This document shows, piece by piece, positions 1 to 64,000 of a stretch of 64,000 bases of DNA. Position 1 is the stretch's first letter, and each line of letters starts with the position of its first letter. The DNA is from an uncultured virus (IMG/VR IMGVR_UViG_3300027896_000027). Taxonomy: Duplodnaviria; Heunggongvirae; Uroviricota; Caudoviricetes. Both the position numbers and the translations under genes were made by a program. The stretch lies in the IMG/VR virus record IMGVR_UViG_3300027896_000027, one strand, 5' to 3'. The notes beneath the pieces are model-generated. The model had not been told where the DNA came from and ran no database searches. It saw only the letters and a program-made list of their open reading frames with translations.

Positions 1-2
1 CC

Positions 3-851
3 CCCCGCTCTCATAAACATGCCCGGAGAAATTGGCTCAATGTTTCCTGTCCTTTTCACCGAGGGAACCCGGGTTATCATCTTGGTTATAATCTTGAGAA
101 GGGGTACTTCTTTTGTTGGTCCTGCGGTTGGCACCCGGAGGGCCAGACTCTTGAACTTCTTTCTTCCAGTAGAAAAGGGCAGCGTTCTCTCCTATCTGCA
201 TATTCCCTGAAGTCCCCTATCTCCCAGGAAGTCGACAGAGAAGTCCAGGTTGGGTATGTTGATGAAGTCAAATGGCCAGAGGGTTATGGCCAGATGGTGG
301 CTGCTCACAGGAACTACCTTTTTAAAAGAGGATTTGACCCTGAGCAACTTGAGAGAGATTGGAAATTGGGAGGCACCCGTTACTGGGGACCTTATGCCTT
401 TCGGATCATAGCACCCATTCACTTCCGGGGTCAGATTGTGTCATGGCAGAGTCGAGACATCACAGACCACCAGCGGGCCAAGTACTTGCCTTGTCCAAAG
501 GAGAGGGAAGTCCTCCCTCATAAACATGTGCTCTATGGATTTGACAAAGCTCGATGGAGGACATGCGTTGTTGTAGAAGGGATAACCGGAGTCTGGAGAT
601 TAGGCCCCGGGTCTGTGGCAACTTTTGGGGTTGAGTATACCCCTTCCCAACTTCTTCTTCTTTCCAACTCCTTTGACCGGGTTCTGATCTTCAATGATGG
701 AGATGAGGCAGGGCAGAGAATGGCGGAACGTATGGCTCTGGACCTACAGGCCATGAATAAAGATACAGAAATCCTGGAGCCGATTGGATGTGATAGTGGC
801 AATGTGCCCGATGAGTTGGCGGAGAAAATTATGAGTGAGGTGAGAGTATGA
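3..851 (+). CDS. dnaG: DNA primase, DnaG-like (zinc finger + TOPRIM); 5' end lies outside the window
   Basis: Frame is open from position 3, upstream of the ORF-track Met at 294. It encodes CPFH...CWSC (zinc finger), then VVVEG and FNDGDEAG TOPRIM motifs. Confidence 0.88.
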   Translation, partial: PRSHKHARRNWLNVSCPFHRGNPGYHLGYNLEKGYFFCWSCGWHPEGQTLELLSSSRKGQRSLLSAYSLKSPISQEVDREVQVGYVDEVKWPEGYGQMVAAHRNYLFKRGFDPEQLERDWKLGGTRYWGPYAFRIIAPIHFRGQIVSWQSRDITDHQRAKYLPCPKEREVLPHKHVLYGFDKARWRTCVVVEGITGVWRLGPGSVATFGVEYTPSQLLLLSNSFDRVLIFNDGDEAGQRMAERMALDLQAMNKDTEILEPIGCDSGNVPDELAEKIMSEVRV

Positions 852-1015
852 AAACAAAAACAAAGAAAATTCAGTGCACAAAGATTAAAAGATTATGTGG
901 GAGACCGTATTGCAAAGCAGAAAAAATTCCTTACAGTTGCACTCGAAGGAAAGGACATAAAGGATCTCATATTGCCTGTGGAACCGAAAGCCATAATTTT
1001 CTGATCTGGGGATGA
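848..1015 (+). CDS. small Cys/His-rich hypothetical protein (55 aa)
   Basis: ATG overlaps the primase stop (ATGA); contains CTRRKGHKGSHIAC; below the ORF-track cutoff. Confidence 0.55.
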   Translation: MKTKTKKIQCTKIKRLCGRPYCKAEKIPYSCTRRKGHKGSHIACGTESHNFLIWG

Positions 1016-1113
1016 GAGGGAGGCGAGGATGAATTTCATGGATTTTTTACAATTTTCCTTAGACAATAATTACGATATCGATTGGTTCGGTATATTAGGC
1101 TATACGAGCCGAG

Positions 1114-1142
1114 TTGACAATATCGTTTGGCTATAATATAAA
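1114..1142 (+). promoter_or_regulatory. sigma70-type promoter
   Basis: TTGACA-17 nt-TATAAA upstream of the 1158 ORF (RBS GAGG). Confidence 0.6.
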
Positions 1143-1157
1143 AAGAGGTGAGAGGAC

Positions 1158-1343
1158 ATGCCTTGCAATAAAACCAAATGTCTAAAGCAGGTAAACCCAG
1201 ACGTTCCAGACATCTTCTTTGGGGTACCGTTTGAGTATGATGAGAACTGGATGGGATGCTACCTTTGCCGTCTGGAAGACCCAAAGGAAGAAATTCTAAA
1301 AAGCTCGACTGGAAAATTTACAAGGAGGATTGTTAATGGATGA
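1158..1343 (+). CDS. hypothetical protein
   Basis: RBS and promoter upstream; CxxC motif. Confidence 0.55.
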   Translation: MPCNKTKCLKQVNPDVPDIFFGVPFEYDENWMGCYLCRLEDPKEEILKSSTGKFTRRIVNG

Positions 1344-1521
1344 TTATTTTCTTGTTCGGTTTGCAAGAGAGATCGGAAAGACAACCTCACAGCTGACTCT
1401 CGGGGATATGTTGAAGTTCAATAAGCGGAAGTTCTTGGAACCCTCAAAAGGAGAAGTCCAGATTGAGAAAAGTTCTCCTGCCCCGGGTCCAGGTTGTAAG
1501 TTCACTCGAACAAAATTGTAA
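1330..1521 (+). CDS. hypothetical protein
   Basis: AGGAGG RBS; overlaps the previous ORF. Confidence 0.55.
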   Translation: MLMDDYFLVRFAREIGKTTSQLTLGDMLKFNKRKFLEPSKGEVQIEKSSPAPGPGCKFTRTKL

Positions 1522-1563
1522 CCTAAAGAAATAATGGAGCTTAAAAGGAGCTTCAGATTTCTC

Positions 1564-1592
1564 TTGATTCTTAATAAGTCATATTTTATAAT
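1564..1592 (+). promoter_or_regulatory. sigma70-type promoter of the replication operon
   Basis: TTGATT (1564-1569), 17 nt spacer, TATAAT (1587-1592). Confidence 0.7.
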
Positions 1593-1611
1593 GGTCTCTG
1601 CATTTCGAAAG

Positions 1612-1700
1612 TCCCGATCTTGGCCGGTTCGGGAACCCTCAGACTTGGGGGAGGTGCCTATTCCACTTCCCCTGAGTCACTCTTTAACCTGAATAGGAGG
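1612..1700 (+). promoter_or_regulatory. structured 5' leader of the initiator gene (hairpins and possible loop-SD pseudoknot)
   Basis: 15-bp stem 1642-1656/1664-1678. Its loop CCTATTC is complementary to GAATAGG (1691-1697), which overlaps the SD AGGAGG. Confidence 0.6.
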
Positions 1701-1704
1701 TTAA

Positions 1705-3033
1705 GTGCCACCGAGAGATTTTACCTCAAAAAAAGAAGAACAAAATAAACAAGCCAAACTATCTATCAATTCAAACCTGGCAAACCAGAAGAGAAACTTT
1801 AAAGGAGTTTGGATTGACGATTATATTTATTTTTGCTCTGACTTATCTTGGCCGGAAAAACTCCTCTGGATTGAAATTAACTATCTTGATGAAGAAGGCA
1901 AATATGGTTGTCGGGCCGGGAACGATTATTTTGCCGATTTTCTTCAGGTTAGCCCCGTATCTATTACCCGTTACATCTCTCATTTAAAAGAGTTTGGTTT
2001 GATTCAAGAACTTCCCTTTAATGGAAGGAGTAGAGTCCTTAAAACAAATAAAGGTCCTTTTATGGAATTAGAGAGCAGCCTTGTCAAATTGACGAGCCAG
2101 CCTTGTCAAATTGACGAGGGTATAAATAATAAGGATAAGAATATAAGGTATAGAAGTATAGAATTTAAAAATTCTATATCTGGTCCTTCGAGACCAGATG
2201 AAAAACCTCAATCTAAAAAATCCTCCTCAAAAGACTACATTCTTCCCAAGACGGGAGAGTATGCTGTCGTCTTGTCCTGGAACAAGTTACCTAAGCCAGC
2301 TGGTCAACATGTAAAATTTAATACTAAGACTATGCGTATGGTCCGCAGATATCTTATCATGATGCGAAATGGTTTGTTCGGAAAGAGTGATAGACTTCAC
2401 CAGTGGGATAAGCAATGGTTGAAAACAAATAAAATTCCTATGAAAGAGTTTGGGGATAAGAAATGGTCATTTTGTGAGGTCTGTCAGACTATCGAAGGAC
2501 CATTGGCAAGTATGTACTCGAATGGCTATTTCCCTGAGAATAAGAAAACCCTTCCAACTGATTTGGCTACTGCTCTCTTCAACCCTCATCTTGGAGGAAG
2601 CTTTTTTATCCAGGCTTTTTACAACCCTCCGAAATTGGCGAAGGACAAAATGGTTATTATTAAAGATCTCTATCCGACCATTACAGAGATGCTGAAGAAG
2701 GAGGGGCTTCTCCAGCAGGGACAGATGAGGAAGGGAGATTGGGAACAGTACTTTAAAGGGGTTGAAGGACTGGGGAGGTATTTGGAGAAGGTTGATTGGT
2801 CGAACTATGGTGCCCGGCAGTTGTTTCCCGAGAAGGGACTTTATTCGTTGGTCGTTGGATATGTCAGGTGGGTTAAGGGAAAAATGCCCGATCTAACTTC
2901 TCCTTCTTCTATTCCTAAAAGGCTTGACATTGGGGTGATTAGACCAGGGTTTTGGATGTGGCAGAAGTTTATGGAAGCTGTAAACCGTTATTGGGGGCGG
3001 GTGTTTCTTTGCGTTCCAGCGGAGGAGAAATGA
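1705..3033 (+). CDS. phage replication initiator (N-terminal winged-HTH, lambda O/DnaD-like organisation)
   Basis: FKGVWI...EKLL...NDYFADFLQVS..SITRYISHLKEFGLI HTH; internal iterons; lies upstream of the helicase; GTG start with AGGAGG. Confidence 0.75.
   Translation: MPPRDFTSKKEEQNKQAKLSINSNLANQKRNFKGVWIDDYIYFCSDLSWPEKLLWIEINYLDEEGKYGCRAGNDYFADFLQVSPVSITRYISHLKEFGLIQELPFNGRSRVLKTNKGPFMELESSLVKLTSQPCQIDEGINNKDKNIRYRSIEFKNSISGPSRPDEKPQSKKSSSKDYILPKTGEYAVVLSWNKLPKPAGQHVKFNTKTMRMVRRYLIMMRNGLFGKSDRLHQWDKQWLKTNKIPMKEFGDKKWSFCEVCQTIEGPLASMYSNGYFPENKKTLPTDLATALFNPHLGGSFFIQAFYNPPKLAKDKMVIIKDLYPTITEMLKKEGLLQQGQMRKGDWEQYFKGVEGLGRYLEKVDWSNYGARQLFPEKGLYSLVVGYVRWVKGKMPDLTSPSSIPKRLDIGVIRPGFWMWQKFMEAVNRYWGRVFLCVPAEEK
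2076..2180. repeat. putative replication origin: two 21-bp iterons followed by an AT-rich tract
   Basis: CAGCCTTGTCAAATTGACGAG at 2076-2096 and 2098-2118, each containing the palindrome GTCAA-A-TTGAC; AT-rich 2121-2180. Confidence 0.65.
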
Positions 3034-3230
3034 AGAAACCAAGAGTTCTATCCTTTGAGCAGTGGCTGGAAGTGTATTACCTGAATTGGGAAGAGAATGA
3101 TAGTGGTATAACTAAAGACGATTTAAAAACAGAATACAAAGCATTAAAAAATAGGCAATTGAAGCTGTATAAGAATTGGATGAGGGGAATAAGTGGAACC
3201 AAGCGTTCGGAGTCGCAAGCCTCCAATTGA
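3030..3230 (+). CDS. hypothetical protein
   Basis: ATG at 3030 with GGAGG RBS, overlapping the initiator stop. Confidence 0.55.
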   Translation: MKKPRVLSFEQWLEVYYLNWEENDSGITKDDLKTEYKALKNRQLKLYKNWMRGISGTKRSESQASN

Positions 3231-4776
3231 TTCTCGGATTGAACGGCAGATTATTGTGGGGATGATTGTTTCAGACCGATTCCTCCAAGAGATTTGCCCG
3301 ATATGCTCTTTGGATGCTTTTCAAGTGGGCTTTGCTCGACGAGTTGCTGGTTGGTGTTTAGATTATTATGAGAGATATAGAAAAGCCCCAGGGAAGCATA
3401 TCGAAGATCTTTATCTCCAGCATAAGGATGAGGTTTTGGAGGATGAGGCAACTCTGTTGCAGAGTTTTCTTGGGGGGATTAGTGACGAGTATGAGAGGGC
3501 TGAAGAGTTTAATGTCCAATATATCTTAGATAAGACAGAGCAGTATTTCAGACTTAATGCTCTTCGGGGCTTAGAAAAGAGACTTCAGAAGGCCGTTATT
3601 AGCGCAGACCCGGAAGGAGGGGAGGAAGCAGTTAAGGCTTTTCGTCGGCCTGGGAGGTTAAAAAGTCAAGGGGTTGATCCTTTGAGAGATATTGATTTTA
3701 TTGTTAATGCTTTGACCCCGGAAGAGGATAATGTAGATATCATTATGAGGTTGCCTGGAGATTTGGGGGAGGCAGCGGGGCCTTTAGAAAGAGGTTTTCT
3801 TGTGGCCGTACAGGCTGAGTCGGGGGTGGGTAAGACCTGGTGGCTTTGGCTTTTTTCTCAGTTAACTGTTTTTGCTGGTTATGATACGGCGTTTTTTAGC
3901 ATGGAAATGAGTAGTCGGAAGATGGCTCCTCGGATTTGGCAGTCGGTTACTGGCTCTCCCAGTACTGTTATTCCAGATCATCAGTTGAGTGGTGATGGCC
4001 AGTTGCTTGTTCCTGTTTTTGATTGTGAGAAGAATCAGATTGGTCAATGTAGGGATGGATGTGGAATAGCCCTGAGAAGTTTGGATGATAAAGGGTTAGG
4101 TCCTCGTCCTACTTATCGGCAAGCTCCCAAAGGGTATCAACCTTGCTCAAAGTGTCGGGGTAGTGGGAATTTTGAAGCTACGGCATGGTGGAAGGAGTCA
4201 GGCAAAAGAGATCGGCTCGATCCAGGAACGGCTCTAAGAAAACATGCTATGCTTGAGCGGTCGGGGAAGTTGAAGAGGGCGGGAAGATTTCATTTAGTTG
4301 AGTTTCCCAGCCGCAAGTATACAATGGAAGATCTTGTTACTTACCTTAATAATCTGGAGTACTATGAAGGATTTGTTCCTTCAGTTATTATTACTGACTA
4401 TGCCGATAAACTTAAGTGGCCCGTTCCAAATGATCCTCGTATCAGTATTTCCCAAATTTGGGAGGCACATCATTCTTTGGCTCAAGAGAGGCATTGTTTG
4501 GTAGTAACGGCTTCCCAGTCTAACACCATGCGTTCCGGAAAGCAAGTGGGCAGGGGTTCCTGGGGTGAGACTCAAGAGAAAGAGCATACCATAGAGGTGG
4601 GCATTGCTTTTAATCAGTCAGCTTCGGATCAGGCTGCTGGTATCATGCGTGCCTCTCTTGTCAAGAAGAGGCATGGGCAAACAGAAAGAATGGTCGAGTT
4701 GGTAATTCTCCAACAGCTTAGTATTGGTAGGCCATATATTGATTCCGTTCGGCTGGTGAAAAGGGAAGAAGGGTGA
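3193..4776 (+). CDS. dnaB: replicative DNA helicase, DnaB-like, with a Cys-rich insertion
   Basis: Walker A AESGVGKT, FFSMEMS, IITDYAD, VVTASQ, KKRHG. Confidence 0.88.
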   Translation: MEPSVRSRKPPIDSRIERQIIVGMIVSDRFLQEICPICSLDAFQVGFARRVAGWCLDYYERYRKAPGKHIEDLYLQHKDEVLEDEATLLQSFLGGISDEYERAEEFNVQYILDKTEQYFRLNALRGLEKRLQKAVISADPEGGEEAVKAFRRPGRLKSQGVDPLRDIDFIVNALTPEEDNVDIIMRLPGDLGEAAGPLERGFLVAVQAESGVGKTWWLWLFSQLTVFAGYDTAFFSMEMSSRKMAPRIWQSVTGSPSTVIPDHQLSGDGQLLVPVFDCEKNQIGQCRDGCGIALRSLDDKGLGPRPTYRQAPKGYQPCSKCRGSGNFEATAWWKESGKRDRLDPGTALRKHAMLERSGKLKRAGRFHLVEFPSRKYTMEDLVTYLNNLEYYEGFVPSVIITDYADKLKWPVPNDPRISISQIWEAHHSLAQERHCLVVTASQSNTMRSGKQVGRGSWGETQEKEHTIEVGIAFNQSASDQAAGIMRASLVKKRHGQTERMVELVILQQLSIGRPYIDSVRLVKREEG

Positions 4777-4955
4777 AGATCTATTTTGCAGGAGGGGCAG
4801 GAGTACAAGAGCGAGAGCTTCTTTGGCTTAAGAAGATTAAGCAAAGGTTGTTGTCTTTTTATGATGTTTCCTGTGAAGGGTCGATTAACTATCGAACGAG
4901 GGCCTTTGAGTTGATAAAAGAAATAAATAAAGGAGGGGAGGGAGGAGAATGCTAA
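4773..4955 (+). CDS. 'IYFAG' module paralog 1 (putative DpdA N-terminal segment)
   Basis: MKIYFAGG...QRLLSFYD; GTG start overlapping the dnaB stop. Confidence 0.7.
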   Translation: MKIYFAGGAGVQERELLWLKKIKQRLLSFYDVSCEGSINYRTRAFELIKEINKGGEGGEC

Positions 4956-5308
4956 CAATAACGAAGAGGTTTGAGTTTTGTTATGGACATCGACTTCCTT
5001 ACTATGATGGTAAATGTTCCAATCAGCATGGGCATAACGCTATTTTAGAGATTGAGGTTGATGGGCCTGTGATTAGTGAAGGGTCGAAGATAGGAATGAT
5101 TGTTGATTTTGGTGATTTGAAAAAAATAGTTGAGGAAGGGACAATTAAAGAGTTGGATCATCAGTACCTGAATGACTTCTTTGATAATCCTACAGCCGAA
5201 AATATTGTTATGTGGATTCGTGATCTTTTGAAGGATAGTCTGCCTGGACTTTGCCGAATCCGATTTTATGAAACACCAGGTTCTTGGTGTGAGTGGAAGA
5301 AGAAATGA
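4949..5308 (+). CDS. queD: 6-carboxy-5,6,7,8-tetrahydropterin synthase
   Basis: GHRL...CSNQHGHN, MIVDFGDLK, LDHQYLN, PTAENI, ETP. Confidence 0.95.
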   Translation: MLTITKRFEFCYGHRLPYYDGKCSNQHGHNAILEIEVDGPVISEGSKIGMIVDFGDLKKIVEEGTIKELDHQYLNDFFDNPTAENIVMWIRDLLKDSLPGLCRIRFYETPGSWCEWKKK

Positions 5309-5481
5309 GGATCTATTTTGCAGGAGTACCAGGGGGAGACCAGAAGCAAAGAGAAGAGGATTTGTATATCCTTTTTGGGGAGAGGTGGAGCAGGTTGATT
5401 AGTTTTTTCTACCAAGAGCAGGCTGAGGTTACCATTCAGGAGATTATAAAAGTTAATGAGAATCTATTTTGCAGGCAATAG
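5305..5481 (+). CDS. 'IYFAG' module paralog 2
   Basis: MRIYFAGVPGG...SRLISFFY; ATG at 5305 overlaps the queD stop. Confidence 0.7.
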   Translation: MRIYFAGVPGGDQKQREEDLYILFGERWSRLISFFYQEQAEVTIQEIIKVNENLFCRQ

Positions 5482-5638
5482 TATTACTCCTTCGGAAGAG
5501 CGAGGGTTTTACAAACTAATTAGATTAAGGATGTTGTCGTATTTCTGGGTTGTTGAAAGGTCATTTTTAATTAAAGTGTTGAGGAGGAGGAAACGTGGAA
5601 GTCACAGAAATCTTTCAAAGCATCGACGGAGAAGTTAA
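5456..5638 (+). CDS. 'IYFAG' module paralog 3
   Basis: MRIYFAGNS...LRMLSYFW. Confidence 0.7.
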   Translation: MRIYFAGNSITPSEERGFYKLIRLRMLSYFWVVERSFLIKVLRRRKRGSHRNLSKHRRRS

Positions 5639-6254
5639 CCTCTGGGGCCAGGGAAGATTGTCAACATTTATTCGTCTTTCTGGCTGTAATTTGTCTTGCA
5701 AGTGGTGTGATACCCCTCAGTCCAAGGTCCCTGGGAAAGGAATGGAAGTTGAAGAGATATTTAGAAAGGTTAGGTCTTTAGGATGTCCAAAGATAACAAT
5801 CACAGGAGGGGAGCCCTTGGTTCAATATGAAGAGGTTCTACGACTAATTGATCTCCTGCTGGTTCGGGGTTTTGGTAATTCTTTTGATGTCTCTGTGGAA
5901 ACTAATGGAACGATTTTCCCTCCTCTAACCTACCTTCAAGATAAACATCTCTCTTGGGTTTTTGATTATAAGTTAGAATATCCTGAGAAGATGCAGCTTC
6001 AAGGGATGCAGAATATTCTCTCCCCTATTCATTGGATTAAGGTTGTAGTTGATGGGGAGGAAAGTTATAAGCAAGCAGTTTGTGTTAAGGATCAGTTTCG
6101 TGAAGCGGGGTGTCGGGCTTCTTTTGCCTTTTCTCCAGTGTTCCATGATTCTATGGCGATTGATCCGGATGAACTGGTCTCTTGGCTGATTAGAGATGGG
6201 CAGTGGGACGTTTGGCTTAATGTCCAAATCCATAAACTGATTTCTGTTCGGTAA
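5595..6254 (+). CDS. queE: 7-carboxy-7-deazaguanine synthase (radical SAM)
   Basis: EIFQSIDGE, FIRLSGCNLSCKWCDT, ITGGEP, VETNGT, QIHK. Confidence 0.93.
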   Translation: MEVTEIFQSIDGEVNLWGQGRLSTFIRLSGCNLSCKWCDTPQSKVPGKGMEVEEIFRKVRSLGCPKITITGGEPLVQYEEVLRLIDLLLVRGFGNSFDVSVETNGTIFPPLTYLQDKHLSWVFDYKLEYPEKMQLQGMQNILSPIHWIKVVVDGEESYKQAVCVKDQFREAGCRASFAFSPVFHDSMAIDPDELVSWLIRDGQWDVWLNVQIHKLISVR

Positions 6255-6272
6255 AAAAAGAGAAAGAAAGGG

Positions 6273-6300
6273 TTTTAAAAAAGCAAATTTCGTATATAAT
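6273..6300 (+). promoter_or_regulatory. promoter-like motif shared with 17937-17964
   Basis: TTTTAAAAAAG-N9-TATATAAT in an intergenic AT-rich gap. Confidence 0.5.
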
Positions 6301-6346
6301 ATAGTTATAGAGTAGTCAAATTTATCAAAGAAAGGAGAAGGTTAAG

Positions 6347-6943
6347 ATGGGATCGAAGCAGTTGACAATGGAGTTGTTGGTTAAGGCGGCAGAGGATTTA
6401 AACAAAGTCCTTGGGCTAAACCCCAATATTGGGACTGAGTTTTCATCCTCTCTCAAAGGGGCAGCGCTCAAGACGGCCGAGGGGAAGTTTATGGAGCAGA
6501 TTGGCAAGGATTTGGTTGAGTCCGCTCAGCTGATCCAACCAACGGACGTCTTGGCCACTGGAACGGTTGATGCTCTGGAGTTGCTCGGGGTTCAGGGGAT
6601 CAGAGATAAGACCAAAACCTCTGGGGAGGAAGGTAAAGCTCCGGCAGAGACTAAAAAAGGAAAGGAGGAAACGGTGAAGACAAAGGAAAAGAAGACTACG
6701 GCGAAAGCGAAGAAGCCACCTAAGGCACCCGCCAAAAAGGCAGAGGTCAATGATTGGGGTCACCGGAAGGGTTCTCAGTCGGAGAAGATTGACGATGTCG
6801 TCAAGAAGCACCTGGCCAAAGACAAAGGGAAGAAGCTGGATGTTGGGGTTCTTGCCAAAGAGACCAAATTATCCAATGCCAGAGTCATCATGCATCTGAA
6901 GCACCTTAAAGAGAAAAAGCTGATTTCGGTCAATTCTTTTTAA
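6347..6943 (+). CDS. Lys/Ala-rich protein with probable C-terminal HTH (DNA-binding?)
   Basis: KKTTAKAKKPPKAPAKK linker; C-terminal LAKETKLSNARVIMHLKHLKEKKLI. Confidence 0.6.
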   Translation: MGSKQLTMELLVKAAEDLNKVLGLNPNIGTEFSSSLKGAALKTAEGKFMEQIGKDLVESAQLIQPTDVLATGTVDALELLGVQGIRDKTKTSGEEGKAPAETKKGKEETVKTKEKKTTAKAKKPPKAPAKKAEVNDWGHRKGSQSEKIDDVVKKHLAKDKGKKLDVGVLAKETKLSNARVIMHLKHLKEKKLISVNSF

Positions 6944-6952
6944 GGAGCTCAG

Positions 6953-7861
6953 GTGCAGAAAATTATTTATAGTCCTCAAATGTTTGAGGAGGATGTCAGG
7001 AGTTTAGTTGATGTCCTCTTCAAACATTATTCAGGGATTTATGGTGTGCCAAGGGGAGGAATCCCTTTGGCTGTTGCTTTGTCCGAGAAGCTTGGTTTGC
7101 CTCTTGTTTCCAGTCCTGATAGTAATACTCTTATTGTTGATGATGTTGTGGCAACAGGTAAAATCCGAGCTCGGTTTATGGAGAATGATTTTGCCTGCAT
7201 TCATGTTAAGACATTTACCCCTCCTGATTTATTTCCCACCTATTATCTTCATCAAGAAGGGGATTGGATTAGTTACTTTTGGGAAGCGGACGAACCCCCC
7301 GTGCATGATCATATTGTTAGACTAATCGAGTACATTGGAGAAGACCCTTGTAGAAAAGGAATGAAGGAAACCCCAGGGAGGATTGTTAAGTCCTGGGAAG
7401 AGATTTTTGCGGGTTATAAGCAAGATCCTCAAGATGTGTTTAAAGTCTTTGATGATGAGGAAAAGCAGTTTGGCGGTTTGGTTTATCTGAAAAATATTGA
7501 ATTCTATTCTACCTGTGAACATCATTGGCTGCCCTTCTCGGGGCAGGCTTTTATTGCATATATTCCCAGTGGTCCTGTGATTGGAGCCTCTAAACTGGCT
7601 CGCCTTCTGGATATCTATGCTCGGAGATTTCAGATGCAGGAACGGATAGGAGAGCAAGTTACAAATGCCTTGATGGAGCATTTGAAGCCCCTGGGGGCGG
7701 CTTGTCTGATTGAAGCTCGGCATTTATGCATGGCTTGTCGGGGGGTTAAGAAACAACACTCGATCATGGGCTATAGCTCGATGAAAGGGCTGTTTTTAGA
7801 TGCCTCAGAGGCTGGTATTGCTGCCCGAAATGAATTGATGGCTTTATGGGGGAAACCGTAA
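6953..7861 (+). CDS. folE: phosphoribosyltransferase - GTP cyclohydrolase I fusion
   Basis: N-terminal GVPRGG and LIVDDVVATG (PRT PRPP loop); C-terminal ETPGR, STCEHHWLPF, GASKLARL, QMQER, HLCMACRGV (FolE). Confidence 0.92.
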   Translation: MQKIIYSPQMFEEDVRSLVDVLFKHYSGIYGVPRGGIPLAVALSEKLGLPLVSSPDSNTLIVDDVVATGKIRARFMENDFACIHVKTFTPPDLFPTYYLHQEGDWISYFWEADEPPVHDHIVRLIEYIGEDPCRKGMKETPGRIVKSWEEIFAGYKQDPQDVFKVFDDEEKQFGGLVYLKNIEFYSTCEHHWLPFSGQAFIAYIPSGPVIGASKLARLLDIYARRFQMQERIGEQVTNALMEHLKPLGAACLIEARHLCMACRGVKKQHSIMGYSSMKGLFLDASEAGIAARNELMALWGKP

Positions 7862-7862
7862 G

Positions 7863-8051
7863 ATGGCTATTGCAAAGAAAGATATTTCCAAAGTGGTTGA
7901 TGTTATTCTGACTTATGCCAGTCTTAAGATGGCCGAAGATTTAGCCGGGGATTTGGTTAAGTTACAACTTTCAAATCAGTCGGCAAGAGAAACATTTAAA
8001 AGAATTAAACAAGAGTTATGGAGGAGGGGGTTGAAGAATGAAGCTAAGTGA
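7863..8051 (+). CDS. hypothetical protein
   Basis: Tightly packed in the operon. Confidence 0.55.
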   Translation: MAIAKKDISKVVDVILTYASLKMAEDLAGDLVKLQLSNQSARETFKRIKQELWRRGLKNEAK

Positions 8052-9030
8052 AATTTGGACCCCGCTGAAAGCCTGTATCTTGGTGACCAGGAAGTGTAAT
8101 TATAAGTGTAGCTATTGTGGAGTTATTGACCATCGGGTTAAACGTGAGCTTTCCGAGGAAGAGTTTAAGAAAGTTTTCTCTGCAACCCGGGCGCTTGGGG
8201 TAGGAATCAATATCATCTTTGGGGGGGAACCCTCTATAAAGCCAGGCATCAAGAAGATGATTGAGTTTTTAAATAAAGAAGGCCATCCGTATGCTTTTAT
8301 CACTAATAGTAGTCTGGCTTTTGAAAGTTACGAGAAGTTGGATTTGAAGCAGTTGTCTTGCAGTGTGGATTTGGTCGAGAGGTTTGATACCGAGAAGTAT
8401 AATGAGTTAAAGTCTTATAGAGGACTACATTTATTGTTATGGATGAGAGGAAGAAGACCAGATATGGATCTTCTTGCCAATGTTGGTCTTAGTCGGTTTA
8501 ATCTTCAGGAAGTGCCAAAGATGGTTGAGTTTTTCTCAGAGCGCAACATTTGGGTTATTGCGACTCCTCTTCATGATGATCCTCTTTTTGAAAGTGAATG
8601 GTTATATAGAAAGTCTGGCTCCCACCCGGGCCGCATCTTGCCAAAGCATGAAAAAGGGTTGCTTGAGTTTTGTGAGAAGATGGTAAGATTAAAGGAGCAG
8701 GGATACTTGGTACATCAGTTTGCATCTTTCTTTACTCACTATCTTCCCCGGTATGGTATTGGCCTGGATTGGCATTGCTCTTTTCCTGCTCATTTGACCA
8801 TAAACCCGGACGGAGGTTTGTTATGTTGTATTGACCGTGCGGGTCTCCGAGTTCGAAAGTACAAGGTGTGGGATCTACTTGATCCTAAGAAGTTAATCCG
8901 TTTTAAGGCTGACTTTGCACTGGATGTTCAAGGTTGTCCTGGGTGTTGTTGGGATCATATTATTGAGAGTGAGCATATGTATAAAGAGAATCCTGAGCAG
9001 GGAAAAAGGAACTTTCAGCATGTCAAGTAA
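8038..9030 (+). CDS. radical SAM protein with C-terminal SPASM/twitch-like Cys cluster
   Basis: CNYKCSYC, FGGEP, ITN; C-terminal HC...INPDG.LLCC...CPGCCW. Confidence 0.88.
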   Translation: MKLSEIWTPLKACILVTRKCNYKCSYCGVIDHRVKRELSEEEFKKVFSATRALGVGINIIFGGEPSIKPGIKKMIEFLNKEGHPYAFITNSSLAFESYEKLDLKQLSCSVDLVERFDTEKYNELKSYRGLHLLLWMRGRRPDMDLLANVGLSRFNLQEVPKMVEFFSERNIWVIATPLHDDPLFESEWLYRKSGSHPGRILPKHEKGLLEFCEKMVRLKEQGYLVHQFASFFTHYLPRYGIGLDWHCSFPAHLTINPDGGLLCCIDRAGLRVRKYKVWDLLDPKKLIRFKADFALDVQGCPGCCWDHIIESEHMYKENPEQGKRNFQHVK

Positions 9031-9688
9031 ACCTGTGTTGCTATTTTCGGGAGGAGTGGATAGTTTTGTTGCTTATCACTTCTTGGGTCGCCCTCAGACC
9101 CTCTTCTTTCATTGTCAGACTCGTTATGCCGATAAAGAGTTAAAGGTTGTCAAAGAGCTTGTTCCAGGGACGATGGTTGATTATTCTTTAGACCTTGGGA
9201 ACCGAGAGTACGGAGAGAAAGCTTATATTCCGTTTCGAAACCTTTTGTTTTTCCTTCAAGCGGTTAAGTACTCAGACGAGGTTATTGTTGCCGGGGTTGC
9301 CGATGATGAGGTTTCGGATAAAAATGAATCTATTTTTAAAGAATTTTCCAGGTTGGCTTCTAAATTAGAGGGAAGACCAATTAAGATAAAAAGTCCTTTT
9401 TGGAAGATGACTAAGAGGGAGGTTGTTAAGTGGTATTTGATGCACATTGGCAATGTTCCAGAGTTAATGAAAACAACCTCCTGCTATGATCCAGTGGAGC
9501 ATTATTGTGGGAGGTGTCCGTCTTGTTTTAGGAAGTGGGTGGCATTTCGGAGCAACCGTATCCCCCTGGACTTCTTTAATCAGGAGTTAATGGATCAGTA
9601 TTACCAAGCTGCTTGGGAGGGAAAGTATCATTTAAGGAGGAATCAAAGTATTATGGAGGTGGTTGATGCGCATCGCAGTAGACATTGA
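9020..9688 (+). CDS. queC: 7-cyano-7-deazaguanine synthase
   Basis: LLFSGGVDS, YIPFRNL, SPF..MTK.EVV, SCY...CGRCPSC; ATG at 9020 has an RBS (the ORF track extends it to 8915). Confidence 0.92.
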   Translation: MSSKPVLLFSGGVDSFVAYHFLGRPQTLFFHCQTRYADKELKVVKELVPGTMVDYSLDLGNREYGEKAYIPFRNLLFFLQAVKYSDEVIVAGVADDEVSDKNESIFKEFSRLASKLEGRPIKIKSPFWKMTKREVVKWYLMHIGNVPELMKTTSCYDPVEHYCGRCPSCFRKWVAFRSNRIPLDFFNQELMDQYYQAAWEGKYHLRRNQSIMEVVDAHRSRH

Positions 9689-9971
9689 TGGCGTGTTAAC
9701 TTTAGAGACAGAGGGGTTTGGTCAGAAGATTTATTCTGAAAGAATTCCAAATCGTGAGAATATTCGTCTTCTGAATGAGCTTCATGATGTGGGTTGTCAG
9801 ATTACTTTATTTAGTTCTCGCTATGAGAAGGATCGTCGAGTTACAGAACATTGGCTTCATAAGCATAAGGTTAGGTTTCATTGTTTGGTTTTGGATAAAC
9901 CTAAGTACGATGCCATTGTGGACGATCGGTCATCGTCTCTTCTGGCTTTAAGACGTGCAATATGTAGATAG
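9666..9971 (+). CDS. minimal HAD-superfamily phosphatase
   Basis: IAVDIDGVL, FSSR, KP.YD.IVDDR. Confidence 0.8.
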   Translation: MRIAVDIDGVLTLETEGFGQKIYSERIPNRENIRLLNELHDVGCQITLFSSRYEKDRRVTEHWLHKHKVRFHCLVLDKPKYDAIVDDRSSSLLALRRAICR

Positions 9972-9986
9972 GGAGGAGGAGGAAAA

Positions 9987-10871
9987 ATGGCAAAAAAGAT
10001 TAGTTTGTTTTTGGACAGTGGAGCTTTTACCGCGAAGAGTAAAGGGGTTGTCATTAATCTTGATGAGTATATTGCCTTTGTTAAAGAAAATAAAGATTAC
10101 ATTGATGTTTACTGTAATCTGGATGTGATTGGTGATCCGGTTGCGACCTGGAAGAACCAAGAGAAGATGGAAAAGGCGGGGCTTGCCCCTCTTCCTGTTT
10201 ATCATGCTGGAGAGCCACGGGAGTATCTGGATCGTTGTATGAAGTATGGGTATTTTGGGGTGGGTGGGGTTGCAGATTCAACAAGTGGAACTCGCTCGGC
10301 GGTTTTTGATTGGGTTTTCTCGATAATTTGCCCAAAGGAAAATGGTTTTCTTCCAACTCATAAAGTTCATGGTTTTGCAATTACCTCTCTTGCCATGATT
10401 CTTTGCTATCCCTGGTTTAGTGTGGATTCGACCTCTTGGGTCATGACGTCCAGGATGGGTTCCGTTTTCGTGCCCAGGGTTAAAGATGGGAAGTGGATCT
10501 ATGATGAGAATCCTTGGAAGGTGATGATCTCGACGCGCTCTCCAGCCCGTCAGGAAGCGGGTCAGCATTTTGATACCTTCCCTCCAGAGGCTCAGAAAGT
10601 GATTATTCGGTATTTTGAGGAAAAGGGTTACCGGGTTGGTCGGTCTGAGTTTCGGATGGAAGGGAAGTCTTATAAGACTAAAGGGGATGAAAGGTGGAAT
10701 GGGGAGTCAGTTGGAGGGAAGAGAGAAGTGGAAAGAGTTTTGGAGGAAGGGCTTTGTAATAGTTATAAGCTCCGAGATGAGATGAATATCATTTATTTTC
10801 TGGATCTTGAAAAGTCAGTGCCGAGATGGCCTTGGCCTTTTATGAGACAGAGAAGGGGACTTTTTAAATGA
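9987..10871 (+). CDS. dpdA: DpdA/TGT-like 7-deazaguanine DNA transglycosylase, apparently lacking the N-terminal segment
   Basis: LFLDSGAFT at residues 7-15, NLDVIGD, PVYHAGE, GVGG, VHGFAIT, YPWFSVDSTSW; lies in the que cluster. Confidence 0.85.
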   Translation: MAKKISLFLDSGAFTAKSKGVVINLDEYIAFVKENKDYIDVYCNLDVIGDPVATWKNQEKMEKAGLAPLPVYHAGEPREYLDRCMKYGYFGVGGVADSTSGTRSAVFDWVFSIICPKENGFLPTHKVHGFAITSLAMILCYPWFSVDSTSWVMTSRMGSVFVPRVKDGKWIYDENPWKVMISTRSPARQEAGQHFDTFPPEAQKVIIRYFEEKGYRVGRSEFRMEGKSYKTKGDERWNGESVGGKREVERVLEEGLCNSYKLRDEMNIIYFLDLEKSVPRWPWPFMRQRRGLFK

Positions 10872-11110
10872 AGACTTATTTTTGTTTATTTAACAATCAG
10901 TGGCCAGGATATGGAAGGGAGGGTTTAGCTTTGAATTTGGTTAACCGGCTTGGGGTTAGGAATGTTGGTCTTATAAACCCTTTACTTTATGGCCCCCTTC
11001 GAGTTGGAGACCGGATAGGTCTAAAGAAGTTTCTTAAAGAGGTGGAAGAAGGCCATATTCCTTCTGCTGACCGGCTTCGTTTAAAGAGGACTGGGATAAT
11101 AGTAGAATGA
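10868..11110 (+). CDS. divergent 'IYFAG'-like module (possible paralog 6)
   Basis: MKTYFCL...GREGL...RLGVRN resembles IKIYFA...QRELL...KLEVRN of 12456-12614. Confidence 0.5.
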   Translation: MKTYFCLFNNQWPGYGREGLALNLVNRLGVRNVGLINPLLYGPLRVGDRIGLKKFLKEVEEGHIPSADRLRLKRTGIIVE

Positions 11111-11286
11111 AAGTTTATCTGGTTACCTGGCTTTATGAGCCATCTCAAAAAGAGTCTCTCGACAAGAAACAGGAGAGTAATCGGTTGCTCTCTTATTTCT
11201 TTTGTATAGACCAAGGAAAGAATTGTCTTAGAGATTACACTGAGAGGAGACAAATAGATGAAGGTAGAAAAAGAGGAATTATTTAA
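11107..11286 (+). CDS. 'IYFAG' module paralog 4 (59 aa; not in ORF track)
   Basis: MKVYLVTWLYEPSQKESLDKKQESNRLLSYFFC...; ATG overlaps the previous stop. Confidence 0.65.
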   Translation: MKVYLVTWLYEPSQKESLDKKQESNRLLSYFFCIDQGKNCLRDYTERRQIDEGRKRGII

Positions 11287-12271
11287 GGCTCTTTCCAAAG
11301 TTCAACCTGGACTTTCGGACAAAGCAATCATCGAGCAAACGGATCATTTTATTTTTGATCAGGATTATGTCAGAACCTACAATGATGAGATCGCGATCTC
11401 TTACCCTTTTAAGTCCGGGTTTTGTACGGCGGTTAAGGCTGACGAGTTTTTTAAACTTATCTCTAAAACAGAGGACAAGAAGATTGATTTGGAAATTAAA
11501 GATAACTTTCTGGTTATGTCAGGGAAGGATCTCGGGCGGGCGAGAATGATCATGGCCTCAGAGGTCAAATGTCCAACTGTTGAAATTAAAGCGCGGCGTT
11601 GGTTCCAGTTGCCCAAGAATTTTCCTGAAGCTATTCGTTTTGCCTCCTTCTCTGCCGATTGGAATATGTTGCAGAAAGAGTTGACCTGTCTTTGGATTAA
11701 AGATCAGTATGTTATATCTTCGGATCGGTTTCGGGCAACAAAGTACGAAATGGATTCTAAACTTCCAGAGTTCCTTTTGCCCGCAACAATTGCTCAAAAA
11801 CTTTGCAAATATACTCCAACTTATTATATTGTAGAGGCAGAGGGTGCTTGGATTCATTTCAGGAATACAGAGGGCATAATTTTTAGCAGTCGGGTGATAG
11901 AGGGTGAGTATCCATATCAGGAAGAAGTATGGGCCACTTTCACTCTCAAAGGGGATATTGTTAAGATTCCTGAAGGACTAAAGGAGGCGGTAGATCGTGC
12001 GAAGATATTTACCCAGGGAATGGTTCGAGGGGATAGCGATTTGATTCAGCTTAAGGTTGACAAGTCTGGAAAGTTGACTTGCCGAGGGGAAGGAACATTG
12101 GGGGATGTTGAGAAAGAGTTTGCTATTGATTACAAAAAGAAAGATTTCGAGATCAAGGCCCCTCCGGAAGCTTTGATTGAGATTCTTACCTATATTAAAG
12201 AGATGAGGGTTTCCAATGATAAGCTGTACTTTAGTGGGCCGAATTTTGAGCACGTTATCTCTCTGATATGA
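11258..12271 (+). CDS. dnaN: DNA polymerase III beta sliding clamp
   Basis: Clamp-like length; SSDRFR, SRVIEGEYP and EAVDRA motifs; sits next to dnaE. Confidence 0.85.
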   Translation: MKVEKEELFKALSKVQPGLSDKAIIEQTDHFIFDQDYVRTYNDEIAISYPFKSGFCTAVKADEFFKLISKTEDKKIDLEIKDNFLVMSGKDLGRARMIMASEVKCPTVEIKARRWFQLPKNFPEAIRFASFSADWNMLQKELTCLWIKDQYVISSDRFRATKYEMDSKLPEFLLPATIAQKLCKYTPTYYIVEAEGAWIHFRNTEGIIFSSRVIEGEYPYQEEVWATFTLKGDIVKIPEGLKEAVDRAKIFTQGMVRGDSDLIQLKVDKSGKLTCRGEGTLGDVEKEFAIDYKKKDFEIKAPPEALIEILTYIKEMRVSNDKLYFSGPNFEHVISLI

Positions 12272-12455
12272 AATGCTCAAATGGTGGAAGTTGGGATCAA
12301 AAACGATGTTATTTTGGGTTACAAACCATGAAATTTATAGCCTATTTATGCAAAAATGGGCCGTTTTTAACGAGTTGGGTCTGGTGTCCGTCTCTTTATA
12401 TTAAGGGTTTGGAAATCGAGCCTTAAACGAGGAGTTTTGGAAGGAGGGAAGAAAG

Positions 12456-12614
12456 ATAAAAATCTACTTTGCAGATACAATTCAACGAGAGCTTCTTGGT
12501 CATAACCAGAAGTTGGAAGTAAGAAATAATCTGGAGTCTTATTTCTTTATTATAGACAAACGACCTGATTGGAAGTCCTGGTGGTGTATTAAGGAGAAAG
12601 CTCGAGATGAATAA
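12456..12614 (+). CDS. 'IYFAG' module paralog 5 with ATA start (52 aa; not in ORF track)
   Basis: AAGGAGG 8 nt before ATA-AAA-ATC-TAC-TTT-GCA; (M)KIYFADTIQRELL...NNLESYFF; no in-frame ATG/GTG/TTG back to the stop at 12402. Confidence 0.55.
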   Translation: MKIYFADTIQRELLGHNQKLEVRNNLESYFFIIDKRPDWKSWWCIKEKARDE

Positions 12615-15600
12615 CTCTGACTTTATTCATCTTCATGTCCATTCTGAGTATAGCCTATTAGATGGCCTTGGCTCTCCGAAACAGTATATGGAGAGAGCAG
12701 TTGAGATGGGGTTTAGGGCTATTGCTATTACAGACCATGGTAACATTGATGGACATTTAAGGTGGCAGGAAGAGTGTAAAAAGGTGGGAATCAAACCTAT
12801 CTTTGGTTGTGAATTGTATATTGTTGAGGACACAGAGAAGAAAGAGAAAGGAGAAGAGAGATTTCATATAACTCTCCTTGTTCGGGATTTTGAGTCCTGG
12901 CAAGCTCTTGCTCGAATGCTTACCTTGGCAAGTTTAGAGGGCTTCTATAGAAAGCCTCGAATAGATAGAAAGGTTCTTCTCAATGAGGCAAAGAAAGGAA
13001 TGGTTATATTAACTGGTTGTTCTGGTTCATTCCTCTTGATGCCCCAGGGTGTTGAGTTACTGATTGAGTTGAGCAAGAATAAAGGGGTGGAGTGTTTTTT
13101 GGAGGTAATGCCCCATAGGATTGAGCGGCAGGTTAAAATTAACCAGCTATGTTTAGAGTTGAGTAAGAAATTTGGTCTTCCTCTTGTTGCTACAAATGAC
13201 TGTCATTATATCAGATCCGATTATGTTAAAGCCCAGGAGGTATTGCTTGCTGTTCAGAGACAGGCTAAATGGAAAGATCCTGACCGATGGAAGTTTGGGT
13301 TTGAAGGACTTCATTTGAGGTCAGCAGATGAAATGATTGTGGAGTTTAAAGCTCAAGGGGTTATTCCTCGTATTCAATATTATCAAGCTATGGCAAACAC
13401 TCGGGAGGTAGAGGAGAGATGTTCGGGCTTTGAAATTCCAAAACGAGGAATAAGTCTTCCGATAACTCGCTACGAGAAGGAACAGCCTGGGGTTGATGTC
13501 AATGAGATTTTGAGTCAATTATGTGAGATTAAAAGGAAGGAGTTTCACACAACGGATAAATGGAATCATGAACATCAGTCAAGGTATTTGTATGAAAGAG
13601 AAATAATTCAAAGGAAAGGGTTCGCTCGTTATTTTCTGATTGTCTATGAAATAATTGAGTGGTGTAAGAAGCAAGGAATTATGATTGGTCCTGGAAGGGG
13701 GTCGGTCGGGGGGAGCTTGGTTGCATACTTGCTCACTATCACCCAGGTTGATCCCCTCCGTTATGGTCTCCTATTTGAGAGGTTTATTTCGGAGGATAGA
13801 ATTGACTATCCTGATATCGATTTAGATTTTGAAGATATTAAGTGTCATCTGGTTAGGGAGCATATTGAGAAGGAGTATGGAGAATTTAATGTTGTAGGCA
13901 TCTCGACCTTCCTTACAATGAAGGGAAGAGGAGTGATTCGAGATGTTGGTCGGGTCTTTGATTTGCCCGCAACTGATGTTGATTTGTTTGCTAAAACTAT
14001 TGATCAAGGGGAGCATGATGAAGGGGTTGTTGCTTTAGAGGGAGATGAAGGAAAGGAAGGGCATCGTTTTAAGAAAAGGTATCCAGAGGAGTTTCGACTG
14101 ATGACAATTCTGGAGGGACAAATTCGGGGGGCAGGACAACATCCTGCTGGGCTTATCATATCTGGTGAAGATTTAAGAGGGGGAGAGCATGGAAGTCTTT
14201 GTCGTCGGTCGGATGTCCTGGTTTGTAATTGGGATATGAATGATTGTGAGTACAATGGGTTGATTAAGATTGATATTCTTAAACTTGGGACCCTGACTGT
14301 TTTAAATGAGGCAAAGAGACTTATAGCCTTGCGTGGGGTTGAGGTTCGGTATGAGAGTTTAGAGCTTACTGATCCAGGTATTTTTCAAATGCTTTCGAAA
14401 GGGGATACTGCTGGGGTGTTTCAGTTCTCGGGTTATGCTTGTACAGAGCTATGTAAGGAAATGGGGGTTGATAGATTTGAGGATATGGTGGCTGTTACAG
14501 CTCTTGCCCGCCCTGGGCCTGCTGATTCGGGGATGACAGATTTGTATATTAAAAGGAAGAGAGGACAGAAGTGGACTCCTCTTCATCCGACTTATGAGAA
14601 AATAACTAAGAACACCTATGGGGTTATGGTTTATCAGGAACAAATGATGAGAGCGATGACAGATTTGGCTGGTTTTAGCAATTCTGATGCAGATAGAATA
14701 AGAAAGGTTATTGGAAAGAAAAGAGATCCAAAAGAGTTTGAACCTTATAGACAAGCGTTTCTGCAAGGATGTCAGGAGAAGAAGACCTTAACTCAGACTC
14801 AAGCCCAGGAGTTTTGGCAAGGGCTTCTTGAATGGGCAAGCTATGGTTTTAATGAAAGCCATGCTGTGGAGTATGCCATGATTGGGTTCTGGACAGCATG
14901 GATTAAAATTCATTACCCCATTGAGTTTCTTTGCGCACAACTTACCTATGGTCCTAATAAAGAGGAGGTAGTGAAAGAAGCTGAGAGATTGGGAATGAAG
15001 ATTGTTACCCCTAAGGTTGGTGTTTCGGATGCCCGACGTTGGATTGCGAAAGGGAACTTTCTTTATATGCCCTTTGTGGAAATCAAAGGAATTGGGGAAA
15101 CCCAGGTTGATAAGTGTGCTACGGTTAAGCAGACTGTTCCCGCCGGTAGTTCCCGGCGGGGTTTCTTTGGACTGAAGGCAGATGTGCCAGTGTTTGAACC
15201 AAAAGGAAAGCTGGAAAAACTTTTAACTGAGGTTCGAGCTTTTGATTCTGACCCCACTGCAGGACCAGAACATTTGGAGGACTATTTTCAGTACTCTTTC
15301 TCCGGGCAAGGGCAAAGCAAGTTGAAAATTGAAGTTGTTAGAAAAAGAATGATGATTAATCCAATACTTCTCCGATGTAAGGCTTGTGGGTTGAGGAGTC
15401 AGGCCAATCGGGTTGTTCCTTGCTCCCTTGGTATGTATAATGCTATTGTTCTGGGTGAATCCCCTGGGAAGGAAGAAGATGATAAAGGAATGGGATATGT
15501 TGGTCCTGCAAGTAAGCCTCTTTGGGAGGAGCTGGCGGATTATGGTATAGTTCGTCGAGCTATACATGTGGGGAATGTTTGCAAATGCTGGCCTTCTACA

Positions 15601-15906
15601 ACTAAGACTCCTTCTAAAAAGGAGCTTGATGAGTGTTTTGAGAGATGGACAAAAGAAGAGATTCTTTCCATGAACTGCCGCTTGATTTTGGCAACAGGCA
15701 ATATTCCTCTTTATGCCTTAACTGGGCGAGAGTCTGGAATCTCTTCTTTGAGTGGTCAGATAGAATGGGTTGAGAAAGTAAAGGCTTGGGTCGTTTGGTG
15801 TGTTCATCCATCGGCAGTTCTACGGAATCGACAACAGAATTTTAAACCTTTCAGAGAGGGGATAAGAACATTTGCAGAAACTTTCAATAAAGGAATTGGA
15901 AGATGA
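12607..15906 (+). CDS. dnaE: DNA polymerase III alpha with C-terminal family-4 uracil-DNA glycosylase domain
   Basis: PHP motifs HLHVHSEYSLLDG/TDHG; GPGRGS, PDIDLDF, KIDIL, YGFNESHA; from ~15361 CKACGL, GESPG..ED, NVCKC.P, HPSAVLR (UDG4). Confidence 0.93.
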   Translation: MNNSDFIHLHVHSEYSLLDGLGSPKQYMERAVEMGFRAIAITDHGNIDGHLRWQEECKKVGIKPIFGCELYIVEDTEKKEKGEERFHITLLVRDFESWQALARMLTLASLEGFYRKPRIDRKVLLNEAKKGMVILTGCSGSFLLMPQGVELLIELSKNKGVECFLEVMPHRIERQVKINQLCLELSKKFGLPLVATNDCHYIRSDYVKAQEVLLAVQRQAKWKDPDRWKFGFEGLHLRSADEMIVEFKAQGVIPRIQYYQAMANTREVEERCSGFEIPKRGISLPITRYEKEQPGVDVNEILSQLCEIKRKEFHTTDKWNHEHQSRYLYEREIIQRKGFARYFLIVYEIIEWCKKQGIMIGPGRGSVGGSLVAYLLTITQVDPLRYGLLFERFISEDRIDYPDIDLDFEDIKCHLVREHIEKEYGEFNVVGISTFLTMKGRGVIRDVGRVFDLPATDVDLFAKTIDQGEHDEGVVALEGDEGKEGHRFKKRYPEEFRLMTILEGQIRGAGQHPAGLIISGEDLRGGEHGSLCRRSDVLVCNWDMNDCEYNGLIKIDILKLGTLTVLNEAKRLIALRGVEVRYESLELTDPGIFQMLSKGDTAGVFQFSGYACTELCKEMGVDRFEDMVAVTALARPGPADSGMTDLYIKRKRGQKWTPLHPTYEKITKNTYGVMVYQEQMMRAMTDLAGFSNSDADRIRKVIGKKRDPKEFEPYRQAFLQGCQEKKTLTQTQAQEFWQGLLEWASYGFNESHAVEYAMIGFWTAWIKIHYPIEFLCAQLTYGPNKEEVVKEAERLGMKIVTPKVGVSDARRWIAKGNFLYMPFVEIKGIGETQVDKCATVKQTVPAGSSRRGFFGLKADVPVFEPKGKLEKLLTEVRAFDSDPTAGPEHLEDYFQYSFSGQGQSKLKIEVVRKRMMINPILLRCKACGLRSQANRVVPCSLGMYNAIVLGESPGKEEDDKGMGYVGPASKPLWEELADYGIVRRAIHVGNVCKCWPSTTKTPSKKELDECFERWTKEEILSMNCRLILATGNIPLYALTGRESGISSLSGQIEWVEKVKAWVVWCVHPSAVLRNRQQNFKPFREGIRTFAETFNKGIGR

Positions 15907-16100
15907 AAAAAAATTGGGTCATATCTGATGGGAATGTGGAAGTTCCGTTCGATGAGCTTTTGGAAAATAGAGAAAAAGCTATCTTAATAAGAATTGATGA
16001 TAAGAAATATTGGCTCCCAAAGTCTGTGATTGATTTTAAGGAGTGGTCGAAGATAGTAGAAGTCCCGGTCTGGTTGGCTGAGAAGAAGGGCTTGGTATGA
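15903..16100 (+). CDS. hypothetical phage protein
   Basis: EKAILI...WLPKS...VPVWLAEKKGL. Confidence 0.65.
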   Translation: MKKNWVISDGNVEVPFDELLENREKAILIRIDDKKYWLPKSVIDFKEWSKIVEVPVWLAEKKGLV

Positions 16101-16516
16101 TCAAAGAATTTCAAGGCAGATATCGTTTTCTTTCTAACTTCTGGTTATGTAAGATCTCTTATGAGGGTAGGGTCTGGAGAAGTGTAGAACATGCTTATCA
16201 AGCCGCAAAGTGTAAGCTGGAAGAAGATAAGTTAAGTATTTTCGATATTGTGAAGCCCGGAGAGGCTAAGAGATTTGGTCGGATTGTGAGAATGCGTCAG
16301 GATTGGGAAGAGGTAAAGCTTTCAATTATGGAGGCTCTCATTTGGGAAAAATTTAAAGATTCTACCTTGAGACAATGGTTGATTAATACTGGCAATAAAA
16401 CTCTCCAAGAAGGGAATCATTGGCACGATACATTTTGGGGAGTAGATTTGCAAACCGGCCAGGGTGAGAATCATTTGGGAAAATTGTTGATGAAAGTTAG
16501 AAAAGGTTTGGTGTAG
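16097..16516 (+). CDS. NADAR (YbiA-like) family protein
   Basis: FLSNF, SVEHAYQAAK, WHDTFWG, GENHLGKLLMKVR. Confidence 0.92.
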   Translation: MIKEFQGRYRFLSNFWLCKISYEGRVWRSVEHAYQAAKCKLEEDKLSIFDIVKPGEAKRFGRIVRMRQDWEEVKLSIMEALIWEKFKDSTLRQWLINTGNKTLQEGNHWHDTFWGVDLQTGQGENHLGKLLMKVRKGLV

Positions 16517-16973
16517 ATGGAAATGCACTGGATGAAAGATTGGAGAACAAAGGAGTGGACTTGCTGCGGAAATGTCTGGCAATTGATAATGTCAAAATTG
16601 TTTCCTGAAAGAACTTCTTGGGTACCGACCTGTCCAAAATGTGGTGCTGTCGGATCGCCTCATCCGAAGAAGGGAAGACCATATAATAGTATAACAGTTA
16701 CTTTTCGTTAAATTCGTGAGAGGGGGGATAATAATGGTAAGGAAGAAAAAAGTTGAAAAAGAAAAGTCGGACCTGCAGGTGAAAGAGGCAGTTTGTTTCT
16801 CGAAGATAAATCTGTCTTTGGAGGAACAAGGATATTTCGTTCATTTTATACCCTCTGGGTATAAGGGGGTTTGGCTCAGGGTTTGGGAATGTTATGATTA
16901 TACTTTTGGGATTGAATATGCTTCTTCGGAAGAGAATGAGATCTTGAATAAGAGGAAAGGGAGGAGGATTTGA

Positions 16974-17921
16974 ATGTCACTCCATACTGATTACAGACCG
17001 AAATCTTTTGATGAAATGTTGGGCAACAAATCAACTATCGCCAGTCTCAAATCGATTTATGCTCGGGAGAGTGATTGGCCCCATGCGGTTTTGCTCCAAG
17101 GGCCAAAGGGTTGTGGCAAGACAACCCTTGCTCGAATCATAGCTGGTCTGTTGGGGTGCAAGGGAAATGACCTTATGGAGATCAATTCTTCCAATAATCG
17201 GGGGATTGATACGGCGAGGTCTATTATAGAGGGGGCCAGGTTTAAGCCATTTACAGGCAAGTCCAGGGTCTATTTATTGGATGAAATTCATATGACTACC
17301 CAGGAGTTTCAAAATGCAATGCTTAAGCCTTTGGAGGATTCTCCAGCTCATGCTTATTTTCTGCTTTGCACTACCGATCCTTCCAAATTGATTCCTACTC
17401 TCCGTTCTCGTTGTCATACTTTTGAGGTCCAGTACTTGGCCGAAAGAGAGATAATCGTCCTATTGCAAAATGTTTTAAACCAGGAGAAAGCCAGTGCTCC
17501 AATGGAGGTTCTAAAGAAGATTGCGGAAGCATCTGACGGCTGTCCCAGGGATGCACTCAAGATCCTGGATCAAGTGATTGATATGAAACCGGGAGAGATG
17601 GCCGAGGCCGTGGTTTCATTTACCTATGCTGATAAACAGGTTGTGGATCTCTACAATGGGCTTATGAGGAAGGATTCCTGGAAGAGGATTTCTTCTACAT
17701 TGGCTAAAATTGATCTTTCCAATCCTGAAACTCCAAGGCGTGCAATGATTGGTTTGGCTGCGGCCAGTATGGGGAAAGGACAGGAGGACGTAAGGGCTGC
17801 TCTGGTTTACGAAGCTTTTAAAGAGCCGTTTTATAACAACGGGAAGGCAGGGTTTGTTTTCGCCGCTTATCGGGCTGTAGTTGACCTGGGCGATTTTGAA
17901 AAAGAGGGGGCTTCTTTTTAA
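16974..17921 (+). CDS. dnaX: clamp loader, DNA Pol III gamma/tau-like
   Basis: YRPKSFDE, GPKGCGKTT, LLDEIH, NAMLKPLED, SRC, G.PRDAL..LDQ. Confidence 0.92.
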   Translation: MSLHTDYRPKSFDEMLGNKSTIASLKSIYARESDWPHAVLLQGPKGCGKTTLARIIAGLLGCKGNDLMEINSSNNRGIDTARSIIEGARFKPFTGKSRVYLLDEIHMTTQEFQNAMLKPLEDSPAHAYFLLCTTDPSKLIPTLRSRCHTFEVQYLAEREIIVLLQNVLNQEKASAPMEVLKKIAEASDGCPRDALKILDQVIDMKPGEMAEAVVSFTYADKQVVDLYNGLMRKDSWKRISSTLAKIDLSNPETPRRAMIGLAAASMGKGQEDVRAALVYEAFKEPFYNNGKAGFVFAAYRAVVDLGDFEKEGASF

Positions 17922-17936
17922 ATCTAAAGATAAACC

Positions 17937-17964
17937 TTTTAAAAAAGTAGGTTTTATATATAAT
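17937..17964 (+). promoter_or_regulatory. promoter-like motif shared with 6273-6300
   Basis: TTTTAAAAAAG-N9-TATATAAT followed by AAGGAGG RBS. Confidence 0.5.
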
Positions 17965-17986
17965 AATATATAAGGAGGGTTAAGGA

Positions 17987-18559
17987 ATGGGCAAGTCAGA
18001 ACTTGATTATGAGCAGGAGTTAGCTATTGACCCTCATTCGTTAGATGAGGAGTGGCTTCGACAATCTGGCCTTTACATGAAGTACAGTGAGGCGGCTGCA
18101 GAGGCTGAGAGGATAAGAGATTTAGCAAAGGAGAAAATTAATGTTGTTAGGGCAGAATTGGATAAAGCGATCAGAAAAGATCCTGACAAGTATGGATTAG
18201 AGAAGGTCACTGACACTCCAGTAGCTGCAACCATTCTACTCCAGCAAGAGTATAAAGTAGCAAGTGAAGCACTGATTCAGGCTAACTACGAATTGAATAT
18301 GTTCCAATCAGCTGTTCGGGCTTTTGATAATAAACGGTCGGCTCTGGAGAATATGGTTAGATTGTGGCTTGGAAGTTATTTTTCTGGACCTAAAATCCCC
18401 CGAGATATTCCTGGAGGGAAAAGGATTATTGATATGACCAGGGATAAAGTTTCGGCCCGTACGCGAGAAGCACTTAATCGTCCTCCTTTGGTTGGAGAAT
18501 CGGAGGAGAAGACAAAAGAGGATCAACCATCAAGTCGACCTCTGCGGCGAAGGGGATAA
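17987..18559 (+). CDS. helical protein, UvsY/recombination-mediator-like
   Basis: IDPHSLDEEW..Q...helical...AFDNKRSALENMV; sits upstream of SSB and RecA. Confidence 0.55.
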   Translation: MGKSELDYEQELAIDPHSLDEEWLRQSGLYMKYSEAAAEAERIRDLAKEKINVVRAELDKAIRKDPDKYGLEKVTDTPVAATILLQQEYKVASEALIQANYELNMFQSAVRAFDNKRSALENMVRLWLGSYFSGPKIPRDIPGGKRIIDMTRDKVSARTREALNRPPLVGESEEKTKEDQPSSRPLRRRG

Positions 18560-18656
18560 GTAATGGGTTGGTATTATGTTGTGGGAGGAGCGGCATTGCT
18601 TGTCATTGTCGCTTGTATTGTGATCAAATTCTATTTTAAACAAAAGGAGGAATTCT

Positions 18657-19796
18657 ATGGAAAGTTACAGAGAGAAACTAAAGAACAGGACACAACAGGC
18701 AACGACAAATAGGGGCACCCGTGGAGCGGGTCGCAAGTCTATCCTTGATCTGGGGATGATTAGGCTCCCTCTGTTCACCCCCAGAAGTGGAAAGGATAAG
18801 AACTATATTGACATTATGCCTTGGAAGATCACCCAACCTTGGTACAAAAGCCTTCGTACCCGGGCAGGGGCGATTACCGGGCTTGATGTCGGGGATTATG
18901 ATTATAAGTTAGAGATCCCGCGTCATGGTAACATCGGCCCTGGTCAGGATTTGGCTCTTTGCCTTCGAGAGGCTTTTGGCAAGAATGATCCTGTCTGTGA
19001 GGACATGTTTGCCGAGTACCAAAAGAGAAAGGATGGGAACAAGGAATTCAACGAAAAGAAAGCCAGGGCTCTTCATTCCTCATGGAGAGATTTCTACATC
19101 ATCTATGACTACGATCAGTCAGACAAAGGATTCTTCCTTTGGGAAATAGCCTATGAGCTATTTGAAAAATATCTGCTTGATGAGTTGGCAACGGCCGAAG
19201 ATGGGGAGGGGATTATTGTTCCCTGGGATCTCCAGAGTGGTCGTTCCGTCGAGTTTAAGGGAAGAGAGAAAAAGATCGGTGAGGGTCCTGCTTTCATTGA
19301 GGCAGAGGGGATTACCTTTCATAAACGAGATCCTTATGAAGAGTCGATTCTTGCAAAAATTCCCTCTCTTGATGCCTCCCTCCTTGTTCCGACCTATGAG
19401 GAGATTCGAGATACTTATTATGGTTTGGAACCTGGAGAAGATGACAAACTTGGTGACCGTTCTGAAGTCCAGCCTCCTGTCGAGAAGGAACCCGCTCCTC
19501 GTACACGGACAAGAGGAGGAGAGGGTGCTCCAACCCCTTTGGCGCCGGAAACTCCTGCTCCAACAGCTGGGAGATCAAGAAGGGAGATTCCTCCTCCTCT
19601 TTCTTCTGCGTCTTCAGTTAGCTGTCCGGCAGGGGGAGTGTTTGGTTCCGATTGTGGTAGGATTCAGGCTTGTCAGGATGAAGCTTGTGATCAAGTGGTC
19701 TATGAGGCATGTCTTAAAAGGAGAGATGATTTATTTAGAGAAGCGGAGAAGGCAAAAGAGTCTTCTTCTTCTCAGCCCCGAACAAGAAGAAGGTAA
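18657..19796 (+). CDS. single-stranded DNA-binding protein (gp32-like), Cys-rich C-terminus
   Basis: H...C...DPVCE metal motif; Pro/Arg linker; context between mediator-like gene and RecA. Confidence 0.65.
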   Translation: MESYREKLKNRTQQATTNRGTRGAGRKSILDLGMIRLPLFTPRSGKDKNYIDIMPWKITQPWYKSLRTRAGAITGLDVGDYDYKLEIPRHGNIGPGQDLALCLREAFGKNDPVCEDMFAEYQKRKDGNKEFNEKKARALHSSWRDFYIIYDYDQSDKGFFLWEIAYELFEKYLLDELATAEDGEGIIVPWDLQSGRSVEFKGREKKIGEGPAFIEAEGITFHKRDPYEESILAKIPSLDASLLVPTYEEIRDTYYGLEPGEDDKLGDRSEVQPPVEKEPAPRTRTRGGEGAPTPLAPETPAPTAGRSRREIPPPLSSASSVSCPAGGVFGSDCGRIQACQDEACDQVVYEACLKRRDDLFREAEKAKESSSSQPRTRRR

Positions 19797-19799
19797 GAT

Positions 19800-20897
19800 A
19801 TGACAGAAAGGACGAGAACTTCACCGGTAGATCAAATTAGACATCGTGCCTATTCATCTCCTGATGAATCGAGGGAGAGAGTTGAGTTTCTTAGTACAGG
19901 TTCTGTCCTTCTTAATCTTGCGGCTTCTCAGAAAGCTCGGGATGGGGGTTGGGCGAGAGGAAGGGTGGTCAATCTGGTTGGAGATGGATCAACAGGTAAG
20001 ACGCTCCTTGCCCTTGAAGCTGCTGCTCAACTTTATTACTATATCAAAGAGAAAGAGTCAAAGCTTTTTCCAAAAGTTCAGAATGTCGAAATTGTCTATT
20101 GGAACAAGGAATCGGTGATGGACTTCCCTCTTGAGAAGATGTATGGAAAGCCCTTTGTCGAAGCTATTGATTGGAGCCGGAAATGTTCGACGGCTGAGGA
20201 ATGGGGCAGGGATGTGATGAGGAGGGTCATAGCTCACAAGCGAGGTACGTGTTTTCTGGGCATTCTGGATTCGATTGATTCTCTTGGAACAGAAGGTGGT
20301 CAGGCTCGTCTCGCTAAGTCTATTAAAAGTGATGCGCCGATGGATGGCACTTATGGAACGGGAACAGAGAGAGCGAAATACTTCTCAGCCGACTTTTTCA
20401 ACAATCTTTGTTCCGACCAGCAGGGGAAAGATATTACGCTTATCTTAATCAGTCAGGTTCGTGATAAGATTAATGCTCAATTTTGGGAAAAGAAACAGTA
20501 TAGGGCTGGCGGAAAGGCCCTGGATTTCTACACCCACCAGGTTGCTTGGCTGGCTGTTGGTGAAAGACTAAAGAAGGAGTGGGATAAACAAAAAAGGATT
20601 TATGGGATAACAGTTAGGGCAAAGTTTGAGAGATCTAAAGTTGCCCCTCCGTTTAGGGAGGCAGAGATCGATCTCCTTTTCGATTATGGATTGGATGATA
20701 TCGGATCTATGGTTGAGTTCTTGCCGTCAGAGAGAATTCAGAAGGTATTCCGAGAGAAGATCAGTCGAGAGAAGTTGATTGAAATGGCCGATAAGAATCA
20801 AAACATTTATGATAGATTGGTTTATGCAGTTGAAACTTACTGGCGAGAAATTGAAACAAATACTCAAATTATTCGTCGACCGAGGTTTGGGAGATGA
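19800..20897 (+). CDS. recA: RecA/UvsX-like recombinase
   Basis: STGS..LN, GDGSTGKT, ILDSID, ISQVRDKI, GGKALDFY, KVAPPFREA. Confidence 0.9.
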   Translation: MTERTRTSPVDQIRHRAYSSPDESRERVEFLSTGSVLLNLAASQKARDGGWARGRVVNLVGDGSTGKTLLALEAAAQLYYYIKEKESKLFPKVQNVEIVYWNKESVMDFPLEKMYGKPFVEAIDWSRKCSTAEEWGRDVMRRVIAHKRGTCFLGILDSIDSLGTEGGQARLAKSIKSDAPMDGTYGTGTERAKYFSADFFNNLCSDQQGKDITLILISQVRDKINAQFWEKKQYRAGGKALDFYTHQVAWLAVGERLKKEWDKQKRIYGITVRAKFERSKVAPPFREAEIDLLFDYGLDDIGSMVEFLPSERIQKVFREKISREKLIEMADKNQNIYDRLVYAVETYWREIETNTQIIRRPRFGR

Positions 20898-20919
20898 AAG
20901 GAGGTTTGGGAGATGAAAG
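20882..20919. repeat. 19-bp tandem duplication
   Basis: GAGGTTTGGGAGATGAAAG x2, spanning the recA stop and the next start. Confidence 0.9.
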
Positions 20920-21611
20920 GAGGAAAGGCTGTGGAGATATTTGAATTGGCAAAACGAAAAGGTGGATTGCCGGTGAAGTTGGAAGACTTAGTTCCACTTT
21001 CTTTCATCGGTCAGGCTGCGGTCAGCTTCTATCGGTCAAAGATCAAGTTGATGGATCAACTGAAGATGACAGAGTCACAGCGCAAAGTAACCCTGAAAGA
21101 TGGTCAGGACGCCGGAGAGATGCTCCTGGACATCGAAGCGAGGATTGGGGAGTTGGCAGAGAAGGAGGAGAGAGCTACGACCTTGCCTGTCCGTGGAGTA
21201 AGGCAAGGTAGAGGAATGAAGCCTTCCGGCAAACCTCCCAAACACGAGCGGTTAGGCGTCTCTGAAAAGCACATGCACCAATCCGTGGCCATCCACAAAC
21301 ATCCCGAGATCGTCGAGCGGGTGAAGGCCCAGGCCAGGGAGAACGAAGATATACCGACCCGGACGGCGGTCATCGCTACGATCAATTATGAGTCAGAAAA
21401 GAGATCAAAAGAGAAGGCAAAGGAGAGTCTTGGTAAGCTGAAGGGCGTTATCGCCATTGAGCAAGTGCAATATATCAATGCTCTCGATAAGGCGATTCGG
21501 GTCATCCCTATTCAGCCACCTAAACAGTGGAACGAACAGGCGTTCAAAGAGGCTAAGGCCAAAGCCCAGATCATAATCAAAAGATTGGAGGTCTTTAGTG
21601 AAAAGTCCTAA
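20913..21611 (+). CDS. hypothetical helical protein
   Basis: AGEMLLDIEARIGEL segment; higher GC than neighbours by eye. Confidence 0.7.
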   Translation: MKGGKAVEIFELAKRKGGLPVKLEDLVPLSFIGQAAVSFYRSKIKLMDQLKMTESQRKVTLKDGQDAGEMLLDIEARIGELAEKEERATTLPVRGVRQGRGMKPSGKPPKHERLGVSEKHMHQSVAIHKHPEIVERVKAQARENEDIPTRTAVIATINYESEKRSKEKAKESLGKLKGVIAIEQVQYINALDKAIRVIPIQPPKQWNEQAFKEAKAKAQIIIKRLEVFSEKS

Positions 21612-22083
21612 AAACAAATTGGATAAGAGGATCAAGGTTTCGGCGGAAGATGTTCTAAGTCAGATTAACGGGAAGCATAAAAAGAAAAGAGACCTGGCCA
21701 AAGATTTTGAAGTGACTGACAGAACTATTTCAAATAAGATTCGCACTTTACAGGAAGTGGGGCACCCGATAATTTTCTCTAAAAAAGGGCTTATATGCAT
21801 TGACAAGGAATGGTTGGAATCGGAACCCCATGCAGAAGAGTTAGAGGATTTTCTTAATTGGTGCATAGGTGGGATAAAGCGATTTCACTCATTAATATCT
21901 CCGACTCAGCCCTTGTTGCCAGAAATGAAGAGAACATTATCAGTTAACTACTCACCAGAAGAACGTAGAGAGTTAGCCAGAGATTGTTTTAAGGCTGGAG
22001 CATTTCTAACATTTATAGAAGAGGTCGAGGAGGCAGGAAAACAACCTTTGGGATTACCATTGAAAAGAAGTAGAACCTCATGA
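21598..22083 (+). CDS. HTH DNA-binding protein
   Basis: DLAKDFEVTDRTISNKIRTLQEVGHPI. Confidence 0.7.
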   Translation: MKSPKNKLDKRIKVSAEDVLSQINGKHKKKRDLAKDFEVTDRTISNKIRTLQEVGHPIIFSKKGLICIDKEWLESEPHAEELEDFLNWCIGGIKRFHSLISPTQPLLPEMKRTLSVNYSPEERRELARDCFKAGAFLTFIEEVEEAGKQPLGLPLKRSRTS

Positions 22084-22274
22084 AAGTTCAAAAGAAAGAA
22101 GGCTGGATCAACACCAATCAGGCTATGGAGATTGTAAAACAGCATGGTGTCTCCTGCACCCGGACTTCCTTTTTAACGTGGAACAAAAAATATCTGTTAG
22201 GGAAGAAGGTTGGTGGCAGGTGGTATATTGATCCAATTCGACTTGAGAAATTCTTGGAGGGAAAGAGTGGGTAG
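22080..22274 (+). CDS. small HTH (excisionase/MerR-like) protein
   Basis: GKKVGGRWYID wing motif. Confidence 0.65.
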   Translation: MKVQKKEGWINTNQAMEIVKQHGVSCTRTSFLTWNKKYLLGKKVGGRWYIDPIRLEKFLEGKSG

Positions 22275-22683
22275 GAAAAAGAAATTGTCCGCTAAAGAAA
22301 AGAAAGAGATTCAGAAGCTGGTGCGGCAGGCTTTGGAGCTTTGGCGTCGGGTTGTGAAGGAACGTGCTGGCAGGATATGTGAAGCGCCAGGATGCAATAA
22401 AAAGAAATTTCTGAATGCTCATCATATAGAGAGTTATACGACAAATAAGGGGCTCAGGTTTGATCCAGAGAATGGTTTCTGCGGTTGTCCAGGGCATCAC
22501 AAGTTTAAATGGGTATCGGCCCATAAAAGTTTCTGTTTTCTTTATGAGATATTGACTACGGTTAGAAGGAAAAGTTTGGAATATCTTCTGGCAAATTATA
22601 AGGTGAAGGTTGATGTAACGAAAGAGTTCTTAGAAGGTGTTATAAGGAGTTTGAGCCGAGAACTCAGGGCAAGAGGAAAATGA
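22267..22683 (+). CDS. HNH/NinG-like endonuclease
   Basis: CEAPGC...AHHI...LRFDPENG..GCPGHH; GTG start at 22267. Confidence 0.75.
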   Translation: MGRKKKLSAKEKKEIQKLVRQALELWRRVVKERAGRICEAPGCNKKKFLNAHHIESYTTNKGLRFDPENGFCGCPGHHKFKWVSAHKSFCFLYEILTTVRRKSLEYLLANYKVKVDVTKEFLEGVIRSLSRELRARGK

Positions 22684-23879
22684 TTTCCCAAATTAAAATC
22701 CAAAACTTTCAGAGTCATAAAGAAGCTATTCTTGATCTTCATGAAGGAGTCAATGCGTTGATCGGCCTGACTGGGGCTGGGAAGTCTGTCGTCTTCAAAG
22801 CTCTGGACTGGCTATTTCGTAATCGCCCCCTGGGTGATGAGTATCGGTCGTGGTGGGGCGGAGATACAAGGGTCGAGATCGTCTTGAAAGAAGGCCAGAA
22901 AGTTGGCCGTGTTCGGACTGATGCTGACAACTACTATTACGTTGGCAAAAAGGAATTTCGGGCTTTCGGCACTGGTTCTCCACCACAGCCTGTGCTCGAA
23001 GTGTTGAATCTTTCGGAGGTTAACTTTCAGGCGCAGGCTGACCCCTCCTTTTTGATTTCTAACTCTTCCGGTGAGGTGGCTCGGTATCTGAATCGGGCGG
23101 CACATCTGGATACTATTGATCAGGCTCTTTCTAATATTGCGTCTGTTCTCCGTAAAGAGAAGGAAGAGCTAAATCAATCGAAAGGGATTCTTGAACAAGC
23201 CCAGGGGCAATTACTTCAATATGATTGGCTTCCAGAGGCAAATGATAAGTTAGTGAGATTGGAGGATCTGCAAGAAAAGGTTGTTGGCTTGACTGGTCAG
23301 AGATTTGGATTAACCGAAACTGTAGTTAAGTATGATATGGTGGAAAGTGAATTAACTCAGTTGAAAGAAGTTTTGAAATTTGAATTAGAAACAAAGAGAT
23401 TAAACTTGCTTGATCAGGAGATCGAGAAACAGAACACACAGTGGGAGCAGTTGGCGGCCGTTGTTGATCAATATGAGAAAGCCGAAAAAGAGTTAGCAGG
23501 GCTGGTTGAGGTTGAGAGATGGAGCGAATTGGTCGAGCAGTCGATTAGTTTGTTTGACAGTATTGAGACGCGGCGTATTAAGATAACTGCACTAGGAGTT
23601 ATCGTTTCGGATTATGAGAAGACAAGGGAAGAGTTGAAGTCATATGATCAGCTGTCGGAGTTAGAAAAGAAATGGGCAGCATTGAGTGTTTTAGGCACTA
23701 TTATTTATGATCTAAAAAGTAGTCAAGCGTTCTTAAAAGGAATTGTCCAAGGGATAGAGGAAACGATGTCAGCCTGGGATAAGGCTGAAAAAGAGACGAT
23801 AAAATTAAAAATAGAATTTAATCGGTTGATGCCAAATATCTGCCCGTTGTGTGATGGAACTGGAGGAAAAAAGAATTGA
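22680..23879 (+). CDS. sbcC: SbcC/Rad50 N-terminal half (Walker A, Q-loop, coiled coil, terminal Zn hook)
   Basis: IQNFQSH, GLTGAGKS, NFQAQ; ends CPLC; no Walker B. Confidence 0.85.
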   Translation: MISQIKIQNFQSHKEAILDLHEGVNALIGLTGAGKSVVFKALDWLFRNRPLGDEYRSWWGGDTRVEIVLKEGQKVGRVRTDADNYYYVGKKEFRAFGTGSPPQPVLEVLNLSEVNFQAQADPSFLISNSSGEVARYLNRAAHLDTIDQALSNIASVLRKEKEELNQSKGILEQAQGQLLQYDWLPEANDKLVRLEDLQEKVVGLTGQRFGLTETVVKYDMVESELTQLKEVLKFELETKRLNLLDQEIEKQNTQWEQLAAVVDQYEKAEKELAGLVEVERWSELVEQSISLFDSIETRRIKITALGVIVSDYEKTREELKSYDQLSELEKKWAALSVLGTIIYDLKSSQAFLKGIVQGIEETMSAWDKAEKETIKLKIEFNRLMPNICPLCDGTGGKKN

Positions 23880-24883
23880 AACGAACACGAACTTGGATAG
23901 GTGGTACACCGTTTGCTAAATCTACTTCTCTGCCTACGGCCATTCTGAGTGCCGACTGGCATATTAGACCGACTGTGCCCGTCTGTCGGACAGATGACTT
24001 TATGGCGGCTATGTGGAGGAAGGTCGATTTCGTTTTTGATTTAGCCGTTGAGAATCGAGTTCCGATTTTACTTGCTGGAGATATTTGTCTTAAGTCTCAA
24101 TGGCCAAATTGGTTGGAGGAGGAATTTATTAGGAAGGTTAAGAGTACGTCGACGGCTAATGGCGGAAGGCCAGTCGATATATTTGCTATTCCTGGGCAGC
24201 ATGATCTTCCAGATCATAACCTTGATCTATGGAGAAAATCTTCTATTGGAGTGCTTCATGCTGCAGAGGCGATAAATTTGTTTGGAGTTGGGATAGTAGA
24301 GGATGCTGGCGGTCTATATAAATTAGGAGAATGTAGTATTTTCCCTTTCCCGTTTGGGGTTGAAGTCTCTCATTTAGATAGGAAAAAATATGTGACTGCT
24401 GATCCGGTTGTTGCCATTACCCATACTCTTGTTACCGAGCGAGCACCTGAAGAATTTTTGGAGAAGTATGGCGCTCAATCGGCGATATCTATGCTCAAGA
24501 AATTTCCTGAATATGATTTAATATTGACGGGAGATAATCATAAGCCGTTTGTCGTTGAGTGTGAAGGTAGGCTTTTGATCAATCCTGGTTCTCTGATGCG
24601 GACGACTGCTGACCAGGTTGACCATAAACCGAGAGTCTATTTATGGTATGCTCAGGAGAATCGGGTTGAACCAGTTTATCTGCCGATTGAAGAGGGGGTA
24701 GTTGACAGGACGCATATTGATCTCCAAGAGGCGAAGGATGAACGGATAGAGGCGTACGTTAGTCGGCTTTCTGAAGAAGTGGAGATCGGTCTGTCGTTTG
24801 AGGGAAATTTGGAATCTTATTTTCGTACAAACAGGGTGAGGAAGCCCGTTCAGGATAAAGTATGGTCGGCAATGCCAAAGTAG
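23876..24883 (+). CDS. sbcD: SbcD/Mre11 metallophosphoesterase nuclease
   Basis: ADWH, AGD, PGQHD, TGDNH, NPGS. Confidence 0.9.
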   Translation: MKRTRTWIGGTPFAKSTSLPTAILSADWHIRPTVPVCRTDDFMAAMWRKVDFVFDLAVENRVPILLAGDICLKSQWPNWLEEEFIRKVKSTSTANGGRPVDIFAIPGQHDLPDHNLDLWRKSSIGVLHAAEAINLFGVGIVEDAGGLYKLGECSIFPFPFGVEVSHLDRKKYVTADPVVAITHTLVTERAPEEFLEKYGAQSAISMLKKFPEYDLILTGDNHKPFVVECEGRLLINPGSLMRTTADQVDHKPRVYLWYAQENRVEPVYLPIEEGVVDRTHIDLQEAKDERIEAYVSRLSEEVEIGLSFEGNLESYFRTNRVRKPVQDKVWSAMPK

Positions 24884-25262
24884 AGATTCCAGTTTGCCTC
24901 TATTGTTATCGGGCAGTAATTCGGTTGAAGTGGGGGATGAGTGATTGGATACGTAAAGCCAGATGCGTGGAGTGCGGGAGGGTGTTTGTTTTAGATTTGC
25001 CGGAGAAGAAAAAAGATGGAAAAACGGTCGGAAATGATGAAGATTCATAATGATTTTTTAAAGATCTGTAAGCTAACTGCAAGCCATGTTCGGTCTCTTA
25101 AATTTAAACTGAGACATAAGACTAAAAGATATTGGAAAATTGGGAGAGAAATTAAAAATCATCCCGTTCTTGAGATGATGACCTCTTTTGTAAATGAATC
25201 TCGAGTGGTATCGAAGAAAGCTTGGAAAGAGCTTGAGAAGTATAAAACGAAGGGAGAATTTT

Positions 25263-25511
25263 ATGGCAGAGGAAAAAGATAAAGCGAAAAGGCTTTTACA
25301 GATCAAGGAGCAGATCGACCAGGCCAAATCTAAGGCTGACCGGCTCCGTGGCACTCTGGAGCAACTGGAGGGCCAGTTGAAGCAATATGGAGTCAAGACT
25401 TTGGCTGAGGCGAAGAAGAAGCTTGCTCAGATGGATGCTGAGCTGGTTAAGTCTGAGAAAGAGTTGACTGCAGGGATTGAGAGTTTGGAGAAGGCGTATG
25501 AGTGGACTTAA
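25263..25511 (+). CDS. small coiled-coil protein
   Basis: ATG at 25263 with GGAG RBS; heptad-rich throughout. Confidence 0.65.
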   Translation: MAEEKDKAKRLLQIKEQIDQAKSKADRLRGTLEQLEGQLKQYGVKTLAEAKKKLAQMDAELVKSEKELTAGIESLEKAYEWT

Positions 25512-25636
25512 GTGGGTAAATACGGTGAATTTGACCCGGTTTTACCTCGAAAACTGCTCGTAGGACAAGAGATTAGGTATAAGGAGGTATACTACCATAG
25601 GAAGACTGGATATGAGGTTTTTGGGGGCTGATTTTT

Positions 25637-27508
25637 ATGGACATTAAATTGCTCAGAACGGTTGCAGAAGAGATCGGGTTATCCAAATTTGGGGAATTTG
25701 GGATTAGCAAGGATTCTTGGGACTGGAAGCAGAAAACTCTCATCGATCTGACCGTTCTGGATAAAAAGAAAATTTTGAAGTTGAGGGGGATTATTGATCC
25801 TTACAAAAATATCCGCGGCACCAGGATCATGATCAGGGATATCGACACGTGGCTCCGTGCTCTGGAAGAAGGGGCTGAGGAGTCTCGTGCACGGAGCTGC
25901 CGACAGTTTGAACCACTTCTCATCCGCCTGATAGGGCAGATTCCAGGCCACAGGATCTACAGACGCGCTGAGGAGTTTGAAGAGATCTATTTGTGTTACT
26001 ATGTGAATGAAATTCGGTTCCACGAAGAGGAGAACAGACAGGGGTACGTGAACCCTGCTTATGTAAGCATGGAAGTGGTTTATGAATCGTTTGGTGGAAA
26101 AAAAGAATTTAATGTTCATTTTCATATCGGAGACATAAGAGGGAAGAGAACTCTTGAGGCGTTAGCTGCTAAAGGGTTTTATCCTGAGACTGAGGAACTG
26201 CGTTCTGCTTATTTAGATCAGATGGTCAGGTTCGGAAAGATAACCAAACAGATCGGCAAGCAGTATCTGACGAAAGGAACAGCCACCGATAAGGACATGG
26301 ATGGGAATCCCATCGGGAGAGATCAAAGCTGGTATTGGAGACGTACTCACATTTATCAAATGGAACAGGAGGGTTTTTCAAGCAGGGTGCTGATCGACGT
26401 TTTTAAAGAAAGCGATGAAGAAGATCGTGAAAGAGAAGTTCACGTCTCTCACTATTTTTGGACCGTTGAAGCCAACAGAAGGCTGATCAATCAGCAGGTT
26501 GAAAAAGAGAAGAAAGGAAGAAAAGAGAACAGGAGGGAAAGAACCATAAAGGATTTGGATCGAGAGGATATGGATGAGATAATAGAGGATCTGGATGTAG
26601 AACCTCCGGAGATCGAAGTGCCGATTCATCCGTATGCTGCTGTCTTTGATATGCGGAGGCACCTGAGGCTTAAGATTCACGTGGATCATCTCAGCGAGTA
26701 TGTTTACGACACAGAGATTTCGGAAAAGCTAATCCTCCCAAAATATCTGAAAGATCTTGTTGCTATGTTGATTGAGCACAAGGGAACTACTTTTAACGAT
26801 ATCATAGAAGGGAAGGGTGGAGGAGCGGTCGTGTTGCTCTGCGGTCCTCCTGGGACCGGAAAGACTCTCACGGCTGAGGTTTATGCAGAAGCTGAGCAGA
26901 AGGGGCTTTATTCTGTGCAGTGTTCTCAGCTCGGTACCGATCCAGAATATCTTGAGGATGAATTGCTTAAGATCTTCACTCGCACTCAGCGGTGGGGGGC
27001 GGTTCTACTCTTGGATGAGGCGGACGTTTACGTTAGGTCGAGAGGGGCTGATCTCGATCAGAATGCCATAGTCGGAGTGTTCCTGCGTGTGCTCGAATAC
27101 CAGAACAATGTTTTGTTTCTTACGACCAATAGGCCCGATGATGTGGACGATGCAATTGCTTCTCGCTGCGTTGCGAGGCTTAACTATAAAATTCCTGGGC
27201 CAGCAGATCAGGCCAAGATCTGGCACGTGTTAGCTGATGCGTCTAAAGTCGATCTCGATGATCGTGTTATTCAAGATATTGTGGCTGGCAATCCTGATCT
27301 GTCTGGCCGGGATGTTAAGAATCTGCTCAAGCTGTCCTGTCTTGTGTCCAGTAATATAGAAATTCCAATTTCTCCGAAGGTTGTAAAGTTTGTTCGGCAA
27401 TTTAAACCGACCCAATCGTCAACGGGTTCTCCTGATGAGGTTGTGGAATTGGATCTGAAGCTGGGAGGGAAACCGTTCAGACCGCGGTTTAAGAGGGGAA
27501 CATCATGA
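25637..27508 (+). CDS. AAA+ ATPase with long N-terminal domain
   Basis: GPPGTGKTLTAE, LLLDEADVY, FLRVLEY, LTTNR..D.D.AIASR. Confidence 0.9.
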   Translation: MDIKLLRTVAEEIGLSKFGEFGISKDSWDWKQKTLIDLTVLDKKKILKLRGIIDPYKNIRGTRIMIRDIDTWLRALEEGAEESRARSCRQFEPLLIRLIGQIPGHRIYRRAEEFEEIYLCYYVNEIRFHEEENRQGYVNPAYVSMEVVYESFGGKKEFNVHFHIGDIRGKRTLEALAAKGFYPETEELRSAYLDQMVRFGKITKQIGKQYLTKGTATDKDMDGNPIGRDQSWYWRRTHIYQMEQEGFSSRVLIDVFKESDEEDREREVHVSHYFWTVEANRRLINQQVEKEKKGRKENRRERTIKDLDREDMDEIIEDLDVEPPEIEVPIHPYAAVFDMRRHLRLKIHVDHLSEYVYDTEISEKLILPKYLKDLVAMLIEHKGTTFNDIIEGKGGGAVVLLCGPPGTGKTLTAEVYAEAEQKGLYSVQCSQLGTDPEYLEDELLKIFTRTQRWGAVLLLDEADVYVRSRGADLDQNAIVGVFLRVLEYQNNVLFLTTNRPDDVDDAIASRCVARLNYKIPGPADQAKIWHVLADASKVDLDDRVIQDIVAGNPDLSGRDVKNLLKLSCLVSSNIEIPISPKVVKFVRQFKPTQSSTGSPDEVVELDLKLGGKPFRPRFKRGTS

Positions 27509-28143
27509 TCAATTTAAAGTCTTTTCGCCACACTCTGGAGCAAAAGAAAGGCGAACGGCAAGTTGTTGAACGGCAGGTGGTTGAATCCGAGAAAAGAGTT
27601 CAAGAGCTTGAGCGAGATATTTCTTTCTCAGAGCAGGCTCAGGTTATAATCCAGGCCGTCGCACGTCAGACTCAGAAGCAATTAGAATACAGGGTAGGAG
27701 AACTTGTGTCGCTGGCTCAAGCTTCTGTGTTTGATGATCCCTGGGTATTAAAGTTGGTCTTTGTACCGAGGAGAGGGAAGACAGAGTGTGATCTCGACTG
27801 GCAAAAGTCTGATGGAGAAAGAGCGTCCACTGATATCCGTTATGGAGGTGGAGGAGGAGAAGCAGACGTTGCTGCCCTGGGTCTGCAGTTTGCAGTTTGG
27901 TCTCTTCAAAGGCCCAAGACTCGGAGCGTCATGTTCTTGGATGAGCCGCTGAAGTGGTTGAAGGGTGGAGATCTACCGGAGCGTGGAGCCTTGATGATCA
28001 AGGAAATAAGCAAAGGGCTGGCGCTGCAGATTTTGATGATCTCCCACATTCCTGATCAGATCGAAGGGGCAGATCGGGTGTTTGAATTTGTTAAGGAAAG
28101 AATTAAAGGAGATTGGGTTAGCCGAACGGAGAGAAAAAGATGA
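27505..28143 (+). CDS. sbcC: SbcC/Rad50 C-terminal half
   Basis: Short coiled coil, degenerate signature GGGGE, Walker B MFLDEP, H-loop ISH. Confidence 0.85.
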   Translation: MINLKSFRHTLEQKKGERQVVERQVVESEKRVQELERDISFSEQAQVIIQAVARQTQKQLEYRVGELVSLAQASVFDDPWVLKLVFVPRRGKTECDLDWQKSDGERASTDIRYGGGGGEADVAALGLQFAVWSLQRPKTRSVMFLDEPLKWLKGGDLPERGALMIKEISKGLALQILMISHIPDQIEGADRVFEFVKERIKGDWVSRTERKR

Positions 28144-28164
28144 GAAGGAGGATAAGGATACAAG

Positions 28165-28389
28165 ATGGAAAGATGTCCTGTTTGTGGCCAATCAGATAAA
28201 TCAGATTTAAGGGGTCTCGCTGCCGCTTTCCTGTTGGCAGCGATCCTATTCTTTATTGGAGGCCAATTGTTTTCTTATTATGTCACCCCAACGCCATTTT
28301 ATAAGGATAGACTTAACCGTACTGAGGAATTAAACAAGGAGCTTAAAAAGGGTTATAATCCACCCTCATTAAAAACGCCGACGAAATGA
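28165..28389 (+). CDS. small membrane protein
   Basis: CPVCG followed by a hydrophobic helix. Confidence 0.55.
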   Translation: MERCPVCGQSDKSDLRGLAAAFLLAAILFFIGGQLFSYYVTPTPFYKDRLNRTEELNKELKKGYNPPSLKTPTK

Positions 28390-28673
28390 AAAAAATGCTT
28401 GGCTCTTGGAAATTTTATGTTATCATTATCTCTCTGGGATTTGCCCTGTGGGTTGTCCCTGAAGTTTTTGATCTAATTAAGCCAAGGCCGTTGTTGAAGA
28501 CTTTTAATAAATCAATTCCGTTTATGATGATTGAACCTTCAAAAAGCTTTTATCAAGAGATCAAGGAGTGGGGCAAGATCATCGGTCAGCTTTTGGCTGG
28601 GATCGGTGGAGTTGGTTCATCGGTCAAGATCTTAATTGGCTTATTCCACCGAAGGAAAAGTTATGACGACTGA
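28386..28673 (+). CDS. small membrane protein
   Basis: Two hydrophobic segments; ATGA overlap. Confidence 0.55.
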   Translation: MKKMLGSWKFYVIIISLGFALWVVPEVFDLIKPRPLLKTFNKSIPFMMIEPSKSFYQEIKEWGKIIGQLLAGIGGVGSSVKILIGLFHRRKSYDD

Positions 28674-29582
28674 GTGTTGGTATGCGATCGACCTAAGGGA
28701 AATTGCTAACAGAATTATGGAGGTCTGTGCTGAGCCGACTGAGCCGATCATCCTTCCTCCCAGCGCTAAGGGCCTTTGCATCTTTTTGGAAATAACGCCA
28801 GGCACGATAGTTGAACTCCTGCTTTCGCGTTCCGATGTCGACTTCATTAACAATGTCTTTAAGGTTAAGGAAACTTTGCAGGAGGGAGGTTATGTTACTG
28901 ATTGAACGAAAAAACTTCGATCGTCACATTAGAATTGTTTTAGCCTTGGGAATTCTCATTGGCCTCGCCTGGGGCTTTTGTGTGGGGATCTTATTTGAGC
29001 AATACCGAGGGACAAGGCCCAAACTGCCCGCTCCAATCATGATGAAAGGGATCGAGTTTTAAATGAGAGTAAGAATTTGGCAAAAAGCTTTGTTCGTAAT
29101 TTTTGTAGGACCTGTTTTGATTGGCTGGGGTGTCTCGAAGGTGGCCAGGAAGATTCAGGAGTGGTGGTGGTTTTGCTTTCCGAAAGAACCTTATTGAAAG
29201 GGGGTGATAAAAGATGAAGAAGAAAGTGGTCACGATTGAGGTGAAGACGGATCTGAACAACAATGATCTTAAAAATGTGTACAAGGAAAGTTGGAATGCA
29301 AATGTGGTTGTTGTTCAGGTGCAAGTCAATCTTATCAAACCTGAAAAGAAGTAAGGAGATCAAAGTGCACTTCATTCCGATCTGGGTGTTTTTGGCGTTG
29401 GCCATGACGGCGTTGACCCTGAATTATGGGGATGGGTTTCTTACCCTATTTTTTTGGGTCAACGCCTGCATGGGCATAGGGGCGTTAACCTATTTAGCTT
29501 ATGCCAAGATCTATCGCTATGAGCATCGAAACGTCTATCGTTATTTAATCAAGTACCTCAAAAATTAAGGAGGAATAGATAA

Positions 29583-29783
29583 ATGAACTTTATTTTAAGA
29601 ATGCGGTCATTGTTTAAGAGGACGGGCGTAAGCTATGACCGTCGAGAAGAATATGAACTGGCTCCGGGATTAAAGTGTACGATTTGCTTTGAAGATAATA
29701 ATAATAACTTGTCGAAAGTTGTTGAACAATTTCTCCGACGAAAGGCTTCGATTGGAGAATTAAGGCAAGTATCGAAATATTAA
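29583..29783 (+). CDS. hypothetical protein
   Basis: Strong AAGGAGG RBS. Confidence 0.5.
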   Translation: MNFILRMRSLFKRTGVSYDRREEYELAPGLKCTICFEDNNNNLSKVVEQFLRRKASIGELRQVSKY

Positions 29784-29946
29784 AGAAGGTTAGGAGCAAC
29801 CTGAGATGCTCCGACAGGGTGATGTCGCCCCGGCGAGTGGTGATAAATACAAAAATGGAGGTATGACATCAGATAAGCAAATAAGGTAAAGAGGCAGGGG
29901 TGATTTTTCATTAATTTATCATTACTCGAAAGGAGAAACAAACAAA

Positions 29947-30276
29947 ATGAAAAAGATGTTACTAATTAGTTTAGTTTTAGCGGTTGCTTTGATAACCGTT
30001 CCTGCATTTGCAGGCCCTTTCGGTGGATTTAGCTTTTCTAAATTCACCGTGTCGGCAAATTCTGGGGCTTCCGTGAGCTCGGTTTCATATAACAACTCAG
30101 GAAGCGGAGCGGCTGCTGGGAACACATCTTATGCGGGTGTGGGTTTTAGCGGCAAAGATGTTACAACTTTGGCAACCACGATTGGGACTACCAGTGGTTA
30201 TGGATACAACACAGCTTCCCAGTTCGGCAATGCTTACGCGACGGGAACCAAGAGTGGATTTGGATTTAGTTTCTAA
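29947..30276 (+). CDS. secreted Gly/Ser/Ala-rich protein
   Basis: Sec signal MKKMLLISLVLAVALITVPAFA; low-complexity mature region ending in F. Confidence 0.75.
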   Translation: MKKMLLISLVLAVALITVPAFAGPFGGFSFSKFTVSANSGASVSSVSYNNSGSGAAAGNTSYAGVGFSGKDVTTLATTIGTTSGYGYNTASQFGNAYATGTKSGFGFSF

Positions 30277-30284
30277 TCCATTGA

Positions 30285-30325
30285 AGAGGAGGGGGCTAAA
30301 CCCCCCTCCTCTAATTTAATTTAAT
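30285..30325 (+). terminator. intrinsic terminator-like hairpin
   Basis: AGAGGAGGGGG-ctaaac-CCCCCTCCTCT followed by an AT-rich tract. Confidence 0.7.
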
Positions 30326-30357
30326 TCTAATCCAATTAAAGGGAGGATGACTGAAAC

Positions 30358-31110
30358 ATGAAAATGAAAATATTTTTAGTAATGTTGATGATCTTAGTAA
30401 TGCCAGTAATGGCGTTTTCCCAAACAATGACCAGTGACTCGAAGGCAGGTGCCCTTGCTGTCAGTTCCCCTACTATCAGCACTACGGTTAGCAGCGAGAA
30501 TGATTCGGGTGCCGTAGCGGCGGTGCTATCTTCTCCGAACTACTTGCAACCTCAACCGATATACCCATATCTGTTGCAGATGGTGCCAGGCATGGGAGGG
30601 CGTGTGCCTGAAGGAGATGTGCCTGACTTCTACTCTATTAAGAGATTGAAGCTGAAGAAAGTCTGGACGAACCCCGTCACAGGCGAGGAGAAGATCATTC
30701 AAGAAGCCGATCAAGTTATCAAGGTTGAGCCTTACACGAGGGGCGGAAGGTGGATGGGCTTCTCCAGGATTGAAGACTACGATCAAGATCTCATCGCACT
30801 GATACCAAAAGTCATGGCGCTGTTCGGACAGAAGGATACCGCTAACATCAGGTTTGACGTCCTGTTTAAAACGTCCCAAAAGTCCATAGGCTCTAACGCT
30901 GGTGGTGGTGGATCGGCGGCGGGTTTTCAGGGCGGAGTTAACCCCGTTGCTTGGGGATCGAACGTTGCCGGCATTGGCGCATTTGCCGTCAATACCTTCG
31001 ACCCAAAGATCACCCTAAAATTCTATCTTATCAAAGCTCCCGATCAATCAAGGAAGGTTTCCGAGTCGGAGTATAAAGATCAGGGCTGGGTAAAGGTAGA
31101 GACAAAATAA
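30358..31110 (+). CDS. secreted protein of unknown function
   Basis: Signal peptide MKMKIFLVMLMILVMPVMAFS; Gly-rich C-terminal segment. Confidence 0.75.
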   Translation: MKMKIFLVMLMILVMPVMAFSQTMTSDSKAGALAVSSPTISTTVSSENDSGAVAAVLSSPNYLQPQPIYPYLLQMVPGMGGRVPEGDVPDFYSIKRLKLKKVWTNPVTGEEKIIQEADQVIKVEPYTRGGRWMGFSRIEDYDQDLIALIPKVMALFGQKDTANIRFDVLFKTSQKSIGSNAGGGGSAAGFQGGVNPVAWGSNVAGIGAFAVNTFDPKITLKFYLIKAPDQSRKVSESEYKDQGWVKVETK

Positions 31111-31474
31111 AGTTCACTGGAGGCAGCCAATGGCGGGTGAAATCCTCTGCGGTGACAGTTCGATGAAGGATGCCGTGGTGAGTGTCAGTCCTGCAACCCT
31201 AACCTGCTCATTGGTCGCCTTTAGGAGAAAAAAGGAGTTCTGCAAGACCCCTTGGTAGTTGGAAGGATGTTGGATGGGTTGCTGCAGCGACAGAAAGGAG
31301 AAAGATAGAAAATGATGACCGAAGAAGAGTGGGAAGAACTGAGGCAGCTCGGGATGACCCACGGTCGGGGGCTATCCAAACGGGGAAGAGAGCTTCTGGA
31401 TAAGACGGCAAAAGAAGACGAGCATCCGGAGAACTACGACGGTCCCTGCGAGTGTTATCTCTGCAGGAGTTACG

Positions 31475-31864
31475 GTGATTGAACAGAAAGGAGGATCGAA
31501 GATGTTCAGGAGGTATTGCTCGAAGGGAGGCAAGGTGAATTTTGGAGTCGACTCGGTTCGGGTCTCCAACCAGGTGCTGGCTTTCTCTGTGGAGGTCTGG
31601 GAAAAGTGCTTCAGCAAGTGCCCGAAGATGGCCCTCTTCTTTGAAGAAGAGTCTAACCTCATCGGCCTTAGAGGAGACACCGTCGGGCTTGCCGTTGTAG
31701 ATTCTCAGCCTGGAAAGCCTGGATGTTACAAGGTGGTCAGGTGGGGAGGGTTCGTCAAGGCCATTAAGTTCAACTTTGAAGAGCCTGTTATGAAGAGACT
31801 CGTCCGGTCTAATCAGAGCGACATGTGGACGATTGAACCCTCAATAGAATCACCGAAGGAGTGA
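31475..31864 (+). CDS. hypothetical protein
   Basis: ORF with GGAGG RBS before the Met near 31502. Confidence 0.5.
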   Translation: MIEQKGGSKMFRRYCSKGGKVNFGVDSVRVSNQVLAFSVEVWEKCFSKCPKMALFFEEESNLIGLRGDTVGLAVVDSQPGKPGCYKVVRWGGFVKAIKFNFEEPVMKRLVRSNQSDMWTIEPSIESPKE

Positions 31865-32400
31865 GAAAGGTGAAGGAAAAGATATCCCAGGGATCTGGTT
31901 GTGATTGGAAGCCTGAGTTTTGTAGGCTGAGAGGTTATTGTCTGATGGGGTTGAAGAGGTGTCGAAAGCAAAAGAAGGCAAGCCCAAAGAGGGAACCCTA
32001 TAAGGCGAAAAAGGTCAGGGTGGGGGATCTGAAGTGAAGTGGCTCATCATTTTCGTTTTGTGTATCTCTTTAACGATTGCTGTCTGCTTTTTATTGAGAA
32101 TTTTTGAATAAGGAAGCCAAAGAGGGGAAAGATGGGTAAGATTTGCTATGATTGTGCAACCGAGAAAATAAATGGCGTCTGTCCAAATTGTTATCCTGAC
32201 GAGATTAAGGTTAAGGGGGCATCAAAGGTGGATGAGGAGAGGGTGAAGGAAATTGAGCGAGATATGCTTCCACAAAACTACCTTAATCCCTTCAAGGCAA
32301 AGGCGCATATTGAGTATCTCCTTTCTCGCATAACAAAAGAAAAGTAGTGCCCCATATATATAAAAAATAGCCAAGGAGTAGGAGGAGGAGGCATAAAGAG

Positions 32401-32661
32401 ATGCAGACAGAGGAACAGGTCATATTGGTCTCATGGTCGAGTATAGCGAGGGCCTGTGGGGTGTCGGTCCCGGTGATGAAGAGATGGGCCAAGCGGTATG
32501 GGATGCCCTATGTGAGACTGTGTGGCAAGGTTACCATTCCCCGCTCCACACTGGTCGAGTGGGTCCAGAATCTTTGTCTCATGGTTAGTCGGGATGGAGG
32601 AGGGGAGGAAGGGGATAAGTTTGTTTTACAGAAGTTAAAAAACCTGGGAAGGATTAAATGA
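32401..32661 (+). CDS. HTH DNA-binding protein
   Basis: SWSSIARACGVSVPVMKRWAKRYGMP. Confidence 0.7.
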   Translation: MQTEEQVILVSWSSIARACGVSVPVMKRWAKRYGMPYVRLCGKVTIPRSTLVEWVQNLCLMVSRDGGGEEGDKFVLQKLKNLGRIK

Positions 32662-32809
32662 GGGGGAGGAAGGGGAGTGGTTTAATATATAATTGCCCAG
32701 GATATGGAGGGCTGTATAAGGATGGTGTATGAGCCAACAAGCATAGAAATTACCTATATTCCTACCGTAGTATCTCAAATAAATGTCATAAGTCCTACAA
32801 ATTAGAGTC

Positions 32810-32838
32810 TTGATTTCTTCTACCAAGTTCCCTATAAT
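32810..32838 (+). promoter_or_regulatory. sigma70-type promoter of the packaging/late operon
   Basis: TTGATT-17 nt-TATAAT; same -35 as the promoter at 1564. Confidence 0.65.
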
Positions 32839-32868
32839 CGTAAGTAAATCTTAAAAGGATGTGGGCAG

Positions 32869-33285
32869 GTGAGCGGTATGGCGGGCCATGAGCCAACCAA
32901 AGAACAATGCCAACAGGCAACACAGAAAGCCATCGAAGCCTCCCGGCACGAACTTGAGACACGGGGCATTGGATGGGATCTCCTCTCAGGGAAACTCAAA
33001 GAGGAGCTTGACTACTCTGAGCCTACTCTGTTGAGGGAATACAAAGTTATCAAGACCGGGAAGAAGACTCGTCGAGTAGTTGCCTCACATAAGAAGGTCA
33101 ACCTCAAGACCCCGGCGGCCATGACGATAGCCCAGAAGGCAAGGATCTCCGCCCACGAACTCTCTGGACATTTTCCTCCCAAAGAGACTCACATCGCAGG
33201 TCCTGGGGGAGGTCCGATATCGTTGCAGAAGTTATTGGTTGAGTTTATTAAACCAGACTCCATCAAACCAAAAGAGAAAGAGTAG
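32869..33285 (+). CDS. probable terminase small subunit
   Basis: Directly upstream of TerL; C-terminal HIAGPGGGPI motif typical of TerS. Confidence 0.65.
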   Translation: MSGMAGHEPTKEQCQQATQKAIEASRHELETRGIGWDLLSGKLKEELDYSEPTLLREYKVIKTGKKTRRVVASHKKVNLKTPAAMTIAQKARISAHELSGHFPPKETHIAGPGGGPISLQKLLVEFIKPDSIKPKEKE

Positions 33286-33299
33286 AGAGAGGAGGATTC

Positions 33300-34829
33300 C
33301 TGCAGACACAAACCCTCCGTTTTATTCGTACTACCCCAACCCTTTCCCCAACAATCCTACCCCAACCCACGACAAATATTAATCCTCTACACTCTCAACT
33401 ACCTATTGTCCAAATACCAGAAGCAATGGCCTTCCTCTTCGAGTCAGCCAGGTATAAGGTGGCCTATGGAGGTCGAGGAGGGGTGAAGTCCTGGTCGTTT
33501 GCCAGGGCACTCCTACTCCTGGGCGCTCAGAATAGATTGAGGATATTATGTGCCCGGGAATTTCAAAACTCAATTAAGGATTCGGTCCATCAACTACTGG
33601 TCGACCAAATTCTTTTGATGGGCCTTCAGGACTACTACCAGACCCTCAATACGGAGATAAGGGGCATTACAGGGACAGAGATCTTTTATGTAGGACTCAA
33701 GAGTAATGTCAATAGGGTCAAGTCAATGGAAGGCATTGACATCTGCTGGGTGGAGGAAGCCGAGAAGGTTTCAGAGAACTCCTGGCAGGTCCTCATTCCA
33801 ACCATCCGTAAGGAAGGTTCCGAGATATGGATATCCTTCAACCCACACCAAGAGACGGACCCCACCTACAAGAGGTTCAAGACGAGCCCTCCGCCCGAGT
33901 TCTTATCCAGCGGCAAGCGTTACTGCTTCATAAAAGAGACTGGCTGGAGGGATAACCCCTGGCTTCCAGAAGAGCTGGAGTTGGAGAAGGACTATCTGGC
34001 TCGAGTCGACAGGGATGCCTACGACCATGTGTGGGGAGGGCAAGTTCAGCGTAAGTCCAACTCCCAAGTCATGCATGACAAGTGCATTATGGACGCCTTC
34101 ATTCCTGACCTGACCCTTTGCGATTGTGGTCATAAGATTGATAAGCACTCACTGCCCTCTGGGCAGGAGGTCCCCTGCCGGGCATGTGGCTGTAGAGAGT
34201 TTAAGCTTGCTTGGAAGGGCCCTTACTATGGGGCAGACTGGGGCTTTGCGTCTGATCCAGTGGTACTAATAAAGAATTGGATCTATGGGAGAAAGCTCTA
34301 TGTTGAAGAAGAGTTCTGGAAGGTGGGGGTGGAGCTTGACCAACTGCCTGCGGCCTTCGACACCATCACAGGGGCCAGGGAGCATACCATACGGGCAGAC
34401 AACTCCAGACCCGAAACGATCTCCTATCTCAAGAACCATAAAGAAAACCCTTACCCGAAAATCATCGCGGCAGAAAAGGGGCCGGGTAGCATAGAGGATG
34501 GCATCTCCTACCTGAGGGCCTTCGAGCAGATAGTCATTCACCCCAGGTGTGTTCATACGGATGAGGAGTCCAGGACCTATAAGCACAAGGTCGACCCCTT
34601 GACCGGAGATGTGCTGCCAGATATCATCGACAAGAACAACCACTGCTGGGACTCCATTAGATATAGTCAGGAGCCGATGATCAAGAGGCGTCAGATGCCC
34701 GGACTGTTTTTCGTTGGGACAGACGAGAGGGGGAAGGTCAAACATCCAGATGACCGACATCAGACTACACTCAGGAGCATGGGTGGGTTGGTGGACGCCA
34801 GGGCAGAGGCGTGGTTCAGAGGAGATTGA
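33300..34829 (+). CDS. terminase large subunit (PBSX/SPP1-like); probable CTG start at 33300
   Basis: YGGRGGVKS, CAREFQNSIKDSV, WVEEA, SFNP, GADWG, DKNNHCWDSIRY; frame open from CTG after GAGGAGG (ORF track starts at 33426). Confidence 0.92.
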   Translation: MQTQTLRFIRTTPTLSPTILPQPTTNINPLHSQLPIVQIPEAMAFLFESARYKVAYGGRGGVKSWSFARALLLLGAQNRLRILCAREFQNSIKDSVHQLLVDQILLMGLQDYYQTLNTEIRGITGTEIFYVGLKSNVNRVKSMEGIDICWVEEAEKVSENSWQVLIPTIRKEGSEIWISFNPHQETDPTYKRFKTSPPPEFLSSGKRYCFIKETGWRDNPWLPEELELEKDYLARVDRDAYDHVWGGQVQRKSNSQVMHDKCIMDAFIPDLTLCDCGHKIDKHSLPSGQEVPCRACGCREFKLAWKGPYYGADWGFASDPVVLIKNWIYGRKLYVEEEFWKVGVELDQLPAAFDTITGAREHTIRADNSRPETISYLKNHKENPYPKIIAAEKGPGSIEDGISYLRAFEQIVIHPRCVHTDEESRTYKHKVDPLTGDVLPDIIDKNNHCWDSIRYSQEPMIKRRQMPGLFFVGTDERGKVKHPDDRHQTTLRSMGGLVDARAEAWFRGD

Positions 34830-34873
34830 CAGAGCATGGGCAAAGATAGCAAGTAGATGAGGAGGATAATCAA

Positions 34874-35113
34874 ATGACACTACTCAACAAGGATGGTTTA
34901 AAGGTTAAGTTTGCGAAAGACCTGCTTGAGGACCTCACCCTCATGGACTCTCAGGTCAAGGCGCTGAACGACGAGCTGACGCTCGAAGACGGCTACGCAG
35001 TGGACCCGTCCTTCGTGACGAACTACGAGAATGCCCTGTTGGCCGTTGCCCTGATCTTGGGGAACGAGAAGTCGAGGCTTGAGGCCGTGGCCGTGGCGCT
35101 TCACACTAAGTGA
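34874..35113 (+). CDS. hypothetical protein
   Basis: GAGGAGG RBS. Confidence 0.6.
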   Translation: MTLLNKDGLKVKFAKDLLEDLTLMDSQVKALNDELTLEDGYAVDPSFVTNYENALLAVALILGNEKSRLEAVAVALHTK

Positions 35114-35141
35114 TTGCATTGATCAAGGGAGATTGAGAAAG

Positions 35142-35405
35142 ATGAGCAAAGATAGTAAGATGATGAGAAAGGAGCTGCGGCGGTTCACTAAAGGTAGGGT
35201 GGCTGAGCTGAACCCCAGGGATGTCGTGAGAGCTTTCATCGACGAGTGCATGAGCAGAACGCTATGGCAGAGATTGAGGTTGGGACTCGGATTGGTGATG
35301 AAGTCGTGGAAGATCTTGCCGGTGCACGTGACCGTCGACGAGGTGAGGAAAGAAAAGGGTCCGCATCCAGCAGTTGCGGCGGAGACAGGGACAGAAGCGA
35401 AATGA
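35142..35405 (+). CDS. hypothetical protein
   Basis: ATG at 35142; stop overlaps the next start. Confidence 0.5.
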   Translation: MSKDSKMMRKELRRFTKGRVAELNPRDVVRAFIDECMSRTLWQRLRLGLGLVMKSWKILPVHVTVDEVRKEKGPHPAVAAETGTEAK

Positions 35406-36841
35406 AGAGAGAACGCCTCAACAGACTGATCCTCCGTTCCAGAGACGCATGGCTCCCGAAGCAGGTGCCGGCAGAAAGGAAGAGTATAGGCTTCGTCGAC
35501 ACCAACCTGGGGCTCGACCACGCACTGGCGTGCGTCGGCAGCGGACTCAGAGTCGTCTACTACATAGCCTCCGGTGGAGCTTACCCGTACCTAAAGGATG
35601 AGAGATCTGGAGATGGCTTCCCAGGGATCGAGAAGGTCGAGTGTCTGGCGGATGCCACGGCCTGCGATGTCGTGGCCTTCATGGACTGTTACTTTGGTCG
35701 AGATGCGGATGATTTGAGGAAGGCCGGCCGAGACGTCTACGGGCCGTCCCAGTGGTGGACCGAGATTGAGAACGACAGGCGCAAGGGATGGCTCAGGCTT
35801 CAGGAGATGGGCGTTGGTGTGCCGGACGGTGTGATCGTCAAGGGTCTGAAGGAGCTGTTGAGATACATCAGAAGCAACCAGGGAGTGAAAGAGTGCACGC
35901 TGTCAGAAATCTCGATGAGCGGGCAGGGGACCATCAAGCTTGTCCTCTCCCCTTATAGCAACGAGTGTCTCTATGAAGGGAAAGACGGGAGGCCGTACAT
36001 CAAACAGGATCATCCCGACGTCCGAGTCTTCTACATCAAGACCTCCAAGTACCGAGGCTCCAAGGAGACGGGAGGCAGCGTGGCTAACTGGGTCGAGGCT
36101 CTGGTCAGTGTGACCCAGGGAGGTTTCGGTCCGTATCTGACCGACATGGAGTTCCTGGTGCAGTCGCAGTGTCCTGGGAAAGAGTTTGGTGTGGACGCAT
36201 ACGTCAACGGCAGGGAGATCCTCAGACCCTATCTCTTCACCACAGAGGAGAAGGGCTCGGGCACCGTGGGCAAGTGGGTGGAGTCTGGACCACTGGATGA
36301 CCTACTCTTTAAGAAAGTATTGCCGTCATTAATAAAGACAGACTACCGGGGGATGATATGCTTCGAGTTCTTTATTGACGCGAAGGGAAGGCTGAGAGTG
36401 CACGACCCCTGCGCTCGGAACTCTTACCCCTGCTCAGCCATCCAGGCCCATGAGGTCAAGAACGAGCCGGAGGTCATGGTGGCAGTGGCCAGTGGGAAGA
36501 GCATCGGGCTTGAGGTCGGAGATCCCTACGTCACCCAGATTGGCCTCTACACTGACGAGAAGGACACGTGGCGGCCCATAAGGTTCCCCGAAGAGGTGAG
36601 AGAGAACGTAGGCTTCAGGAGGGTCGTGATCCGAGACAAGGAGTATTACTACTGCCCTGGAGACTTTGTGGTGGCCACGGCTATGGGCTCAGGCCCGACG
36701 CCTGAGGCTGCAATAGATAAGGCCAACGCTGTCGTGAAGCAGATCGAGTGCTCCAACAGCGCATACCCGGGTGGGTTCAAGGAAGACGTGCTCAAGAAGA
36801 TCGAGACCCTGAACTCCTGGCCGACGGATCTGAAGTTTTGA
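35402..36841 (+). CDS. ATP-grasp ligase, PurD-like fold
   Basis: VYGPS...EIENDR..G...GVGVP, YIK, G.EFGVD, EEK, YRGMICFE, DPCAR; lacks the PurD GSGGREH motif. Confidence 0.7.
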   Translation: MKRERLNRLILRSRDAWLPKQVPAERKSIGFVDTNLGLDHALACVGSGLRVVYYIASGGAYPYLKDERSGDGFPGIEKVECLADATACDVVAFMDCYFGRDADDLRKAGRDVYGPSQWWTEIENDRRKGWLRLQEMGVGVPDGVIVKGLKELLRYIRSNQGVKECTLSEISMSGQGTIKLVLSPYSNECLYEGKDGRPYIKQDHPDVRVFYIKTSKYRGSKETGGSVANWVEALVSVTQGGFGPYLTDMEFLVQSQCPGKEFGVDAYVNGREILRPYLFTTEEKGSGTVGKWVESGPLDDLLFKKVLPSLIKTDYRGMICFEFFIDAKGRLRVHDPCARNSYPCSAIQAHEVKNEPEVMVAVASGKSIGLEVGDPYVTQIGLYTDEKDTWRPIRFPEEVRENVGFRRVVIRDKEYYYCPGDFVVATAMGSGPTPEAAIDKANAVVKQIECSNSAYPGGFKEDVLKKIETLNSWPTDLKF

Positions 36842-37168
36842 GTGGGAGCAGGAGATGAAAGAGATCAGTTGTCCGAAGTGTGGACGGAGTAGCAATTTGT
36901 TTGGGGTATATCTCGGAGGTGGAAAGGTCAGGTGTCTGGGGTTCGGGTGCGGCGCAGTCTACAGAGTGAGGTCGAGAATGCCCAACATTGTTGCTGACGT
37001 GCCTGCGGGCAATATATTCTTGGGAGAGAAGACCAAGGAAGTGCTGAGAGAAATGAAGTTCTGGATTGGAGTGGACAGGTTCGACAGAGAGCTTGCCAGA
37101 GTCCAGGTGAGAGACTTCGTTGAATCATTTAACACAGAGATGTGCAGAGCCATTCGCAGGAGGACGAG

Positions 37169-37510
37169 ATGAGAGATAAGCTTAATGTCATTTGGACATT
37201 AATCGGAATTGTGGTGATCGTGGGGGGATTTTTCGCTTACCTCGAAACTCACTACGCTCACGCCTCCAGCATTGCCGCACAGTTTGAGGCACTTCAAAAA
37301 CAGACTGACAAAATTAACGACAAGGTCGACCTGGGTGCCTCCATCTTGGAACGAGACTACCTGCAGAGACAGATCGATGACCTGAAGAAGAAGTGGGAAG
37401 GCAAGAAGATGACCGATGAGGCCAAAGAGTTGCTCAAGGGTTATGAGGAAAGACTGAAGCAGAAGCAGGAAGAGATCGGTGACTTGAAAGCGAAGATGAA
37501 GCAGAAGTGA
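37169..37510 (+). CDS. single-TM coiled-coil protein
   Basis: N-terminal TM helix then heptads; AGGAGG RBS. Confidence 0.65.
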   Translation: MRDKLNVIWTLIGIVVIVGGFFAYLETHYAHASSIAAQFEALQKQTDKINDKVDLGASILERDYLQRQIDDLKKKWEGKKMTDEAKELLKGYEERLKQKQEEIGDLKAKMKQK

Positions 37511-38044
37511 AAGCGGGAGTGAGACTTCGTATGAGGTTTATCTTCACCGACAGGGATCAGTATTTCAAAGACCAGTATCAGGAAGCCTGGCTCTCAGAGG
37601 AAACTGGCTGGTGGACTCCAGAAGGGGACATCTACATCTGGACTCCAGGACAGGAGAGGTTGAAACAGATTGGGGTGGCGGTACATGAAGGAACATGAAG
37701 GATTTGAGTGGCTGGTGACGCACAGGATCTTCGGCGGGCTCAAGGACAGGCACAAGACCCTGTTCAAGTTCATCGCCGACACCAGCCATAACATAGCTAA
37801 CGTCCTGGAGTTTATAGTGAGCTCAGGTCGAGCAGATCAGTACTGGGGGAAGCAGAATTGGTATGGTGGAAAAAAGATCAAGGCATGGCTCAAAGAAAAC
37901 AATCTGGATGAGAGAGATGCCGTCATCGGTATAGGGTTGCTGATGATTGGCGCAGGATGCTGGTTCATATACTTTCCAGTGGCCCTCATTGCGGTGGGCG
38001 TTGGACTATTCGGACTGGGCACCGGAATAATAAAGATAAAGTGA
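37507..38044 (+). pseudogene. HExxE-domain gene split by a 10-bp duplication, running into a pre-portal TM segment
   Basis: ACATGAAGGA x2 at 37683-37702; removing one copy joins the two ORFs into ...VAVHEGFEWL...SHNIAN. Confidence 0.5.
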
Positions 38045-38051
38045 GGAGACT

Positions 38052-40211
38052 ATGGGATTCTTCGAGTCACTCCAGCAGAGCAAGCAGCAGAAGCCAGATG
38101 GGCCAGCAACACCCATCGTTAGCTCATTCTACACTGCTCCACAGGCCATAGCAGCCGAGAAACCTTACTACGCCTTAGTCCAGGCTTATAAGTCCTGGGT
38201 CTATACCTGCATCGACAAGATTGCCAAGGCGGTGGCCATGATCCCGCTCAACCTCTACATCTACCGTAACCTAAGCACAGGCAGAAAGGTGACCGACCTC
38301 CAGTGGAGGAGTGAGTACAAATCTATAAAGACCAAGGGGAAGAGGGAGTACTTCCTCAAGCAGATTGGGGTGAAGAAAGAGCAGGTGCTTGACCACCCCT
38401 TCCTCTCTCTGATTAGCCATCCTAATCCCCTCATGACCCGGTTTATGCTCTGGTACGAGACGATGGTCAGGCTGGAGTTAGGAGGCATGTGTGGATGGCT
38501 CCAGGTCAAGAATGCTCTGAACACACCCTCCGAGATCTGGCCCTTGCCCTTGACACAGTTTGCCAATCTGAGACCAAAGGTCAGCCCATCACTTAGGCTC
38601 GAGTATTGGGATTATCAGGATGGTGACGTGAGGCAGAGGTTTAGACCAGATGAAGTCCTCTTATATAAGTATCCGCACCCGGCCTCACCCTTCCAAGCCA
38701 TGTCGCCTCTGATGGCTCAGACCTACCCCTATGATATCGATCTGTTTTTGATGCAGCAACAACGGGCGCTGTTCAAGAACATGGGGATCCCGGGAATCAC
38801 GCTTGAGACAAATACAGAACTCGACAAGGATCAGGTCAAAGAGATCAGGGAACAGTTGCTGTTCGAGTTTGGCAACGCCATGACAGCAGGCCTCCCGATG
38901 ATTTTACACTCTGGCCTCAAGCAGGGCCAGAAGGCCATGATGGCCAGCAGCCGTGAGTCAATGCTCAATGAGGTGCAGCAGTTCGTCCGAGAGAAATTAA
39001 TCACCGCCTTCGACCTCTCGCCCTCCAAGATCGGCCTGCATGAGAAAGATAACCGAGCGACGGCTGAGGTGGCGGACTGGACGTTCATCAAGGAGTGTCT
39101 CAACCCAAAGTGCATGCTGATGGAAGAGGTGATTGAAACGTTTGCCCTCCCCCAGTATGATGATGGCCTCACATGCGATTTTGACCTTCCTGATTATCCC
39201 GACAATGAATTCAACCTCAAGGAGAGGGAGGTAAATCTCAAGATGGGCTATCATTCGATCAACCAGGAGCTTGAGAAAGAAGGGGAGCCGCCTGTTCCAT
39301 GGGGTGAGAAGCCGTGGATGCCATTTAATTATGTGCAATTAGGAGGAACCGTTATTCCTCCGACTCCAGCGGGTGGGGGAACAGACGGGGGCAAGAGAAC
39401 CAAATTCCTAAAGCTCATGAACCGAGCCTTCTGGACCGAAGAGAAGAAGGAGCTCTATTGGAAGCTCTTCGTCAGGACTGCTGATAACTATCAGCCCCTG
39501 ATTGAGGGACCGATGAAGAAGTATTTCAGTGGCCTCAAGGAGGAGGTTATCAACCGACTTCATAAGGAAGGAAACAAGGCTCTGAACGTTCGGAGCATTA
39601 ATATCAATAAAAAGGATGAGGCCAAAAAGCTTGTTAAAAGAACTGAGCCGGCGGTCAGGCAGATAGTAGAGGATGCGGGTCAACACCGTATAAAAGATCT
39701 TCTTGAAACCGTAAAGCTCCAGACTCAGTTTGAGTGGAATGCCAGAGTGACGGGATGGCTTGGCAGCCGCATGAAGCAATTCTCAGATCAAGTGTCGGGA
39801 ACTACCTTCGATGAGATTGAGAGCATATTGAAAGAAGGGTTTGCGGCGGAGGCTACCATCGCTGAGATGGCAGAGACCTTGAGATCGAAGTTTGACTCCT
39901 GGGAGGAGTACAGAGCCGCCAACATAGCTCGTACCGAAACAATCTCTGCCATGAACGCGGGCGACATTGAGGGCGTCCGGCAGTCAGGGCTTGAAGATGC
40001 TCTGCTCAAGTGTTGGCTGTCCTCTCGGGATGCCGCTGTTCGGGAGACTCACCAGCAAGCGGATGATGAGTACCAGGACGGGATTCCAATAGATGAAGAT
40101 TTTATTGTTGGCGCCGATTCAATGGATGCCCCTGGGGAGGGGACAGATCCAGCGGAGGTCTGTAACTGCCGGTGCACGCTCTATTACATAGAAGCCGAAG
40201 GAGGAGGATGA
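38052..40211 (+). CDS. portal protein fused to MuF/SPP1-gp7-like head morphogenesis domain
   Basis: WVYTCIDKIA, HP...PNP, EIWPLP, MSPL (portal); IARTET, W....D..VRETH, EVCNCRC (MuF). Confidence 0.9.
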   Translation: MGFFESLQQSKQQKPDGPATPIVSSFYTAPQAIAAEKPYYALVQAYKSWVYTCIDKIAKAVAMIPLNLYIYRNLSTGRKVTDLQWRSEYKSIKTKGKREYFLKQIGVKKEQVLDHPFLSLISHPNPLMTRFMLWYETMVRLELGGMCGWLQVKNALNTPSEIWPLPLTQFANLRPKVSPSLRLEYWDYQDGDVRQRFRPDEVLLYKYPHPASPFQAMSPLMAQTYPYDIDLFLMQQQRALFKNMGIPGITLETNTELDKDQVKEIREQLLFEFGNAMTAGLPMILHSGLKQGQKAMMASSRESMLNEVQQFVREKLITAFDLSPSKIGLHEKDNRATAEVADWTFIKECLNPKCMLMEEVIETFALPQYDDGLTCDFDLPDYPDNEFNLKEREVNLKMGYHSINQELEKEGEPPVPWGEKPWMPFNYVQLGGTVIPPTPAGGGTDGGKRTKFLKLMNRAFWTEEKKELYWKLFVRTADNYQPLIEGPMKKYFSGLKEEVINRLHKEGNKALNVRSININKKDEAKKLVKRTEPAVRQIVEDAGQHRIKDLLETVKLQTQFEWNARVTGWLGSRMKQFSDQVSGTTFDEIESILKEGFAAEATIAEMAETLRSKFDSWEEYRAANIARTETISAMNAGDIEGVRQSGLEDALLKCWLSSRDAAVRETHQQADDEYQDGIPIDEDFIVGADSMDAPGEGTDPAEVCNCRCTLYYIEAEGGG

Positions 40212-40359
40212 TATGCCAGTCGCACTGTGGGGATATCTTGAGTCCGATGAGAGCGGTGAGATCACAAAAATCTATCTGGCAGATGGAACACCCTGGGGTG
40301 AGGCCAGATTCAATGCAGTATTGAATCGAACCGACATCTATCAATATTAGGAGATTCAG

Positions 40360-40764
40360 ATGCCTGAGAAGTTGGTAGGATGGGTAGACAACCTTACGGG
40401 TAATAAATCCAGAATCAGTCTGGACAGCAGTCTTACACGTAAGACCATCGGGATAAATGAAGTGGTAAACGGTGTGTTGAGGCCGTCGAGTCCTCCAGAC
40501 CCTGCTTACCTTCCAGACATTTACTATTCAGAGGATTGGTATTTGGTGGGAGCGGTTGTCGGATGGGACATGTTTGTTATTGAGTTAAGCCCCGATTTTC
40601 AGACTTGGGTGGAAGTTCTTGATGCTACCAATTTGCTATGGCCTCTTTTTGCGGGGCAGGTGCAGATAACATTTAAGCCACAGGCAGGAATAAACTACGT
40701 GATTAGAGCGAGCACCTATGCTGAAAAGAAAGTTGGTGCTTATACGTTGCAGACAATATCATAA
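40360..40764 (+). CDS. hypothetical beta-rich protein
   Basis: YSEDWY...YVIRASTY...GAYTL, reminiscent of PPC-type beta-sandwiches. Confidence 0.55.
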   Translation: MPEKLVGWVDNLTGNKSRISLDSSLTRKTIGINEVVNGVLRPSSPPDPAYLPDIYYSEDWYLVGAVVGWDMFVIELSPDFQTWVEVLDATNLLWPLFAGQVQITFKPQAGINYVIRASTYAEKKVGAYTLQTIS

Positions 40765-40793
40765 ATGTGAAGGAACCTTAAAAGGAGAGAGAG

Positions 40794-43451
40794 ATGAACC
40801 CAAAATTGGAACACAAAGTTTTCTCAGCAGAGGTCAAGGAGTTCGACGATGAGAACCTGTCAGTGACACATTTTATCTCCACCGAGCGGAGAGACAGGGG
40901 TGGGGATTCCATGAAGGCCGATGGCATGAAGATCCGGGGCAAGGTCGTCGTGCTCCTGGCTCATGGGTTTTCTAACATGGGTCAAGAGCCTATTGCAAAG
41001 CCCCTGAAGATATGGCCAGATACTTTTAAAGGATCTCCGGGCATATGTGCAATGACCCAATTTTATGACGGCTCACACCTCAATCCTCCTGATAATACAG
41101 GACGAAGGCTCTACGATAAAACCAAGAATGGCTACATGCCTAACTGGTCTATCGGATGGATACCCATCAAGTGGGAAGACATACAAGGGCCTCATGGAGA
41201 ATATTATAGGGATGTCCTTGAGTGGGAACTTCTGGAATATTCCCCAGTGGGTGTGCCCATGAACCCGGACTGTCAGACCGCAGATAAGTCCGGCAAGTGC
41301 AATGTGGACAAGTGCGGCACTTGTCAGAAGGAAGCCTGGTTCAAAGTCCTCCCCACCGGCACAGACGTTCACAGAGAGGAATTCAAACATTACAGATCTC
41401 CTGATGGAAAGTCTCTTAGTGATACAGACCAGGGTAGTCGAGAAGAGCTTGAAAAGAAGTTTGGAGATCTCTGCCAGTACAAAGACGGTCTGCTCTGCGA
41501 CATGGAGGGCAAGCCCTACCCGAATGAGCACGCATGCCGCATTAATGACCCCAAGAAGTATGACCGCATCAGACGGAATAATGATAAGTTTGGAAAGGGC
41601 ATTCATGCTCTCTGGGGGATCAAAGAAGGAGATCCGGTCGAGCTCCAGGCCATTCGGTTCTCCAAGAGCAAGTTCACACCGGCAGAGGCCCGCAAATGGT
41701 GCAAGGATCACGAGTACAAGTGCAAGCCCTTTGAACCCGCCAGTGAGAAATGTGCGACGTGTGGGGCAGAGATGATCTGGAAATGGTTTCTTGAGGACGA
41801 GGAAGACGGTATTTACTCTTGCGAGACCTGCAAGGAGATCAAGGCAAAAAAGAACGAGTGCAAGTGCGACAACGAGAAGTGCGGTCACACGGTCGCGTGG
41901 GATAACAACTGCCACGGGATGAAGTGCCTCAAGTGCGGCAAGGGGACGATGAGAAAGGTGAAGAAGACGAAGAAAGATCTTGAGGATGTGGAAGGATCGA
42001 AAGGTGTTATCCCGTACAAGAAGACCCCTTCTGCTAAGGATGATGAGCCTTGGAACTTGAGAGAAGAGAGAGGTAAGGCATCGCTCGACGACCTGAGAGA
42101 GATGGCGGTTTGGGTCGATGAGAAGCATCCCAAGTCTAAAGGCTCGTACAAGGGGATTCACCACAAGGCTGGTGGAGATCATCCTGTCGTAAAGAAAGCC
42201 GTCAGGGCGCTTGCATCCAACCTCCTGAACTCCAGGGGGGGCATTCACATTCCGACGGTCGATCTGAAAAAAGCGAGGGAGCATTGTGCCTCCCATTACG
42301 AAGATTTGGGGATGGGGGAAGTGCCGTGGAAGGGCAAAAAGGGAGAAGAGTTTATTGAGTGGGTAACCACCAGCCTTGACCTCAGCGGAATTTCTCTTAG
42401 ATCACTTACCGAGGAAGATAATAAAAAGATTTTTGAGAAAGCCAAAGAGCTTGTCCCTGATCTCGCCGAATTCTTCAGCCCGGAGTATAAGCAGGATGAT
42501 TGGGGGTATGGAGACGGTGGAGATGGTAATGGTGGAGATGATGCCGAGCCGAACACCACCGAAAGCGAGACAGTGGTCATTGAGATGGTAGATGGCCAGG
42601 AGATCCGTGACCGTATGGATAACCTGGGCATTGAGTACACGATGGGCGGTCATCACTACGTTTATCCTGACCTGGTTCCAGAAGAGAATAAAATCATCGT
42701 CGACGCTCGGATGAGTGATGAAGATATCATTGCTACCAAATGTCATGAGTTCATTGAGCGCCAGCTCATGAAGTATTACGGTTTCCCCTATAACGATGCC
42801 CATGAGATCGCCAATATAGGGGAGGAAGGGGTTCGCCACATTTTAAAGGATTGTGAGGACGGCGGACACGGCGGGGTGTTGGGAGATGGTCGCAATCACG
42901 ATTCTGAACACAGAGGCAATCATCACCACGACCATGGGAGGACGGTAGATCATACGTGGGAGCAGCTTGCGTTCAGTGCCGTCGGAGTAAAGGTGATAGA
43001 TGAGACCAGGGAGCAAGCCTATATGGAACTGAAAGCTGCGATTAAAGAGATTGCCGAGAAGTACGGCCTTGAGATTGGCGAGCCAAGAGAAGGTGATTAT
43101 GGTGACATAAAAGATGAAGAGCTGGATTCCTTCATCGACTTCATAAAGACCATGAAGGAGAAGTTCAATTCGGTAGAAGCGACTCTCAGAAGTTTGCATG
43201 GTATGATAGTTGGAATTCATGAGAAAGTTGCCAAGCCGCCCACGAGCGATCCTCCTCCGATCAAAGACAAGACCATCCAAGATCCGCAGAAGATAGTTGC
43301 GATTAATGGCGGAGATGAGGAGAAGAGAATGCTCTTCGAGATCTCAAAGCAACTGTCGAAGGAGCTCAGCAACCTGATGACCCAGTATGAAGAAAATGCC
43401 CGGAAGCTCATCAGGTCTGAGATCAATAAAGCTAAAGGGAGGGTAGAATAA
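40794..43451 (+). CDS. multidomain prohead protease/scaffold
   Basis: N-terminal HK97-type protease (DRGGD, LLAH, WSIG, LLEYSPVGVPMNP), several accessory domains, C-terminal helical scaffold. Confidence 0.85.
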   Translation: MNPKLEHKVFSAEVKEFDDENLSVTHFISTERRDRGGDSMKADGMKIRGKVVVLLAHGFSNMGQEPIAKPLKIWPDTFKGSPGICAMTQFYDGSHLNPPDNTGRRLYDKTKNGYMPNWSIGWIPIKWEDIQGPHGEYYRDVLEWELLEYSPVGVPMNPDCQTADKSGKCNVDKCGTCQKEAWFKVLPTGTDVHREEFKHYRSPDGKSLSDTDQGSREELEKKFGDLCQYKDGLLCDMEGKPYPNEHACRINDPKKYDRIRRNNDKFGKGIHALWGIKEGDPVELQAIRFSKSKFTPAEARKWCKDHEYKCKPFEPASEKCATCGAEMIWKWFLEDEEDGIYSCETCKEIKAKKNECKCDNEKCGHTVAWDNNCHGMKCLKCGKGTMRKVKKTKKDLEDVEGSKGVIPYKKTPSAKDDEPWNLREERGKASLDDLREMAVWVDEKHPKSKGSYKGIHHKAGGDHPVVKKAVRALASNLLNSRGGIHIPTVDLKKAREHCASHYEDLGMGEVPWKGKKGEEFIEWVTTSLDLSGISLRSLTEEDNKKIFEKAKELVPDLAEFFSPEYKQDDWGYGDGGDGNGGDDAEPNTTESETVVIEMVDGQEIRDRMDNLGIEYTMGGHHYVYPDLVPEENKIIVDARMSDEDIIATKCHEFIERQLMKYYGFPYNDAHEIANIGEEGVRHILKDCEDGGHGGVLGDGRNHDSEHRGNHHHDHGRTVDHTWEQLAFSAVGVKVIDETREQAYMELKAAIKEIAEKYGLEIGEPREGDYGDIKDEELDSFIDFIKTMKEKFNSVEATLRSLHGMIVGIHEKVAKPPTSDPPPIKDKTIQDPQKIVAINGGDEEKRMLFEISKQLSKELSNLMTQYEENARKLIRSEINKAKGRVE

Positions 43452-43584
43452 AGATCCTAACCCGAATAGACGGGATCATCCCAATAGGGATTAACAGGTC
43501 GGGTGAAAATAAAAGTTAACAAAGATTCCACCCTGAACAGACGGAATCGTCCCAATAGGGATTAGCAGGACAGGGAAAATAAAA
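43450..43584 (+). repeat. two ~65-bp imperfect direct repeats forming covarying stem-loops
   Basis: Units 43450-43514 and 43521-43584; outer stems ACCCGA/TCGGGT vs CCCTG/CAGGG; inner TCCC-AATA-GGGA. Confidence 0.8.
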
Positions 43585-43607
43585 ACTAAAAAAGGAGGAA
43601 ACACGCT

Positions 43608-44936
43608 ATGGATCCCATAGAAGTTGATGTCAAGAAAAAAGAAGATGGCTCGTTGTATTTCGACGTGGCCAAGATCATGGAGCACATGCAGGCAGGCACC
43701 CTCGGCGTTATCAGGCAGGAGATGAAGACTCTTTTGCAAGCCGAGGTGAAAACTATTTTCGACAATAGCGATGGACGCATTCTCGACAAGGAAGGGAAGT
43801 CTGTCGTCGACACGGGTTACTTTAGTAAGAACTATGCGGCTGGCAGGCAGGGCCGAGGGGTGATGGATGGAGGGCAGTTGGCTTCCTACTTATCCGCAAG
43901 CGGTGGTCCCTGGCTGAAGCTCTCACCGGCTATGGAAAAGTTTGCAGAGTTGGTTCGGCTGAGATTCGATGCTAATCAAATTGTCGCCAAGGGGATCAGC
44001 ATGAGTGGTTATAACAAGGAGATGCTTGATTGGAATAAGAAGGCTGCACTCACTGGAACCTTGACAGAAGCCGATGTAGGTGCAATTGTTCCAATCGAGT
44101 TCCTCGCGACTGTTATCGAGTTTGCGATTGAGCAGAGCAAGATATTACCAAAGCTCTGGAGGATTCCATTGGGAACTTTCGAGACAAGAATCCCTCAACT
44201 CGCACAGTCTGCTGGTTCTTATTTCGGTGGGATTTTGCTCTATCACCCGGAAGAAGCTTTCGAGAAGACGACCACAAAACCGGCTTTCATTTACAAGGTC
44301 CTGAAGCCAAAAAAGTTGATCGGCTTGATTCCAATCTCCGATGAGTTGGTTATGGACAGTGCGATCAACATCATTAACTATCTAACGGGCCTCTTCACCA
44401 GGGCCTTCCAGTATGCGTCGGAAGGTGAAGTGATTTCTGGTACAGGGTTGTTAGGCCAGATGCTGGGCATCACCACCGATCCTCTTATCAACGTAGTGCC
44501 CAGGCAGACAGCAGGTACAGTTAAGAGAGACGATGTGATCAATCTTGAGTCTGCCTTGGATGAGAATTTTCAGGATCTTAACTATCTGACGAGAAGGAGC
44601 ACTCTCAACACTCTCCGCAGAGAGAAGAATGTTGTCGGCACCCCGTTCTACTATGATACTATGGAGTCTGGTCTTGAAAGGGGTGTTGGCCCTCAGCTCA
44701 ATGGGTATCCGGTGCTTAAGACTCGGAATGTGCCAGCTACAGGGCAGAGAGGGGATATCATCTGCGGTGAGCTCGGATATTACCTCTGGGGTATTCGCCA
44801 GGACATGACCATTGACATGTCAGCCGAGCGCTATTTCGAGTATGATGTGAAGGCCATCCGCTTTGTGGTTCGTCAGGATGGGCTACCAGGAGTCTCAATA
44901 GCATTTTCGGTGCTTGAAGGTACACCGGAATCATAA
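43608..44936 (+). CDS. major capsid protein (HK97 fold)
   Basis: GAIVP.EF, KKL.GLIPISDEL..DS, LNGYPV, GDIICG, RFVVRQDG. Confidence 0.92.
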   Translation: MDPIEVDVKKKEDGSLYFDVAKIMEHMQAGTLGVIRQEMKTLLQAEVKTIFDNSDGRILDKEGKSVVDTGYFSKNYAAGRQGRGVMDGGQLASYLSASGGPWLKLSPAMEKFAELVRLRFDANQIVAKGISMSGYNKEMLDWNKKAALTGTLTEADVGAIVPIEFLATVIEFAIEQSKILPKLWRIPLGTFETRIPQLAQSAGSYFGGILLYHPEEAFEKTTTKPAFIYKVLKPKKLIGLIPISDELVMDSAINIINYLTGLFTRAFQYASEGEVISGTGLLGQMLGITTDPLINVVPRQTAGTVKRDDVINLESALDENFQDLNYLTRRSTLNTLRREKNVVGTPFYYDTMESGLERGVGPQLNGYPVLKTRNVPATGQRGDIICGELGYYLWGIRQDMTIDMSAERYFEYDVKAIRFVVRQDGLPGVSIAFSVLEGTPES

Positions 44937-45038
44937 GAGTATTCATCATCCAGCCTCCTTTCTGGATTGAACCGCGGCCCAGGGCAGTAGGGCAAACCGA
45001 AGACTGGGCCAATTTAAAAAGTAAGAAGGAGGGTTAGT

Positions 45039-46139
45039 ATGGACAGGAAGATCCCAGAATCTTTAAGGGATGCCGTTTTTACAGACGACAAGAGTATGGT
45101 TCAAATTGAATATACCCTGTCTGGATACGGGGGTGCCAAGACTTGGATCGAAGTGGATCGAGCACTACTCGGTGAAGCTTATGGGAGATGGAAGATAATC
45201 AGAAGACCTCAGACGTACGACAACAAGATGATGACGGCAAAAACTCCGCCTGATTCTTTGACCAGAGATGGTTTTTTCTCCAACGGGGTATATGAAACTA
45301 AAGAGATAAAAAAAAAGAAGATAGCATGGATTCAGGATGTGGCAAGAATCGGGGGGGCGGAGATTAGCAATCTGGAAATGATTCGGGTTGGCAATGATTG
45401 TGGTTTCAATATTACTGTCATTACCCCTGAATCTCTTCATGGCAGCGATCAGCTCAAGCCCATTGATCTCATTATTTTAAATAACATCTGGCATTTTAGC
45501 CAAGAACAGATGGCTGCGATCCTCAGGGTGATTTACTCTGGCACTCCTTATGTCAAATACGAGCACGATTATCGGGAACTTCAGAGACCTGATTTTTCTA
45601 AGAAGATTTTTGGTCTATCAAAACTAAATGTCTTTCTCTCACCAAAGCATCTTAAGGATTATCAAAAGGAATTGGGGTGTGGTGGTACTTGTTTGCCCCT
45701 GGCGATTGATGTTAGTCATTTTAAGTCTATTGAGAAAGTGGAAAGAAAAAAAGATTCGGCCCTCGTCTTCAATACTCCTAACCAGAAGTTTGGGAAAAGC
45801 GGAGAGGAGTTTATCAAGAGTCATCCTCAGATGATGTTTACCATTTTATCGAATGGAGGCCCATTGATTAATGGAGGGAATATCAAACTATCTCCGCCGG
45901 TTCCTTATGGAAATTTGCCCACGGTTTACTCTGCCCATGAGTTTCTTGTTCATCTTCCTGATCGGGATTGGGCAGGGGAACGCATTATCTTTGAAGCTGC
46001 ACTCTCTGGGTGTAAGGTCGTCGCCAATGATCATGTGGGGCATATGTCTTGGGGCAGGGATTTGACCGATGTCAAGGGGTTGAGCGAGTGGTTGGTCAGG
46101 GCACCTTATGAGTTTTGGAAAGAGGTGGCGAGAATTTAA
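45039..46139 (+). CDS. GT-B (GT4-like) glycosyltransferase with ~90-aa N-terminal extension
   Basis: GGAEIS, EHDY, FLSPKH, ERIIFEAALSGCKVVAN. Confidence 0.82.
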   Translation: MDRKIPESLRDAVFTDDKSMVQIEYTLSGYGGAKTWIEVDRALLGEAYGRWKIIRRPQTYDNKMMTAKTPPDSLTRDGFFSNGVYETKEIKKKKIAWIQDVARIGGAEISNLEMIRVGNDCGFNITVITPESLHGSDQLKPIDLIILNNIWHFSQEQMAAILRVIYSGTPYVKYEHDYRELQRPDFSKKIFGLSKLNVFLSPKHLKDYQKELGCGGTCLPLAIDVSHFKSIEKVERKKDSALVFNTPNQKFGKSGEEFIKSHPQMMFTILSNGGPLINGGNIKLSPPVPYGNLPTVYSAHEFLVHLPDRDWAGERIIFEAALSGCKVVANDHVGHMSWGRDLTDVKGLSEWLVRAPYEFWKEVARI

Positions 46140-46143
46140 GCAA

Positions 46144-46806
46144 ATGACCATTCACATAATAGGGGATAGTCACATAAGAGCATTTTGTCAGTTGCCAAAC
46201 AGAAAAGATTTACCTGAATCTGTCTTTCATAATATAGGGGCTCATACGGCTTATAAATTAGTTTCGTATGATAGGACATCAAAGTCTTATCCTAAACTTC
46301 GGGCGGTTATGAAGCTTGTCGATAAAGAGAAGGATGTTGTTATGCTTTGTCTTGGTGAGATCGATTGTAGAATTCATATATATCATCAGAGCAAAATACG
46401 GAAGGTTCATGCTTGGGATGTATTGAAAGCTACAGTCTTTAGATATTTGAGCACCGTTATTGAGTTGAGGATGGAGGGGTTTAAAGTGGGATTGATTGGG
46501 ATTATCCCCGCCTCAAGGCAAGGGAACATTTACAGATACAAACATTATGGTGACGGAAAGACCAGACTTAAGATAAGTCAAGCATTCAATACCTTTATTG
46601 AAGCCTGTTGTCATGTAATAGCAGTCCCCTATTTCAATTTATTTGATCCTGACCTTATGGACCAGTCCGGCATGTTGAGGCCGGAGTTGACCTTAAAGGG
46701 CGATCTTACCCATATCGATGCTTCCAAATATCCGATCACAGAGAAGTTCGCAAAATGGATGTATGAACAATTCCCTCTTGACGGGAGAAAAAATGAAGCC
46801 AGGTAA
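46144..46806 (+). CDS. SGNH/GDSL-like hydrolase or acyltransferase
   Basis: IIGDSH, LGEIDCR, D.TH. Confidence 0.72.
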   Translation: MTIHIIGDSHIRAFCQLPNRKDLPESVFHNIGAHTAYKLVSYDRTSKSYPKLRAVMKLVDKEKDVVMLCLGEIDCRIHIYHQSKIRKVHAWDVLKATVFRYLSTVIELRMEGFKVGLIGIIPASRQGNIYRYKHYGDGKTRLKISQAFNTFIEACCHVIAVPYFNLFDPDLMDQSGMLRPELTLKGDLTHIDASKYPITEKFAKWMYEQFPLDGRKNEAR

Positions 46807-47413
46807 AAGGGAGCATATCTATAAAATTATAATCGCCACGACTCGTGACGGAAAGGGTTGGAGCATCATAGGAGGAGAAACAACTATAAAAACAAAGATC
46901 AAAACACGTGCCTCTGTCTTGTTTGCAAAGGATTTTCTTAATGGAAAGAATGATTTGAATATTGCCGAGATTGGGGTCCGTAGGGGATATAATGCAGAGA
47001 ATATGTTTAATGAGTTGAAGCCAAGGCTCATGGTACTCGTTGACTTTTGGGATGGCTCAATCAAGGATACTCACAGCATAAATTTTGCGGAGACCTGGCA
47101 TCGGCTGCACGGCAGAAGGAATATTATTTTTGTAAAGGCAATTTCTTCTGATGCTGCAAATTTGATTGATCAGAGGATTAGCTTTGATTTTGTTTACCTC
47201 GACGCTTCTCACGACAAAAAGAATGTTCTGCAGGATATTAATTCATGGCTCCCAAAGGTAAAGGTAGGTGGAATATTGGCGGGCCATGACTACACGAATG
47301 CCGATGTTCCCGGGGTGAAGGAGGTTGTTCATGAGGTTTTCGGGGATAGGGTAAAGGTCGGTAATAATAGAGATGATGTCAATGGAGATTGGTGGATTGT
47401 TAAAGAGGCTTAA
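46793..47413 (+). CDS. class I SAM-dependent methyltransferase (Methyltransf_24-like)
   Basis: AEIGVRRG, VDFW, FDFVYLDASH, GGILAGHDY. Confidence 0.88.
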   Translation: MKPGKREHIYKIIIATTRDGKGWSIIGGETTIKTKIKTRASVLFAKDFLNGKNDLNIAEIGVRRGYNAENMFNELKPRLMVLVDFWDGSIKDTHSINFAETWHRLHGRRNIIFVKAISSDAANLIDQRISFDFVYLDASHDKKNVLQDINSWLPKVKVGGILAGHDYTNADVPGVKEVVHEVFGDRVKVGNNRDDVNGDWWIVKEA

Positions 47414-48424
47414 ATGACTAAAGCCATTGCCCATTTTAGTAATGGAATTGGAAATTTTATTATGATGATGCCGGCACTGCAGGCCATGGCGTCGTTGTCC
47501 AGCGATAATGTGGTGGATATCATCATAGATAGCAGATGGACAGATCATCGGAAACCTGCGGTCATAGAGATTTGCAAGGCCTGGTCAGTGATCGGAAGAG
47601 TGATAAAATATCCGAGCGAGAAGTTTAACAAAAATAATTACGGTCACTGGTTCTTCACAACTCATGGAACAGCATATGATGCGCCTTCTATATTTCTCCC
47701 GAGGATGAAAAAGATTATTCCCAAGCCTCATTGGAGACCTTCTCAAGTGCATGAGGTGGATCATTATATGGATATAGCGATGGGAGCTGGATATAAAGGC
47801 TTGAAGCCAGAAGTGCAATTTCCGTTGGCTAAGAGTCCTGTTGTTAGTTTGCCCAGGCCAATTATCGGCCTATGCAATGGGTACTTTCGCACCTCCACAC
47901 ACTATTGGGATAAAAAGGGGTGGTATCATTTTCCAAGGTTGTCAGAAGTTTTAGCGTTATATTTTGGTGGGTCTGTTGTTGGTCTTGGCCGTGAAGGTGA
48001 ACTCCCAAAGGGAACAAAACTCGCTGCAGATTATGCAGGAAAGCTTTCTATTTTGGAGACAGCCAAGGTCTTATCGCAGCTTGACTTGTTCGTCACCACT
48101 GACACAGGGCTTATGCACATGGCCGATATACTCAAGGTACCTACTATAGCGATGTTTGGGCCAACGCTTGTGACCAAGAGTGGAATCAGAGGAGAGAATT
48201 CTCATATTCTGCAGGCGGGCCTTAAATGTGCACCATGCCAGGAGGCTTCAGCATATCATATATGCAAGGTAAGCGAATGTATGAGATCCATTGGAGTAGA
48301 TGATGTGATGGCTAAGGCGAGAGAAATTTTGGGAGGGAAAGCCGATGAGCGATATCATCATAGCTGGAGTTATCAAGTGGAGCGACCTCCAGGATTGGAT
48401 AGAGCCGTCTCCCCTGGACTCTGA
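47414..48424 (+). CDS. GT9 (heptosyltransferase-like) glycosyltransferase
   Basis: GIGNFI...PAL, HEVD, KKGW, AGKLSI.ET, DTGLMHMA..L.VPTIAMFGPT, C.PC. Confidence 0.9.
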   Translation: MTKAIAHFSNGIGNFIMMMPALQAMASLSSDNVVDIIIDSRWTDHRKPAVIEICKAWSVIGRVIKYPSEKFNKNNYGHWFFTTHGTAYDAPSIFLPRMKKIIPKPHWRPSQVHEVDHYMDIAMGAGYKGLKPEVQFPLAKSPVVSLPRPIIGLCNGYFRTSTHYWDKKGWYHFPRLSEVLALYFGGSVVGLGREGELPKGTKLAADYAGKLSILETAKVLSQLDLFVTTDTGLMHMADILKVPTIAMFGPTLVTKSGIRGENSHILQAGLKCAPCQEASAYHICKVSECMRSIGVDDVMAKAREILGGKADERYHHSWSYQVERPPGLDRAVSPGL

Positions 48425-49028
48425 TCTCGGAAAGCTAACGCTGATTGGAGAAGGGGTTATTTCCGATGCGGAGGATTACGTTCATGGAAAGATCCGGAGA
48501 GTTGAAAGTGAAGTCGCCTATCTTGATGGTGGGAAAAATTATTTGACTCTGCCCCATCTGAACGTCAGTCGTGTTTCAATCTGGGAGGATATAGACAGAG
48601 TTTTTAGAGGTTCCACCTTGCTCGATCCGAAGAGATATCAAGTCTATGGGCCAAGGGGGATTGCCAGAATTGGGAAACCTAAGAGCCATACGACAGGGGG
48701 TATTGCTTGGATGGATAGGTTCTTCTCAGATTACTATTGGGATGATTTCTGGTTTGACCGATTTTTTGAAGGGAGGCGAGAATTTATCAAAGGCAGGCTT
48801 GTGATAAAAGTTCGGTACAATGGAGGCTGGGATCAGGATACGATTGAAAGTGGGCTGAAGCTTGCCATGATAACCCAGATTGGATATCGGTACAGGAGAA
48901 GGAAAGATCCTGGCCTTTCAACGGTATCGTATCCAGATGGGTCGGTGACGAAGATGATGAACATAGACCAGTGGCTTCCAGAGGTTAAAGCTACGTTGAA
49001 TAAATTTAAGAGGATATCACTAATATGA
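48345..49028 (+). CDS. head-tail connector (adaptor)
   Basis: YLDGG, VRYNGGW, LKLA...Q, LPEVK.TL.KF; position after the head genes. Confidence 0.7.
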   Translation: MSDIIIAGVIKWSDLQDWIEPSPLDSDLGKLTLIGEGVISDAEDYVHGKIRRVESEVAYLDGGKNYLTLPHLNVSRVSIWEDIDRVFRGSTLLDPKRYQVYGPRGIARIGKPKSHTTGGIAWMDRFFSDYYWDDFWFDRFFEGRREFIKGRLVIKVRYNGGWDQDTIESGLKLAMITQIGYRYRRRKDPGLSTVSYPDGSVTKMMNIDQWLPEVKATLNKFKRISLI

Positions 49029-49684
49029 GCGGGACGTCAGATGTCGTCTATGAGGAAAAAATAAAGATAGATCAGATCGTGCCGTCGCTGGCGAAGAAGT
49101 TGGTCAGGACGTTTGATCTCGGCTCGATCTGGATGCAGAAGCTTATCAGGACGACATATATGAGCGGACCAACGGGTGCTAAGTCGGTGAGTGTCAGAAC
49201 TGGGGCCCTTAGAGCATCGGTGATACCAATCAAGACTGAGATCAAGGAAGATTCTATCCAGGCTGGAGTTTCCATCGGAGGGAATGTCTTAGCAGGGGGT
49301 GGGACTCCAGCGGGTCGATATGCAGGAGTTCATGTTGGAGGTTATAGGTCTACAGTCATAACGGCAAAGAATAAGAAGTTCTTGACCATTCCGCTCCCAG
49401 CTGCGAAGACTGGAGCAGGGGTGACGAAAGGCTCTGCCATGAGTGGGGCTTTTGGAGAGACGTTCATAGCTAAGTCGAAAAAAGGAAATCTGATTATCTT
49501 TGGAAAGCTTGCTTATATCAAAGGAAAGAAAAAAGGGGAGACTCGTGGTAATATTGTTCCTCTCTTCCTTTTGAAAAGGACAGTATCTGTTCCAGCGAGA
49601 ATTCATCCGAACGAAATTCTTGAAGCTTTTGGCGTAAAGTTAAAGGGGGATTTGTTAGCTCTCGGCACAGACATAGGTAAGTGA
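49025..49684 (+). CDS. neck/tail-completion protein
   Basis: RTGALRAS, YAGVH.GG, LTIPL, VSVPAR. Confidence 0.7.
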   Translation: MSGTSDVVYEEKIKIDQIVPSLAKKLVRTFDLGSIWMQKLIRTTYMSGPTGAKSVSVRTGALRASVIPIKTEIKEDSIQAGVSIGGNVLAGGGTPAGRYAGVHVGGYRSTVITAKNKKFLTIPLPAAKTGAGVTKGSAMSGAFGETFIAKSKKGNLIIFGKLAYIKGKKKGETRGNIVPLFLLKRTVSVPARIHPNEILEAFGVKLKGDLLALGTDIGK

Positions 49685-50361
49685 GAATGGACAAAGTAAT
49701 CTTAGCGATCGGTGGTGCGGTCATTAAAACTGCCTGGGAAGAGTTGAAAGAAGTGGTCAGAGGCGGGAAAGTCGAGATCCTCATCCATAACGGGGCCTCG
49801 CTCTTTCACGATTTTCAGAGAGCAACGGATAAAATCCTTGCAGCAGCAGGGATGCATTCATACCCGTTGGATGATCTTTTAGTGAATAAAGAACTTGATG
49901 CTCCGGCAGCTTCATTAGTTTGGAAATGGATTAGAGGAAAACACGCACCAGATGGAAGTGTGACAAGAATTTGCGAAGAGATGGGAATTCAGGTTCTTTG
50001 CTTCACAGCATTGGGCTGTGATTTCTGGCAGTTGTTTGATCGGGAATGGGATGAATTTGCAAATGCGACAAGAAGAGATTTAGCCTTTCTCGCTAACCGA
50101 ATGGAAAAAGGACAATTTCATTACCTCCTTCTTGGCTCAGCGGTTATTCATCCTGAAATATTTAGAACTGCGATGGTCCTTGCAAAACCAGCAATTTTTC
50201 GTGCTGATGTAGTTGATTTCCTCGATATGTACAGACCCCGGACAAGGGTTGCCCGATATGGTTCTTATTATCAAATGGACTTTAAAACCTTTTTGAGAAA
50301 ATGGATAGACGAAAGTATGACCGCACCAGGATTTAATTTCCAAGAGAGGGGTAATCATTAG
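49681..50361 (+). CDS. deoxyhypusine-synthase-like (DHS-like NAD-binding fold) protein
   Basis: ILAIGGAVIK, HNGASLFHDFQ, LGSAVIHPEIF, DFLDMYRP. Confidence 0.65.
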   Translation: MRMDKVILAIGGAVIKTAWEELKEVVRGGKVEILIHNGASLFHDFQRATDKILAAAGMHSYPLDDLLVNKELDAPAASLVWKWIRGKHAPDGSVTRICEEMGIQVLCFTALGCDFWQLFDREWDEFANATRRDLAFLANRMEKGQFHYLLLGSAVIHPEIFRTAMVLAKPAIFRADVVDFLDMYRPRTRVARYGSYYQMDFKTFLRKWIDESMTAPGFNFQERGNH

Positions 50362-50370
50362 AGGTAAAAG

Positions 50371-50820
50371 ATGACTAAGCCCGTGAAGACAGTTTTTATG
50401 GACTTTGTAGAGACCGTCTTAAAGACAACGATTTCATCTGACCATGATGTGCAGAGGCGACCGACTTTACCTATAGATCGGGATACCTACAAGGCTCCGT
50501 TTATTAGGTTTGCATATACCACATCAAGGAGGCGTAGGAATAATAGATTCCAGATTGTGGAGTTTGATTTACACGTTGAGGCTTCTGTTGAGAGAACTAC
50601 TACAGACAGTGTAGATGTTGTTGGAGAGATTCTGCAGGCAGATATAGAAAAGGCCCTGGCAGCGCTCGCTAATTCAAGGGTGAGTGGGAAACCCCAAATG
50701 AAGATTGAATGTACGGCAGACGACATTCTTTATTTTGATGAGGAGTTGAAAACTGGTATGGCGGTCTCGGTTTATTCAGTTACGTTGATGCATGAGTACG
50801 GCGATCCGTACAAATTTTAA
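50371..50820 (+). CDS. tail terminator-like protein
   Basis: Size and position immediately before the tail tube gene. Confidence 0.55.
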   Translation: MTKPVKTVFMDFVETVLKTTISSDHDVQRRPTLPIDRDTYKAPFIRFAYTTSRRRRNNRFQIVEFDLHVEASVERTTTDSVDVVGEILQADIEKALAALANSRVSGKPQMKIECTADDILYFDEELKTGMAVSVYSVTLMHEYGDPYKF

Positions 50821-50838
50821 AAAAAGGAGGATAAAGGA

Positions 50839-51366
50839 ATGGAACACACACCGCACGATGTTAGATTATTGTCACTTGGCAAGGGGATTTTGAAGTTTGA
50901 CCGATTTGATGTTGATGGCCTTCCAACTGGGTTGGTCGATATTGGCAACGCTCCAACTTTCAATTTGACTATAACGGTTGATAAATTGGAGCACCTGAGT
51001 TCCAGGGAAGGTGTCGCTACTATGGACGATCAGGTCATTCGGTCAAGAAAGATGGAGGGCGACTTTGAGCTTGATGAGCTGGGCCGTGAAAATCTTCGTC
51101 TCTGGTTGATGGGTGAGGTCGGAAGCTGGGCTGTCAAACCGATGACAGCAGGTCAGATCCAGGGGATGATTGATTTCAAGGGAACAAGCGATGTCGGCCC
51201 CCGCTATCACTTTGAGGGTTGGGTTGTTAATCTCTTCCCAAAAGGTTCTCTTGGTTTGATTAGCACCGATTGGGGAAAAATGGGTTTTGATTTTACAATC
51301 CTTCAGGATTCGGTCGGACATCCTGCCAGCCCTTGGGGTGAATTGACCCTGATACAAGAATCATAA
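50839..51366 (+). CDS. major tail tube protein
   Basis: LGKG, DIGNAP.F, EHLSSREG, ENLRLWLMG, LISTDWG. Confidence 0.8.
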   Translation: MEHTPHDVRLLSLGKGILKFDRFDVDGLPTGLVDIGNAPTFNLTITVDKLEHLSSREGVATMDDQVIRSRKMEGDFELDELGRENLRLWLMGEVGSWAVKPMTAGQIQGMIDFKGTSDVGPRYHFEGWVVNLFPKGSLGLISTDWGKMGFDFTILQDSVGHPASPWGELTLIQES

Positions 51367-51393
51367 GATTCTGAAATTTGATCGGAGGTTTTT

Positions 51394-51828
51394 ATGGTAA
51401 CAGAAGCAAGAAAATCCGAGGCTGAAGTAATGTTTCCAGCGATCAGTCTCGATGGGTATCAGTTAAGGCCGTGGACTTGGGATCAATTGATATCTGTTTT
51501 GCCAGATGTCATGGGCGCCATGGAAAAGGTGGAGACTCTTAAGATTAATTTTAATCAGATCGAAGCAATGGCTAACGATCCAGAGCGAAAGACAGAACTG
51601 TTTAAACTTTTAGTCCCGGTCTTGATCGCGGTTGGCCCGATCGTTCCAAACATCATTGCAAAAACGATCGATGAAGATTTGGATAAAATTAAATCTTGGG
51701 ATGCTTATAGAATTCTTAACATGGCTCTTGTGATAGCGGTTCAGAATGCGTCCAGAATAAAAAACTCGGTCGGCCTCGTGGCGAGTCAACTCGAGATGAT
51801 CGGCCCGAGGCCTTTGCTGAAGCAATAG
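51394..51828 (+). CDS. tail assembly chaperone (G)
   Basis: Between tail tube and tape measure genes; carries a slippery site. Confidence 0.75.
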   Translation: MVTEARKSEAEVMFPAISLDGYQLRPWTWDQLISVLPDVMGAMEKVETLKINFNQIEAMANDPERKTELFKLLVPVLIAVGPIVPNIIAKTIDEDLDKIKSWDAYRILNMALVIAVQNASRIKNSVGLVASQLEMIGPRPLLKQ

Positions 51829-52091
51829 AGTTTCTGGTTTCAAGAGGCCATCGATTTGAGGATATCTTTAAGGTCTATACGGTTGATCAATTTTTTCTCT
51901 TCTTGGAAAAAGCAAAGATCAACCGAAATAAGGAAATCCTCGAAGGTTCTTTTGGGATGAGAGCGGCTTTGGGGGCAAATCAAAGAGAATGGAAGCAATA
52001 TATTGATTCTTTGATGCCACGGCCTGAGAAAGCAAAAGTTTCATCAAAGGTAGAATACCTACAATTTAGGAGGTTAATGTCACATGGCTGA
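51759..52091 (+). CDS. tail assembly chaperone GT extension via -1 frameshift
   Basis: A-AAA-AAC at 51759-51765; -1 frame open to 52091 (AIEFLVSRGHRFEDI..YT..Q). Confidence 0.75.
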   Translation, partial: KKLGRPRGESTRDDRPEAFAEAIEFLVSRGHRFEDIFKVYTVDQFFLFLEKAKINRNKEILEGSFGMRAALGANQREWKQYIDSLMPRPEKAKVSSKVEYLQFRRLMSHG

Positions 52092-54837
52092 TACCGAACT
52101 TGGTACGTTGATCCTGAGATTGAAAGCCGACATTACGGATTTGAAAAAGGGGCTTAAAGATGCCGAGAATACCATCAAGGGATCTACCGATAGCCAAAAG
52201 AAAGGTGCTGATACACTCGGACAATCGATCGCAGGAATAAAGACACAATACCTGGCCTTTGCAGCCGCAGCGGTTGCAGTTGCCATGACGATAAGAAAGG
52301 CTTTTGATTGGGCAGAACTTGGGGCAAGGGCGGAGGCTGTTCAAGAATCTTTTGATGCCATCACCAAGGGGGTTGGAGTTAATGGAGAACAGCTTAAAAC
52401 TCAGATCAAATCTGCCGCGGGAGTTTACATCGATGAAACTGAATTTATGATTATGGCGAATAAGCTTCTCGCCGAGGGCATTTCTGCAACCGATATCCCA
52501 AAATTATTTGAAGCCGCCCGAGTCGCTGCTCGGTTAATGGGAACGGATGTTAATGAAGCAATGACGTTGGTGACACGGGCGGTTCTTACCTTTCAAACCA
52601 GGGGTTTATTCAGGCAAGCCTTCCCGATGGAATCAACAAAGGTTTTTAAAGATTATGCTGATGCTATTGGGTTGGATGCAGATATGCTGAGCACCTTTGG
52701 TAAGCAGCAGGCCATGGTAAATGAAATCTTGAGACAATCGGCTGAGAAAATGCAGGTGCTTGGTGGTCCAGGGGGGTTGGTTAGAAATCATTATGAGAAT
52801 TTACAATTATTAAGTTCGGCTTACATGGAAGCCAAGGAGATGATCGGTAAGTTTATTGTTGATGGGGTCATGTGGCTTTCAGATGCGTTAGGAAATGTTA
52901 TTGGGATTGTTGAAACGGTCTATGAAAAAATTACCTCTATTCCTAAGGCAATTAAGGGAATCATTACCAGTGCCTCAGAACTTCTCGGAATAACCTCAAA
53001 GGCTCCTCCTCCGTTGGAACTTGCAGCTGGTCATGGTCCTGCAGCACCTCCTGAACTTGAACTTGCAGCTTCTCATGGTCCCGCAGTCAAAGCACAGCAA
53101 GATAAAGATGTAGCGGATCGAGACAAGCTTAATAAAGAAATAAAGAAAAATCAGCTTGACGCTGAAAAGGCCCGTGTTGATGCGGAAGGACAAATCAGGA
53201 TTTATGGCCTTGAAGTTCAGCATAATCGTGCCTTGACTGAGGCGAATAGATTAGGTCAGGATACCTTAGATATTGACCAAAAATTCGCCAGAGATAAGGC
53301 TGCGATGGAGCTTAAAAATACAATTGATAGTTTAGAGGCGCAGAGAAATGCTGAAATTACAGCCGCCATCGCGGCGGGGAAAACTGAAAGCGGTCAAAAA
53401 GAAGCTATCAATGCAAAAATAAATGCAGCCGAAAAATCTGCAAGAGCAAAGTTTCGAGAAGAAGTAACCAAACTCGACTTGGATGAAACGAAAAAGGGAA
53501 TCGAGGAAAAACTTGCCATTGATGAGGCGGCCACGAAAACCGAAATGTCTAACCAGCAGGCCATCCTTGACCAGGCTCAAGATTATTACGACAGGCTTTT
53601 AATCTCTGCTAAGAACTTTTATAAGATCAAGGAAGATATCATGATGTCAACTGGGACATCCGAGATCAAAATGCTCCAGGAGAGGTTGGATCTCGAAACT
53701 GATGAGGGAAAGAAAGCCGGTCTTCGGGCGGAGATTGCAGATAAAGTAAATAAGCTTGAGAAAGATCTTACCACCAACACACGGGATACCTATAAAGCAC
53801 TTCAGGCTGAGGCTGATCTTCATAGTCAAATTTTGCAAACGGATACCAGCCGACAGAACGTGATGATCGACATGGCTCGGGAAAAATTTGAGATAACCGA
53901 GGCCGATGCTTTAACGAAAAGAATTCAACTTCAAAAAGATCTCCTTTCAGCATTGCAAGCTCAATTAGATCTTACCAATAAAATTGAAGATCCAAAAAAA
54001 TACGCAGACATCCAGCTTGCGATGGCTCAGGTCAATGCTCAAATCCAGACGATGAATATCCAGCTTACCGAACAGGTGGGAACATTTGCCCAGCTTAGTG
54101 ATTTGGGAATGAAGCGATATGCAGACAGTCTTCAAAAGAATCTGATCAACACGACCGAAAATCTGGTTCCTAACGCCTTTGACGCCGCCGGAAATTCTGT
54201 TAAGGGATTTATAAATAACCTGGTTGATGGGACAATGTCGGCAAGCGAGGCCTTAAAGGAGATGGGTAATAGTTTTGCAAAGAGTGTATTGAACATGATA
54301 GTTGATATTGGGCTTCTTATCGCAAAGATGGAGATCTTAAAAGCTCTTGGTTACGGGGAGGGAGCCACATCCGGTACGAGTGGAGGTAGTTTAGGTGGAA
54401 TGGGGGGTGGTGGTGGATTGGGTGGTATCCTTAACATTGTTGTGGGGCTTATTGGTAGCATATTCCAGAGTGGTGGCCCAGTGACTGGCCCTTCTGGCAC
54501 TGATAGAGTTCCGATTAGAGCTACAGCAGGAGAATTTGTTATTCGGCAATCGGCGGTCAAAAAGTATGGTTCTGGGTTTATGGCAATGATCAATGAAGGG
54601 ATGCTTGATGTTTCAAAATTAGTGGGAATGCCTTCCCAACCGCAACCCACCTTAGCTTTTGCTGGTGGGGGTCAAGTCACCTCTCAACCTGCTCAAACGA
54701 TGAAAAATGAAATTACCCTCATCAATGTTGTCGATTCGAGAGACATGGATAAATGGGCCGCATCGGCGGCAGGTCAAAATTCAATTATCAATGTTCTTAG
54801 CTCACGATTGACCACCGTGAAAAAGATTGTGAGGTGA
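52084..54837 (+). CDS. tape measure protein
   Basis: LGTLILRLKAD start; long Ala/Lys/Glu helical body; C-terminal GGPVTGPSGTDRVP..GEFVI. Confidence 0.9.
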   Translation: MADTELGTLILRLKADITDLKKGLKDAENTIKGSTDSQKKGADTLGQSIAGIKTQYLAFAAAAVAVAMTIRKAFDWAELGARAEAVQESFDAITKGVGVNGEQLKTQIKSAAGVYIDETEFMIMANKLLAEGISATDIPKLFEAARVAARLMGTDVNEAMTLVTRAVLTFQTRGLFRQAFPMESTKVFKDYADAIGLDADMLSTFGKQQAMVNEILRQSAEKMQVLGGPGGLVRNHYENLQLLSSAYMEAKEMIGKFIVDGVMWLSDALGNVIGIVETVYEKITSIPKAIKGIITSASELLGITSKAPPPLELAAGHGPAAPPELELAASHGPAVKAQQDKDVADRDKLNKEIKKNQLDAEKARVDAEGQIRIYGLEVQHNRALTEANRLGQDTLDIDQKFARDKAAMELKNTIDSLEAQRNAEITAAIAAGKTESGQKEAINAKINAAEKSARAKFREEVTKLDLDETKKGIEEKLAIDEAATKTEMSNQQAILDQAQDYYDRLLISAKNFYKIKEDIMMSTGTSEIKMLQERLDLETDEGKKAGLRAEIADKVNKLEKDLTTNTRDTYKALQAEADLHSQILQTDTSRQNVMIDMAREKFEITEADALTKRIQLQKDLLSALQAQLDLTNKIEDPKKYADIQLAMAQVNAQIQTMNIQLTEQVGTFAQLSDLGMKRYADSLQKNLINTTENLVPNAFDAAGNSVKGFINNLVDGTMSASEALKEMGNSFAKSVLNMIVDIGLLIAKMEILKALGYGEGATSGTSGGSLGGMGGGGGLGGILNIVVGLIGSIFQSGGPVTGPSGTDRVPIRATAGEFVIRQSAVKKYGSGFMAMINEGMLDVSKLVGMPSQPQPTLAFAGGGQVTSQPAQTMKNEITLINVVDSRDMDKWAASAAGQNSIINVLSSRLTTVKKIVR

Positions 54838-54840
54838 TTT

Positions 54841-56067
54841 TTGAATATCGTCAGCGATTACATTCTGCTTAAGCCGAATTTAAGTACTGATATGGGGGGT
54901 TCTCTTTTTTATAGAAGAAAATGGCAGACAAATATTCAGACTGGATTAAAGGGAGGCGAGCAAAGATCAGCGCTCTTTACTTGGCCAAGAAGATCATTGT
55001 CCTATTCACTCCTTCCGCTTAGTTATTCTAAAATCTCAGCTCTTAAAAGAGTGCTTTATAAAAATATGCATAATCTGTTGGGGATTCCCTTTTGGCAGGA
55101 TGAAACCATTTTATCCTCTCCGGCCGCTTCGGGCCAAAAGATTTTAAATGTTCAGTCGACCGTGAATCGAAATTTTGAAGTGGGTGGCCTTTGCGCTCTT
55201 ATCGCTTCAGAGGTTAGTTTTGAAGATGGAATTATCGATGTCCTCTCGGATACCCAAATTACTTTGCATAGCAATTTGGCTCATAATTGGCCTACGGGGA
55301 CAGAAGTTTACCCGGTCATGATCGGTCGAGTTCAATCAACCCAAGAAATTGACATGATTACCTCTATCTATGGAAAAATGTCTGCTGCCGCCGATGAAGA
55401 TTATTATAGCGGGATTGTAAGGCACATTGGTGATGATGAATCTTTCCCGATTTATAAGGGATCTCCGGTTTTTAACTGCAGGCCTAATTGGAATACTGAT
55501 GTCAATAAATTTACCTATAAGCTTTATCACCCTTATGACAGGATTGCCTTTTTGGGGAAAACATTCTCGATGACTCATTACGATGAGACCGCCGTCGGCT
55601 TAACAGTACCCTATACCGAATTTAGCAGGGCATCGATTAATAAAATCGTTGATTTCTTCGATAGCCGAAAAGGAAGGTGGGGAAATTTCTGGTTGCCTAC
55701 CTGGCAAACCGATATGGTTATCACGGCACCCTTTTCGGCAACCGATAATGTCCTTCATATTCGCTCGATGGATTTCTCTTCTTATTGGCTCGGTGGTCAA
55801 ATGGGATTGTATGTGATCATCTTTTGGCCTGACTGGACGTTTGCCTGCGGAAAGATCATCAATGCTACCCCTACGACCATCACCTTAGAATCGGTGGTCG
55901 GGAAATCATGTACCCTTAATCAACTTTACAATCTCTTCTCTTGTTTTCTTTTATGCTCAAGGTTTGATCAAGATGAGATCGAAGTCGAATATGTGACCTC
56001 TGAAATTGGAAATATCAATCTTTCTTGCCGGGCTTTATTTGATGAAGTATCGGAGATGGAGTCGTGA
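54841..56067 (+). CDS. distal tail/baseplate protein
   Basis: W.TNI..G.EQR, FF..RKGR..FWLPTW, RFDQD. Confidence 0.7.
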   Translation: MNIVSDYILLKPNLSTDMGGSLFYRRKWQTNIQTGLKGGEQRSALFTWPRRSLSYSLLPLSYSKISALKRVLYKNMHNLLGIPFWQDETILSSPAASGQKILNVQSTVNRNFEVGGLCALIASEVSFEDGIIDVLSDTQITLHSNLAHNWPTGTEVYPVMIGRVQSTQEIDMITSIYGKMSAAADEDYYSGIVRHIGDDESFPIYKGSPVFNCRPNWNTDVNKFTYKLYHPYDRIAFLGKTFSMTHYDETAVGLTVPYTEFSRASINKIVDFFDSRKGRWGNFWLPTWQTDMVITAPFSATDNVLHIRSMDFSSYWLGGQMGLYVIIFWPDWTFACGKIINATPTTITLESVVGKSCTLNQLYNLFSCFLLCSRFDQDEIEVEYVTSEIGNINLSCRALFDEVSEMES

Positions 56068-56900
56068 AGGATGTCACCGAAGAATATATAGATAAGGAGA
56101 AAGCGGCCAGAAGAAAGCCTGTCGAACTTTATCATATTTGGGCAGGTGCTGGAGATCAGTTGAATGTTAACGCTTGGTACTATACGAGCGGTGATGTTAC
56201 TGTGTCATTTGGAACTCCACCCCACGATTATATTCCTGCTGCGTTGAAGCGCAGCCTGGTTCAATACGATGCCTCGATGGAAGTTACGAAGATGACTTTG
56301 CAGGCTGCCTACGTCGAAGATCCTGCCCTTGCATTTATCAGCATCAACCCGGTTGAGATCATTTGGATTGAGGCGATGAGGCTTCACAGGGATCAAGTGC
56401 CACTTGAGGCGGATGTGATCTTTGTTGGGCAGATCAAGAATGTTTCATTCAAGGGAGCAGCGGCGAATGCCGAGTGCGTCGGCTTTGAGCATTTTCTTTC
56501 GATGCCTATTCCCCGCTATCGGTATCAGTTGACCTGTAACTGGATGCTTTTTGAATTTAATTGTACCTTGATCAAAGATGATTATAAAGTTGAAACGATT
56601 GTGACAGTTGATGCGACAGGGACTATTTTAACCAGTACCGTTTTCTCTACATTCGACGATGGGTATTTTATTTTTGGGACTGTTGAATTTGGAGATAATG
56701 CCCGAGCGATCGTCGAGCACGTTGGGAGCGTAATCACGATTAACTTTAAAATCAAAACCCTTGTTAGTGGAAACACTATTAAAGCTTATCCTGGGTGCGA
56801 TGGCCGGATCACAACTTGTCGGGATAAATTTAATAATCTTTTAAACTTTTTGGGGTTTCCTTTTATCCCTGAAGAGAATCCAGGATTAAGGGGTTATTAA
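56064..56900 (+). CDS. tail hub protein (DUF2163/BR0599-like)
   Basis: YQLTCNW.LF...C, YPGCD....TCRDKFNN..NF.GFPFIP. Confidence 0.85.
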   Translation: MKDVTEEYIDKEKAARRKPVELYHIWAGAGDQLNVNAWYYTSGDVTVSFGTPPHDYIPAALKRSLVQYDASMEVTKMTLQAAYVEDPALAFISINPVEIIWIEAMRLHRDQVPLEADVIFVGQIKNVSFKGAAANAECVGFEHFLSMPIPRYRYQLTCNWMLFEFNCTLIKDDYKVETIVTVDATGTILTSTVFSTFDDGYFIFGTVEFGDNARAIVEHVGSVITINFKIKTLVSGNTIKAYPGCDGRITTCRDKFNNLLNFLGFPFIPEENPGLRGY

Positions 56901-57352
56901 TGAAATATTATTTTGAAGATGTTGAGCAGCAGGATAAACTCAGAAGGATTCTTGAAGAGTGGATTGGGACGCCACACCGTCACCACTGTGGGGTGAAGGG
57001 GTTGGGAACTGATTGCATTTATTTTGTCGCCCGGGTTCTTGAGGAGATAGGGATATTAAAATGGCGAAAGGATTTAGTGCCTGATTATCCACCTGATTGG
57101 CACATGCACAACACGAGAGAGTTGTTAAAGGAGCATCTTGAAAAAGAGATTCGAGGCGAATGGGTTGACTTAAATGTCTTGACCAATGGCGACATAACCC
57201 TTAGTTATTTTGGAAAAGCCTCGTCTCATGCGGGGATTTACATGGACGGGTTCATTTACCAGTCCTTGGATCATATTGGAGTTAGAAAGATTGGCGCAAG
57301 TGATCGATGGATAAAAAAGAATATGAGATTTGCATATAGGATTTTAATATGA
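56900..57352 (+). CDS. NlpC/P60 tail peptidase
   Basis: WIGTP..H, GTDC, HAGIY. Confidence 0.88.
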   Translation: MKYYFEDVEQQDKLRRILEEWIGTPHRHHCGVKGLGTDCIYFVARVLEEIGILKWRKDLVPDYPPDWHMHNTRELLKEHLEKEIRGEWVDLNVLTNGDITLSYFGKASSHAGIYMDGFIYQSLDHIGVRKIGASDRWIKKNMRFAYRILI

Positions 57353-59826
57353 GCACAGGTGGAGCGATCGGTGGAATATTGGGTGCAATAATTGGTGCGC
57401 TCTTTGCTTATTTTACTGGGGGGCTTAGCATTGTAGCGGGTGCACTTATTGGGGGTTCGATCGGTTATACGGTTGGCACCATCATTGATCCTCAAAGGCC
57501 AGACGTGAGAACCGCTGGCGTTCCAGTTCAGGCCCTTCAATTTATGTCAAATACAATAGGAGATCCGCTTCCCGATCTCTTGGGGACAGGAAAGATCATT
57601 GGCCACCTGCTTTGTTTTGGAAAAGAAAGAACTGTGGCAACCTGGCAAAGGACTGGGGGGAAAGGTGGTTCAGGGAGTGGCAGGCAGTTCGCCGGTTATA
57701 ATTATTATGCCTCTTGGGCCGTAGGAATTTGTTTGGGGCCAATTGATTCACTCTATACTATCTTCAGAGATTCAGAGGAAATTGTCTGGAAAGGTGAGGC
57801 CATTCGTCCTGTCTCTGGTGGAAAGCAAACGATTGTTCTACCAACGATGGGGTCAGTTGATTTTTATTTTGGAACAAATGATCATGCCCTTAACCCTCGT
57901 ATCGCTGAAACATTGCAAGCAGCCAGTCATTTAACCCAAGCCGCTGAAATTACGGCAGGAGATACTGTCATTACTCTTGCTAATAGTGACTTTTTTAATG
58001 CTGGTGATCGCATCCTTATCTCTGGGACGGCTGTTGAGACAGGACTGCAGGCAGAAGAAAATCATATCATTCAATCAATTACTGGTTTTGATGCTACCCT
58101 TACCACTCCGGTGTATTATTCTTATCTTAACCCGACAGTTTATAATTATAGCTCAGTCGGTGAGGTGACTACCTCGATCAATTATCCGTTTCGGCGCTTG
58201 GCTTTTGCTTTTTTTGATGACTGTTTGCTTGGAGCGTCGAATCGAATTCCGAGCATGCAGTTCGTTATCCACAAATCTCCAGTCCTTGCCTTTTCACCCT
58301 TTAATCAGATTCAGACCTTTGATTATAACCCGGCTCATGCCATGTGGTATATTTTAAAGAGCATGACCGGATTTCCAGAGCAATGGCTCGATTCAATTGA
58401 TTTTGCAGATTTAGCGGAAAAACTTGCCCTTGAAAATAGGGGGATTAGCCTTTTGATCGATTCACTTCAAGCTTGCCTTAATTATATTGAAAACATCAAT
58501 ACCCATATCGACGGCATCTTACGATATGGTTCAGATGGAAAATTTCACCCTAAATTAATTCGCAACGATTATGATCTTAGCAAACTTATCTCCATCGATG
58601 AATCGATGCTCCTGGACGAACCGGAAATTTCAAGAAAAAGTTGGATCGACACTGTCAATGAAATGAAGGTTCAATATTCTGAAATAACTGGAACTGGAAA
58701 AGGTATTTTTACGGCCTCATATCTTGGCTTTGTTCCCCTTCATTTAGAGGTTGATGGAGGTTTTATCTATGTCTGTGGCCAGCAGGCTTATAAGGTGGGT
58801 GATAATGGCTATTACGATGCAGTGGTAAGGAAGATAGATATAAAAACCCTTGAGATCGTCGATGAGTTTAATCTTCACCAAGCGACCGATAGCTTGAATA
58901 ATGCCTTTTACAGAGTTCATGTGGACGGGGATGATTTATATTTGGTTGGTTCTTCTTACGTGGATGCCAAGGTTCAAACTGTTATCACCAGGCGGAATAA
59001 GAATGATCTTGCCGCTGGGTCTTGGATAAGTTACTATTTCCTTGGAAATCCAAGTTATTCGGTCAATACAGGCTTAAGCTGCATTACAGATGATTTATAT
59101 TTGTACGTCACGGGAAGCTGGCTTGATGCTATAAATCACGAAGCGGCGTGGAGATGGAAATTAGATAAGGTGGATGGCTCCATAATTTGGGAAGGAAATG
59201 ATTTTCCTTACAATTATATGACAGCGTATGACGGAATAGTTGACGATGACCCTTACGTCATTATAGCGGGATCGGCAGGAGGAGACAGGTCCATTTTGAA
59301 AGTGAATAAGGCGACAAACGTCTCTACGATACATAATGTCTCAGGGGATCGCTACTCAAATGAAGGGATTGTTCGAGATGGAACAGTTGACATTGTTTAT
59401 TATGTTTGTGGTAAAAGTTATGCAACGACATACGGTGATTTTAGAGTTTCGGTGTTAAAATATAATGACTTTTTTATAAAGGTTTGGGAATGGACTAAGA
59501 ATTATTTCACCGCTCCACCTGATTTACTTGAAGAATTACTCAACTGCGTGATAGATACCTCTGGGGTTTATTCGATAGGACATTTGCAACACACAACCCC
59601 CAGCATCTATTATCAAGGGGTATTTGCAAAGGTGAGCCTTGATGGCTCCCCACTCTGGGATCTTCAGCACGAGACTCAGTATCGGGCGGCCATGAGAGCG
59701 ATTGGGCTTTTGGACGCTGATACTCTTGTGGTTGGGACCTATGACAATGACCCTTCTGTTTCGATCGTGGATCGTTACGGTTATCTTGAAAAAAGGTTAA
59801 CTTCAACTGGGGCAATTGCCAGTTAG
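57349..59826 (+). CDS. tail tip/host-specificity protein, N-terminal part, with C-terminal beta-propeller-like domain
   Basis: GGKGG, YYASWAVGICLGPI, NPAH, LIRNDY; after ~58690 repeated D..YLYV.G blades. Confidence 0.75.
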   Translation: MSTGGAIGGILGAIIGALFAYFTGGLSIVAGALIGGSIGYTVGTIIDPQRPDVRTAGVPVQALQFMSNTIGDPLPDLLGTGKIIGHLLCFGKERTVATWQRTGGKGGSGSGRQFAGYNYYASWAVGICLGPIDSLYTIFRDSEEIVWKGEAIRPVSGGKQTIVLPTMGSVDFYFGTNDHALNPRIAETLQAASHLTQAAEITAGDTVITLANSDFFNAGDRILISGTAVETGLQAEENHIIQSITGFDATLTTPVYYSYLNPTVYNYSSVGEVTTSINYPFRRLAFAFFDDCLLGASNRIPSMQFVIHKSPVLAFSPFNQIQTFDYNPAHAMWYILKSMTGFPEQWLDSIDFADLAEKLALENRGISLLIDSLQACLNYIENINTHIDGILRYGSDGKFHPKLIRNDYDLSKLISIDESMLLDEPEISRKSWIDTVNEMKVQYSEITGTGKGIFTASYLGFVPLHLEVDGGFIYVCGQQAYKVGDNGYYDAVVRKIDIKTLEIVDEFNLHQATDSLNNAFYRVHVDGDDLYLVGSSYVDAKVQTVITRRNKNDLAAGSWISYYFLGNPSYSVNTGLSCITDDLYLYVTGSWLDAINHEAAWRWKLDKVDGSIIWEGNDFPYNYMTAYDGIVDDDPYVIIAGSAGGDRSILKVNKATNVSTIHNVSGDRYSNEGIVRDGTVDIVYYVCGKSYATTYGDFRVSVLKYNDFFIKVWEWTKNYFTAPPDLLEELLNCVIDTSGVYSIGHLQHTTPSIYYQGVFAKVSLDGSPLWDLQHETQYRAAMRAIGLLDADTLVVGTYDNDPSVSIVDRYGYLEKRLTSTGAIAS

Positions 59827-59838
59827 GAAAAGAACAAA

Positions 59839-61242
59839 ATGGAGATAGATGCAGTAAATATTAAGCAGTCAACCGCCGATCCAATGGTCATTGATACGGG
59901 GAACCAAAAGATTCAGGGGCGGGTTGCGTCAAAGACCGTTCAATTTGGGCTTTTCACCAACAACCGAAACGCAGTCTGGGCCTCCAAGAATCAGTTGAGA
60001 AAGGAATCTTACCCGTTCGCCACGCTTAATTTAAAGGTGAATCGAAACGCTTTTCCCTTTGAGACTGGCGATACCTTTAAATTTTCTTACTCAAAATATA
60101 ACATCGTAGACATGGTGGTAAGAGTCCTGCAGAGAGGCGAGGCGGAACTTGAGTCAGAGGAAATTAACGTCGTGGTGATGGAAGATCTTTTTCAGATCAC
60201 CAACACGATCTCAGAATACTCACCCACAACAAATCGTAAGCAGCCAAGGGTAGATTATACGGTTGGCCCGATTATTCATGAAAAGCTTTTTGAACCTGTC
60301 TATGCTTGGTCTCTTGGAGAAGTGGCCATAACCCCCTTAGCTGCCAGAGAGTCTCAGATTGACCTTGGGTTCAATGCCTATATGAGTCTGGATGAAGGGG
60401 CTTCCTATTCTATAAACCCAATTGCTAAGGGATTATTTTTCAGGGCTTACGGGACGCTCGTTGGAAGCTATCCCAAAGAGACTTATGAGATCGATGAGTT
60501 GGTGGGGATGGTGATCGACTTTTCTAACGCGGATGTCGATCTGATTGAAAGTCAAACTTGGCCAGCGATTCTTTCGGGAAATCAAAACCTTGCTCTCCTT
60601 GGGGATGAGATCATTTCCTTTAAAACGATCACACCAGTTTCAGGGTCTCAATATAAGCTTGAGGACATCCTTCGAGGAAGGTATGGCACTATAAAACAGG
60701 CTCACGTAAATGGTGAAACTTTTTTCTTTCTTGGTCAGGATATCCCAGTCGTCACAAACAATGATATTTCAACGGGAGCTGATAGGTTTTTTAAGCTCAT
60801 TGGTTTTAATGCCGCTGAGTTTGGCGATATTTCTGTGGCGACTGCTATTGAACATCTATTCTTGGGGGTGGCGAAAACGCCCTACGTCCCGATTAATTTT
60901 GAAGCTAATGGCAATTCGTTTGCTGCCCGATACGATACTGACATCGTTCTCATCTGGTCGCCAAGGTATCGAAATAAAGGGGCGGGGATAGGAATTCCTG
61001 GGACAGTTCTTTCTGACCTGGATTATGAAGGTTTATTTGAGATTGAAGTTTGGGTTGGAGGCATTAAGGTGAGGACTCAAAGTGCCGTTGACGCCTTGAC
61101 GTGGACTTATACCGAGGCGATGAATATCTCTGACAATGGTTCTCTGGCGAGCGAGGTGGCATTTAAACTTTCTAACTATCGAACTGAAGATGTGATCACT
61201 TATCATTCGAGTCAGGCCCAAGTGACCTGTAAAAAGAATTAG
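59839..61242 (+). CDS. tail tip protein, C-terminal part
   Basis: ALLGDEIISF, LRGRYGT...H, W.PR.R, TWTYT. Confidence 0.75.
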   Translation: MEIDAVNIKQSTADPMVIDTGNQKIQGRVASKTVQFGLFTNNRNAVWASKNQLRKESYPFATLNLKVNRNAFPFETGDTFKFSYSKYNIVDMVVRVLQRGEAELESEEINVVVMEDLFQITNTISEYSPTTNRKQPRVDYTVGPIIHEKLFEPVYAWSLGEVAITPLAARESQIDLGFNAYMSLDEGASYSINPIAKGLFFRAYGTLVGSYPKETYEIDELVGMVIDFSNADVDLIESQTWPAILSGNQNLALLGDEIISFKTITPVSGSQYKLEDILRGRYGTIKQAHVNGETFFFLGQDIPVVTNNDISTGADRFFKLIGFNAAEFGDISVATAIEHLFLGVAKTPYVPINFEANGNSFAARYDTDIVLIWSPRYRNKGAGIGIPGTVLSDLDYEGLFEIEVWVGGIKVRTQSAVDALTWTYTEAMNISDNGSLASEVAFKLSNYRTEDVITYHSSQAQVTCKKN

Positions 61243-61251
61243 GAGGCTTTT

Positions 61252-62034
61252 ATGGATAACGACAAGTATGGTCTTCATGACGTCCTCTATGGTGTCCAGG
61301 GCTGGGATGCGATCATGGCAACCGACATGCAGATCATCAACGATCAGATGCCGACGAGGATCATAGGAACTCTCGGGGAAACTGTCGTGGCCTATCAAGC
61401 TCTATACCAAAAGGCTGCTGATTCAAAATGGTGGAAGGCTAAAGCGGACGGGGCCAAACAGCCGTGCCAGGGATTAGCGGTTGAGGGTGGGGACGCTGAT
61501 GACGAGATAAGAATTCATCGGATGGGAGAGATCACCGACGTCTCTTGGGCGTGGGGAACGATTGGGGCACCAATTTATCTTGACGCTTCGACTGCAGGCG
61601 CTTTGACCCAGACCGCTCCACCTGATAATGTTCAGATTATCGGTTATGCTAAATCAGCGACCACGATGATCGTAATACTCGGAGTTTTAAATGTCGGCAT
61701 CCAGAAATTTAGCCAGGGTGGAACGATCTATAAATCTGATGGGATAGTTGATGCTGCGAACATCATCATCTGGGAAGCACCCTTCGCCTGCACGGTGACG
61801 AACGTAAAAGGTTATCGGGTCGGAGGAACTGGAGCAACAGTTAATGCAAGAAAGAATGGAGCGGATGATCATCTTGCCGGTGCTTTATCTTTAACGAACC
61901 CTGATGTGTGGATGGACGGCGGGGTAGTTCAAAATACCGCCTATGCTCTTGGAGATAAGCTTGAGATCATGTTAGTTTCAGTGGCGGGCAGTCCTACTCA
62001 GATTGCCATTAAAGTAGATTTTAAGAGGCCGTAA
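61252..62034 (+). CDS. virion structural protein (tail/decoration)
   Basis: W.KAKAD, GAPIYL...AGALTQTAP...Q.IGYA.SAT. Confidence 0.65.
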   Translation: MDNDKYGLHDVLYGVQGWDAIMATDMQIINDQMPTRIIGTLGETVVAYQALYQKAADSKWWKAKADGAKQPCQGLAVEGGDADDEIRIHRMGEITDVSWAWGTIGAPIYLDASTAGALTQTAPPDNVQIIGYAKSATTMIVILGVLNVGIQKFSQGGTIYKSDGIVDAANIIIWEAPFACTVTNVKGYRVGGTGATVNARKNGADDHLAGALSLTNPDVWMDGGVVQNTAYALGDKLEIMLVSVAGSPTQIAIKVDFKRP

Positions 62035-62037
62035 AAA

Positions 62038-64000
62038 ATGTCTTGGCTGAGCGGTTGGTCTTACAGAAAAAACAGACCGATAAAAAGGACTGACGGGCTT
62101 GTTACCAACTATCAGATGAAGCTTCTGGTAGGTGAAAGTGCTGGTTTGGGTAATGTCGACTGCGCTGGCCACGTCTTATCGAATTTCAATGATCTTCGTT
62201 TTACTAATCTAAATGGCGATGTCCTTGATTATTGGATTGAGTCAATAAGCGGAACGGGCACGAATCATATTGCTACGGTCTGGATTGAATTCGATTCGAT
62301 CGATACCTCTGATACCACCTTCTACATGTACTACGGAAAGGCAGATGCGCCGGCTTACAGCGATGGGGCCGCTACATTCTTATTCTTTGATCATTTCTTG
62401 GGGTCGAGTCTCGGCGCTCAGTGGAACTCGCAGGGAACTCCTACTGTCTCTGGAAGTGAGGTGGCTCTCAAATCGGCAGCGACAGGTTGGGATGCAATTA
62501 AAGCAGCATTATACACGATTCAGTATGCCCGGATTAGGTCAAGATTTAAAGTAAGTGCTGTAAATAATCACGCTAATGGGCTTTCCAATAGCGCGATGAA
62601 CACTACCTTCTACGCCGATGAAAGTGCTTATTTTCTTGGCGTGCCAGGCACTCCCGCACAAGTTTATGCTATCTCCTCACATAATGGGACTTTAACCCAA
62701 AGTTCTCATGTGAACTGGGATGGCTCGTATATGATCGGAGAGATGCTTTGGAAAAGTGGAGAGATTAAATATGCTAAGGATGATGCGGCAGCGTTTGCTA
62801 CCTATACGACAAATCTACCAGATACGGCTTGTGCCCCACGAGCGGATGGAGCGCACGGTGCAAGCCAAGGAACCTTGACCCTTGATTGGTATTTTGTTAG
62901 CCAATATCTTTCTCCAGAACCAGCTTGGCAAGGTAGCTGGTCAAGTGAAGAACCGACAACTACAAGTACGACAACTACAACTACTACGACTACAAGCACG
63001 ACGACTACAAGCACGACGACCACAACCACAAGTACCACGACCACAAGTACCACGACCACAACCACGAGTACGACGACCACAACCACAAGTACCACGACCA
63101 CAAGTACCACGACCACAACCACGAGTACGACGACCACAACCACGACAACAACAACCACTACGGCGGGACCAGATATACCTTGGATCGATAATTTTAATGA
63201 CGGGTCTTTGGATACTACAAAATGGGGGACTTCCGTCGCGGGGGATGGTGCCGTTGACGAACCAGCTGGAGATACCTTAGACATTACTGAGGGCGCAAAT
63301 GCTAACAACGCCGCCATAGTTTATCTGAAGGACATTATTGATACCACGAAGGAATATGTCTACACCGTTAGGCATAAGATCGATGGGACGCCAAACGGTG
63401 GGATATTTTTACTTGCCGCGTATGACGGGGTTCCTGCCGTTTCAGACAATAATACGGTCAATGCTAATCTAAGGCTTCAGGTTCTTTATGTTACGGGTAC
63501 ACCGGATCGTATTTACGTGGTTTACACTGATACATCTGGCAACTCTGAATATTGGGATGGGAGTTCTTGGCACACTGAGCCTACTCATATTGATATTATT
63601 GATGAGGCATCTTGGATAGATGTTTCTTTCATTGTTAAAAATAATAGTTGGAGAGTTTCAGTCAGGCGTTCAGACAATGCCAAGTCAATAGTTGAAGCCT
63701 ATCCAATAGCTTTTTCTGCCCTTAAGGCTTACACAAATCTCCGTCTTTTTTGGGGGGATGCTTACAACAATTATTATTACGTCACCTCAATGAAGACCGA
63801 CTTTTTTCGGTACGACAATCAGACTCCGATTTGGGGATGGTATAATGGTTGTACTGCCGCTGGGAACGATTACAAGATAGGTGGATGCATTTCCTACGAC
63901 GGTGGAGACGTATTTCTGCGTCACCATGGCCTCTGGGATGTTGGTCCGTTGACGGGTGAGAATCAGGTTTGGGGTCCATGTGTCATTGAAGTTTCCGGGA
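62038..64000 (+). CDS. DUF2341-domain tail/adhesin protein with Thr/Ser linker; runs off the window (not in ORF track)
   Basis: MSWLSGWSYRK, NDLRFT, LDYWIE, VWIE, FYMYYG, TFLFFDHF; the same frame also carries the Thr tract and is open at the window end. Confidence 0.82.
   Translation, partial: MSWLSGWSYRKNRPIKRTDGLVTNYQMKLLVGESAGLGNVDCAGHVLSNFNDLRFTNLNGDVLDYWIESISGTGTNHIATVWIEFDSIDTSDTTFYMYYGKADAPAYSDGAATFLFFDHFLGSSLGAQWNSQGTPTVSGSEVALKSAATGWDAIKAALYTIQYARIRSRFKVSAVNNHANGLSNSAMNTTFYADESAYFLGVPGTPAQVYAISSHNGTLTQSSHVNWDGSYMIGEMLWKSGEIKYAKDDAAAFATYTTNLPDTACAPRADGAHGASQGTLTLDWYFVSQYLSPEPAWQGSWSSEEPTTTSTTTTTTTTTSTTTTSTTTTTTSTTTTSTTTTTTSTTTTTTSTTTTSTTTTTTSTTTTTTTTTTTTAGPDIPWIDNFNDGSLDTTKWGTSVAGDGAVDEPAGDTLDITEGANANNAAIVYLKDIIDTTKEYVYTVRHKIDGTPNGGIFLLAAYDGVPAVSDNNTVNANLRLQVLYVTGTPDRIYVVYTDTSGNSEYWDGSSWHTEPTHIDIIDEASWIDVSFIVKNNSWRVSVRRSDNAKSIVEAYPIAFSALKAYTNLRLFWGDAYNNYYYVTSMKTDFFRYDNQTPIWGWYNGCTAAGNDYKIGGCISYDGGDVFLRHHGLWDVGPLTGENQVWGPCVIEVSG
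62956..63162 (+). repeat. 69-codon Thr/Ser-only tract including a 57-bp perfect tandem repeat
   Basis: ACN/AGY codons only; 63013-63069 is identical to 63070-63126. Confidence 0.95.

Follow-up and report, generated by a model that had tools for sequence, protein, structure and literature searches.

A phage DpdA core predicted to lack its first barrel strands, and five free N-terminal modules that may complete it

Introduction

The bDpdA of S. Montevideo (PDB 7ui4), which works with the ATPase DpdB, exchanges guanine in DNA for preQ0. In the parts of the structural account drawn on here (PMC10164549), it is described as one chain of ~400 aa with eight strands, a large Ins8 and a CxCx2C...H zinc site that is also a feature of TGTs; Asp95, at the end of beta3, is its general acid/base, the nucleophilic Asp lies on the last strand, and an insertion at beta1/alpha1 helps to form the DNA-binding surface. 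The best named relatives of the protein considered below are the single-chain DpdAs of phage 9g and Nonagvirus, annotated as 'queuine tRNA-ribosyltransferase' or 'DpdA' (phrog_887).

Here we analyse a 64,000-nucleotide stretch of DNA (the window) from an uncultured freshwater phage. An initial annotation, made from the letters alone, had proposed that its DpdA is truncated and that the first elements of the TIM barrel are supplied in trans by a set of small peptides. A literature search found no description of a split DpdA with free modules. We characterize the core and the small ORFs, trace both through related viral loci, and weigh what the modules may do.

The DpdA core and its preQ0 setting

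The dpdA gene is linked to 7-deazaguanine (preQ0) genes lying no more than 5 kb upstream of it:

4949..5308, + strand: QueD (6-pyruvoyl-tetrahydropterin synthase family), preQ0 pathway; PF01242, E 4.9e-33
5595..6254, + strand: QueE-like radical SAM enzyme, preQ0 pathway; PF04055, 6.4e-14, and PF13353, 3.1e-8
6953..7861, + strand: GTP cyclohydrolase I (FolE); PF01227, E 2e-57, residues 119-285
9020..9688, + strand: QueC, preQ0 pathway; PF06508, E 5.7e-18
9987..10871, + strand: DpdA catalytic core, 294 aa; phrog_887 match and AF2 model

QueE has a GTG start, with GGAGGAGG ahead of that codon, and FolE is extended at its N-terminus by about 110 aa. The DpdA ORF opens with MAKKISLFLDSGAFT; rechecked coordinates, all correct, agree with the earlier observation that it starts only six residues ahead of LFLDSGAF. 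The phrog_887 profile 'queuine tRNA-ribosyltransferase' matches the core at E 2.8e-43 over profile positions 55-257, and no Pfam family was found for it at E<=0.1. Core residues 2-219 are 37-38% identical to 9g and Nonagvirus DpdA, the match beginning at 9g residue 64.

Modelled alone (AF2, pLDDT 91.7), the core has six barrel strands, corresponding to beta3-beta8, together with a C-terminal sheet and a helix, and is predicted to have a TGT-type TIM-barrel fold. Its residue 1 falls at residue 85 of 7ui4 (Z 12.3, rmsd 4.4, 222 aligned) and at residue 93 of Z. mobilis TGT (Z about 12); comparison with 1j2b_A gave Z 12.9, rmsd 3.0 and 205 aligned. With six strands and an alignment that starts late, the single core polypeptide falls short of a complete (beta/alpha)8 barrel. 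In the model of a long-form relative, the elements E2-6, H18-26 and E31-34 stand ahead of the LFLD strand, and residue 1 falls at Z. mobilis TGT residue 40 (Z 18, with about 250 residues aligned at an rmsd of about 3.2). What the core lacks, by these models, is beta1-alpha1-beta2, the first quarter of the fold.

Residues D10, S11, G12, D147 and S148 are invariant among 76 short-form homologues. By structure alignment D10 (LFLDSG) falls at about residue 95 of 7ui4, the position of bDpdA Asp95; D147 (SVDS) lies on strand E145-147 of the core model, and the bDpdA nucleophile is Asp256, on the last strand. The structural zinc motif CxCx2C...H was not found on reading the 294-aa sequence. In relatives an intein-like insert is located exactly before SVDS.

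Since the core reaches pLDDT 91.7 in AF2 without any partner, modelling cannot tell whether it needs one. That confidence, the preponderance of short forms (81 of 120 DpdA homologues, with 33 long and 6 intermediate) and the size of the modules, which are (beta-alpha)2 units, would suit a self-sufficient core; the target of the mini-proteins might then be a protein of the host, such as its TGT or a Dpd-type defence, or they might self-assemble as quarter-barrels. We regard this as decidedly improbable. Such a core would be an open six-stranded TGT barrel without the loops through which bDpdA contacts DNA, for which we know of no precedent, and the synteny in 44 of 44 loci, the repeated fusion of modules to dpdA and the modelled fit, all described below, point to the core as their partner.

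Five small ORFs related to the DpdA N-terminus

Five small ORFs of the window carry the sequence elements that precede LFLDSGAF in long-form proteins (E-values are against a profile of cis N-termini):

4773..4955, + strand: N-module A, 60 aa, GTG start; MKIYFAGG...RLLSFY; E 1.2e-7
5305..5481, + strand: N-module B, 58 aa, ATG start; MRIYFAGVPGG...RLISFF; E 3e-9
5456..5638, + strand: N-module C, 60 aa; MRIYFAGNSITP...RMLSYF; E 7.4e-8
11107..11286, + strand: N-module D, 59 aa; MKVYLVTWLYEPSQ...RLLSYF; E 1.4e-5
12456..12614, + strand: N-module E, 52 codons; IKIYFADTIQRE.LGH...NLESYF; E 0.067

The profile was built from the N-termini of 33 full-length homologues, none of them from the window's ORFs. 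Among 1436 six-frame ORFs it placed the modules at ranks 1-5, in the order B, C, A, D and E (A to D at 1e-5 to 3e-9), the next ORF scoring E 0.6; when both motifs were sought with a regular expression in all six frames of the 64 kb, no place other than these five ORFs had the pair. The shared pattern described in the initial annotation is therefore borne out, as is its statement that full-length relatives begin xIYxAG...RLxSY and continue into LFLDSGAF, an arrangement found in 33 of 120 close homologues and recognized by eye in phage 9g DpdA. By profile, A to E are homologues of the full-length DpdA N-terminus. Positions M1, A6, L26 and S28, in the MKIYxA and RLLSY motifs, are conserved across all module types. 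ORF 10868-11110, put forward as a divergent sixth module, was rejected at -0.8 bits against the module profile, which leaves five.

Each module overlaps neighbouring genes, as had been noticed. Module A begins 4 nt inside the helicase gene and ends 7 nt inside QueD; the start of B lies in an ATGA shared with the stop of QueD; C has 26 nt in common with B and, through a tail read in another frame, 44 nt with QueE; D has 4 nt in common with ORF 10868 and 29 nt with the clamp gene; and for E and PolIII-alpha the shared stretch is 8 nt. All five ORFs are intact, and four of them begin within the end of the ORF before.

For module E, an iterated profile gave E 1.4e-5. Its head contains no ATG, GTG or TTG, the codon being ATA, 8 nt after GGAGG, which corrects the initial annotation. 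The orthologue in L002, the closest relative (at 12686, 34/51 identical), starts with ATG. The E-type family comprises 29 proteins of 46-65 aa, in which an ADTIQR..LGH loop is strongly conserved; all 29 database relatives begin MK/MR-I/V-Y, and judged from these sequences the family is real despite the ATA codon in the window.

Conservation, fusion and fission in related loci

For each of the five modules L002, whose core is 60% identical, has a positional orthologue, and the order is kept: A at 4370, B at 4537 (26/55 identical) and C at 4697 (30/46 identical), in addition to D and E. In most relatives the D-type lies just downstream of dpdA, and 18 of its members could be aligned as orthologues. 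Module genes stand beside dpdA on the same strand in 69 of 69 related viral loci examined, and 100 of 100 module matches, drawn from 25 sources, share the strand of dpdA. Modules and dpdA also occur together at every viral locus located through the D-type peptide: in 44 of 44, including 29 on contigs outside the first set, a same-strand DpdA core is encoded no more than about 2.5 kb upstream. When 64 free modules were made into a profile, it retrieved 651 representative clusters from a protein library (E<=1e-3), and the best 150 of these are nearly all proteins of 44-117 aa aligned from residue 1.

These distributions bear on whether the small ORFs are decaying duplicates of the dpdA 5' end, produced by duplication or recombination, or gene-calling noise. 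The ATA in place of a start codon in E, the mutual overlap of B and C, and the tails of C and D running into downstream genes would fit decay. Five intact types in the same order at a core identity of only 60%, each an orthologous family across many contigs, four of them overlapping the end of the preceding ORF, and 651 library clusters do not, and we disfavour this reading as hardly tenable.

Short-form proteins are the majority of the 120 homologues, and well-supported branches force at least 13 changes of form; judged from this phylogeny, fusion and fission of module and core are frequent. Several different module types occur fused in cis. Type B is the one fused to the core in long-form relatives, its nearest fused N-termini being P0121, P0038, P0025 and P0012; the nearest fused counterpart of A is the N-terminus of P0033 (37% over 54 aa), and those of C are P0033 and P0105. 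Two proteins have three tandem modules preceding the core. A search of longer proteins for a fused D-type gave 6 matches, none of them DpdA, and local BLAST for fused counterparts of D and E gave only E >= 0.005.

Free modules also adjoin full-length DpdA genes, for example in L013, L018 and L023, and the D-type is among those retained there. A simple gene split fails to explain such mini-genes, and this part of the original proposal falls; the missing beta1-alpha1-beta2 and the docking model for D (below) support the supply of the first barrel elements in trans. The slot is filled in cis in such loci, so trans-completion needs an added assumption there, namely that a headless core is made from an internal in-frame ATG; such an ATG, 6-13 codons before LFLDSG, is kept in 19 of 19 long forms.

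Repeat tracts were also surveyed. Across 451 kb of relatives, 16 of 20 (AG)>=5 tracts lie within module genes, several of which are out of frame. The window's own five modules contain no (AG)n>=4 and no long homopolymer. In relative L067 a module is in frame with a UDG-like/polymerase ORF.

The possibility that only one head works, most likely B, while the others occupy the slot as regulators (an off-switch, a timing device, or a tether to operon proteins) draws on several of these observations. All types keep the docking strands yet have type-specific, strongly conserved loops, such as that of the E-type, which suggest distinct jobs; D and E were never seen fused to the core in the searches above; the D-type persists beside full-length DpdA; and there is the arrangement in L067. 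Conservation of M1, A6, L26 and S28 across types would fit a part in catalysis better than blocking, given their presumed nearness to the catalytic face, and A- and C-like types exist as cis N-termini of otherwise similar cores. We consider the regulatory reading rather unlikely.

Predicted completion of the barrel

A complex model of the core with D, the one module of the five that it covers, gave a score of 0.88; the best of three controls gave 0.00. Among solved complexes 116 of 157 attain that mark, as do 2 of 215 mismatched pairs, counts that are only a rough calibration here because the alignments were self-made. Contacts agreed by at least 98% among three runs, with a partner pLDDT of 76-77, and the pLDDT of the core in the complex was 86-87 when D was the partner and 73-75 when the partner was unrelated. 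In the model, D residues 26-30 pair with core residues 7-9 and D residues 2-6 with core residues 145-148; D is predicted with high confidence to fit exactly into the empty beta1/beta2 slot. Any homologue of the missing barrel piece would be expected to pass this test, and the score may stem from resemblance to complete TGT/DpdA barrels among solved structures. We infer that A, B, C and E would dock in the same way and that the core would need a module.

Beyond the homology, missing strands, conservation and synteny demonstrated above, we think it probable that this DpdA is made as two pieces, its five paralogous heads giving alternative holoenzymes that may differ in context preference. The dpdA gene would encode only beta3-beta8 of a TGT-type barrel, with both putative catalytic Asp residues, D10 and D147; the first quarter, about 40 aa, would be encoded separately as the diverged paralogues A to E, transcribed together with genes for preQ0 synthesis and replication and, for the most part, coupled to them in translation. 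Completion in trans by free modules is likely from models and sequence together: module beta2 would insert beside core beta3 and module beta1 beside the core's last strand, closing the barrel and bringing two loops, beta1/alpha1 and beta2/alpha2, to its catalytic face. The five modules appear to share docking strands and to differ mainly in loops, and most likely compete for one slot. A swappable DNA specificity is plausible on this basis, its most probable consequence being different DNA context preferences and hence broader protection from restriction.

More tentatively, the ensemble may be a combinatorial DNA-modifying enzyme, whose five heads carry different DNA-contact loops for several contexts and whose choice of head is switched by slippage in relatives; this is a possibility that we hold with considerable doubt. 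Were it true, 7-deazaguanine would be written into several sequence contexts with a single catalytic gene, and (AG)n or poly-G slippage in related phages would be the counterpart of phase-variable specificity subunits.

Comparison with known systems

The window resembles the 9g locus in its FolE, QueD and QueE neighbours, in having clamp and DNA polymerase genes immediately downstream, and in the LFLDSGAF motif. It differs in that the 9g DpdA chain itself includes an N-terminal part of 63 residues (QIYMAA...NILESWHY), the iterated profile finding no free module in the 9.8 kb 9g locus, and in that the C-terminal 75 residues of the window protein align with nothing in 9g DpdA. With bDpdA the core shares the predicted TGT-type TIM barrel and the invariant Asp in LFLDSG; unlike bDpdA, it begins at the equivalent of residue 85 and is without the Cys motif.

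Type I restriction-modification offers an analogy in which HsdS specificity subunits are exchangeable or phase-variable, each HsdS being a separate folded protein. Here too one catalytic core would have its sites set by alternative small subunits, and module genes of the phage's relatives carry frame-breaking repeat tracts. Unlike HsdS, to which there is no homology, a module corresponds to one quarter of the fold of the catalytic domain itself, and the modules of the window are free of repeat tracts.

The eukaryotic heterodimeric TGT (QTRT1/QTRT2, for example PDB 7b2i) belongs to the same superfamily and likewise uses two different polypeptides. There, two complete barrels pair, a catalytic subunit with a full-length inactive paralogue, whereas the window appears to divide one barrel itself and to hold the small piece in five versions. 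TIM barrels have been assembled from separate pieces in the laboratory, as with HisF halves and PRAI fragments. Those are engineered; the window would present a natural (beta-alpha)2 + (beta-alpha)6 split in which the small piece is a paralogous family.

The dpdA locus and its small ORFs

Among public sequencing runs, one DNA run from a freshwater metagenome contains this stretch and is probably its source; no RNA run with it is listed. The window, which covers 64,000 nucleotides of a 77,960-base contig, is a tailed-phage genome in which the + strand carries every gene, including those for replication and recombination (primase, replication initiator, DnaB-like helicase, clamp, PolIII-alpha, clamp loader and UvsX-like recombinase) and for the virion (terminase, portal, major head protein and tape measure). 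The interval between helicase and polymerase is a block of 7-deazaguanine genes, which is set out here with the five small ORFs under study (modules A-E) and the DpdA ORF, termed the core (294 aa), which starts six residues before LFLDSGAF.

Features of the helicase-polymerase interval
4773-4955, + strand, module A
4949-5308, + strand, QueD
5305-5481, + strand, module B
5456-5638, + strand, module C
5595-6254, + strand, QueE
6953-7861, + strand, FolE
8038-9030, + strand, second radical SAM protein, between FolE and QueC
9020-9688, + strand, QueC
9663-9971, + strand, small HAD-like protein
9987-10871, + strand, DpdA-like ORF (core)
10868-11110, + strand, ORF of 80 aa between dpdA and module D
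11107-11286, + strand, module D
12456-12614, + strand, module E
12607-15906, + strand, PolIII-alpha

The second radical SAM protein has a Cys-rich C-terminal part and no specific family match; it may be a candidate maker of a further 7-deazaguanine derivative. FolE carries about 110 extra aa at its N-terminal side, with a weak phosphoribosyltransferase-like match there (E 0.018), and PolIII-alpha combines PHP, NTPase and finger domains with a C-terminal uracil-DNA-glycosylase-superfamily domain (PF03167, E 2.4e-18).

Identification of five modules

The coordinates and motifs that the initial annotation gave for the small ORFs were correct on re-check, and a two-motif regular expression applied to the window in six frames found both module motifs together in these five ORFs only. 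As an independent test we built a profile from the N-termini of those close DpdA homologues (33 of 120) that have at least 44 residues ahead of LFLDSGAF, and searched with it the window's 1436 stop-to-stop ORFs, the minimum length being 25 aa. The proposed match to the N-termini of full-length DpdA proteins was borne out: the five modules took ranks 1-5 of 1436, with E-values of 3e-9 (B), 7e-8 (C), 1e-7 (A), 1e-5 (D) and 0.067 (E), the next ORF standing at 0.6. The ORF at 10868-11110, formerly put forward as a divergent sixth module, scored -0.8 bits against the iterated profile, leaving five modules, not six; it has an ATGA overlap at each end and no family match.

Module E begins with ATA (12456-12458), with a well-spaced GGAGG 8 nt upstream. 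Its orthologue in L002, the nearest related viral locus, starts with ATG and is identical at 34 of 51 positions, and all 29 E-type relatives in the database begin with Met, encoded by ATG; module E is therefore a genuine family member, and its ATA could reflect initiation at a non-canonical codon, a recent mutation or misassembly.

Pfam searches at E<=0.1 returned zero families for the core and zero for any module, and for want of any such match we gave up the idea that "MKIYFAG" marks a nucleoside deoxyribosyltransferase-like protein. Also set aside was the idea that the peptides are RiPP precursors acted on by the radical SAM protein at 8038-9030, since they resemble DpdA N-termini and travel with dpdA.

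Structure of the core and predicted docking of module D

A full-length relative indicates what precedes the core in a single chain. The AF2 model of P0012, a long-form homologue with its head fused in cis (pLDDT 89), places a strand (2-6), a helix (18-26) and a strand (31-34) ahead of the LFLD strand; by Foldseek the model has the TGT fold (tRNA-guanine transglycosylase-type barrel), with its residue 1 aligned to residue 40 of Z. mobilis TGT (Z ~18, rmsd ~3.2, ~250 residues aligned). The model of the window core (pLDDT 91.7) shows a barrel of six strands (7-9, 39-43, 71-73, 89-93, 126-130 and 145-147), and its residue 1 falls at TGT residue 93 and at residue 85 of the bacterial DpdA of S. Montevideo (bDpdA; PDB 7ui4; Z 12.3, rmsd 4.4, 222 aligned). 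The core is therefore without beta1, alpha1, beta2 and their loops. It retains D10 and D147, invariant across 76 homologues, D10 lying approximately at the position of bDpdA Asp95. The single-chain DpdA of phage 9g matches the core from its residue 64 onward; its first 63 residues read QIYMAA...NILESWHY and run into KIFLDSGAFS, a likeness to the modules seen by eye, the 9g N-terminus having no match to the iterated module profile at E<=1e-3. A PDB sequence search with the core gave chance PsaL matches only (E >= 0.4).

The initial annotation had supposed that the small peptides supply these barrel elements in trans. For complex modelling of the core with one module we chose D, the type least like the fused one and most tightly linked to dpdA. 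The predicted complex scored 0.88, whereas none of three controls scored above 0.00; 116 of 157 solved complexes and 2 of 215 mismatched pairs attain that mark. Its contacts were at least 98% concordant across runs, with a partner pLDDT of 76-77. D residues 26-30 (RLLSY) are predicted to pair with core 7-9 (LFL), and D 2-6 with core 145-148 (SVDS), which yields beta8-beta1-beta2-beta3, the strand order that a closed barrel should have; core pLDDT was 86-87 alongside D versus 73-75 alongside unrelated partners. This modelling supports binding of D to the core. The docking may reflect the resemblance of a missing-piece homologue to complete TGT barrels.

Modules in related phages

Co-occurrence of dpdA with IYFAG-type ORFs, suggested as a check in related phages, was found in all 25 viral loci retrieved with the core, each bearing 1-7 modules when scanned by the first and then the iterated profile. 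The 100 module matches from these 25 sources all lie on the dpdA strand and group into types that recur across loci.

Recurring module types
AGTPG...REREWQ...RLLSFWDI type, usually immediately upstream of dpdA
AGVPGGG...KRERE...RLWSYYHL type, the type fused in long forms
ATWL..SQG.SLTKK..RLLSYFF type, immediately downstream of dpdA, window module D
ASTAPGNE type and AGGMT type, further recurring types
ADTIQR..LGH..LESYF type, window module E

L002, whose core is 60% identical to that of the window, has positional orthologues of all five window modules in the same order. A profile of 64 free modules, run against 1.84 billion representatives, retrieved 651 clusters at E<=1e-3 and 46 at <=1e-10; nearly all of the best 150 of the 651 are 44-117 aa long and match from residue 1. 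A D-type search yielded 44 viral loci, 29 of them on contigs new to the set, and in 44 of 44 the same strand carries a DpdA core at most ~2.5 kb upstream of the module. Judged from these sequences, the modules are a gene family rather than debris.

Individual loci depart from the common layout. The 6.5-kb viral contig L033 has two DpdA cores, at 1124 and 3323, with three module genes between them. At L067 7439-10174 an ASVGHQQAL...ILFSYYDLSG-type module runs in frame and stop-free into a 919-codon UDG-like/polymerase ORF, which could be a fusion or merely an unstopped overlap. D-type modules are joined to a NUMOD4/HNH_3 homing-endonuclease-like part in library proteins P0126 and P0127, and four other D-type proteins bear a C-terminal extension of ~55 aa (YYYYHPESDS...).

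Fused and free heads

A simple "split gene" account of the modules is insufficient. Free modules adjoin full-length DpdA genes, for example in L011, L013, L018 and L023, and fused and unfused states are scattered on the core tree. By the count on a quick tree, 25 changes of state are needed to account for the 33 long forms, and well-supported branches force no fewer than 13 of these. Several different module types occur in cis, the nearest cis N-termini being that of P0033 for A and C and those of P0121 and P0012 for B; no fused D or E type was found, the E-type search covering "near" lengths. In two library DpdA proteins of 354-362 aa (P0230 and P0246) a single core follows a tandem array of three N-modules, every one of which begins with Met. 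In the examined loci, all 19 long forms have an in-frame ATG 6-13 codons ahead of LFLDSG; the ribosome-binding site at this internal ATG was examined, and SD motifs are weak in many of these phages. We propose that the barrel would have one slot, fillable by many alternative heads, in cis or in trans.

Repeat tracts and core inserts in relatives

In module genes of the relatives the RERE motif is encoded as (AG)5-8, or in L017 (3440) as a G9 run. Repeat-tract sites are L005 9917, L012 127, L020 209/374/2194, L022 9589/9911, L024 538, L025 3597 and L017 3440 (poly-G), and many of the relatives' modules, the DpdA-fused one included, are out of frame exactly at the tract. Module genes, at 3.9% of the DNA, contain 16 of the 20 (AG)>=5 tracts counted across 451 kb; for CT tracts the count was 0. 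The relatives' tracts look like repeat-driven switching; the window's own five modules have no such tract.

Several relatives (L027 432-2310, L048 3255-5114 and L051 3509-5326) have DpdA cores that contain an in-frame insert of ~330 aa with intein-like junctions (YPWY/C...GN/SVDS) immediately before the presumed catalytic SVDS strand. In Pfam one insert gave a weak LAGLIDADG_3 match (E 0.004) and one was blank.

Discussion

Phage 7-deazaguanine DNA modification has DpdA as its signature enzyme, and the modification levels that DpdA reaches vary greatly. The initial observation of a headless dpdA accompanied by small head-like ORFs stands, with five modules, and we think it moderately likely that DpdA is completed in trans. 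That the heads confer interchangeable specificity is a more tentative proposition, plausible but less likely than not. Four residues, M1, A6, L26 and S28, are nearly invariant in every module type and fall within the strand motifs MKIYxA and RLLSY. What distinguishes one type from another is the beta1/alpha1 loop and the stretch following beta2, and these differences are conserved inside each type. In the structural study of bDpdA (PMC10164549), the beta1/alpha1 insertion Ins1 helps form the DNA-binding surface. Given these type-specific loops and the role of Ins1, an exchange of heads would most probably alter the DNA context.

If this is true, the substrate-facing quarter of the enzyme would be a separate, multi-copy, exchangeable gene, offering a direct handle on DpdA specificity and a new phage route to diversified anti-restriction protection. 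It would also constitute a rare natural TIM barrel built from (beta-alpha)2 and (beta-alpha)6 pieces, bearing on barrel evolution. For annotation, hundreds of genes of 45-70 aa, now hypothetical or uncalled, are members of the module family, and "short" DpdA calls do not stem from truncation errors.

We found no description of a headless DpdA with free modules in the DpdA literature searched, including the account of DpdA subfamilies (NAR 2023; PMC10516641), where, in the portions consulted, "split" and "N-terminal" are used for other matters. As read from sequence, the arrangement gives a known enzyme a new architecture, one that occurs widely among uncultured phages.
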